The position numbers and the translations under genes were made by a program. Below, one piece after another: positions 1-33,517 of a stretch of DNA of 33,517 nt. The notes beneath the pieces are model-generated. The model was given only the letters and a program-made list of their open reading frames with translations. It did no database searches and was not told the DNA's origin. Source of the stretch: a virus. The stretch lies in IMG/VR virus record IMGVR_UViG_3300031565_000199, one strand, 5' to 3'. Each line of letters starts with the position of its first letter. The first letter of the stretch is position 1.

Positions 1-127
1 TTTTTGTCCGCAAGCGGGGCATTTCCCGCGAGGTTCCCGCTCAGATTTAATCTTTTCTTTTATTTCCGCCAACTCATCCGCTTCCGGCATGTATCCAAAA
101 AACAATTTAGTCACATGGCCGTTATGT
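1..127. repeat. Terminal direct repeat, copy 1 (identical to 33391..33517)
   Basis: tttttgtccgcaagcggggcatttcccgcg...tcacatggccgttatgt occurs at both window ends. It lies inside an open reading frame that continues across the junction. The simplest reading is an assembly overlap closing a circular or permuted genome of 33,390 bp. Confidence 0.9.
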
Positions 128-300
128 TTGACGTGGTGCCATTCTCGCCCGCACAGATGCTTGCGAGCGTTTGCGCGGGAAAGCCCGGTCATTTTCGCGA
201 GCTGGATTTCATCAAACATCCCGTCGCATCGGGCGCGCATTGCACCGTTCGATAGGCCATGAATCGACGGGGATGAATTTTTGTAAGAGTGAAATGACAT
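1..300 (-). CDS. Early DNA-binding-like protein, N-terminal 100 codons of a gene that wraps the junction (C-terminus at 33343..33390)
   Basis: Hand translation from the minus-strand ATG at 300 gives MSFHSYKNSSPSIHGLSNGAMRARCDGMFDEIQLAKMTGLSRANARKHLCGREWHHVKHNGHVTKLFFGYMPEADELAEIKEKIKSEREPRGKCPACGQK, open to base 1. It continues in frame as KRVKTHCFYCGENYE* at 33390->33343, about 115 aa in total. It has an HTH-like segment (IQLAKMTGLSRANARKHL) and a C-terminal CPAC..CFYC zinc ribbon. The + ORF 4..255 is its shadow. Confidence 0.6.
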   Translation of the reverse strand, partial: MSFHSYKNSSPSIHGLSNGAMRARCDGMFDEIQLAKMTGLSRANARKHLCGREWHHVKHNGHVTKLFFGYMPEADELAEIKEKIKSEREPRGKCPACGQK

Positions 301-325
301 CCGTTTTCCTTTTTCCAACACCCTA

Positions 326-354
326 AATTTACCACACCCCGGACAGCTTGTCAA
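326..354 (-). promoter_or_regulatory. Sigma70-type promoter with extended -10 (early promoter)
   Basis: The minus strand reads TTGACA (354-349), a 17-nt spacer ending in TGg, then TAAATT (331-326). It sits about 25 nt upstream of the ATG at 300 and directly downstream of the late terminator. Two other sites share this architecture (16648-16676, 21955-21983). Confidence 0.6.
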
Positions 355-389
355 GAAGTTTCTTAAGAAATATCGTAAAAAAACTGGTT

Positions 390-417
390 AAAAAATCCCC
401 GGCTTTTCGACCGGGGA
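390..417 (-). terminator. Rho-independent terminator closing the late operon
   Basis: The minus strand reads TCCCCGG-tcgaaaag-CCGGGGA followed by TTTTTT, a 7-bp GC stem, about 30 nt after the stop of the 447..752 gene. Confidence 0.8.
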
Positions 418-446
418 GGAGAGGAGGGACGATCCCTATTGCCGTT

Positions 447-752
447 TCATTTTATCTTGAATATACGTTTGAACCAATTCCGTACCTCGCGCTCCGTTTT
501 TGCCGGTTGCGCCTTCGCGATTTTGCCCGGAGCCTCGCTCAAAAACTTTTTGAGCTTGCTCTCGAATTTCGCCATATACTTTTTAATCGCCGGAGCGATT
601 ATCGCTTCGAGTTCCTCACGGTCGATTTCGATGGAGGCGTTCTTAAAGAAATCCTGTACGCCGTTCAGAAAATAGTCTTTGGATTTGCCAATTTCGTATT
701 CGGCGTGAGTCAGCCAAAAGCGCACACCCTCATCATTATTTATTTTCGCCAT
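447..752 (-). CDS. Hypothetical protein, last gene of the late operon
   Basis: 101-aa ORF with a GGAGGG Shine-Dalgarno sequence upstream of the ATG. Predicted helical and lysine-rich, with no recognisable motif. Confidence 0.6.
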   Translation of the reverse strand: MAKINNDEGVRFWLTHAEYEIGKSKDYFLNGVQDFFKNASIEIDREELEAIIAPAIKKYMAKFESKLKKFLSEAPGKIAKAQPAKTEREVRNWFKRIFKIK

Positions 753-1029
753 TCGTTTGCCCTCCGTTTTCTTTCATTCCCCTGATTATGTTCGCGGCAA
801 ACGTCCCCAAGTCGGCCTTGGTAACTTTGCCGTTTCCGGCTTTCGCGACGTCTAGATAATCCTTTGCGAATTTGACTCCCATGTACACGACACCGGCGGT
901 AAGCGCGATGTATTCCCAACGTTCAGGGGTCATGATCCGCATGATTGTAAGGACGGTCGCGCAAACAATAATCACGCCCGTGATAATCGCTCGCGTTTGA
1001 TAATCTGCTTGTGAACTATTTCCGTTCAT
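736..1029 (-). CDS. Small two-TM membrane protein, holin-like
   Basis: 97 aa with two hydrophobic helices (AIITGVIIVCATVLTIMRIM, WEYIALTAGVVYMGVKFA) and a charged C-terminal tail. It has an ATGA start/stop overlap with the upstream gene and sits at the end of the late operon. Confidence 0.5.
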   Translation of the reverse strand: MNGNSSQADYQTRAIITGVIIVCATVLTIMRIMTPERWEYIALTAGVVYMGVKFAKDYLDVAKAGNGKVTKADLGTFAANIIRGMKENGGQTNGENK

Positions 1030-1241
1030 TTTTTTATGTCCCTTATCATGTCTTTAATCCACGACAAATCAGCTTTGATCGTGGTGATGTCGTTTTGAAG
1101 CTGTTCAATCGTGCATCGATGCCGCTCAATTTCATTTTGCGATTCCCGTATCTGATAGGCATATACGGAAGTCGCGGCGATGAAGCCGATAAGAATCAGA
1201 GTGGCCGGAATCCATTGCGCTAAATTAAAAGTTTTTTTCAT
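1026..1241 (-). CDS. Single-pass membrane protein with coiled-coil tail (lysis-associated?)
   Basis: 71 aa with an N-terminal TM helix (WIPATLILIGFIAATSVYAY) followed by a heptad-like helix. It has an ATGA overlap with the fibre gene stop. Confidence 0.5.
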   Translation of the reverse strand: MKKTFNLAQWIPATLILIGFIAATSVYAYQIRESQNEIERHRCTIEQLQNDITTIKADLSWIKDMIRDIKK

Positions 1242-2692
1242 GGCAAACTCACATTCCCAAAGTTGATAATAGTCCCCGCGTTACCGGCATTCCCGTCCTG
1301 TCCGGTATCGCCGTCCTGACCCGCGCCCGCGCCGGAACCCCTTACGCCGCCTCCACCCAACGATCCGCCCGCGACAGTCCAGGTTCCATTAACGGGCAAT
1401 TTATTATAAATCGCGACGATTATACCACCATTGCCGCCCGATCCGCCCGCGCCTCCTCCTCCTCCTCCTGCATTTCCGAGAAGGGGTACGACACCATCCG
1501 CGCCGTTGCCGCCCGCCCCGCCATTTCCGCCAGCCGCCGTGATAGTCCCATTGTTTTCTATTTCATCCGCCATGATGAGAAGACATGCGCCGCTCGCTCC
1601 GTCTCCCCCCGATCCTCCCCCTCCACCGCCGGTATTCCCGGCACGATCCGCCGCGCCTCCTCCCGCCGATCCGCCACCGCCGTGAGTCGCGTTGCCTTGG
1701 AATATAGCTGTGAAGCCGGTCGTAATGAGGCACCGCTGATGAATAGCCGTTATCAAATCTCTCGGTCGTCCGGCCTGTGCGCCGGGGATTGTTGCGGTGC
1801 CAGCCGCGCCGCCCGCGCCAGCCGCGCCGCCCGTTGCCGGTAAAGTGTCGCCGCCTTTGCCTCCGATTTTACCGGTCGATCCGCTCGCTCCGATTGAGCT
1901 TGTCGTTGAACTTCCCGCGCCGCCCGCCGTTCCCGCTGTCCCGTTTCCGGTTCCAACCGAGCCATTGCCGCCCGCTTTCCCGGCTGGTCCCGCGAGTCCC
2001 CACCAAACCGTGCAATTCGACGACGGTGTGGCGATTGCGAACGTCGGCGATGTGCCAGGACTTCCCGCCGCGCCGCCGGTTCCGCCCGAAGCATTTCCGC
2101 CCGCGCCCCCGTCGCCTCCCTTCGCGCTTATCGTCCCGTTGTTCGTGATTTTTGTTTTGCAGAATATCTTATAACCCTGCGTCGAAAGGGTTTTCCCGGA
2201 ATCGATTGTTAGCGAATTGTAGTACACATCCGCCGTCAATCCGGTATCGACGGATATCGTTACGTCTCCGGTCGAACCGTCCGTCACCGCGAGGCGGATC
2301 ACGTTCGCAAATTCGAGAGCGTTTTCAGCCGCATTCACGCAAGCCGCCTTGCCAGCCGCGCCGGTGTAATTCGCCGGGGTATCGGTAAGGGCGATGAAGG
2401 TCGAAACGCCGGGCGATATCGCGCTGAAAATAAGTGCCCCATTTGTTTCATCGACTACAACAGCTTGTCCATCCGCGCCGGTGTAGGCATCGGGTGTGTC
2501 GGTCAATTCAAGAAATGTACCCAAGCTATCCGATCCGCCGCCGTGCGAATGCGTATCTGCATATTTTTCGCGAGCGATATTTAATTTCGACGGCGGTTTA
2601 GGCTGCTTATCCATGACCTTATGGATCATGGCGTTGACGAGATCGGGCAGTGTTCGGTTGCGAGTGCTTCTATCGATTGGATACTGGCTCAT
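1238..2692 (-). CDS. Glycine-rich tail fibre / receptor-binding protein
   Basis: 484 aa. The N-terminal region has two copies of the fibre motif F[LI].LTDTP.[AN]YTGA.G[QK]A..V....[GN]AL.F. The rest is long GGxGGxG glycine-rich arrays. It is the last large structural gene after the Tal-like protein. Confidence 0.7.
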   Translation of the reverse strand: MSQYPIDRSTRNRTLPDLVNAMIHKVMDKQPKPPSKLNIAREKYADTHSHGGGSDSLGTFLELTDTPDAYTGADGQAVVVDETNGALIFSAISPGVSTFIALTDTPANYTGAAGKAACVNAAENALEFANVIRLAVTDGSTGDVTISVDTGLTADVYYNSLTIDSGKTLSTQGYKIFCKTKITNNGTISAKGGDGGAGGNASGGTGGAAGSPGTSPTFAIATPSSNCTVWWGLAGPAGKAGGNGSVGTGNGTAGTAGGAGSSTTSSIGASGSTGKIGGKGGDTLPATGGAAGAGGAAGTATIPGAQAGRPRDLITAIHQRCLITTGFTAIFQGNATHGGGGSAGGGAADRAGNTGGGGGGSGGDGASGACLLIMADEIENNGTITAAGGNGGAGGNGADGVVPLLGNAGGGGGGAGGSGGNGGIIVAIYNKLPVNGTWTVAGGSLGGGGVRGSGAGAGQDGDTGQDGNAGNAGTIINFGNVSLP

Positions 2693-5250
2693 ACGATCAA
2701 ATCCGTGTTCGTGCTTAAAACCGTGCCGGTCGTGAAAGTTTCGCCACTTTCCAAGATCATCATCGTATACTCGCGCAACACGCCGGTGTAATTGACAACA
2801 TCGTCCCCGTCTTCGTCACACGCGATTGTCAACCCGAGTTCGGGCACGCCGGGCATGACACCCTGATATTTATAGTGCCGTTGTCCCTGCATTCGCAGAC
2901 TCGCGAGCAGTTGCAGGCGGGCAATCGATATCGCCGCCGCATCGGTCGATGCGCCGATTGACATGTTTTTAACTCGTTGACAACCCGCGACCCCGGTCGA
3001 TGCCTTGACGCCTCCGCGCATCTTTTCAAAACTTGCCGGAGCATAGTAGTAATTCGGGTTTCCCTTTGTCGTGTCGGTAAGCTGGCATTCGGCGTATTTG
3101 ACGACATCCGCGTTGACTTCGATATCGAAAATTTGAAACCATCGCCTTGCATCGCCCCACCATGCGCCTTGAGGATTTCCGTCACAATTCGGTAATGCTT
3201 CTATTCGCAGTCTCAAAGCGTTCGCCTGCTTAATGGCTATTTCGTCAAATTCGACCGCGACCCATTTCGCTTTTATATTGTCGGTGTTTTGCGACGCTTC
3301 GCAGCCTATGTCGTACCAAGTTGACGATGCCGAATCGTGAGTGCCCGTACTGTAATCATTGCAACCTTCCCATCGGAAATGGAGACTTCCCGAATAACCG
3401 CCCGCGCCGACGCGCATCGCTATTCTTTTCAGCGTAACCACGGGCGGTGTCGCGCCCGCGCCGAACCAGATGTGCAGTAAATCAGTTACGGGATATGTCG
3501 GCACGTATTGGTAGACCGCAACTAATTTAGTTTTCGGGTCGTCGTCGAATATCCGCGCCATACCAAAGTTTCCAGCCGCCGTGCTTGCGGCATCGTACAT
3601 GTCGTTATATTTTTCCGCCTCGGAATTCCACGCGTAAAAGTTCGACGGCGTGTTATCGCCGATTCCGGCGGCGTGATTATGCCAGCCCCATTGTGCATTG
3701 CATCTATTCAAGGTCTGATCGTCGGTGTACTCAACCCTCACCGCCGAATAAACATCGTCAAGTCCCTTTTCTTCTTCGATGTAAGAGCAGTTCGGGAGCG
3801 TAATAGTCGGCGAACCGTCGTCGCTTATGACTTTCAGCCGAAACTTCCCGGTCGAGTGCTTAAACCAGAACTTCACCTCGTTTTCGAGCGAGATCGATCG
3901 AATGAAGTCCTGAATCGCATCCCAGACGTAACGCGGCTTTTCCTGCGGGTCGTATTCGTAGCGGTTAATTTTTATCGCGTCGGTTGTCGAGTCGAGATCG
4001 AGATCACCCGCGACGAATCCCGGACCGAGCGATGCCGCCGGACCCAACATCATTTCGTTTATGACCGTATTAACCGAAACAGCCGCCGCGTCTTCTTCGT
4101 CGTAAATCGAATAGGTTCCGCGATAAACCGCGGTCGAATCCCACGGTTCCGACAGCACGAGACATCCGAGTTTGTAAACAAATTCCCACTTCGCGCCTCG
4201 CCTGATTTCCTCCCAGTCCGTGCCGCCGTCCGGATCGGATTCGATTGTGTATGTTCGCGGCGCAATTTGCATCCCGAGTTTTTCCTGCACGGTTGCGCCC
4301 TCCGTGTGAGTTGCACCGACAGTCCCGAGACAAGCGCGAACGCAATTCGTCAAGCGATACTTTCCATCGGCCTCGCTGTTATCGTAGCCGTCGAAATAAA
4401 TCCACTCATCATCGATTTGCACCCAACCGCGAGGCACGAACGATTTCAAAGTTGTCGATAAAATAATTGTTGTCGCGACCGCCGTCAAATTGCCGCCTAC
4501 CCCATCGACATAAAGCGTGTCCGATGCGCCGTCGATATAGCAAATGGCACCTTCCACATAAACAAGACCGTCGGCTGTATCGTCGGTAAGCCCGGATGTT
4601 ATGATAATCGTAAACGTACCGTTGAATGTCGCGTTTCCGTCGCATTCGTATAGGCCGTCGTTCGACGATGAGCCGCGAATCTTAAACTTGCGACCGTCTT
4701 TAAAATAATCGGTGTAATCTCCGGTAAGCGTTACGGTGTCAGGGTGAAATATCGCAGTTATATCGTACACCGTTTTCGGATCGGGCCACAGCGTATCGCC
4801 CTCGAATGAACCGTAATTGTCATCAGTTAAAAGTGAAACATCGGTTAATAGGATCGTCGGCGATTCAAGCATCCATGTCCGATCCCCGCTTTGATTCACA
4901 ACCAGTGTTTGCGCGAGAATCCCATCCCAACCCCAACATGTCACCATCAAATAAATCCCGTCGAGTACCTGGACGAATTTCGGCTTCCACATCACGTAGC
5001 CGCGAAAATGATAATTAGCTCCCTCCTGAATCAGGACAGTCGAATTTTGTTGAAGCGGATTGTTATTGTCGTCTGTTTCGAGTGAGTATTTTGACGCGAC
5101 ATCGGACTTGATAAAAAAAATGCACATGGATATCGTGTTGAAGGCATGCTTCTTCGTGAACGGAGGCGCGATGGGAACCGTGGCGGACGAACATCCGCCG
5201 CCGGTGTAATTATGCGTCGGGTTCGATATTGTGGCTGTGATCGTCGGCAT
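2689..5250 (-). CDS. Large tail tip / baseplate protein (Tal-like)
   Basis: 853-aa ORF directly downstream of the Dit-like gene and upstream of the fibre, which is the canonical siphovirus position. The start is uncertain: the ATG at 5250 overlaps the preceding gene by 41 nt and has no obvious SD. Confidence 0.6.
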   Translation of the reverse strand: MPTITATISNPTHNYTGGGCSSATVPIAPPFTKKHAFNTISMCIFFIKSDVASKYSLETDDNNNPLQQNSTVLIQEGANYHFRGYVMWKPKFVQVLDGIYLMVTCWGWDGILAQTLVVNQSGDRTWMLESPTILLTDVSLLTDDNYGSFEGDTLWPDPKTVYDITAIFHPDTVTLTGDYTDYFKDGRKFKIRGSSSNDGLYECDGNATFNGTFTIIITSGLTDDTADGLVYVEGAICYIDGASDTLYVDGVGGNLTAVATTIILSTTLKSFVPRGWVQIDDEWIYFDGYDNSEADGKYRLTNCVRACLGTVGATHTEGATVQEKLGMQIAPRTYTIESDPDGGTDWEEIRRGAKWEFVYKLGCLVLSEPWDSTAVYRGTYSIYDEEDAAAVSVNTVINEMMLGPAASLGPGFVAGDLDLDSTTDAIKINRYEYDPQEKPRYVWDAIQDFIRSISLENEVKFWFKHSTGKFRLKVISDDGSPTITLPNCSYIEEEKGLDDVYSAVRVEYTDDQTLNRCNAQWGWHNHAAGIGDNTPSNFYAWNSEAEKYNDMYDAASTAAGNFGMARIFDDDPKTKLVAVYQYVPTYPVTDLLHIWFGAGATPPVVTLKRIAMRVGAGGYSGSLHFRWEGCNDYSTGTHDSASSTWYDIGCEASQNTDNIKAKWVAVEFDEIAIKQANALRLRIEALPNCDGNPQGAWWGDARRWFQIFDIEVNADVVKYAECQLTDTTKGNPNYYYAPASFEKMRGGVKASTGVAGCQRVKNMSIGASTDAAAISIARLQLLASLRMQGQRHYKYQGVMPGVPELGLTIACDEDGDDVVNYTGVLREYTMMILESGETFTTGTVLSTNTDLIV

Positions 5251-5404
5251 TTTTAGGAACCGTCAGGTAGTAAACGACCGCGAAAAGAGAAAATAAAACT
5301 CCCATCCAAAAAGCGGTGAACGGGTCGCGGTTTTTCGACAGAGCAAGATTACGGCAAACGAGCCCCGCGAGAATCCAACATGCGATTGCAAACACCCAAG
5401 TCAT
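5210..5404 (-). CDS. Small two-TM membrane protein embedded in the tail module
   Basis: 64 aa with two hydrophobic helices (WVFAIACWILAGLVCRNLAL, FTAFWMGVLFSLFAVVYYLTV). It has an ATGA overlap with the Dit-like gene stop. Confidence 0.6.
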   Translation of the reverse strand: MTWVFAIACWILAGLVCRNLALSKNRDPFTAFWMGVLFSLFAVVYYLTVPKNADDHSHNIEPDA

Positions 5405-6492
5405 AGCGTCCTCCCCGTCAGCGAGTCCATCGTTGCGATATTGTCTATGACAAATTCGAGTGGATAATATGCGCCAGGCGCTAGTCCCATTTTACCGGGC
5501 GTTTTGAAAACATCGGGGATGTTCACGAGAAAGCCCCGGAAATATCTGTAGTACGGATCGTATTGCGGATAAAGAATCCCCGGCGTGTTGAGCTCCTGAA
5601 CGATGTATAGTTTAGTTTGATAGAGTTCCCATGAACAAAGCAGGCTCACATAATCCATATCCGAACCAAACGAAACTGCCGTCGCGTTAATGGTGTATTT
5701 GTTCGGACCCTTATATGTGATGTCCTTTTTATTCCAGTATCCGTTTATATCCTGAAAAAATCTCTCTTGCTCGAATTTCGGCCCCTCTGCATGAAGCGGA
5801 GCGGCAAGCGTCAGGTGCCGTTTCAAATGGTAAGCCGTCGGCACCGGATAGGGCGTGTCGTCCTGTCGGATGTTAATCCAGTAAGCCTCGTCCCCGTCAA
5901 CGGTCGAAAGCCCCCAATCGCTCTCGATATCGAACAAGACCCAACCGCTTTGCGTGTATTCAAGCGTTCGGTCATAACGAACCGTGAGGGGGGCCCAGAT
6001 CGAATGTGCCGCGATTGTCCCGTCGTCCGTATCGGCTGCCAATGTTTCGACAACGGTTATAGTCGTGTTCGGATCGGAATAGGTCGAATCTCCGTCACAG
6101 GTGTAAACCCCATCAATAAGGCCGCCGCTTGATCCGGTTATTGTGAAAGTGTATCCATCCTTAAATTTCAAATGGACATCAGCGGCTACGGTCAAGGTAT
6201 GATTTAGTGTTGTGGATGCAATCGGGTAATCCGTGCTCGTTATCGAATATTTATAACTAAAAGTTCCGAGTCCGACACCCGCCGTGCCGATTTTGTGACC
6301 GAACGAATTAAATGTGGTGTCCTTGCCGATAAAAAGGATGTCCGCCGGTTGCCCCCAGAGCGCGAATGCCGCGCCCGCGATTGCGACAGCCTCATCGTCG
6401 AGATCGACGAACGCCGTCGCGCTCGCGTCCCACAATCTGCAATAATCAAGGTTGTCCGAATACTGTTCGATTTCAAGCGTTCCGTCGGTCAT
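5401..6492 (-). CDS. Distal tail protein (Dit)-like
   Basis: 363-aa ORF immediately after the tape measure gene (ATGA overlap). The call rests on position only. Confidence 0.5.
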   Translation of the reverse strand: MTDGTLEIEQYSDNLDYCRLWDASATAFVDLDDEAVAIAGAAFALWGQPADILFIGKDTTFNSFGHKIGTAGVGLGTFSYKYSITSTDYPIASTTLNHTLTVAADVHLKFKDGYTFTITGSSGGLIDGVYTCDGDSTYSDPNTTITVVETLAADTDDGTIAAHSIWAPLTVRYDRTLEYTQSGWVLFDIESDWGLSTVDGDEAYWINIRQDDTPYPVPTAYHLKRHLTLAAPLHAEGPKFEQERFFQDINGYWNKKDITYKGPNKYTINATAVSFGSDMDYVSLLCSWELYQTKLYIVQELNTPGILYPQYDPYYRYFRGFLVNIPDVFKTPGKMGLAPGAYYPLEFVIDNIATMDSLTGRTL

Positions 6493-8042
6493 ATCGCGTT
6501 AATCCCCATTGCCTGTTTCGCGAGCGAATCAAGCGTTGTTATCCCGACTTGTGAAAGGCCGGTTTTGGAAATATTTAGAATAGCCGTCGCGAGGTCGCCC
6601 TTCGCAACTTCCTTGACGTATACCGGCTCGCTCGGAGTCTGTCCGCGTTGTTTCCCCATGCCGAATAAGCCGCCGATTAATCCGAGAGCCATCCCAGCCG
6701 GGCCGCCGACGAGCGCGCCCGCGCCCGAGAATAGCGCGGATGCCGCGCCAGCCCCGCCGCCGTACATCGCACCCGATGCGACACCCCCGGCAAGTCCCCA
6801 CATCGCGTCGTTCGTCCAGGGCGATACGGCTCCGGGTTCAGGCGGGGTGAATGAGTAGCCGCCCTTTTTTGCGCGGAGCATATCCATGCGTGAAGCGTTT
6901 TCAGCACGATTCCAATAAGGTGTATATCTAAACGAATCCTGAATGGACATTCCTTCCGGCATTTCTGAACGTACCCGAACCGGCTCAACCCATCGCCCGG
7001 CCCTCATTTCCTCCATATAAAATTCATAGGCTTCACGATCCGCTTTTTCTTCCTTGTAACGCGATATCATTTCCAAATTAGGGGCAAGCGAACTCCACCA
7101 ATCGGTAGCTTTTGGTACCGCCCCTGCGCCGCCACCACCCGTTTTTACTTGAGGCTTCGTGGGAATCGCTGGCTTTCCGCCAGCGTAAAGATAATCTCTT
7201 AATAATCCTTCTTCAGGTTTATTCAATAGATCATAGAGTTTTTCTTTTTCCGTTTTATCACGCCAGTAACCTTGAGAAATTCCGGGAATACCGGAATCGC
7301 TCCAAATCTGTCCTTCATGGCTTTCTTCCTTGCTTTTGAAGTAAGGATCAAGCGCGAGTTTCGCTCCCCCGATCAAAATTATCAGAGCGGTTATTTCGAT
7401 AGCTGCCAACGAAGCGGAAATTTTCAAAGCGTCAAACCATCCTTTCAAAATTCCGACGGCAATGGCCATGTCGGATAAGCCCTTCACAACAGGCCCGGCG
7501 ATAAGCGCAATAGCCGCTAATTTTATCTGTGCTTCCTTCGCCTCATCCGACTGATTCCCCCACGCCTCTGCCATGTCGCCCAAAACCTCGATGACCTCTT
7601 TACCCTGATCGACAAATTCCTTCATCACCGGCGCGACGGCTTCCGCGAGTTGAACGCGAGCTTCAATCGTCGAATCCTTGAAATCGTCCATCGAATCGCG
7701 CAATGCGTACATGCTTGCGCGACCCTCTGCTGACAGCTTGTCCATCGCCTCGGGCATTTCGAGGAGCTTGATCGTGGAGAGTGCCGCCGCCGTGCCGATT
7801 GCGGTGAGCGGGACTGTGACGTGTTGCGTGAGGATGCCGCCGAGCCGTGCGCCTTTTTCGCCGAAAGACATCAACGCTTTACCGGCATCGTCGAAATCCG
7901 ATTTTAATTTCTTAGTTGTCTCCTCGCCCTTTTTTTGAATGTCCGTAAGCGATTTATCGACTTCATCCTTTCCGTAAAGTTCGATATACGCCTTCAGGAC
8001 GGGGCCGCTCATTTCGCCTAGATTTGAATATCTTGCAGGCAT
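6489..8042 (-). CDS. Tail tape measure protein
   Basis: 517 aa. It is long and helical, with a hydrophobic central segment (LAAIEITALIILIGGAKLAL) and a Gly-rich C-terminus. It follows the chaperone pair. Confidence 0.75.
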   Translation of the reverse strand: MPARYSNLGEMSGPVLKAYIELYGKDEVDKSLTDIQKKGEETTKKLKSDFDDAGKALMSFGEKGARLGGILTQHVTVPLTAIGTAAALSTIKLLEMPEAMDKLSAEGRASMYALRDSMDDFKDSTIEARVQLAEAVAPVMKEFVDQGKEVIEVLGDMAEAWGNQSDEAKEAQIKLAAIALIAGPVVKGLSDMAIAVGILKGWFDALKISASLAAIEITALIILIGGAKLALDPYFKSKEESHEGQIWSDSGIPGISQGYWRDKTEKEKLYDLLNKPEEGLLRDYLYAGGKPAIPTKPQVKTGGGGAGAVPKATDWWSSLAPNLEMISRYKEEKADREAYEFYMEEMRAGRWVEPVRVRSEMPEGMSIQDSFRYTPYWNRAENASRMDMLRAKKGGYSFTPPEPGAVSPWTNDAMWGLAGGVASGAMYGGGAGAASALFSGAGALVGGPAGMALGLIGGLFGMGKQRGQTPSEPVYVKEVAKGDLATAILNISKTGLSQVGITTLDSLAKQAMGINAI

Positions 8043-8347
8043 TATATTCTCGTTTGTGCTTCTCGCTCCTCCGCTTTCAATCGCTCCTGCTCATTGTAAA
8101 ATCCTGTCAACAAATCGATCATTTCCGTGTACCAGTTCGGCTGATCCTCCCACGCGCCTTCGGCCAAAAGATGACCGCCCTTGTAAGCCGCGTGAATAGA
8201 CGCGAAATAGTTAATATGCGGACTGACTGTTTTCCATATGCAACCCTTAACAATGATCGGCTCATATCGGCCTTCCGCAGTGATTACGTGATCGATCTCC
8301 GTTCCGTCCCGACATGTGCATGTTCGCTCGTCTCCCGTGCATTTCAC
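8042..8347 (-). CDS. Tail assembly chaperone, -1 frame extension (T part of G/GT)
   Basis: This ORF is in the -1 frame relative to 8344..8802. The -1 frame is open from the slippery site at 8371-8377 through this ORF, predicting a fusion of about 253 aa. Confidence 0.6.
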   Translation of the reverse strand: MKCTGDERTCTCRDGTEIDHVITAEGRYEPIIVKGCIWKTVSPHINYFASIHAAYKGGHLLAEGAWEDQPNWYTEMIDLLTGFYNEQERLKAEEREAQTRI

Positions 8348-8802
8348 TCCGGAGTAGACGAGCCTGGCGTATTTTTTAACGCCTCGCTATCCTCCTCCGA
8401 TACGTCGTTCCCGCTTTGAATAGCAACGAGAATTTCATCGAACAGGATTTTTGGGATTCGGTTAATGCACTCATCCTTAACTCGCTTGATGAATTTGCGG
8501 CCAACGCGGGTTTCGTCGAATTCGAGTTCCAAACCTTCCAGACCCGAAAGGGCTTTCAGGCCGAAACCCACAATGTCGTAAGACGCGCCGCCCGAATCGT
8601 ATGTATATTCCCGCTCGCGTGTAAATTTCTTTTTACATTCGGGACATAACAATTCCCGCTTTTCGCCCTCGTTCTCGTGCAGGTTGATACCCTGAATGTG
8701 GCTTACGATCTGATTTGTAAGCGGTTCGATCTCGAACGTAACAGTCGCGTCACATTGCGCCGTTATCGTTCTCACTTGATACTTTTCCGGTAATGCTTTC
8801 AT
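8344..8802 (-). CDS. Tail assembly chaperone (G-like)
   Basis: 152-aa acidic protein between the tail tube and tape measure genes, with a GGAG RBS upstream and a slippery site near its 3' end. Confidence 0.6.
   Translation of the reverse strand: MKALPEKYQVRTITAQCDATVTFEIEPLTNQIVSHIQGINLHENEGEKRELLCPECKKKFTREREYTYDSGGASYDIVGFGLKALSGLEGLELEFDETRVGRKFIKRVKDECINRIPKILFDEILVAIQSGNDVSEEDSEALKNTPGSSTPE
8371..8377 (-). promoter_or_regulatory. Candidate -1 programmed frameshift heptamer A_AAA_AAT
   Basis: The minus strand reads gcg TTA AAA AAT acg. The heptamer is in the correct X_XXY_YYZ phase with the 0 frame (..ALKNTPGSSTPE*), 9 codons before the stop. Confidence 0.55.
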
Positions 8803-8829
8803 GCTCGCTTATCTCCTGTCATTTTGTTT

Positions 8830-9780
8830 TTATGTGAATGATATTATGATCGGTGAACCCGTCGCCCAGTCCATCCGCATGTTAATCCGTGCACAATTTA
8901 TTCCGCGGACATCGGTCACGCGGGGCACATCGGTGAGATATCCGTCTCCTGCTATTGATATAACGTATCCCGCCCCGGAACCTATTGCACACTCGAACGG
9001 GAGAAGGGTTCCCGCCGCGAGATCGGTGTAATAATTTTCGGTTGTGAATGACGGGTATGTTACGAGGAAGGAGATCGTCGGGTTCATCATCGTGAAATTC
9101 GGATCGGCAACGCCGCCGTCGGCACCTATACTGAGATTCGGCGAATCGTTACCCGCTCCCGAATTGATCGTGATTTCCTTGAATACGAGCGAGTCCTCAT
9201 TCAGCTTGACCGTGCCTCCGATTGCCGCCGGAGCCGCGCCGCCGTTCGTAAGCGTATCGGTCAACGCCGCGCCTTCAGTCGGGACGGTCATTATCCCGTC
9301 GAAATTCCAGTCGCACATGATCGGCTGCCCGGCCACTATGCGGAACGCGACGTTGCCAAGAGCGTTCGAACAGTTCTGTAAAAGGTTTTTATTCGTTACC
9401 GCCTCTATTCCCATCGATGTTGTGAGATCGACTGCCGTCAGATCATCCGGGTTTCCCGTCGCGGTGTAAGTCGCCGAGGTTGTCCCGGTTGCAGGCGGAC
9501 CACCGCCGACAAGCGTCTCCTTCCATCCGCATCCTTTAAGTAGGTATCCATCCGGAGGAACTTTCGCGCCCGCCGAACTTCCCGAAGGATTGAGGCGGGT
9601 CGTAAACGACAGCCGCGAATACAACCCGCCCGCGACTGGAGGCTGTAAACGATTGAACGGATATTGTCCGGTGTCGTCGAAAACAATCGCCTGAACCGGA
9701 TCGATGCTCAAATTGGAAACGGAGCGGGTAATGGAATTGAACCCGACCCGCGTTAATCTCGTTACATGTGGACTTGCCAT
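8830..9780 (-). CDS. Major tail (tube) protein
   Basis: 316 aa, rich in predicted beta strands and Gly/Thr, located upstream of the chaperone pair. The call is based on position and composition. Confidence 0.55.
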   Translation of the reverse strand: MASPHVTRLTRVGFNSITRSVSNLSIDPVQAIVFDDTGQYPFNRLQPPVAGGLYSRLSFTTRLNPSGSSAGAKVPPDGYLLKGCGWKETLVGGGPPATGTTSATYTATGNPDDLTAVDLTTSMGIEAVTNKNLLQNCSNALGNVAFRIVAGQPIMCDWNFDGIMTVPTEGAALTDTLTNGGAAPAAIGGTVKLNEDSLVFKEITINSGAGNDSPNLSIGADGGVADPNFTMMNPTISFLVTYPSFTTENYYTDLAAGTLLPFECAIGSGAGYVISIAGDGYLTDVPRVTDVRGINCARINMRMDWATGSPIIISFT

Positions 9781-9797
9781 TTCATTCGCTCCTAAAC

Positions 9798-10205
9798 TTA
9801 GTATGTGTATCTAACTATCATAACGAATTCGACCTCACCCATGATCGGCTGCTGTGTAGTGCTTGAAAGCATGACCGCCGGGTAGTGTCGAATGGGTTGT
9901 ATGATTAAAACGCCCAATGCGTTCAGGACTGCCAGTTTCGATGCGCTTAGCCAGAGCTTTATAAGTTCTTCGATTGCAAGCTCGCACTCCTCATCACTGT
10001 GCGCCCAAACGGAAACGGTGAAGGAAAATTCCCGGTCGAGAACCTGCGTCATGTCGAAATTGACCCCGCCACCGCCGAAAACGAGAAGCTCCGCAAACGG
10101 GTAATTTATCTTTTCGCTCGAAATTCCCGCGACGCATTTCGCAATCGACGTTGTTTCGATGTCGGTTATAAGCTGTGTTTTTATCGCGCTTAAAATGCTC
10201 GCCAT
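9798..10205 (-). CDS. Neck / tail-completion protein (hypothetical)
   Basis: The ORF track gives 9798..10298. The likelier start is the ATG at 10205 (MASILSAIK...), which overlaps the upstream TAA by 1 nt. That gives 135 aa, located between the gp10-like genes and the tail tube gene. Confidence 0.45.
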   Translation of the reverse strand: MASILSAIKTQLITDIETTSIAKCVAGISSEKINYPFAELLVFGGGGVNFDMTQVLDREFSFTVSVWAHSDEECELAIEELIKLWLSASKLAVLNALGVLIIQPIRHYPAVMLSSTTQQPIMGEVEFVMIVRYTY

Positions 10206-10738
10206 TATGTTTTCGGCTTCCCTTCCGCCATTAATGCGGCTTCCAGAGCGTATCGTGCGATATCGACGAGATTCAACATCCCGCCGCCGCCTTCCCACTG
10301 GACTTTCAGCGGAGGGCCTAAAAGATTTTCCGGTTGACTCGCGAAATCGGCCAAAGCGTCCATGACGTAATGCTGTCCTGGCAAATCAAAGCCCTTGCGC
10401 TTCGTGAAGAAAACGGTTTCCCCGCCGATCTCCGCAACCATGACTTTCCCCGGCGGGCACTCATAAGGCGGGATATATCCGCCGGTATCCTGAATACGCG
10501 CATAGGGAAGCGGGTTGTCAAGTATAACCGTCCCGTCGGATTTCAATCGAACCGTGCCCGGGTCACTCCACGATGCCCGTAATGCGCCCGTATCGACCGG
10601 GGAATGTTTCGCGAGAAGTCCGCGCAATTCACGCGCTCGATCGGTCGTCGAGATTTCGACAAGGCTTAAATATCTATCGGCGAATTCTAAAGCGATGGTC
10701 TTCCTCCGGTTTCGCCTTTTCGCGCCCAGCGAACCCAC
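10205..10738 (-). CDS. HK97 gp10-like head-tail joining protein (paralog 2)
   Basis: It contains KHSPVDTGALRASW and LPYARIQDTGG motifs, typical of the gp10 family. The start (GVG at 10738) is uncertain. Confidence 0.5.
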   Translation of the reverse strand: MGSLGAKRRNRRKTIALEFADRYLSLVEISTTDRARELRGLLAKHSPVDTGALRASWSDPGTVRLKSDGTVILDNPLPYARIQDTGGYIPPYECPPGKVMVAEIGGETVFFTKRKGFDLPGQHYVMDALADFASQPENLLGPPLKVQWEGGGGMLNLVDIARYALEAALMAEGKPKT

Positions 10739-11160
10739 GTGAACCGTCTTCCCTTCATTAGGTCTTCAAGCCAAGATTTAACGCCGTTTTCTACGAAGTG
10801 TTTGCCGCGAATTCTGTTCGCTCTCATCAATACCGACTTAAAAAAGACGCGCCGTCCGTGCCACATGAAACTCAAAGCCTTTTTGAATCGCGGATAAATC
10901 CGGATATCCCGGCTCGGCCCGCCGAAATTCTGAATAGCGGCATAGCGCGCCGCCGTCGCGGGCGGTTCGACGGCTACGGTGATAACGGTTTCCTCTTTGT
11001 TTATAACGGCGGATGTGGGATTGTCGAAAGCGTGTCGCAATGCGCCCGACGCATAGGGCGTATGATTCTGAATGCACCGGCGCAAGTGTGCGAGTTGGAA
11101 ATCCCAATCGACAACGAGCGGGCGATCCCAGCCAAGTTTTATTGTTTCGCCGTTCGTCAT
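10687..11160 (-). CDS. HK97 gp10-like head-tail joining protein (paralog 1)
   Basis: NHTPYASGALRHAF sits at the position equivalent to the SPVDTGALRASW motif of the next gene. 157 aa. Confidence 0.45.
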   Translation of the reverse strand: MTNGETIKLGWDRPLVVDWDFQLAHLRRCIQNHTPYASGALRHAFDNPTSAVINKEETVITVAVEPPATAARYAAIQNFGGPSRDIRIYPRFKKALSFMWHGRRVFFKSVLMRANRIRGKHFVENGVKSWLEDLMKGRRFTWVRWARKGETGGRPSL

Positions 11161-11206
11161 TTACGTTTGCCTTTTTTCTTTTTCTTTCCGCACGGCATAA
11201 TGCGCC

Positions 11207-11698
11207 TCACTTCAGGACTGTCACGCCCTGCCAGTATTCTATCATGTCGCGAATTTCGCGGGCGACCGATGTACTCGACACCGATCCGCCGCCGACCGAC
11301 TCCGAAATTTCCTTGCATCGATGCGTCGCGAGCCAGTGGAGAATGTCAACCATGACCGTCGGGAAATCGACTCGCGCCCCGGTGACGTTAATTGTTTCCG
11401 TCGAGTGCGTCCCGGTTGTAACCGATATCGATCCGCGAGCGTTAACGAGATAGACGCAATCATCCTCACCCGTAAAGGTTGGGTTGTAAAGCATTAACCC
11501 GTATGAATAGCCGTGATAGTTTTTATAAAGCCCGGTCGTGACCTTTTGAAATACCCACGTCGATTCCTCCGCCATGATGTGCTCGAAAATAAAACGGTTT
11601 ATTTCCGCGTCGCTCATGATCTTGTCCGTGCCCTTCCAGTCCAGGGCAAGGCGGATTTCGTCGAGCACTGTCACGTATGTGTAGGTTGCGGCGGCCAT
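11207..11698 (-). CDS. Head-tail connector / adaptor-like protein
   Basis: 163 aa. The N-terminus (YVTVLDEIRLALDW...DAEINRFI) resembles gp6-like head-tail connectors. It is the first gene after the glyco-island. Confidence 0.4.
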   Translation of the reverse strand: MAAATYTYVTVLDEIRLALDWKGTDKIMSDAEINRFIFEHIMAEESTWVFQKVTTGLYKNYHGYSYGLMLYNPTFTGEDDCVYLVNARGSISVTTGTHSTETINVTGARVDFPTVMVDILHWLATHRCKEISESVGGGSVSSTSVAREIRDMIEYWQGVTVLK

Positions 11699-13482
11699 TA
11701 TATTTCGAGCCTCGTTTCGGACAGAGTTTTAAAAACGATTCCTTCCCGTCGATAATAGTTTATCATACTTTGCAGATTTGCAAGTTGCGACCAGTTTTCG
11801 CCACGCGAATAATCGATAGAACATTCGGCGATTGTCCCGTCGAAATAAGTATCCCCTCGCATATCGACACCACAGAGGATGATTTCCCTCGCGCCTCCCC
11901 GGGCGGCAATATCGATTGCAACCGCGCTTATGCTTCCGTAAGCCCGATATCGTTCGGGGTCGGGTGTAAATTCGCCGTTGGTAAAGCGCGACATCATAGG
12001 GATGACGTAATCGCCGTGTTTGGGTGCGATTTTCAACTCGACAGCTTCACCGAACAGGCGCAAGCCCTTGAACTTTTCAAAGCCGAATTTAAACCATGCC
12101 GTTTTTGGAGCGTCACCGTCCGCGACAACCCACGCATTTATATCGATCGGTATCTCAACTGCCTTGTTTACGGCTATACAATACCCGTCTATTTCGCCCC
12201 AATGTTCTTTACCGTTTGGGCCCGGCGCAAGGATAAAAACGCGCTCGGGTACTGGAAGCGGGTCGTCTATTATGTTTTTGGGAGTCCGGGCGGGGATTCT
12301 CTCAACGTCGAGTTGAGTATCGGAAAGCGACACAATCCGGCATCCGGTCGTTTTCATTGCACGAATAAGATTATTAAAAGCGTCGGCGGCTTTCCAAGTC
12401 TGGCTTTCACGAGTTTGGATATTAATCTTTTTATCCGTTTCCGTCCCGTCGAAATATTTCTCACCGTACATGTCCACGCCACACAGGATTATATTCCGGC
12501 TCCCAAGCAGATAAGCCAGTTGCACGGCCTGACACGCGATTGTCGCATGACAACGGAGTTCGCCGTTTATGCAGTAATGCCCGTCTTCGAGAAGACTTTT
12601 ACCGTGCCGGAATGTGTAGCGAACATCCTTAAATTCCTGTGCGAGTTTGCCCGAATCGAAAACGGGAGTCGGGTTATTCCGATCCATCAGCTCGTATTCC
12701 GAGGCGATGTATTCCCTTGCCGCTTTTTTAAACCATTCCTTTTCCGGAAGCGAGCCGTCGGCACAGAGCCAGATCGATTTGTGAACGCCGGGGATTTCGA
12801 TTGCCTTATTGACGGCAATGACCCATGAGTGAGCGGGGATCTTGTCGTAATGCGCCGCTCCGTTCGGGCCTGTTCCCAATATGTAAACCGGCTCGGTCTT
12901 ATCGAAGCGGAGTTCCGTCGCGAATATATCCGTCGGCTTGTCTCGCAACATCACGCCCTCGCGCTTGATTCCCCAAAACTGAACGTCCGTTCCGTCTGCG
13001 TTGTTTTTTAACTCGTATTCCGTAAAAGCCCGCTTCGGATCGAGCGTCTTTTCAAAGTCGGCGTTCGTGCGATTCTGATACCAATCCAGAGTGAACGGAG
13101 ATGTATGCGAAGAATGTTTTTTCGTCCCGTGCTCATGCCGCTTTTCCGAGGCGCAAGTGATAATCAGAAGTCCGCCGGGCTTTAACATCCGATACATTGC
13201 CCGAAGCGAAAGCTGCCAGTAACGGTCGTGTTCCAACATCTCGGTCGAAATGATCGTGTCGAAATGCTCATCGTGACCGGGGTATTCGTGTGTGCGCGAA
13301 ATGAAGTTTACGTTTTTACCTTCACCCAAATCGATGCCGGTGTATCCGCAATGCGCGAACAGCGGCTTGTTACAGCCGTTTATATCCAGACTTCCACAGT
13401 CCAGGGCGCGTATCCTAAAAAACTTTTCCGGGAATCGCGCCTTGACTTCGTTGCAGAATTTTATTTGGTCGTTGTGCGCCAT
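11698..13482 (-). CDS. Fusion protein: class I SAM methyltransferase plus two Maf/DUF115-like (MAF_flag10) domains
   Basis: The ORF track gives 11698..13545, but the likely start is the ATG at 13482 (MAHNDQIKF). The methyltransferase motifs are ALDCGS, GIDL, DTIISTEMLEH and LKPGGLLIITC (about 13141-13428). The two Maf-like repeats are YILGTGPNG..VIAVNKAIEI..WLCADG..WFK..NIILCGVDMYGEKYFDG (about 12310-12894) and FILAPGPNG..CIAVNKAVEI..WVVADG..WFK..EIILCGVDMRGDTYFDG (about 11710-12243). Confidence 0.65.
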   Translation of the reverse strand: MAHNDQIKFCNEVKARFPEKFFRIRALDCGSLDINGCNKPLFAHCGYTGIDLGEGKNVNFISRTHEYPGHDEHFDTIISTEMLEHDRYWQLSLRAMYRMLKPGGLLIITCASEKRHEHGTKKHSSHTSPFTLDWYQNRTNADFEKTLDPKRAFTEYELKNNADGTDVQFWGIKREGVMLRDKPTDIFATELRFDKTEPVYILGTGPNGAAHYDKIPAHSWVIAVNKAIEIPGVHKSIWLCADGSLPEKEWFKKAAREYIASEYELMDRNNPTPVFDSGKLAQEFKDVRYTFRHGKSLLEDGHYCINGELRCHATIACQAVQLAYLLGSRNIILCGVDMYGEKYFDGTETDKKINIQTRESQTWKAADAFNNLIRAMKTTGCRIVSLSDTQLDVERIPARTPKNIIDDPLPVPERVFILAPGPNGKEHWGEIDGYCIAVNKAVEIPIDINAWVVADGDAPKTAWFKFGFEKFKGLRLFGEAVELKIAPKHGDYVIPMMSRFTNGEFTPDPERYRAYGSISAVAIDIAARGGAREIILCGVDMRGDTYFDGTIAECSIDYSRGENWSQLANLQSMINYYRREGIVFKTLSETRLEI

Positions 13483-14993
13483 AACCTCACGTTGCCGCCG
13501 TCCGGTTTGTAATCGACATTCTTTTCGTCCGGGCGGTCGCCGCATGTATTCGATTGTCCGTGAATGAAATAATATTTATAGCCGGTGTGGTGCATGATCG
13601 GATCATAAATCTTTTCGATGTGGCGTTTCATCGTGTTGTCACGCGCCCCGCCGACAGGCTCTCCGCTCAATCGTTTCGGCGAACGCCATGACGATTCGGC
13701 CTCATAGTCCGTGTTGTAAATTTGCTTTGCGATTGTTTTTAATTCAGCCGTTTTGATAACGAGCGTACCGATGGGCGAACGGTAGAAATAATCCCAGATC
13801 ATGCCGTTCTGCACGACCGCGCAATCGTAATTCCAGCAAAGCGGATGCCCTTTGATTATCGGATCAACGGCTTTGATAGTGTAATCGGGCGGGTATCTGT
13901 CGTCCTCATCCCACCACATCGTGACAGGTTCGCTTGCGATTTCGCAGAATGCCATGAGCTTCAATGTCCATAAATCCGGCCACTCACCCTCTACATCGAT
14001 CTCAACAATGCGGATCGGGAAGTTATGTTTGATTCGAGGCGGGAATTCGCCTCCGTAATTTCGCTGTCTCAACAGGTAAATCGTTTTGAGTTCGGGCGGA
14101 TAGTCCTGATTTATCGCGTCGATAATAGCGTTCATGCGGTCTATCGGGTCGAACGTGAAACAACAATATGCGACGGCGGGAAGCGTTGTCGGTTCCCCGT
14201 TAGCCTTGACCGCTTCGAGAATAGCAACTGTCGGCTTTCGGAGTTTCGTTTCGGAAAGCGTTTCGATCAAAATCCCCTTGCGCTGGTAATATTCGATGGT
14301 GTTATCGAACAGGTCGCGGGCTTGCCATGTTTTGCCGTGCCTCTCATCCTTGCGTATTTCGCCGTCGAAATATTCATCACCGGAAAGGTCGAAGCCGCAC
14401 AGAATGATATGCTTCGCCCCGCACATCGCGGCGATTTCGACAGCCGCACTCCCGACAGTCCCGCCGACGCGAACGCCCGTCTTGTCCGGCTCCCATGCGC
14501 CGTGAGTCGGAGCGCATAGTTTAAATGTAAATTGTTTCGCGGGATCGTTGAAACCTTCCCCGGCCTCCTCCGAAAATATGCGAATGCCGCCGAACGCTTT
14601 CGATGCGGCCTTGAACCATCCGGTCTTCACCGTATCCGGGTCGAGTACGACCCAGCATGAAGGCTTTATCTCCGCTATCGTGACGGCTTTGTTTACGGCT
14701 ATAACGTAAGCAGTCGCGGGTATTTGCTTATAATGTTCGCGACCCTTCACGCCCGATCCGACGATATAAACGACATCGGGCATTTGCAACCCGGATGCGC
14801 GGATATCCTTGATGGGGATTTTTATTTTCGCAGGCCCCGCGAGGTATTCCTTTGCCTCAACAAAATCGAATTCCAGTCGTTCGCCGTCAGCGTTCGAAAC
14901 GTATCTGCCGGTCGATTTGCACCGGATGAAATAAAACCCGGCATCCTTGATGTTCTTGTCTACGGTGAAGGCTTTTATCATCTCGTAAGGCAT
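13461..14993 (-). CDS. Fusion protein: Maf/DUF115-like domain plus C-terminal GT-A-like (family 2-like) glycosyltransferase region
   Basis: The ORF track gives 13461..15029, whose first 12 codons lie in a strong hairpin, so the ATG at 14993 (MPYEMIKAF) is likelier. The Maf-like motifs are VYIVGSGVKG..VIAVNKAVTI..WVVLDPD..WFK..GGTVGSAAVEIAAMCGAKHIILCGFDLSGDEYFDG (about 14244-14777). The C-terminal part is AVAYCCFTFDPIDRMNAIIDAINQDYPPELKTIYLL...MWWDEDDRYPP (about 13725-14183). Confidence 0.6.
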   Translation of the reverse strand: MPYEMIKAFTVDKNIKDAGFYFIRCKSTGRYVSNADGERLEFDFVEAKEYLAGPAKIKIPIKDIRASGLQMPDVVYIVGSGVKGREHYKQIPATAYVIAVNKAVTIAEIKPSCWVVLDPDTVKTGWFKAASKAFGGIRIFSEEAGEGFNDPAKQFTFKLCAPTHGAWEPDKTGVRVGGTVGSAAVEIAAMCGAKHIILCGFDLSGDEYFDGEIRKDERHGKTWQARDLFDNTIEYYQRKGILIETLSETKLRKPTVAILEAVKANGEPTTLPAVAYCCFTFDPIDRMNAIIDAINQDYPPELKTIYLLRQRNYGGEFPPRIKHNFPIRIVEIDVEGEWPDLWTLKLMAFCEIASEPVTMWWDEDDRYPPDYTIKAVDPIIKGHPLCWNYDCAVVQNGMIWDYFYRSPIGTLVIKTAELKTIAKQIYNTDYEAESSWRSPKRLSGEPVGGARDNTMKRHIEKIYDPIMHHTGYKYYFIHGQSNTCGDRPDEKNVDYKPDGGNVRLWRTTTK

Positions 14994-15005
14994 AATATTA
15001 TTGCA

Positions 15006-15034
15006 GGGGAGGGCGGTTTTTGCCGCCACTCCCC
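15006..15034 (-). promoter_or_regulatory. Strong GC hairpin immediately after the major capsid gene
   Basis: The minus strand reads GGGGAG(T)GGCGG-caaaaa-CCGCCCTCCCC, 11 bp with one bulge. No U-run follows, so it is not a canonical intrinsic terminator. It may be an attenuator or an mRNA 3'-end stabiliser. Confidence 0.5.
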
Positions 15035-15068
15035 CTTATATCTCGGCTGACAGGAGACCGAAATTGGA

Positions 15069-15929
15069 TTACGAAGCCTGATTCTTAGCTTCTCCGATGA
15101 GTCCGGCGATAACCGTGCCGTGGCCGTAAGTGCCGACCGTTGTCCACTTCGTGACCATGTCGTTGTGAAGCATCGGGCCGCCACCTGCGACACCGAGGTC
15201 GGTGAAGACGCAGGCTTGCGCGTCCTTGTGGAAAATGAACGCGGCGGGCTGCGATGCAACTCCGAAATTGGTCGAGTAAAGCGTGGAGAAAAGCGGTATA
15301 CCCATGAACGTATACTGCCCGGTCAACTCGTTGAGGCGGGCGGGCATGAAGTCTGTTGACCGCAACCTTACGAAGTGGCCGAATGCAAGATAGTTCATGA
15401 CTATAGCGAAATCGGAGGGAGCCGATCTCGCACGCGATGAGAAGAGAAACGAAACGAGCTGGGTCATAACGTCGAGAGCCGCATTGTTCGCGGTAACCGA
15501 GCCGTCGGTATTAAAATTCATATCACCGGCGGGAAGGTTGACGGAAAGACCCGGAGTCGCGGCGACCATATCCACGATGCAAGCGTTTTCAGCCGCGTAA
15601 GCGAGGGCATCCGTGTGGTTTTCTGCAATCCTTTGGAGATTGCCCAATTGTGCGTAATAACTCGCGGTCTGGGAGGGGAGCAACGAGTGTGTTACCTGTT
15701 CAGGGACGAAGGTCAAATCCACCTGAACCGTCGCGGTCGAACCACTTACGGGTGTACCCTCAACGACTGTCGAGGGTGTCGAGGCGGTGAGCACCGAACA
15801 CGTCAGGGCACCCACGCGTGATCCGCTGGGGATATCGACCGCATTGTTGAAGTGGGAAATTAATCCACCCGAAGACAAAATTTGAGCGTGCAGTAAGCCT
15901 GCATACGATTCGGGGAATGGCATAGCCAT
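15069..15929 (-). CDS. Major capsid protein (HK97-fold-like)
   Basis: About 286 aa (MAMPFPESYAG...), directly downstream of the scaffold-like gene and its promoter, with an AAGGAG RBS. The size and composition are typical of a capsid protein lacking a delta domain. The GTG at 15941 lies inside the RBS, so the ATG at 15929 is preferred. Confidence 0.7.
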   Translation of the reverse strand: MAMPFPESYAGLLHAQILSSGGLISHFNNAVDIPSGSRVGALTCSVLTASTPSTVVEGTPVSGSTATVQVDLTFVPEQVTHSLLPSQTASYYAQLGNLQRIAENHTDALAYAAENACIVDMVAATPGLSVNLPAGDMNFNTDGSVTANNAALDVMTQLVSFLFSSRARSAPSDFAIVMNYLAFGHFVRLRSTDFMPARLNELTGQYTFMGIPLFSTLYSTNFGVASQPAAFIFHKDAQACVFTDLGVAGGGPMLHNDMVTKWTTVGTYGHGTVIAGLIGEAKNQAS

Positions 15930-15962
15930 GAGATAATTCACTCCTTAACGATTAAGATTTTG

Positions 15963-16056
15963 TCTCCCGACCGTTACGGGGCTGGTCTCGGCTATGCCGG
16001 TGGGGTACTTATTCTCCCGACTATTACGGGGTTAGTCTCCCGGGTAGGCTCCGGGG
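15963..16056 (-). repeat. Three copies of a hairpin-forming motif in the scaffold-capsid intergenic region
   Basis: On the plus strand the copies are TCTCCCGACCGTTACGGGG (15963-15981), TCTCCCGACTATTACGGGG (16013-16031) and TCTCCCGGGTAGGCTCCGGGG (16036-16056). On the mRNA each reads CCCCG-N7-CGGGAGA. Confidence 0.7.
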
Positions 16057-16062
16057 CGGCCT

Positions 16063-16623
16063 TTAAAATCCGACGAACGTTTTGCCCTTAAGGGATTCTG
16101 CCAAGTTAGCTTTTGCCGCCTCAAGTGAAGACGGAGCGCCGGTCTGGTGCTCCGGGATCACCGGAACATCTTTAAGTTTCGCGGGCTGCATGAATTTGTT
16201 CGCCTCAATAACTTCAGGTTCGGTAGTGTTTGCGGGTGCCGGGGTTCCGGCCTTCGTAGCGTAAAGGTCGAGCCGCGCCTTGTAAGCCGCCGCGCTTGCC
16301 CTGATCTGTTCGGGTGTGTTGCCGGTAATGAAAGCGGCGTCTTCTTTCGAAAGTCCGTTTTCTTCGATCACGTCACGAACGAAGTCCTTGCGTTTCATTT
16401 CGGCAACTTCACGCCTGATGTTAACGACCCCGGAGGTTTCGAGTTCGTCAAGAACGGCCTGAAACTCTTCGGGATGCCGCGCAAAATGAGCGGCCTGTGA
16501 TTTGATTTTCTGCGTTACTTCGGGTGCAGGTTGAGGTTCGGGTTGGGTTACGACCGGAACCGGGACGGGTTGCGCCGGTGTCGGTGTCGTTGGTGTTTGT
16601 GCGTTTGGATCGGTTACTGTCAT
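16063..16623 (-). CDS. Scaffolding protein
   Basis: 186 aa with a Pro/Thr-rich N-terminus followed by helical, charged sequence. It lies between the portal-like and capsid genes and has an AGGAG RBS. Confidence 0.6.
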   Translation of the reverse strand: MTVTDPNAQTPTTPTPAQPVPVPVVTQPEPQPAPEVTQKIKSQAAHFARHPEEFQAVLDELETSGVVNIRREVAEMKRKDFVRDVIEENGLSKEDAAFITGNTPEQIRASAAAYKARLDLYATKAGTPAPANTTEPEVIEANKFMQPAKLKDVPVIPEHQTGAPSSLEAAKANLAESLKGKTFVGF

Positions 16624-16647
16624 TTCGTTTGTCTCCTGTCTATAAGT

Positions 16648-16676
16648 TATTTATCACATTTCGGTGAATGTGTCAA
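16648..16676 (-). promoter_or_regulatory. Sigma70-type promoter with extended -10 upstream of scaffold and capsid genes
   Basis: The minus strand reads TTGACA (16676-16671), a 17-nt spacer ending in TGa, then TAAATA (16653-16648). The -35 hexamer contains the TGA stop of the portal-like gene. Confidence 0.6.
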
Positions 16677-17710
16677 CGGAAAAGTTTCGTGCCCTTGCGT
16701 TTATAAAGTGCTTCATCAAGGAATCCCTCATCCCGTCCGCGTTTCAGCATGTCCAGTTCCTCGCCTATTTCAAGCGGCGTGAGAATCCCGATTCCACCGA
16801 AATCGACCTCATAGCCGATCATCTCGTAAATATCATCAAGCGCCCGCCGAATGAGTTTGATGTAATGCAGCATCGGTGTCATGGCCAGGCGGCGCGCCAC
16901 TCCCGACATCGTGGCCGTCTCCGATATCTCGACGACGTGGGTGTTTTTGAACCAGAGTTGGATGAGCTTATCGCCTTCCCGCATTAACTGATCCGCCGTG
17001 TTGTTCGACGCGACACGGGTTATAGTCGCGTTGCCGGGGATGTAGATTATCTGCGCCCCCGCTTTAAGTGTCTCCTGCGCTTTTTTCACATCACCGACAT
17101 AGCCGGAAACGACGAGGGAAAGCGATGCCGGGCCTGTTTGCATGCGTATTGAATCCTCGATCTCCTCGATACGCTGATACGTTTTCCGATTCGGCTCAAG
17201 AATGCCCTTACCATACGGGTAAGCAATGAATGCTTCAAGCGGGTATTCGCCCCAATCTGCAATGAGCTTCTGATCCTGCGTGCCGTAAGCTTCGTAATCG
17301 CGCACTGTCCAACCCGTCGCCGTTTTCATATAGACGCGAGTATTCCCCGTTATCGCGCCCTTGTCGTTGCGGATGTGTTGCAGAACGAGATTTTTCTTTA
17401 TGACATAACAATCTCGCAGGAATAAATACTTTTCATCCTCACCTTCGGGGATTAAGCGGAGCGCGAACGATCCGTCAACGAGAAGTTGCTCACTCATTTT
17501 CTCAATCGGTATTTCCGGCCACTCGGTCGCGCTTGTCGCTTTTAATTCCGAATCGCCAGCGATGAATGCTTCAAGGATTTCCGGTGTGCTCTTGTTCAAG
17601 CCGGTGTAGCTTTGTTCCTCGAATATTTCGCGACCCGTGAGGATCGGGTATTCATCGCTCATTTTAACCGGGGTTATGATTGTGTCGAGTAATCCTTTTT
17701 GTTCGGGCAT
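16673..17710 (-). CDS. Portal protein (small, putative)
   Basis: 345-aa ORF immediately downstream of TerL. The call is positional, and the protein is short for a portal. Confidence 0.5.
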   Translation of the reverse strand: MPEQKGLLDTIITPVKMSDEYPILTGREIFEEQSYTGLNKSTPEILEAFIAGDSELKATSATEWPEIPIEKMSEQLLVDGSFALRLIPEGEDEKYLFLRDCYVIKKNLVLQHIRNDKGAITGNTRVYMKTATGWTVRDYEAYGTQDQKLIADWGEYPLEAFIAYPYGKGILEPNRKTYQRIEEIEDSIRMQTGPASLSLVVSGYVGDVKKAQETLKAGAQIIYIPGNATITRVASNNTADQLMREGDKLIQLWFKNTHVVEISETATMSGVARRLAMTPMLHYIKLIRRALDDIYEMIGYEVDFGGIGILTPLEIGEELDMLKRGRDEGFLDEALYKRKGTKLFR

Positions 17711-17711
17711 T

Positions 17712-19007
17712 TTATAACGCCTCCATTGAATACATTCCCATCCAAGCCATGCATAGGGCCATCCATTTGTCGCTGTGTTCGAATTCCATTTTCCCGTCCT
17801 TCTCCCGAACCTCGTACATCAATCCCTCGTAGTGATCCAGCGCCGTTTGCGATGCGACTCCGAAACGCTCCTCGCGGATTGCTATCGACGTTTCATGCCA
17901 GAACTGCTCTTTGAGTTCGGCGGTCGTGTTCAGTCCGCGCAAGCCTTTGAACGGACCATCGTTGAGTATATCATAAAACGCCTGGCCGACTCCGTTCGTC
18001 TCGACGATGATGTTCTCGCGCCGCCAGTAATGCCGCCCGTTAATCCAGTCGTAAATCGCTTCTGCCTGATGCACGTAATCGACACCGCTTATTTCAAACT
18101 CGTCGATCTCGTTTATGATTTTCCCGTTCCGCCCGTTGACGACAGCTAGCACTTTAACGACGGTCGAGTCGATTATCTTGCCTACGTCGATTCCAAAATA
18201 GTTTTCAGGCATGATCCCGCGCTTGATGAAATCCATGATGTCGATTTTGCCCGGGACGCTCGGATACATGAGCCGCATTCCCTCAACGGCTTGCTCACAG
18301 AGATAGTGCTGTCTCCATTGCCAGTCGGGAAGGTTTTTCTTCTCCTCCTCGAAAACTGGAATCCATGAGGGATCGATACGGGTTATATCGTCAGCGGTGT
18401 ATCGGATCAGCTTGTAATTGTCGTGAAGTTTCCGCTCCTCAATCAGCCGCGACTTGTGCCCACCGACTCCCAAGATAACGAAACGTGCACGCCCCTCCTG
18501 CCTCGCGATGTTGAGAAACGGAGAGAAAATCCCGGCGATATCCGGGCTTACGCGATGCCCCTCGTCGATAATGAGCATGTCCGCATGATAGCCCTCTGGC
18601 TTGGATGCGGTCGTCTCGTTCGACGAGAGCGCGTAAAGTTCGCCCTCGTAATCGGGATCGGCGGGGATGACCCAGCGTTTCTCGGTCACGTCCGCCTTTT
18701 TCTTTTTCCACCCGGGCACTTGGGAAGTAAACTTGTCAACGTTTCTCTCCGTCTCGCGTGCGAGAAGCCGCGTCGATTGTGTGAGTGTGGGGAATGCGAT
18801 GATGTCCGTGTTGCCGCCGATAATCGTTGTAGCGCCGACAAGAGCGGCAACCCATGTTTTCCCGAACGCCTGGCGCGGGCCCTGAATGATCGTATTCGGG
18901 TTATCGCAAATGGCGCGTGCGCTTTCGGCCTGCCATTCGCCGCGCCATGAATAGTCCAGGCCGCGACGGATGCGGTCAACTGCCTGCATTGTCAGGGGAT
19001 GCTTCAT
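17712..19007 (-). CDS. terL: Terminase large subunit
   Basis: 431 aa with a Walker A-like GPRQAFGKTW, a Walker B MLIIDEGH, and a C-terminal RNaseH-like nuclease region (FGIDVGKIIDSTVV...IIVETNGVG). Confidence 0.8.
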   Translation of the reverse strand: MKHPLTMQAVDRIRRGLDYSWRGEWQAESARAICDNPNTIIQGPRQAFGKTWVAALVGATTIIGGNTDIIAFPTLTQSTRLLARETERNVDKFTSQVPGWKKKKADVTEKRWVIPADPDYEGELYALSSNETTASKPEGYHADMLIIDEGHRVSPDIAGIFSPFLNIARQEGRARFVILGVGGHKSRLIEERKLHDNYKLIRYTADDITRIDPSWIPVFEEEKKNLPDWQWRQHYLCEQAVEGMRLMYPSVPGKIDIMDFIKRGIMPENYFGIDVGKIIDSTVVKVLAVVNGRNGKIINEIDEFEISGVDYVHQAEAIYDWINGRHYWRRENIIVETNGVGQAFYDILNDGPFKGLRGLNTTAELKEQFWHETSIAIREERFGVASQTALDHYEGLMYEVREKDGKMEFEHSDKWMALCMAWMGMYSMEAL

Positions 19008-19010
19008 GCG

Positions 19011-19301
19011 TTAATTGAAACCTATTTTTGGCACCAGCAGATTCCCGCCCTGTTGCGGCTGCTGCGGCGGCGGCGGCGGGTAAAGCACGTTAACATTCCC
19101 GATATTCCACGCCTTGTCTATAATCCCACGAATCAAATCCCATTCGAGGATCATGACAACTTTTCCATCGCCGTGTTCCTTTACAACTAAACGTTTCGTT
19201 TGTCGCGCTTCAAACATAGCGATTAGGTTGTCCGGACAAACTATATCGAGGATCGTAGCAGGCGCACCGATTGCGCCATAGAGAATAACGTAGTGGTTCA
19301 T
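19011..19301 (-). CDS. Hypothetical protein
   Basis: 96-aa ORF with an ATGA overlap to the upstream gene and a proline/glutamine-rich C-terminus. Confidence 0.55.
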   Translation of the reverse strand: MNHYVILYGAIGAPATILDIVCPDNLIAMFEARQTKRLVVKEHGDGKVVMILEWDLIRGIIDKAWNIGNVNVLYPPPPPQQPQQGGNLLVPKIGFN

Positions 19302-19879
19302 TCTTTCATCTCCTGTTCACTCATGTCTTTCATTATCTCCGCGCCTTGCCCGTTCAGAGCGGACAGGCGGCGTTCGATCATTTCCATTTTGGCTTCGAGT
19401 TCTGCGTTACGCGCTTTCAGGGCTTCCACTTCCGAGGGCGCGCCGTATATTTTCGCGAGCATGTCGAGAGCGGGATTGGATTCGGATGTGGATGCTATCG
19501 TCTCAAATTGTTTCGCATTTACCAAGTACCATTGCACCATCCGCGCCCCGCGTTCTATCACGCTTTGACGACCGGCTTCTATTGCGAGAATTTCTTCACG
19601 CTTCATTTCTTCCGGCGGTTCCCACTCTTCCATGTTTCGTGCCTTGTCTATCACGTCCTCAACAAACTTCCAACTCTTGGAAGCGATGCGGTTATGAGCG
19701 CCTCCGCGCAATCGGTCACGTTCGGTTTTGTAAGTGGGGGATTGTCGATCAAGACATATTTGCGATTCGGAAACACCGTGTAAATCGGCATGGAATTTAG
19801 CGTTCAGGCAATCAAGAGCATCATGATCGGCTCTTGCGATTTCTTCTCTTCTTAACGCGACTTGAGCAGCACTGGCCAT
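19298..19879 (-). CDS. Hypothetical coiled-coil protein, possible small terminase by position
   Basis: 193 aa, the first gene after the early/late terminator and two genes upstream of terL. It has no SD before its ATG. Confidence 0.5.
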   Translation of the reverse strand: MASAAQVALRREEIARADHDALDCLNAKFHADLHGVSESQICLDRQSPTYKTERDRLRGGAHNRIASKSWKFVEDVIDKARNMEEWEPPEEMKREEILAIEAGRQSVIERGARMVQWYLVNAKQFETIASTSESNPALDMLAKIYGAPSEVEALKARNAELEAKMEMIERRLSALNGQGAEIMKDMSEQEMKE

Positions 19880-19927
19880 TGGGATTAAAGTTTACGGCAA
19901 AACTCAATTCTAAATAACGAATAGCAC

Positions 19928-19954
19928 AAAAAAGCCCCGGGCGCAAGACCCGGG
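19928..19954 (-). terminator. Rho-independent terminator at the early/late boundary
   Basis: The minus strand reads CCCGGG-tcttgcg-CCCGGG-gc-TTTTTT, located in the 189-nt gap between the 20069 and 19879 genes. Confidence 0.7.
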
Positions 19955-20068
19955 ACTGGAAGAGAAGGACTGACAAGGCAGGGGGAGGGAGTTGGGATTT
20001 CGGCTAGGAGGTTTCGGATTGCCGTTCGTGTGGCGTTGTTGCGGGGACTCCCTCCCCGCGGAATTATA

Positions 20069-20455
20069 TCACGGTTTTATCCCATGTGATTTTTCCAAAT
20101 ATCTTACCCGCTCCTCCAGTGCCTTTATCCGCGCCGCGAATAATAGCGACGCCTTGACGTATTGCGGCGGGTCGGGTTCGGGATTATTCAAGAACGCCGC
20201 CCTTCCAAAAATAGCGCATTTTAGATCATCCACGGTCTTTATCGGCGGCGGGTCGGGGTCGGGCTTGGGCTTGGGCTTGGGCTCCAATTCTTTCGCCAAG
20301 TCCGGTTTATTCCCGTCTCGCAAAATGTCCGTCCAATCCTCCGGAAGAAAATAAATATCCTTCACGGAATTGAAAATGTGCTTGATCGGTATTCCCCAGA
20401 GCCCTACAAATTCGGTTCTGCATGTCGGGCATACAATTTTAATTTCGGTTTTCAT
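20069..20455 (-). CDS. Hypothetical protein with N-terminal CxxC and a KP/DP-rich linker
   Basis: 128 aa with an ATGA overlap to the upstream gene. It contains an EPKPKPKPDPDPPP low-complexity segment. Confidence 0.55.
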   Translation of the reverse strand: MKTEIKIVCPTCRTEFVGLWGIPIKHIFNSVKDIYFLPEDWTDILRDGNKPDLAKELEPKPKPKPDPDPPPIKTVDDLKCAIFGRAAFLNNPEPDPPQYVKASLLFAARIKALEERVRYLEKSHGIKP

Positions 20456-20685
20456 CGTCCGTTCCTTTCGTTCAGAATTTTCAATAGCAAAAAGACAATG
20501 AGGATTTCCCCGTCCTTAAGGCGCAAGGGATAATTCGGCCTATCAATGTCCACGAAATAATCGGGGCCCTGTTCGCCCGGAGAATAAAAAGAGGGGTTAT
20601 TGAATTCAACTTCCATTTCCTGAAAAACATCGAAGTTGATTTGCCCTATTAAGTCTTTAACTTTCCCGCAATTTTCGATTGGCAT
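20452..20685 (-). CDS. Hypothetical protein
   Basis: 77 aa with a TAATG overlap to the upstream gene. It ends in ERNGR, as does the preceding gene. Confidence 0.55.
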   Translation of the reverse strand: MPIENCGKVKDLIGQINFDVFQEMEVEFNNPSFYSPGEQGPDYFVDIDRPNYPLRLKDGEILIVFLLLKILNERNGR

Positions 20686-21146
20686 TATCGTCCGTTCCTT
20701 TCGGCTAATCCGGGTTGCACGGATCCGCCGTATTTGTTTTTATTTTTCGCGACAGGGCGTTCTCTGAGTCGTACCAATTTTTTCGATCGGTCCGCGAGGC
20801 ACATCAAATCCATCCGGTAGGCTTCGGTTAGGTTGAAATATTCGTCCCATGCCGGATAGTCTTCCATAAAAAGCACGATCTGATCCGGGCGGGGATCGGG
20901 GCGGACTCCGAAAGCATCCATGCTCATTTGAAATTTCGTCCGTGTTTTCCAGTAGATTCGATGGGGTTCCGCCGGAAGTCGGGAGAAGGCATTCTTGATT
21001 TTCGGGACAAGTTGATTGATATCATCCTTCACGAGGGCAATTTGATATTCCAAAACCGTGTCGGGATCGAATCGACCGGGAATATTCGCATCGCTTAAAA
21101 GCATCCTTTCACGTGTGGAAAGCGTCTGTTCGTGCCAGTCATACAT
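20685..21146 (-). CDS. Hypothetical protein
   Basis: The ORF track gives 20685..21164. The ATG at 21146 (MYDWHEQ) has a GAGGA RBS and an 8-nt overlap with the upstream stop. Confidence 0.55.
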   Translation of the reverse strand: MYDWHEQTLSTRERMLLSDANIPGRFDPDTVLEYQIALVKDDINQLVPKIKNAFSRLPAEPHRIYWKTRTKFQMSMDAFGVRPDPRPDQIVLFMEDYPAWDEYFNLTEAYRMDLMCLADRSKKLVRLRERPVAKNKNKYGGSVQPGLAERNGR

Positions 21147-21921
21147 AGTTATCCTCTTTCGCAAGGCTGATGTAATATGAGATTTTCTTTATAAAATGAT
21201 CGAAGTCATGGCGCAGGAATTGCGTTTGCTTCTGATCGAAAAGGTAGTGAATCGAATTCCCGATCTCGTTTTCCGAGGCGGCTTTCAGTGCGCGGGTGAC
21301 CTGCCCCTGCATTTTGATTATATCGCCGGAATATTCGTGACCGTGCTTTTCGAAGTAAAGCGAGTGCCAGCATTTGAGAAGGCGGGAGGAAGGGGTTTTC
21401 GCGTCACGGAGTCTGAGGGGGACATGCGGTTTTTCGGGTTCAGATATTTTCTTCTCTTCTTTTCCTTTCTCTTCCTTTCCTTTCGTTACGCCAACTACCT
21501 CAGACTTATTACGCTTAGTATCGGATACTTCTGGGGTACTTATTCCATTCGGTGGCGGGATGTTTGATAATTTCGGCCTCCAGTTGCCGCGCTGGTAATG
21601 TTGCCAGCCGGTCAGGGAATAGTATTTCTGGCCGTTCACATCGTAGATTTCGACCGCGCCTTCATCGGCCATGATCTTAATCCACTCCTCAACCTGTGCA
21701 TCGGTGACTTCTTCGATAACGCCCGGTGTAGACAGGAACGCTTTCATGCGTAACACCGATGGGAGGTAGCGTCCACGCCCGAAATCGTCCGCTTCCAAAA
21801 TCAGCATTTCGAAAATCCGTTGCGCCGCAAGTCCGAGAAGCCCGGCGGCTTCCGATCCGAGCCTGACCGCAATCGAACATTCGTAAATTTTCGTTGAGAT
21901 CATGCGCCGTTCACTTGCCAT
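21139..21921 (-). CDS. Replisome-organizer-like / replication initiation protein (putative)
   Basis: The N-terminal about 110 aa (IYECSIAVRLGSEAAGLLGLAAQRIFEMLILEADDFGRGRY...VEEWIKIMADEGAVEIYDVNGQKYYSLTGWQHYQ) resemble the winged-helix N-domain of phage replisome organizers. A basic/acidic linker follows. Confidence 0.4.
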   Translation of the reverse strand: MASERRMISTKIYECSIAVRLGSEAAGLLGLAAQRIFEMLILEADDFGRGRYLPSVLRMKAFLSTPGVIEEVTDAQVEEWIKIMADEGAVEIYDVNGQKYYSLTGWQHYQRGNWRPKLSNIPPPNGISTPEVSDTKRNKSEVVGVTKGKEEKGKEEKKISEPEKPHVPLRLRDAKTPSSRLLKCWHSLYFEKHGHEYSGDIIKMQGQVTRALKAASENEIGNSIHYLFDQKQTQFLRHDFDHFIKKISYYISLAKEDNYV

Positions 21922-21954
21922 AAGTAACCTCTAAGTAATTGAGAGTTATTAAAT

Positions 21955-21983
21955 ACCTTATCACATTTTCCGGCCTTTGTCAA
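21955..21983 (-). promoter_or_regulatory. Sigma70-type promoter with extended -10 (internal, upstream of the replication gene)
   Basis: The minus strand reads TTGACA (21983-21978), a 17-nt spacer ending in TGa, then TAAGGT (21960-21955). The -35 hexamer contains the TGA stop of the methyltransferase gene. It shares the core AAATGTGATAA with the 16648-16676 promoter. Confidence 0.55.
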
Positions 21984-23311
21984 AACAGCTTCTCCTGCCG
22001 GGCCTCGGCCTCGATCCGCCTCAATCCCATCTCGCAATATTTTGGGTTCAACTCAATCCCTATCGCCCGGCGGTTCAGTTGCAAGGCCACGAGGAGCGTC
22101 ATGCAAGCCCCGGCGAACGGGTCAAGAACCGTAGCCGGGACCGTTCCGGCATGTTCGCAATCACAATCCGAATCCCAGCCGGTCGTTTGCTTTGCGGGGG
22201 ATATCGGCGAACCGTCGGCCTTAAAATTTCCAGAATGCCCCTTGAACGACGTTCCCCCGCCTCCCATTTCCGGCGTGAAGGGTTTGCAATCGCATGAGGG
22301 TTGCCAGCCGAGGGTTTTGTTTTTCACCGGGACGTTCGATGCGTGATTTTTTGGCTGTAAATTTGTAAAACCATCGGGTTTCCCGGTATCATCCTTCCAA
22401 GCCTTATCACTTTTCAGTAATGCTTTATACTCATCGGTTAATTCCACCACCCTCACCCACGGCTTCCCGCACCGCTCGCAAACGCCCCGCTCGCTCGTGC
22501 CCGCGAGTATGCACTTGCGGGGAAGCTCCTCCGGGAAAGTTGCAAAGTGGGATTCGGGGTAGGGTTGGGTTGCCATAGTCCAGACGTTGCGGAGGTTGCG
22601 ACCGGAAGGATTATATCCCATGCCGTCTCCACCTGAACGTTGAATATTAAATCCCTCACGCTCCCTTGCGGGATTTTTATAATTTTCCGCACGCCTAATA
22701 TCATGTTCCTCCCTCACCGCCTCCGCGTCGTAAAAATACCGACTCGCTTTCGTTAACAGGTAAATCTTTTCGTGCGAGCTTGTCGGCCTGTCGGTCACGG
22801 ATTCGGGCATGGGGTTCGGTTTCGCCCAGATGATCTCAGAGCGCAACCACCAGCCGTCGGCCTGTAACGCAATGGCAAGGCGGGCGGGCATCATGAGGAG
22901 GTCTTTGGGTTTGAATGAATCGGGAACAGCTCGAGCCTCGAATAATTCCTCTCCGGTTTCGCCGTTCATTCTTCTACGTCTACGTCCATAAACGCCATCA
23001 CCGGCATCACAACTTTCAGGGTGAAAAGTCCCCGATTTTCCTTGTGCATAACAATCCCCGCAATTAAGCCAGAACGTCCCGTCGCTCCTGAGTACCCGCC
23101 GAATCTCGCGGCATACCGTAACCATCTTGTCAAGCCAGTCCTGAAAGGTAGGTTCAAGGCCGATCATGCCGGAAACGCCGTAATCGCGCAAGCCCCAGTA
23201 CGGCGGGCTTGTAACGCAACAATGCACAGATTCATCGGGCATCGCGGCGAGGCAGTCCATTACATCGCCCTGGTAAAGCGTCGCGTTGCCTATAGTGACC
23301 GGGTTATTCAT
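21980..23311 (-). CDS. DNA methyltransferase, beta-class N4/N6 family (SPPY motif, likely N4-cytosine)
   Basis: 443 aa. Motif IV is CVTSPPYWGLRDY near the N-terminus and motif I is VLDPFAGACMT near the C-terminus. A long Cys-containing target-recognition region lies between them. Confidence 0.8.
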   Translation of the reverse strand: MNNPVTIGNATLYQGDVMDCLAAMPDESVHCCVTSPPYWGLRDYGVSGMIGLEPTFQDWLDKMVTVCREIRRVLRSDGTFWLNCGDCYAQGKSGTFHPESCDAGDGVYGRRRRRMNGETGEELFEARAVPDSFKPKDLLMMPARLAIALQADGWWLRSEIIWAKPNPMPESVTDRPTSSHEKIYLLTKASRYFYDAEAVREEHDIRRAENYKNPAREREGFNIQRSGGDGMGYNPSGRNLRNVWTMATQPYPESHFATFPEELPRKCILAGTSERGVCERCGKPWVRVVELTDEYKALLKSDKAWKDDTGKPDGFTNLQPKNHASNVPVKNKTLGWQPSCDCKPFTPEMGGGGTSFKGHSGNFKADGSPISPAKQTTGWDSDCDCEHAGTVPATVLDPFAGACMTLLVALQLNRRAIGIELNPKYCEMGLRRIEAEARQEKLF

Positions 23312-23712
23312 AGCGTTTTCGGCGGGGTCTTCATCGGGTCGTAGGTGACCTGCGCGTGCAGGTGATTATCGTATCCGCTCGCGTGCATCACCGTAAACCC
23401 TGCATCGCGCAAGAGCTTTGTCAACTTGTTACGCTGTGCGGTGTCCGTATATTTAAGCCCCTTTGAGCCGCTCTTCATCCAGACCCCCACGATATCGATA
23501 GCCTTGCGCCATGCGTGAGCGCTCCATTTATCAGTCCCGGCTATCTTGCGACGGTTGTAAATGCCCAGCGTGTCGACCTTCACGTACCCCAGCTTTACAA
23601 TCGCATCGCAGAATTTACGGAGCGGTTCGACCATCTCCGAATCGACGATAACGCGGATCTCCGAACCATCGTAATAGAACTTGACTACTAAATGATTAAA
23701 TGCTGTTATCAT
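23308..23712 (-). CDS. LAS-type zinc peptidase, M15 family (endolysin candidate)
   Basis: It has SAHAWRKAIDI (the SxHxxxxAxD spacing of VanY/M15) and DNHLHAQV (an HxH motif). About 134 aa counted from the ATG at 23712, which has an ATGA overlap. Confidence 0.65.
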   Translation of the reverse strand: MITAFNHLVVKFYYDGSEIRVIVDSEMVEPLRKFCDAIVKLGYVKVDTLGIYNRRKIAGTDKWSAHAWRKAIDIVGVWMKSGSKGLKYTDTAQRNKLTKLLRDAGFTVMHASGYDNHLHAQVTYDPMKTPPKTL

Positions 23713-23993
23713 GATTGGATACCTCCGAAAAGATGCCATACAAAAGGCCCGTCGAAAACGGTCGTGAAATAAGGAAAGTTGCTGATATCCTTGATTTCAT
23801 GCCCTGTCCCGAATATCCGGAATATTATTCTCGATGAATCAGGTTTTGTTTCCGGATCGACAATCGCCCACAAGCACAGCTCATTAACGGATAATGCGGT
23901 TTGAGAATCTACGCATAGTATCTTCTCAATCTTATGGGTAAATATTGCGACCGTGTCTGCAACTTCGAACTTGTACTTGTAAATAGTTTTCAT
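23709..23993 (-). CDS. Hypothetical phage protein (function unknown)
   Basis: 94 aa, MKTIYKYKF...LWAIVDP...FGTGHEI...FVWHLF. Predicted beta-rich, with no catalytic motif seen. Confidence 0.55.
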   Translation of the reverse strand: MKTIYKYKFEVADTVAIFTHKIEKILCVDSQTALSVNELCLWAIVDPETKPDSSRIIFRIFGTGHEIKDISNFPYFTTVFDGPFVWHLFGGIQS

Positions 23994-23994
23994 T

Positions 23995-24285
23995 TTACTT
24001 TTCCTCCGTGTACAATTGATCGTATATATTCATCCCCGTCTGCGTGAGCATGTAGATATATCCCTTGTTGCTCACGTTGGGGTTTTTGTTCGTGAATTTG
24101 TTGTTGCGCAGCCGATATAGAATACCCGCCCTAAATAGACGTTTCGCGAGCTGACAGGCGTGATTATGACTAGCTTTCATGCGCCTTGCGATTGTTTTTG
24201 CGGTATTGGGGATATCCGGGTCGAGTGACCAGGCCTTAATGAAATCCCGTTCCCGCTCGGTGAGTTGCGACGGTGAGGTTATCAT
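23995..24285 (-). CDS. Winged-helix DNA-binding protein
   Basis: 96 aa. The segment TAKTIARRMKASHNHACQLAKRLFRAGILYRL looks like an HTH plus wing. Confidence 0.5.
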   Translation of the reverse strand: MITSPSQLTERERDFIKAWSLDPDIPNTAKTIARRMKASHNHACQLAKRLFRAGILYRLRNNKFTNKNPNVSNKGYIYMLTQTGMNIYDQLYTEEK

Positions 24286-24488
24286 TGTTCGAACTCCTCC
24301 ACATCGTAACCGCCTATTGAAAAATTACCACCGGTGGCAATTATCATAGTATGATTCTCTGCTAAGAGTTTACAGAATAAAGGATCACGATTTCTTACCT
24401 TGATCCCGGTTAATTCAACGCCGATAAGCTTTAATTCGGCGTCCAATTTACTTAGATATTTATAGAGGTTAAATTTTAAATCGCTCAT
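24282..24488 (-). CDS. Hypothetical protein
   Basis: The likely start is the ATG at 24488 (MSDLKFNLY), which has an ATGA overlap with the upstream micro-ORF. The track start at 24539 lacks this coupling. Confidence 0.5.
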   Translation of the reverse strand: MSDLKFNLYKYLSKLDAELKLIGVELTGIKVRNRDPLFCKLLAENHTMIIATGGNFSIGGYDVEEFEQ

Positions 24489-24592
24489 CTGAACCCCCAA
24501 ATTATGAGTATGGTAAAGAGCACGAACACCGTCGTCCAAAACAGGTTCCCGCCGATGTCAATTTGTATGTTCATCACTTTTTTCTTAATCAT
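24485..24592 (-). CDS. Micro-ORF, 35-aa single-TM peptide
   Basis: MIKKKVMNIQIDIGGNLFWTTVFVLFTILIIWGFR. It has ATGA overlaps at both ends, with the HNH stop and with the next start. Confidence 0.4.
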   Translation of the reverse strand: MIKKKVMNIQIDIGGNLFWTTVFVLFTILIIWGFR

Positions 24593-24855
24593 TTGAATCT
24601 CCCTTTCGCGTCCCGCTTTTGCCGGGAGGCGCTTAATTGTTGGTGCCTTCTCCTGCTCATAAGCTCCAAGTTGCCCGGGTCGTTGTTCGTGCGGTTGCCG
24701 TCGATGTGGTGGACGACCTCATCGGCGCGGATCGGGCGGCCTATAAGCCGCTCCATGATTACGACATGGCGCATGATGGTATTGCGACCGGCGGCGTGGG
24801 GATGCGGGTTAACGCCGTTGATGTGGACCCGTTCGTAGCCGTCCTTATCCTTCAT
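24589..24855 (-). CDS. HNH endonuclease
   Basis: 88 aa. VVHHIDGNRTNNDPGNLELMSRRRH is the classic HNH (HNH_3-like) core. Confidence 0.8.
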   Translation of the reverse strand: MKDKDGYERVHINGVNPHPHAAGRNTIMRHVVIMERLIGRPIRADEVVHHIDGNRTNNDPGNLELMSRRRHQQLSASRQKRDAKGRFK

Positions 24856-25051
24856 CGCGGGTCACCGTCACTTTTACGCATCGGTAATCGGGAAAGTGTG
24901 TTAACCACAACTCTTTCCAATTTCCGCGTAATCGAGTGTTAAAGAGCATGTAATCAGCTATGCATTTCTTTCGGGTATCCCTGATACTGTCAAGCTCAAT
25001 CTTGTCCTGCGGAGTAACAATCGCCCAGGCTTTCACGGGTTTGTCACTCAT
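24845..25051 (-). CDS. Hypothetical protein
   Basis: 68-aa ORF. Its start overlaps the stop of a micro-ORF, and its stop overlaps the HNH start. Confidence 0.55.
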   Translation of the reverse strand: MSDKPVKAWAIVTPQDKIELDSIRDTRKKCIADYMLFNTRLRGNWKELWLTHFPDYRCVKVTVTRDEG

Positions 25052-25113
25052 CGCTCGCGTCCTCCGGTTAAAGCTATCAGAATGCTTGCTATAATTATGA
25101 AAGTTGCGATCAT
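25048..25113 (-). CDS. Micro-ORF, 21-aa hydrophobic peptide
   Basis: MIATFIIIASILIALTGGRER, with a GAGGTGAAGGG RBS and ATGA overlaps on both sides. Confidence 0.3.
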   Translation of the reverse strand: MIATFIIIASILIALTGGRER

Positions 25114-25196
25114 CCCTTCACCTCGATCTGATCTGCCATTGTGTCAGCAAAGCAGTTGATCAATTCCTCATCGGTCATTTTCGTCAGGTCAGTCAT
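25110..25196 (-). CDS. Micro-ORF, 28 aa
   Basis: MTDLTKMTDEELINCFADTMADQIEVKG. Its start overlaps the upstream stop by 8 nt. Confidence 0.3.
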   Translation of the reverse strand: MTDLTKMTDEELINCFADTMADQIEVKG

Positions 25197-25377
25197 GGCG
25201 CACCTTTTCTCTGAAATCATAATGTGTTACTTTCGCGGCCTCGACAACGGTCTTATGGTTATGCTTTCTGGCGTGTTCTCGCGCACGATCCGCCGCATAC
25301 TTTTGATCTTCGCTGCGCCATTTGCAATCCATGCAACTCGCTATTCTGCTAGTAATCCAACTATGAGTTCTTTTCAT
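25189..25377 (-). CDS. Hypothetical protein
   Basis: The likely start is the ATG at 25377 (MKRTHSWITSRIASCMDCKW...), giving 62 aa. The track ORF extends to 25434 across the preceding gene. Confidence 0.5.
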   Translation of the reverse strand: MKRTHSWITSRIASCMDCKWRSEDQKYAADRAREHARKHNHKTVVEAAKVTHYDFREKVRHD

Positions 25378-25381
25378 ACCT

Positions 25382-25498
25382 TCACCTCGCCTTTCTGTAT
25401 TTTCTCCAACATTGTGGGCAAAAATAATGGTCATACCATCGACTGTTCCGCCGGAATATTAGTTTATGCCAACATGCTGGGCAAATAAGGGTTGTCAT
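25382..25498 (-). CDS. 38-aa zinc-ribbon peptide
   Basis: MTTLICPACWHKLIFRRNSRWYDHYFCPQCWRKYRKAR, with a CxxC...CxxC arrangement and an ATGA overlap with the upstream stop. Confidence 0.45.
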   Translation of the reverse strand: MTTLICPACWHKLIFRRNSRWYDHYFCPQCWRKYRKAR

Positions 25499-25983
25499 TT
25501 CGCAGCCTCCCGTGCCCTCGCGATGAGGGCATTCGCTCGGTCTTTAATCTCACTACGCCTATCAATTGCCGGGGTTCTTTCCGTTATGAACATATCCGGC
25601 GGAACAATGGCTAGAGTATCGGTCAACCCGTCCGCCAGCTCGCGGATGAGGGCGAGGAGGGTGGCGTTATCAGCCTGCAATGATTCAATGTGCATTTGCT
25701 CGTAGGCTAGAGTATCGGTCAACCCGTCCGCCAGCTCGCGGATGAGGGCGAGGAGGGTGGCGTTATCAGCCTGCAATGATTCAATGTGCATTTGCTCGTA
25801 ATCAGGTTCAGGATCAGGTTCAGGTTGTTGAGGTTCGGGCTGATGTTGAGATTCCCATTGCCTATTAAAACAATTAGGACATAAGCCATGATCGGGGTCG
25901 CCACCAGCACCCCAAATATTTACGCCACATACCGAACATGTAGCCTGTTTCCATTCGGGTCTAAGCCAATAGAGGTCAGTCAT
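25495..25983 (-). CDS. Zinc-ribbon protein with duplicated helical module
   Basis: The real start is probably the ATG at 25983 (MTDLYWLRPEWKQATCSVCG..CPNCF), preceded by a GGGAGG RBS. A PE-rich linker follows, then two identical 32-aa modules (YEQMHIESLQADNATLLALIRELADGLTDTLA). The upstream 73 codons of the 235-aa track ORF overlap another gene. Confidence 0.6.
   Translation of the reverse strand: MTDLYWLRPEWKQATCSVCGVNIWGAGGDPDHGLCPNCFNRQWESQHQPEPQQPEPDPEPDYEQMHIESLQADNATLLALIRELADGLTDTLAYEQMHIESLQADNATLLALIRELADGLTDTLAIVPPDMFITERTPAIDRRSEIKDRANALIARAREAAK
25609..25800 (-). repeat. Perfect 96-bp tandem duplication (2 copies), in frame inside a gene
   Basis: 25609-25704 and 25705-25800 read identically (ggctagagtatcggtcaacccgtccgcc...tgcatttgctcgta). 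Confidence 0.9.
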
Positions 25984-26156
25984 TTCGCGGCCTCCCTTGC
26001 CCTCGCGATGAGGGCTTTGTTGACAAGTTCGGGACGTATAATTGATATTCGCTCCAGCGCGTCCGTAAGCTCGCCGATGAGGGCGAGGAGGGTGGCGTTC
26101 TCGTCCTTTAATTTGATATAACCCACCGCTAGTATTTCGGCGCAATTTCCGCTCAT
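25980..26156 (-). CDS. 58-aa protein paralogous to the C-terminal module of the next gene
   Basis: MSGNCAEILAVGYIKLKDENATLLALIGELTDALERISIIRPELVNKALIARAREAAK. It has ATGA overlaps at both ends. It shares ENATLLALI.EL.D.L and the terminal ALIARAREAAK with 25495..25983. Confidence 0.5.
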   Translation of the reverse strand: MSGNCAEILAVGYIKLKDENATLLALIGELTDALERISIIRPELVNKALIARAREAAK

Positions 26157-26560
26157 GATCCTTCCTCCACAAACTCGGCGCGGAGGCCGAGGGATGCGGC
26201 AAGCGCTTCCATCAATATAATCGCTTCGTCTCGCTCATAAAATCCACGCAACGACAGATACTGGGGCTGTCCGTATGGGCCTTGATTTCCGACGGGCTTA
26301 TCCCCCAATAAAGTAATAATATATAACTTCTTGTTTGGCATAAGTTCTTCGTAACCAAGTCTAAACCTCAACACCGGCCTCATCCCCGCCTCGATCTCGG
26401 CGCGGTGGGTGGTGAGGTAGTCAGCCCATCGTTCCACAATCGCGGCCTCGTGATAATAACCCGTGCAAGTTCGCGGATCGTGTTTTTTATAGCCATCTCC
26501 GCAAGCGCGAGCCTCTATAATTTCATCGCGCATCTTTTTTATCACATCGTCAAGTTTCAT
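26153..26560 (-). CDS. Hypothetical protein
   Basis: The likely start is the ATG at 26560 (MKLDDVIKKMRDEI), giving 135 aa. Confidence 0.55.
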   Translation of the reverse strand: MKLDDVIKKMRDEIIEARACGDGYKKHDPRTCTGYYHEAAIVERWADYLTTHRAEIEAGMRPVLRFRLGYEELMPNKKLYIITLLGDKPVGNQGPYGQPQYLSLRGFYERDEAIILMEALAASLGLRAEFVEEGS

Positions 26561-26879
26561 TCGGAGCCTCCGTGAGTTCGAAGTGGATAACATAAAAAAT
26601 GCTCGACAAATCAAATTCTTTCGTGTATGTATTTTCTAAGAATTCCTTCAAATCAGTCCAATACTCGAATCCTTCAGTTCCCGGATCAATTTCATCCAGG
26701 CGACGATATCTGGCATCGATAATTTTAACCCAGGCGAATATGGTTCCGAATTTATGTTCGGGGTGCGGATTAATGCAAGCCCTTATTTCTCCGGTAGCCG
26801 CCTTCTGTTCAAGCCGCACTGTCTGCGTTTTCGTCCCGTCCAGTATCGCGTCGTTGAAACGCGGGTCGAATTTTAGCAT
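26550..26879 (-). CDS. ASCH (PUA-like) domain protein
   Basis: MLKFDPRFNDAILDGTKTQTVRLE is the typical ASCH N-terminus. An AAGGAG RBS precedes the ATG at 26879. Confidence 0.6.
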   Translation of the reverse strand: MLKFDPRFNDAILDGTKTQTVRLEQKAATGEIRACINPHPEHKFGTIFAWVKIIDARYRRLDEIDPGTEGFEYWTDLKEFLENTYTKEFDLSSIFYVIHFELTEAPNET

Positions 26880-26918
26880 TGTCGTCTCCTTAATCCAATC
26901 GCCTTCCCTGCACACCGG

Positions 26919-27083
26919 TCAATCTTCGGTTTCTTCAACTTTGCAAATTCGCCAACCTTCTTTGAGTTCCGCTTCACCAAGTATCTTGTTAATAGCACTA
27001 ACAATATCTTTGGCAGATATGTATGCTATAACTCGCGGCTTTGCTCTTTTGCTACAGGCATAAATGCGGAAGTTAATATCCAT
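26919..27083 (-). CDS. 54-aa hypothetical protein (missing from ORF track)
   Basis: MDINFRIYACSKRAKPRVIAYISAKDIVSAINKILGEAELKEGWRICKVEETED, with a strong AAAGGAGGAAAG RBS. Confidence 0.5.
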   Translation of the reverse strand: MDINFRIYACSKRAKPRVIAYISAKDIVSAINKILGEAELKEGWRICKVEETED

Positions 27084-27110
27084 TGTTCTTTCCTCCTTTC
27101 GTTTTGATAT

Positions 27111-27302
27111 TTAATCGATCATCTGCGTATACCCGCATCGTGGACACGTTACCTGTGTCGGGGCGGGTCTGTTCCGGCTCATCTCAAAGTCCCCCCAATC
27201 GGTGAGCACCAACGCAACGTAAAAAGCGAGCCATATCAGTGCCCAGAAAAATGCGTGCAGCAGGTTCACGCGAGCGTGGCGGATGTAGCGTTGGAGTTTC
27301 AT
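27111..27302 (-). CDS. Small membrane protein with C-terminal CxxC
   Basis: 63 aa with a TM helix (LLHAFFWALIWLAFYVALVL) and a GGAGG RBS. Confidence 0.55.
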   Translation of the reverse strand: MKLQRYIRHARVNLLHAFFWALIWLAFYVALVLTDWGDFEMSRNRPAPTQVTCPRCGYTQMID

Positions 27303-27335
27303 CGCTCGATCCTCCAGGTGTCGGGTGTGTCAGCC

Positions 27336-27596
27336 TTACTTTTGTTCAGGGACATCGCTGGCCTCCTCAACTTTCGTTGCGCTGTAAACGATTTCGGTTT
27401 CTGTCGTGATGCTATATTTCACCCATATGCCGTTTTCCAGAACCTCAACAATGCCGCCATCCTCATGTGCGTAGGGATAATCGCCTTCACAATCTATTTC
27501 TTCCGCGAATATCCTGGCGGCATGTTCCGGATCGAAAGCCTTAATCTCGCATTGATTATCTTCACATTCATCGCGGACTTGATATAGGTTAATCAT
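27336..27596 (-). CDS. Hypothetical acidic protein
   Basis: The likely start is the ATG at 27596 (MINLYQVRDECED), with a GGAGG RBS and an 8-nt overlap with the upstream stop. Confidence 0.55.
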   Translation of the reverse strand: MINLYQVRDECEDNQCEIKAFDPEHAARIFAEEIDCEGDYPYAHEDGGIVEVLENGIWVKYSITTETEIVYSATKVEEASDVPEQK

Positions 27597-27891
27597 TACT
27601 GTCGGCCTCCTCAACCGTTGCATTTTTTGCAACAGCTCGCTTGTTCAGGTGGTCACGCGCCTCTTCTATTGCGTCATAGAGAGCCGATGGCGACTCACAG
27701 ACTGCCACGATTTGCTTCAGTATCCTCCGATCCTCCCGGAGTTCCGCGAGCTCGGCCTCTTGCGTATCAAATCGATTAATAATCTCCTCTCTATATTCTC
27801 TTTCTTTTGATGTATAAGTGGAGGGATATCCTTTGAGGGAAAGCCCGAAATTGTTTATAAGATCGGATAGACTTTTTTCTTTAATATTCAT
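27589..27891 (-). CDS. Hypothetical coiled-coil protein
   Basis: 100-aa ORF with an ATGA overlap to the upstream gene. Confidence 0.55.
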   Translation of the reverse strand: MNIKEKSLSDLINNFGLSLKGYPSTYTSKEREYREEIINRFDTQEAELAELREDRRILKQIVAVCESPSALYDAIEEARDHLNKRAVAKNATVEEADSND

Positions 27892-28541
27892 TCCGTCACC
27901 TCCGTGACATCGCTCGGATAAGCGTACAAATAACCCACATCCTCTGTGCCGGTATAGATATCAAGAGTATTTTCTATCCAGTCCGCCGTCCTGTCTACGA
28001 TTAAATAACGACCGGCGGTTATCTCTCCTCCCGGATCGTCGCGCATTATTTCGACTACCGGATAATCGCCGGTCTTAACCCTCTCATACCAATCTTTTGC
28101 GACGGGGTTAGGTCCCGGGCTTATCGCCGCGATGCCGCAAATATTCATTCGCTTTGAAAGTGCGAGTCCCTGGAAATAGCCAAGCGGTTTATTCGCGGCG
28201 GTATTTTTGTCGTATGATTTTGAGCGGTAATGGGTCACAAAAAGGTTAACGGTGGGAGCCGGGTTGTCCGGCTCCCCTTGCAAATCACTAGATACAATTT
28301 CCCCGGGAACATCCGTGTCCCCATTGAATCCGGCGGGTCCTTCCGCCTTCGTGCCTCTTACGTCTTCCGACGCGCTTCCGCGTCTTATCTGCCAGCTTGA
28401 ATACTCCATGCCGATTGTAAAGCCGATTACCAGCGCGATGATAAGCCAGAAGGTAAATTCCTTGACCGATATCTTTATGAATCGGTTTCTGAATTCGCGT
28501 CGCGTGGTATTAAGATCATCGTTATGATAGGTAATCGACAT
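27888..28541 (-). CDS. Membrane-anchored protein with a C-terminal double-psi beta-barrel-like (RlpA/3D/MltA-like) domain
   Basis: The likely start is the ATG at 28541 (MSITYHNDD), with a GGAG RBS. It has a TM helix (FWLIIALVIGFTIGM). The C-terminal VTHYRS..NTAANKP..CGIAAISPG..YPVVEIMRDD..GRYLIVDRTADWIENTLDIYTG resembles RlpA/3D domains, but not all conserved Asp residues are present. Confidence 0.4.
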   Translation of the reverse strand: MSITYHNDDLNTTRREFRNRFIKISVKEFTFWLIIALVIGFTIGMEYSSWQIRRGSASEDVRGTKAEGPAGFNGDTDVPGEIVSSDLQGEPDNPAPTVNLFVTHYRSKSYDKNTAANKPLGYFQGLALSKRMNICGIAAISPGPNPVAKDWYERVKTGDYPVVEIMRDDPGGEITAGRYLIVDRTADWIENTLDIYTGTEDVGYLYAYPSDVTEVTE

Positions 28542-28542
28542 G

Positions 28543-28758
28543 TTATATCTCCGAAAGTTTCTTTTCGATGAATTTTGCAATCTGCTTTTTCAGATCCGCG
28601 GCGGCCTTCTCGCGTGTCCGATGATAGCCGGTGTTAGTCCAGCGTCCGCAATAGAATTCGCCGTGCCATTCGCCGTTGTCTTCTATCAGATTCCCAAACA
28701 CAGCGGGGATTGAGAAGTCAGGCTTTTTTGTTTCGGCATCGGTTGTTTCATTCTCCAT
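28543..28758 (-). CDS. Hypothetical protein
   Basis: 71-aa ORF with an AAGGAGGA RBS. Confidence 0.55.
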   Translation of the reverse strand: MENETTDAETKKPDFSIPAVFGNLIEDNGEWHGEFYCGRWTNTGYHRTREKAAADLKKQIAKFIEKKLSEI

Positions 28759-28915
28759 TCGTGGTGTCCTCCTTTCGTTCGTGTTCTTGCATATGATTTA
28801 TAATCCAATGCGATATATAGGTGAGCGTTTTGTTAACGGCCATTGTCCAGAACAAAAGGAAAAGTATAAGTGTTATACAAACAGCGAATCCTATTTCGAG
28901 TTCATAGGGTTTCAT
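28748..28915 (-). CDS. 55-aa single-TM protein (missing from ORF track)
   Basis: MKPYELEIGFAVCITLILFLLFWTMAVNKTLTYISHWIINHMQEHERKEDTTNGE, with an ATGA overlap to the upstream stop. Confidence 0.45.
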   Translation of the reverse strand: MKPYELEIGFAVCITLILFLLFWTMAVNKTLTYISHWIINHMQEHERKEDTTNGE

Positions 28916-29244
28916 TCCGCGTCCTCCTTTCGTTCGATTTCTATGAGTTGTAAAACGATGTCCTGATTGTTGTCCCAGAGCGTGTAGCCGAATCCCTTCC
29001 CGTCGAATTCCGTGACTTTTCGGATATGCAATTCCGTAAAATGTTCACTCACCAGGTCGATTATGATCTGATCGTTTTCGACCTGTGCGTAATTCCCCTC
29101 GCCGTCGCTGATATGCGGGATTGAGATTTGACTGACGGGCTTTTCGTCACTGATATATTCATCCTCACCGTAATCGCCCTCACCGGGGATTTTCTCGACC
29201 TCGTAAATCCAAAAGTTCAGGATGACTTTTTCGTTGTCGGTCAT
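28912..29244 (-). CDS. Hypothetical acidic protein
   Basis: 110-aa ORF with an ATGA overlap to the ATPase gene stop. Confidence 0.55.
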   Translation of the reverse strand: MTDNEKVILNFWIYEVEKIPGEGDYGEDEYISDEKPVSQISIPHISDGEGNYAQVENDQIIIDLVSEHFTELHIRKVTEFDGKGFGYTLWDNNQDIVLQLIEIERKEDAE

Positions 29245-30506
29245 GATTTAATCTCCCCGTCTTCGATGTAGATTCCGATCTCGCCGGTCGTATCGACGTA
29301 TTCAAGCCAGAGCTGAAAGCCGTTTTCTTTTGCAAGTGAAACGACTAATGCTAGCATATCCTTGTCCATCAGCGACGCTCTGCGTATGAGCAAGACTTTC
29401 AGCGACGGGTTAAGAGCCATACCGATCATCATACTAATTTTGATTTTAGCACCATCGGAAATCTGACTCATTGGATTCCCGTTATAAAGCAACGCCCCGC
29501 CGTCACTAAATTCTAAACCGGGAACCGGGTATTTCGCATTGCGAATCGCATCCGCCTTTTCCTTCTGCATATCGGCGATTCTCTTCTCGAATCCTTCGTG
29601 AACCGAAACGGCGTTCCGATATTGAGAATCGATTTCCGCCCGGCGCATATTCGATCTAATCTTGTTGTTGAGATCGTCCGCCGAATTCATGCGCGATTGA
29701 ATTTCGGAAAGGATCGGGCAAAAGATGGGATCTGACAATGTTAGTTTTTTAACGTAATCGATTGATTTTTTCAAATCACTTTCCGCCACCTCGAGGGCTT
29801 CTTTCAAATCGGATACTTCTTTTTTCCGAATATTCAATATCCGTTCCGCATCATCGATAGCGTCCAATCGTTTGTTTTCTGCGTCGTGCGCCTTAAGCGC
29901 GTCCTGATATTCCGTGGCGATTGCCGCCGCCGAAACTTCCGTGTCGGGAACATCCTTAAATTCCTGCATTGTAGCAAGCGAGCCCTTGAGTCTGTCAACT
30001 TCACGACCGGCGATTGTCCGCTCCTGATACGCCGCTTTGTAATCGACTTCCCATGTGACGAAATCAATATCGAAATCGATCATGTCCTTGAGAATTTCGC
30101 CCTGCTTTTTTTCGTCCAACTCCGCAAATGCGAGCGGATCGAAAGTGAGCTTGCCGATCAGTTCGTCCAGGACTTTTTGAGGGCTTGAAAGTTTCGATCC
30201 ATCTTTCGCTATAACCTCAAGCGGAAGCATCGATGTCCCGCCGTCCTTATCCTTTTTGTATCGGCGGCGAACAAGTAAATCACCTAAATCGATCTCCGTC
30301 AAAGCCTTGTCCTGTCCTCGCCGGATCGGTTCGACCGGAGCGAATTTCGGGCCGCCGATTGCGGTTGCAATCGTATCAAGTATGCTCGATTTGCCCGATT
30401 CGTTTGGCCCTGAAAGTTTTATTACATCCCCGTCCGGGATAATCTCAACGACTTTCAGAACCTTAAAATTTTCTGCTTTTAGTCTGATAACTTTGAAATC
30501 CGTCAT
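29241..30506 (-). CDS. SMC/SbcC/Rad50-like ATPase (AAA_23-like)
   Basis: The N-terminus IRLKAENFKVLKVVEI...LSGPNESGKSSILDTI carries a Walker A motif. A central coiled-coil region follows. The C-terminus has an SDGAKIKISMMIGMAL signature-like motif and a KVLLIRRASLMD Walker B/D-loop-like motif. Confidence 0.65.
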   Translation of the reverse strand: MTDFKVIRLKAENFKVLKVVEIIPDGDVIKLSGPNESGKSSILDTIATAIGGPKFAPVEPIRRGQDKALTEIDLGDLLVRRRYKKDKDGGTSMLPLEVIAKDGSKLSSPQKVLDELIGKLTFDPLAFAELDEKKQGEILKDMIDFDIDFVTWEVDYKAAYQERTIAGREVDRLKGSLATMQEFKDVPDTEVSAAAIATEYQDALKAHDAENKRLDAIDDAERILNIRKKEVSDLKEALEVAESDLKKSIDYVKKLTLSDPIFCPILSEIQSRMNSADDLNNKIRSNMRRAEIDSQYRNAVSVHEGFEKRIADMQKEKADAIRNAKYPVPGLEFSDGGALLYNGNPMSQISDGAKIKISMMIGMALNPSLKVLLIRRASLMDKDMLALVVSLAKENGFQLWLEYVDTTGEIGIYIEDGEIKS

Positions 30507-30539
30507 AACATTTCACCGTCCATTTCCTTTAATCTGAGT

Positions 30540-30656
30540 TTAATGACCAATCCAGTACCCCAAGGCCGCGAATGCGATACAGAGGAGGACCAGTTTCCAA
30601 ATCCTGATCTCCATGCATCCTGGCATCGGGTCGTATGTGTGCAGGATAACTTTCAC
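30540..30656 (-). CDS. Micro-ORF, 38-aa TM peptide
   Basis: VKVILHTYDPMPGCMEIRIWKLVLLCIAFAALGYWIGH. The GTG start overlaps the upstream TGA (GTGA). This is a different frame from the 61-aa track ORF 30529..30714. Confidence 0.35.
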   Translation of the reverse strand: MKVILHTYDPMPGCMEIRIWKLVLLCIAFAALGYWIGH

Positions 30657-31858
30657 TTTTCGGCCTCCAAGTCGCTCGTATCGTCGGTTTCCATTCCCGC
30701 TCCGGTAGTCGCATCTTGTAATATCAACTCATTGAGCCATGCTAAAATCTTTAAGGCGGTCGATTCGGGCAAGGTCTTAAGGCTTTTACCGCCGAAAGTT
30801 TTCAGCCCCTTCCCCAAGATTTTCTTCATTCCGTATTCGTTCTGCCCGTAAGCTTTGGCAAGCTCGCGAATCCTCCGCTCGGTTTCGGGGCAAATCGTCG
30901 GTTCGCCCTGTGGCGGAATCGGCTCCGTATGATTATCCAGATTCGAGATATCGATCGGTTCCGCTTCCGGCTTCTCATTATTCCCGTCGACCAATTCGTC
31001 ATAAGTACCCTCCGCATGATCGGGAATGGCGATATGCTTTGCCGATGCGGGGAGAGTGATAAAGGCATTCCCCGCCGTCAATTTCGGAATCGATTCGGGG
31101 ATTTCCAGATATACTTCCGGGAAGGTTGTCTTTTTGAACGTGTTCGATTCATCCGCCGGTTGATAGCCCTCCGTCAGGCGGACCTTCAATTCAAGGCGTA
31201 ACAGCCCCGGCCATTGCCCGCCCGTGAGTCCCATAAAGGCCTGCACTTTCGTAATAATGCTCTGTAGCGTTCGGATTCCGCCGCTCACGAACCGGAACAG
31301 ATTCAAATCGGGCAACTTGTAAAGATAAAGCTCCATGATTATCCGTTCCCGGCAAGCCGATTTGATTGTGTCCGAACCGATGCGATAGGGGCAGGTCATG
31401 GGGTCGCATTTGATTTCCGATTCCCCGAGCGTTTCCCGGGAACGTCGTGTAGCGTGTCCTGAGTCGCTCCAGAGGAAAGTTCGGGCATCCCATGCCCAAT
31501 GATTCCGACAGAACAAATTTCGCCCCTGGTAGCATTCCAGGCCTATTGTGAGGCATTCCCTCGGATGAAGAAGGAAGGTGCAGTCCAACCGCGTCGGTTT
31601 TGGCCCGTATAGTTCGGTTATTTTGCCCTTAAGCCGCTCATCGATATTCCCAAAAGTGAAGTAATTCAAAGCCTGTGGGAATTCCGCGCCCCAGTTCGAC
31701 TGCCCGCATTTCTCGCATTTAAGGTTCTCGATCGATTGGATCGTTTTACATTGTCCGCACTTATGAACCTTATGCCCGACCCGGATCGTTCCGGTCCGCA
31801 TCGGATAGGGGTTGTGCATTTTATCGATCCGACTTTTTACGCGGTTTGGAGAAATCAT
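30653..31858 (-). CDS. Zinc-ribbon protein of the replication/recombination module (function unknown)
   Basis: 401 aa with an N-terminal CGQC..CEKCG ribbon, a Cys/Trp-rich central region and a helical C-terminus. It is coupled by ATGA overlap to the Cas4-like nuclease gene. Confidence 0.55.
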   Translation of the reverse strand: MISPNRVKSRIDKMHNPYPMRTGTIRVGHKVHKCGQCKTIQSIENLKCEKCGQSNWGAEFPQALNYFTFGNIDERLKGKITELYGPKPTRLDCTFLLHPRECLTIGLECYQGRNLFCRNHWAWDARTFLWSDSGHATRRSRETLGESEIKCDPMTCPYRIGSDTIKSACRERIIMELYLYKLPDLNLFRFVSGGIRTLQSIITKVQAFMGLTGGQWPGLLRLELKVRLTEGYQPADESNTFKKTTFPEVYLEIPESIPKLTAGNAFITLPASAKHIAIPDHAEGTYDELVDGNNEKPEAEPIDISNLDNHTEPIPPQGEPTICPETERRIRELAKAYGQNEYGMKKILGKGLKTFGGKSLKTLPESTALKILAWLNELILQDATTGAGMETDDTSDLEAEK

Positions 31859-32817
31859 TGTTCACCTTCTACGATCCGGACTGTTGCGACATCCGACTTG
31901 CATACCGATTGATAAGGGCAATCTGGGCAAGGGCTTTGATAAGCCGTCCGCCCGGTCGGTAGCCAGCATCCCGTTTCCTCGGCCAACTGGTACGATCTGA
32001 TTTGAGCGGCCATTTTTTCCCGAAATCGTTCGATCTGCTCCTCGGTGAAAGTGCACTCGTAAAGTGCCGGGAATCGCGGATCGCCCTTTTTCCGACCGTC
32101 TTTCGCGTTCGATTTCAGGGGAACCAGGCCATAAGGATAATATCGGTAAACCGCATGAGGCCATGTCGCAAATCTCTGTCCCTTTATATGACATTTCGTG
32201 CATTCTGGCAAAAGATTATTTTCGGGGAAATCGTGAATGTGCGGGTTGTCCGGCGCATAAGGTTCATCGTCGAGAAGGACAACCCCATATCGCATGGCAT
32301 AATTCTGTAGCGGAACCTGCTCGTCGTTTTGCATTGCGCGAATTTCCGGGCGCATCTTCCCGGTTTTCAATTCGTAAATGACGAGCCGATTTTTATTCGT
32401 TCTGAGCTGATCGAAACGTCCGCGAATCGTAACGGGTTTTATCATGGGATGTTCGAATCTGACATAAAACCATCGTTCGCTTGAGAGCAATTCGACTCCC
32501 TCGTTGTGTTGCCAGTAAACCTCGATCAATTCGATCATATCCACTTCTCGCTTTTCGCGCCCGGTTGCGCCCCAATCGACCGGGACATCCTCGTTATCGC
32601 GGATTTCCGAATCGATCATGTCGCGGCAAAGTGATGGGATGTCGTAATTGGGATTTTCGTGCAGAAGTTTTATAGCGGCATGAGAAGCGGAACCGATTAG
32701 AAATGCCGCTGACCGAAATGCGGGTTTATGATCCGGACTTGTTCGGTAGAATCGCTTTTTGTTACACTCGCTGAATTCTTTCAGGCCCGAATAACTATAT
32801 GCATGCTCAATATTCAC
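31855..32817 (-). CDS. PD-(D/E)XK nuclease, Cas4/RecB-like with Fe-S cysteines
   Basis: It has GRFDQL...VIYELKTGK (D...ExK) and a C-terminal CPDCPYQSVC (CX2CX5C), plus an N-terminal Cys (SECNKK). The likely start is the GTG at 32817, with a GGAGGAG RBS and a GTGA overlap. The track start at 32898 overlaps the upstream gene. Confidence 0.7.
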   Translation of the reverse strand: MNIEHAYSYSGLKEFSECNKKRFYRTSPDHKPAFRSAAFLIGSASHAAIKLLHENPNYDIPSLCRDMIDSEIRDNEDVPVDWGATGREKREVDMIELIEVYWQHNEGVELLSSERWFYVRFEHPMIKPVTIRGRFDQLRTNKNRLVIYELKTGKMRPEIRAMQNDEQVPLQNYAMRYGVVLLDDEPYAPDNPHIHDFPENNLLPECTKCHIKGQRFATWPHAVYRYYPYGLVPLKSNAKDGRKKGDPRFPALYECTFTEEQIERFREKMAAQIRSYQLAEETGCWLPTGRTAYQSPCPDCPYQSVCKSDVATVRIVEGEQ

Positions 32818-33104
32818 GAACGAATCTCCTCCTCTACAAACATCTCCTCGGTTTCGACCGTCACGGTTTCGATTTCCAAGGCGACCGGCCCGCGACAAAA
32901 GATACGCGCCGATTGCTCGTGGGTCGCGACGGTCTCGTACATCTTTTCCAGAATGTTGAATGCGCTGGTCTTCGACTTGCCCTCTATCTCCTCGGCAAGA
33001 ATACGGGAGGAGCCGGGGCTGGGAACGAAATCGACCTTTTCAAAAATGGTGACCTCGCCCTGTTTGTCGGTCATCTTCGTGACGATCCAGTGATGTGCAG
33101 ACAT
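32814..33104 (-). CDS. Hypothetical protein
   Basis: 96-aa ORF with a GGAGAGAAGG RBS. Confidence 0.55.
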   Translation of the reverse strand: MSAHHWIVTKMTDKQGEVTIFEKVDFVPSPGSSRILAEEIEGKSKTSAFNILEKMYETVATHEQSARIFCRGPVALEIETVTVETEEMFVEEEIRS

Positions 33105-33140
33105 TCCTTCTCTCCTGCGTTTAAGCGCGCCCGCATAAGA

Positions 33141-33350
33141 TCATATTTTCCCCGCTAACAATTTCCGCCGGTACGCCCGTGCGGACTCGCGGTCTACCAA
33201 ATACGTGCCAGTCTTACCGGGCAATTTATCGTACTTCAGATACCCCGCGAGGCAGAGTATCCGCACCGTGCCAATCGACTTGCCGAGCATTTTCGCGCAC
33301 TCGGCAAGCGTCATAGGTCGTTGTTTTCGTTTCGGTTTTTTGTCATTCAT
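33141..33350 (-). CDS. Helix-turn-helix DNA-binding protein (excisionase/MerR-like HTH)
   Basis: MTLAECAKMLGKSIGTVRILCLAGYLKY is an HTH_17-like motif. The ATG at 33350 overlaps the upstream stop by 8 nt. The track starts at the GTG at 33362. Confidence 0.6.
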   Translation of the reverse strand: MNDKKPKRKQRPMTLAECAKMLGKSIGTVRILCLAGYLKYDKLPGKTGTYLVDRESARAYRRKLLAGKI

Positions 33351-33517
33351 AATTTTCACCACAATAAAAACAATGTGTCTTAACGCGCTTTTTTTGTCCG
33401 CAAGCGGGGCATTTCCCGCGAGGTTCCCGCTCAGATTTAATCTTTTCTTTTATTTCCGCCAACTCATCCGCTTCCGGCATGTATCCAAAAAACAATTTAG
33501 TCACATGGCCGTTATGT
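33343..33517 (-). CDS. C-terminal part of the junction-spanning gene (33391..33517 duplicates 1..127)
   Basis: It is in frame with 1..300 across the junction and ends ...CPACGQKKRVKTHCFYCGENYE*, with the TGA at 33343-33345. Confidence 0.6.
   Translation of the reverse strand, partial: HNGHVTKLFFGYMPEADELAEIKEKIKSEREPRGKCPACGQKKRVKTHCFYCGENYE
33391..33517. repeat. Terminal direct repeat, copy 2
   Basis: Identical to bases 1..127. Confidence 0.9.

Follow-up and report, generated by a model that had tools for sequence, protein, structure and literature searches.

Maf enzymes (motility-associated factors of Campylobacter, Aeromonas, Clostridium botulinum, Geobacillus and Magnetospirillum) are flagellin nonulosonic-acid O-glycosyltransferases with a central Maf_flag10/PF01973 domain, soluble cytoplasmic proteins that O-glycosylate surface-exposed Ser/Thr residues of a self-assembling structural protein before its assembly, and several paralogues are often present. 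Both CMP-Neu5Ac and CMP-Kdo can serve as donors for CbMaf and GkMaf (PMC11339370). The Campylobacter jejuni enzymes CstI and CstII (GT42) act on lipooligosaccharide, not on proteins. Among phages, mycobacteriophage glycosyltransferases are described as adding glycans to the subunits of the capsid and the tail tube (Freeman 2023, as cited in PMC12619734), and the actinobacteriophage virion glycosylation cassettes use conventional GT-B/GT2 enzymes and NDP-hexoses. The Pontimonas phage phiPsal1 carries a capsid-GT1-MTase-GT2-neck cassette, for which no demonstration of glycosylation was found in the literature. MptE, the archaeal 6-hydroxymethyl-7,8-dihydropterin diphosphokinase, is the namesake of the Pfam family PF01973.

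We analysed a 33,517-nt stretch of viral DNA (the window; IMG/VR record IMGVR_UViG_3300031565_000199), in which an island of two genes, ORF A and ORF B, encodes three DUF115/MptE-like domains, a GT-A-like domain and a methyltransferase. The most likely role of the two genes is decoration of the virion with acidic sugars, a form of glycosylation not known to have been described in phages. The phage domains have the PF01973 catalytic core in common with Maf, and a soluble cytoplasmic O-glycosylation of a structural protein with a CMP-ulosonate donor is proposed for them as well. They differ from Maf in their size (~190 aa), lacking the N-terminal Rossmann-like and the C-terminal helical FliS/flagellin-like domains (PMC11339370), in their fusion to a GT-A domain, to a methyltransferase or to each other, and in being encoded in the head module, with no flagellin involved. 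Enzymes of GT42 and of the GT29 fold (ST8SiaIII, ST6GalNAc2) gave the best TM-score matches, but the phage domain is smaller than CstI/CstII, has no conserved counterpart of His188 and shows no significant sequence similarity to them.

The actinobacteriophage cassettes likewise lie within the structural operon, and the phiPsal1 cassette occupies the same capsid-to-neck slot as the island. In contrast to the actinobacteriophage cassettes, the conserved core enzyme here consists of one to four DUF115 sialyltransferase-like domains, and nonulosonic-acid synthesis genes occur in a relative. MptE belongs to the same Pfam family and has a similar single-domain size, whereas the phage genes have no folate/pterin context, have glycan-enzyme neighbours and fusions and form paralogue arrays, and the phage domain is structurally nearer to sialyltransferases than to a TPK-type kinase.

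Organisation of the island and its genome

Both ORFs are present on the minus strand between the putative capsid gene and the head-tail joining genes, as the original prediction stated (Table 1). The labels "capsid" and "connector" are based on gene order (TerL, portal-sized protein, scaffold, 286-aa protein) and on weak HK97-gp10/Neck1 matches, and the 286-aa protein matched no capsid profile. The island takes up ~3.3 kb of a ~33.39-kb genome, and a 127-nt repeat is common to both contig ends. From the first possible start, ORF A extends over 13461..15029 (522 aa) and ORF B over 11698..13545 (615 aa), while the gene callers on identical contigs gave 510 aa (start 14993) and 594 aa (start 13482). 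Homologues of ORF A were found at 72%, 41% and 44% identity.

ORF A and ORF B overlap by 22 nt, and the ORF B stop overlaps the start of the next gene by 1 nt; gene order and overlaps support the predicted location in the virion module, within a morphogenesis operon. No strong (long-stem) terminator-like site separates the structural genes; terminator-like matches (7 found vs 9.2 expected from shuffled sequence) are not commoner than chance. The dN/dS against the related phage L002 (ORF A 0.09, ORF B 0.13) indicates constraint like that on the portal and the putative capsid protein. As predicted, no sugar-nucleotide biosynthesis genes were present among the precomputed Pfam matches for the genes listed on near-identical contigs.

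Table 1. Features of the island and its neighbours (window coordinates).
Feature	Position	Strand	Basis
First head-tail joining gene downstream	11207..11698	-	ORF list; adjoins island in relatives too
ORF B (SAM methyltransferase + DUF115 copy 2 + DUF115 copy 3)	11698..13482	-	ORF list, Pfam, phrog, gene calls
DUF115/MptE-like domain, copy 3	11701..12258	-	Family HMM 3.4e-65; second PF01973 stretch
DUF115/MptE-like domain, copy 2	12289..12906	-	Family HMM 2e-76; PF01973 stretch aa 217-359
Class I SAM-dependent methyltransferase domain	12943..13482	-	phrog_32762 1.7e-41; Methyltransf_11/23
ORF A (N-terminal small domain + DUF115 copy 1 + GT-A-like domain)	13461..14993	-	ORF list, gene calls on identical contigs, homologues; alternative GTG start at 15029
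GT-A-fold glycosyltransferase-like domain	13461..14210	-	Foldseek of AF2 model; PF00535; 6p61
DEDD, candidate DxD metal and nucleotide-sugar binding motif	13899..13910	-	Translation, alignment, model
DUF115/MptE-like, sialyltransferase-like domain, copy 1	14220..14789	-	PF01973 E = 4e-9; family HMM 9.6e-72; AF2 model; Foldseek
N-terminal domain, ~68 aa, beta-rich in model	14790..14993	-	N-termini alignment; model E3-10, E19-25, H44-52
Putative major capsid protein, 286 aa	15069..15929	-	Gene order only

The DUF115 domains and their fold

The three repeats align over ~190 aa with 33-41% identity and 43 invariant columns, a sequence similarity far beyond chance, and the motifs reported at nt 14361-14411, 12445-12495 and 11836-11886 translate exactly to HIILCGFDLSGDEYFDG, NIILCGVDMYGEKYFDG and EIILCGVDMRGDTYFDG. 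Both proteins exceed the PF01973 gathering score of 34.6 (ORF A 36.9 bits, ORF B 37.7 bits), by only ~2-3 bits, in agreement with the DUF115/MptE-like assignment made originally. The family profile, the alignment of which includes these copies, matched them with E = 1e-65 to 1e-76. The compact domain family comprises ~1,650 cluster representatives, and 97 of the 144 closest have a PF01973 match. GxGxxG, VN(K)A (N invariant, A nearly so) and R..T..G...D..G..YFDG were strongly conserved in a 16-domain alignment, and several of the motif residues, which look nucleotide-binding-like, are nearly invariant across the 144 representatives.

In a neighbour-joining tree (unbootstrapped) the copies were placed in three separate paralog clades that all include domains from other phages as well, and the "triplicated" domain of the original prediction is thus not a recent triplication. 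The copies thus appear to be old paralogues, and they probably differ in linkage or acceptor.

Foldseek with the AF2 model of copy 1 (pLDDT 90.3) detected CstII (E = 5e-4, TMq 0.61), ST8SiaIII (TMq 0.51) and, also in the top 50, ST6GalNAc2, suggesting that, by TM-score, the structures that the DUF115 domains most resemble are those of CstII and ST8SiaIII, both CMP-sialic-acid transferases. The solved Maf was absent from the Foldseek top 50, and a search with the sequence profile did not retrieve it at E <= 10. The Maf-type claim of the original prediction held for the PF01973 catalytic core; full Maf proteins are ruled out, since these are compact catalytic domains without the Maf N-terminal and flagellin-chaperone-like C-terminal domains. 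Weak sequence echoes of CstII, CstI (E = 0.85-1.9, not significant), phrog_4603 "alpha-2,3-sialyltransferase" and the WaaZ Kdo transferase all fall on the R..T..A..GA..I.L.G.D..G..YFDG motif, and the core motif R-x-T/S-G...A..LG..I.L.G.D aligns to CstII R129...G152-I-D154. No counterpart of the catalytic His188 of CstII is conserved among the copies in the 16-domain alignment.

The missing His, the naming of the Pfam family after a pterin diphosphokinase and the lowest Foldseek E-value, that of thiamin pyrophosphokinase (3k94, E = 4e-4), would suit MptE/TPK-like diphosphokinases or other nucleotide-dependent enzymes that target a small molecule or a phage macromolecule, e.g., DNA. We consider this very unlikely: the TM-score of 3k94 is lower (0.44 vs 0.51-0.61 for the sialyltransferases), arrays of two to five DUF115 paralogues in the related phages suit linkage-specific transferases and not a metabolic kinase, and no folate, thiamin or hydroxymethyl-pyrimidine pathway genes were present in the gene list and Pfam matches of the genome. 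The check for a pterin-kinase role gave no evidence of it, the fusion partners and neighbours all being glycan-building or glycan-tailoring enzymes; the fusion partners of the DUF115 family include GT2, TylF/Methyltransf_24, sulfotransferase and Nucleotid_trans, with no folate enzyme or kinase among them.

Partner domains and related phages

The top Foldseek matches of the ORF A C-terminal domain were all GT-A enzymes, 6p61 (E = 2.6e-5, TMt 0.67) followed by SpsA, alpha3GalT and ppGalNAcT. PF00535 was matched by five of the ten members of this domain family (best 1.6e-5), and the sole PDB match of the domain profile was 6p61. The DEDD motif aligns to DADD of 6p61 and follows the predicted strand E357-362, and D362, D364 and D365 are invariant across nine homologues, which bears out the prediction of a GT-A-like C-terminus with a DxD-like motif. 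The N-terminal domain is kept before the first DUF115 domain in relatives, minimal single-domain proteins included, and may be an acceptor-recognition module.

The methyltransferase assigned to ORF B proved real by its Pfam and phrog matches (Table 1). In more than 100 proteins a methyltransferase domain with 45-50% identity to it is joined to a GT9, GT2, GT25 or GT1 domain, and fusion to glycosyltransferases is habitual in this family. Its homologue in the cultured actinophage phiPsal1 (36% identity) lies between capsid and neck genes with GT1/GT2 genes flanking, and that of Synechococcus phage S-CBS4 lies beside glycosyltransferases after the portal gene.

All relatives found that span capsid to connector have at least one DUF115 domain in this slot (one to four copies), and a DUF115 gene keeps the slot in relatives whose putative capsid protein is as little as 29% identical. 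The comparison of related genomes, proposed as a check for an insertion, thus rules out a one-off event. Phage L006 (TerL 42% identical, gene order alike) has in its island a NeuB-family synthase (Pfam 3e-66), a CTP_transf_3 cytidylyltransferase, a PseH-like GNAT, two sugar O-methyltransferase-like genes and two stand-alone DUF115 genes. Neighbours and fusion partners at related loci include GT-A/GT2, GT4, O-methyltransferases, GNAT, sulfotransferase, NeuB and cytidylyltransferase. This comparative context (fusions, neighbours, the L006 NeuB island and phiPsal1) strongly backs the predicted glycosylation role.

NeuB together with the cytidylyltransferase was found in only one of ~25 related loci, which would fit a glycosylated virion where DUF115 uses a non-ulosonic donor or is a non-catalytic carbohydrate- or capsid-binding module, with the GT-A domain doing the chemistry. 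This is doubtful, given the strong conservation of the nucleotide-binding-like motifs, and the characterised relatives of the fold all use CMP-ulosonates, except the pterin/thiamin kinases. Furthermore, minimal relatives encode just one DUF115 protein and lack a GT-A domain, so this protein must work by itself.

A search of 185,579 species genomes turned up no relatives, the compact domain family had no match in cultured GenBank phages, and no paper on it was found in the literature. DUF115 proteins of uncultured phages are already entered in UniProt/BFVD, so the novelty claimed originally does not extend to their existence; the entries are uncharacterised.

Proposed glycosylation of the virion

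With fair confidence, we favour a phage-encoded system that would transfer CMP-activated ulosonic acids onto virion proteins, with additional GT-A and methylation steps; the donor chemistry, glycosyltransferase activity, acceptor and step order that we infer are as follows. The system would be cytoplasmic and expressed alongside the late morphogenesis genes. The three compact DUF115 domains would be inverting, sialyltransferase-like transferases that draw a CMP-activated ulosonic acid, either a nonulosonic acid (Pse/Leg/Neu type) or Kdo, from the host pool and pass it to Ser/Thr or a growing glycan. The GT-A domain would add an NDP-sugar via its DxD/metal site, and the methyltransferase would cap or tailor the glycan. 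The most likely acceptors would be proteins of the virion itself (capsid, tail tube or connector), modified before they assemble or while they do so, and the particle would thereby gain a glycan coat. Practically every Gram-negative bacterium makes CMP-Kdo. Because CMP-Kdo and CMP-Neu5Ac are also substrates of Maf enzymes (PMC11339370), pse/leg pathways in the host, for which a check was proposed originally, are not required.

The same enzymes might instead have their acceptor in the host, either a glycoconjugate of the cell surface or a protein (LPS, capsule, S-layer, flagellin or pilin), possibly blocking superinfection, keeping progeny off debris or changing the receptor. Known DUF115 enzymes modify flagellins (PMC11339370), and host-seroconverting phage glycosyltransferases are well known from the review literature. 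In several other phage types the cassette adjoins the terminase and not the capsid gene, a position that fits late expression and not specifically a capsid target. We regard a host acceptor as unlikely: the Pfam matches of the genome include no integrase or lysogeny genes, the island proteins lack the flagellin-binding N- and C-terminal domains of Maf and have no predicted transmembrane segments, and the island genes are translationally coupled to structural genes. The DUF115 gene is fixed in the head module across the lineage, single-copy minimal genomes included, which is unusual for a host-manipulation moron, and the earlier alternative of flagellin remodelling gained no support. Returning to a virion acceptor, the putative capsid protein contains a 30-aa S/T-rich stretch (aa 45-74, 40% Ser/Thr), the composition of which is kept in relatives, and this protein might, speculatively, be a candidate acceptor.

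Genome organization and the two island genes

The ends of the window share an identical 127-nt direct repeat (1-127 and 33391-33517), and the contig is therefore taken to be a complete genome of ~33.39 kb, circularly assembled or terminally redundant. The minus strand carries every long gene. The late region is transcribed in the order large terminase, portal-sized protein, scaffold-like protein, putative capsid protein, ORF A, ORF B and head-tail joining genes (see the table), with ORF A and ORF B together making up ~10% of the genome. An N6/N4 DNA methyltransferase gene (PF01555, 443 aa, 21980-23311, minus strand) lies upstream of the packaging genes and is unrelated to the island.

Genes of the late region in order of transcription
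Feature	Coordinates	Strand	Basis
Large terminase	17712-18989	-	PHROG phrog_2, E = 1e-14
Portal-sized protein	16673-17710	-	
Scaffold-like protein	16063-16623	-	weak PHROG matches
Putative major capsid protein, 286 aa	15069-15929	-	named from position alone
ORF A, 510 aa	13461-14993	-	gene calls on identical contigs
ORF B, 594 aa	11698-13482	-	
Run of small head-tail joining genes downstream of ORF B		-	one with weak HK97-gp10/Neck1 matches

ORF A and ORF B overlap by 22 nt and the stop of ORF B overlaps the start of the next gene; a terminator scan gave only short-stemmed terminator-like matches, not above shuffled sequence. According to gene order, these overlaps and the retention of the slot in relatives, the genes for the putative glycosyltransferases sit in the structural operon. 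Comparison with a 72-77%-identical relative gave a dN/dS of 0.09-0.13, and no membrane-spanning segment was found in ORF A or ORF B. An antisense ORF of 383 aa (11677-12828, plus strand) received no support as a gene and is probably a shadow of ORF B.

Three positions are candidates for the ORF A start: a GTG at 15029, an ATG at 14993 (the choice of the gene callers) and 14981, the equivalent of the start of the closest homologue; directly upstream of the GTG lies AAGGGGGA, with a spacing of just 1 nt. Residues 1-68 of ORF A (14790-14993) form a small beta-rich N-terminal domain ahead of the first DUF115 domain. It is kept in the homologues P0009, P0010 and P0127, as well as in the minimal single-domain proteins of relatives (L022:659-1555), and may serve in acceptor recognition or docking on the target.

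Identity of the repeated domain and its partner enzymes

The three repeats align over ~190 aa with 33-41% identity and 43 invariant columns. The island of two ORFs with three motif-bearing repeats, as described in the original prediction, was recovered, the three motif ranges translating exactly as quoted, and the assignment to DUF115 held, both proteins matching PF01973 above the gathering threshold of 34.6 bits (whole-protein scores of 36.9 bits, E = 4e-9, for ORF A and 37.7 bits, in two stretches, for ORF B). PF01973 was also matched by 97 of the 144 closest relatives (best 6e-15).

Sequence searches of the PDB with single proteins and domain profiles detected nothing significant; the matches of the family profile were all sub-threshold, two of the six being CstII (E = 0.85) and CstI (E = 1.9). 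Copy 1 was modelled with AlphaFold from an alignment of 16 family domains (pLDDT 90.3, pTM 0.89), and in Foldseek searches of the PDB the model matched CstII (E = 5e-4, TMq 0.61), ST8SiaIII (E = 4e-3, TMq 0.51), ST6GalNAc2 (E = 1e-2) and a thiamin pyrophosphokinase (E = 4e-4, TMq 0.44). On this model, the repeated domain is predicted to have a sialyltransferase-type alpha/beta fold. A kinase-like activity of the DUF115 domains, with which the pyrophosphokinase match could be read, is less well supported. A pterin-kinase role was rejected because the context consists of glycan enzymes throughout, and the Pfam label 'MptE-like pterin diphosphokinase' on such UniProt phage proteins is probably misleading.

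The R..T..A..GA..I.L.G.D motif of the domains falls on CstII R129...G152-I-D154 (alignment E = 0.85), and weak matches to phrog_4603 ('alpha-2,3-sialyltransferase') and to the WaaZ Kdo transferase land on the same motif. We take the CMP-binding and catalytic residues of CstII to be R129, T131/S132, D154, Y156/Y162 and H188. Counterparts of R, T and G-x-D, together with YFDG, are conserved in the phage domains as aligned to CstII at E = 0.85; no conserved counterpart of the catalytic His was found among the domains. A non-ulosonic sugar as the donor is less well supported than a CMP-activated ulosonic acid.

The Maf-type character proposed for the domains stood only in part. Maf enzymes have three domains (N-terminal Rossmann-like, central PF01973 and C-terminal helical FliS/flagellin-like), and the central domain alone is PF01973 and CstII-like (PMC11339370). 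The phage domains, at ~190 aa, match this central core only, lack the N- and C-terminal domains of Maf and are flanked instead by the 68-aa beta-rich domain, the GT-A domain, the methyltransferase or another copy; we therefore regard them as DUF115, sialyltransferase-like domains and not as Maf orthologues. Membership of the PF01973 family was retained, but the Maf architecture, the flagellar linkage and a match to the solved Maf were all absent, with no flagellar genes in the complete phage genome or any related locus, and with the Magnetospirillum Maf structure missing from the profile matches at E <= 10 and from the Foldseek top 50, below which it could rank.

The C-terminal domain of ORF A is predicted to have a GT-A Rossmann-like fold. 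In the AlphaFold model of ORF A (mean pLDDT 70) this domain scores mostly 70-93, and its top Foldseek matches in the PDB are all GT-A glycosyltransferases, including 6p61 (E = 2.6e-5, TMt 0.67), SpsA, alpha-1,3-GalT and ppGalNAc-T. The sequence-profile match to 6p61 had E = 0.48; Pfam Glycos_transf_2 was not matched by the window protein at E <= 1 and was matched by 5 of 10 homologous C-terminal domains (best 1.6e-5). The DEDD (nt 13899-13910) comes after a predicted strand and aligns to DADD of 6p61, and within W-W-D-E-D-D the residues D362, D364 and D365 are invariant in 9 homologues. The GT-A-like region with a DxD-like DEDD, as noticed in the original prediction, is supported by both Foldseek and the invariant D-x-D-D. 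The homologue P0127 (L015:7585-10725, 1,046 aa) contains two DUF115 domains and, after them, a tandem pair of GT-A-like domains, 31% and 40% identical to that of the window.

Profile matches confirmed the class I SAM methyltransferase expected at the start of ORF B (Methyltransf_11, 30.8 bits, threshold 21.2; Methyltransf_23, 28.9 bits, threshold 27; phrog_32762, E = 1.7e-41), with an atypical motif I, LDCGS and not GxGxG. The domain (12943-13482) is 45-50% identical to one fused to GT9, GT2, GT25 or GT1 in >100 proteins (P0017-P0126), which are metagenomic, ~900 aa long, accompanied by a few named bacterial proteins, and uncharacterised; the GT9 is annotated as 'autotransporter O-heptosyltransferase'. 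In the cultured actinophage Pontimonas phage phiPsal1, GT1 and GT2 genes flank a homologue with 36% identity, and this GT1-methyltransferase-GT2 set occupies the capsid-to-neck slot (MG835450.1 6979-9351), while in Synechococcus phage S-CBS4 the methyltransferase comes after two glycosyltransferases, past the portal gene.

Relatives and conservation of the head-module slot

Full-length relatives of ORF A are rare, with six detectable among 5.8 billion proteins. The exhaustive domain-profile search returned 1,652 cluster representatives, of which 149 reached E <= 1e-30. Most are stand-alone proteins of ~200 aa, and almost all come from uncultured phages; fusion partners among the 144 closest representatives were GT2, TylF/Methyltransf_24, sulfotransferase and Nucleotid_trans. 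Similar proteins, likewise uncharacterised and in several cases auto-labelled 'MptE-like', are present in BFVD for uncultured phages and for some giant viruses. No family member was found in cultured GenBank phages at tblastn sensitivity: searches of 50,697 phage records with ORF A and with two of the stand-alone proteins gave a sole weak match, in an unannotated 462-kb uncultured phage. The window had no DNA similarity to GenBank phages, and profile scans of GTDB species genomes with ORF A and TerL gave no relative that would indicate the host.

Minimal relatives were recovered from IMG/VR by TerL profile and exact-DNA search; IMG/VR scans with the alignments of the three copies and of the connector gave no match. 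In the lineage of the window (TerL identity 34-87%, putative capsid identity 29-63%), every contig spanning the capsid-to-connector region has at least one DUF115 domain there. Five contigs carry a minimal 290-aa single-domain DUF115 protein in the slot, the closest relative combines three DUF115 copies with GT-A, the methyltransferase and a TylF-like methyltransferase, L015 has three DUF115 copies with two GT-A domains, and L006 has four DUF115 copies. Within the head-module island of L006 (L006:8298-14337) lie genes for a NeuB-family nonulosonate synthase, a CTP_transf_3 cytidylyltransferase and a PseH-like GNAT, along with two of the TylF/Methyltransf_24 type and two extra DUF115 genes that stand alone. 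NeuB was otherwise found in just 3 of the 50,697 GenBank phage records, and the related loci beyond L006 had neither NeuB nor the cytidylyltransferase.

Unrelated phage types, including ones with an HK97-type capsid or a P22-type portal, have arrays of 2-5 DUF115 copies with methyltransferases and GNATs beside terminase or portal genes; in the uncultured contigs L035 and L036, 4-5 DUF115 genes stand in a row. In a neighbour-joining tree (no bootstrap), each of the three window copies belongs to a separate paralogue clade that also contains members from other phages. A recent tandem triplication was rejected, since the copies lie in separate old clades.

Proposed mechanism and significance

Taken together, the island is very probably a glycosylation system. 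It would be expressed late and act in the cytoplasm, the DUF115 domains transferring a CMP-activated ulosonic acid, the GT-A domain transferring an NDP-sugar and the methyltransferase tailoring the glycan. The use of CMP-ulosonates by the DUF115 domains appears likely, at a lower level of confidence, with support from context in the NeuB, cytidylyltransferase and PseH-like GNAT genes of the L006 island. Sugar-nucleotide genes were indeed absent from the Pfam matches of the phage, as had been proposed, so it must draw on host pools. Maf enzymes take CMP-Kdo and CMP-Neu5Ac besides Pse/Leg donors (PMC11339370), so that a pse/leg pathway would not be required in a Gram-negative host. DNA glycosylation was rejected, as there are no hydroxymethyl-pyrimidine genes.

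With regard to the target, we lean cautiously towards the virion. A virion protein is the most likely acceptor because the position in the head module is fixed, translation is coupled to structural genes, there is the actinophage precedent, and the first enzyme begins with a conserved 68-aa domain that might serve for docking to the target; the host surface as acceptor is less well supported. The 286-aa putative capsid protein had no usable match in Pfam, PHROGs or PDB. Its residues 45-74 are Ser/Thr-rich (40% S/T over 30 aa), a property kept in the L002, L006, L008 and L015 homologues as composition, not sequence, and a comparable patch occurs in the tube-sized protein (8830-9780). Both patches are possible O-glycosylation sites, offered as a lead only.

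For the lineage as a whole, we tentatively propose that these widespread uncultured phages have a compact DUF115 ulosonic-acid transferase fixed in the head module and with it decorate the capsid or tail proteins of their particles with sugars resembling sialic acid. Some members would have extended this to multi-enzyme lines for glycan assembly, and one would even make and CMP-activate the nonulosonic acid itself. The phages probably come from groundwater, sediment or freshwater samples.

Virion glycosylation itself is already known, as are database entries for such phage proteins. We found no paper on phage structural modules that contain DUF115 or sialyltransferase-like enzymes, nor on nonulosonic-acid decoration of phage virions. 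To our knowledge, experimental proof of virion glycosylation by phage enzymes comes so far from mycobacteriophages only, via conventional glycosyltransferases; in these phages it alters antibody recognition. If true, the proposal would make this the first case of virion proteins 'sialylated' by phage-encoded enzymes, with a different enzyme class and sugar type, and acidic nine- or eight-carbon sugars on particles would change their charge, stability and adhesion, as well as the way in which hosts, grazers or immune systems recognise them.

A large uncharacterised family (~1,650 cluster representatives) would thereby gain a concrete, testable function as new minimal, ~190-aa protein-directed ulosonic-acid transferases, possibly useful for glyco-engineering. 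Maf enzymes are under exploration for neo-sialylation of recombinant proteins, a use for which a catalytic core of ~190 aa and its modular partners could offer something simpler. The cultured phiPsal1 provides a testable model for virion glycosylation beyond mycobacteriophages.
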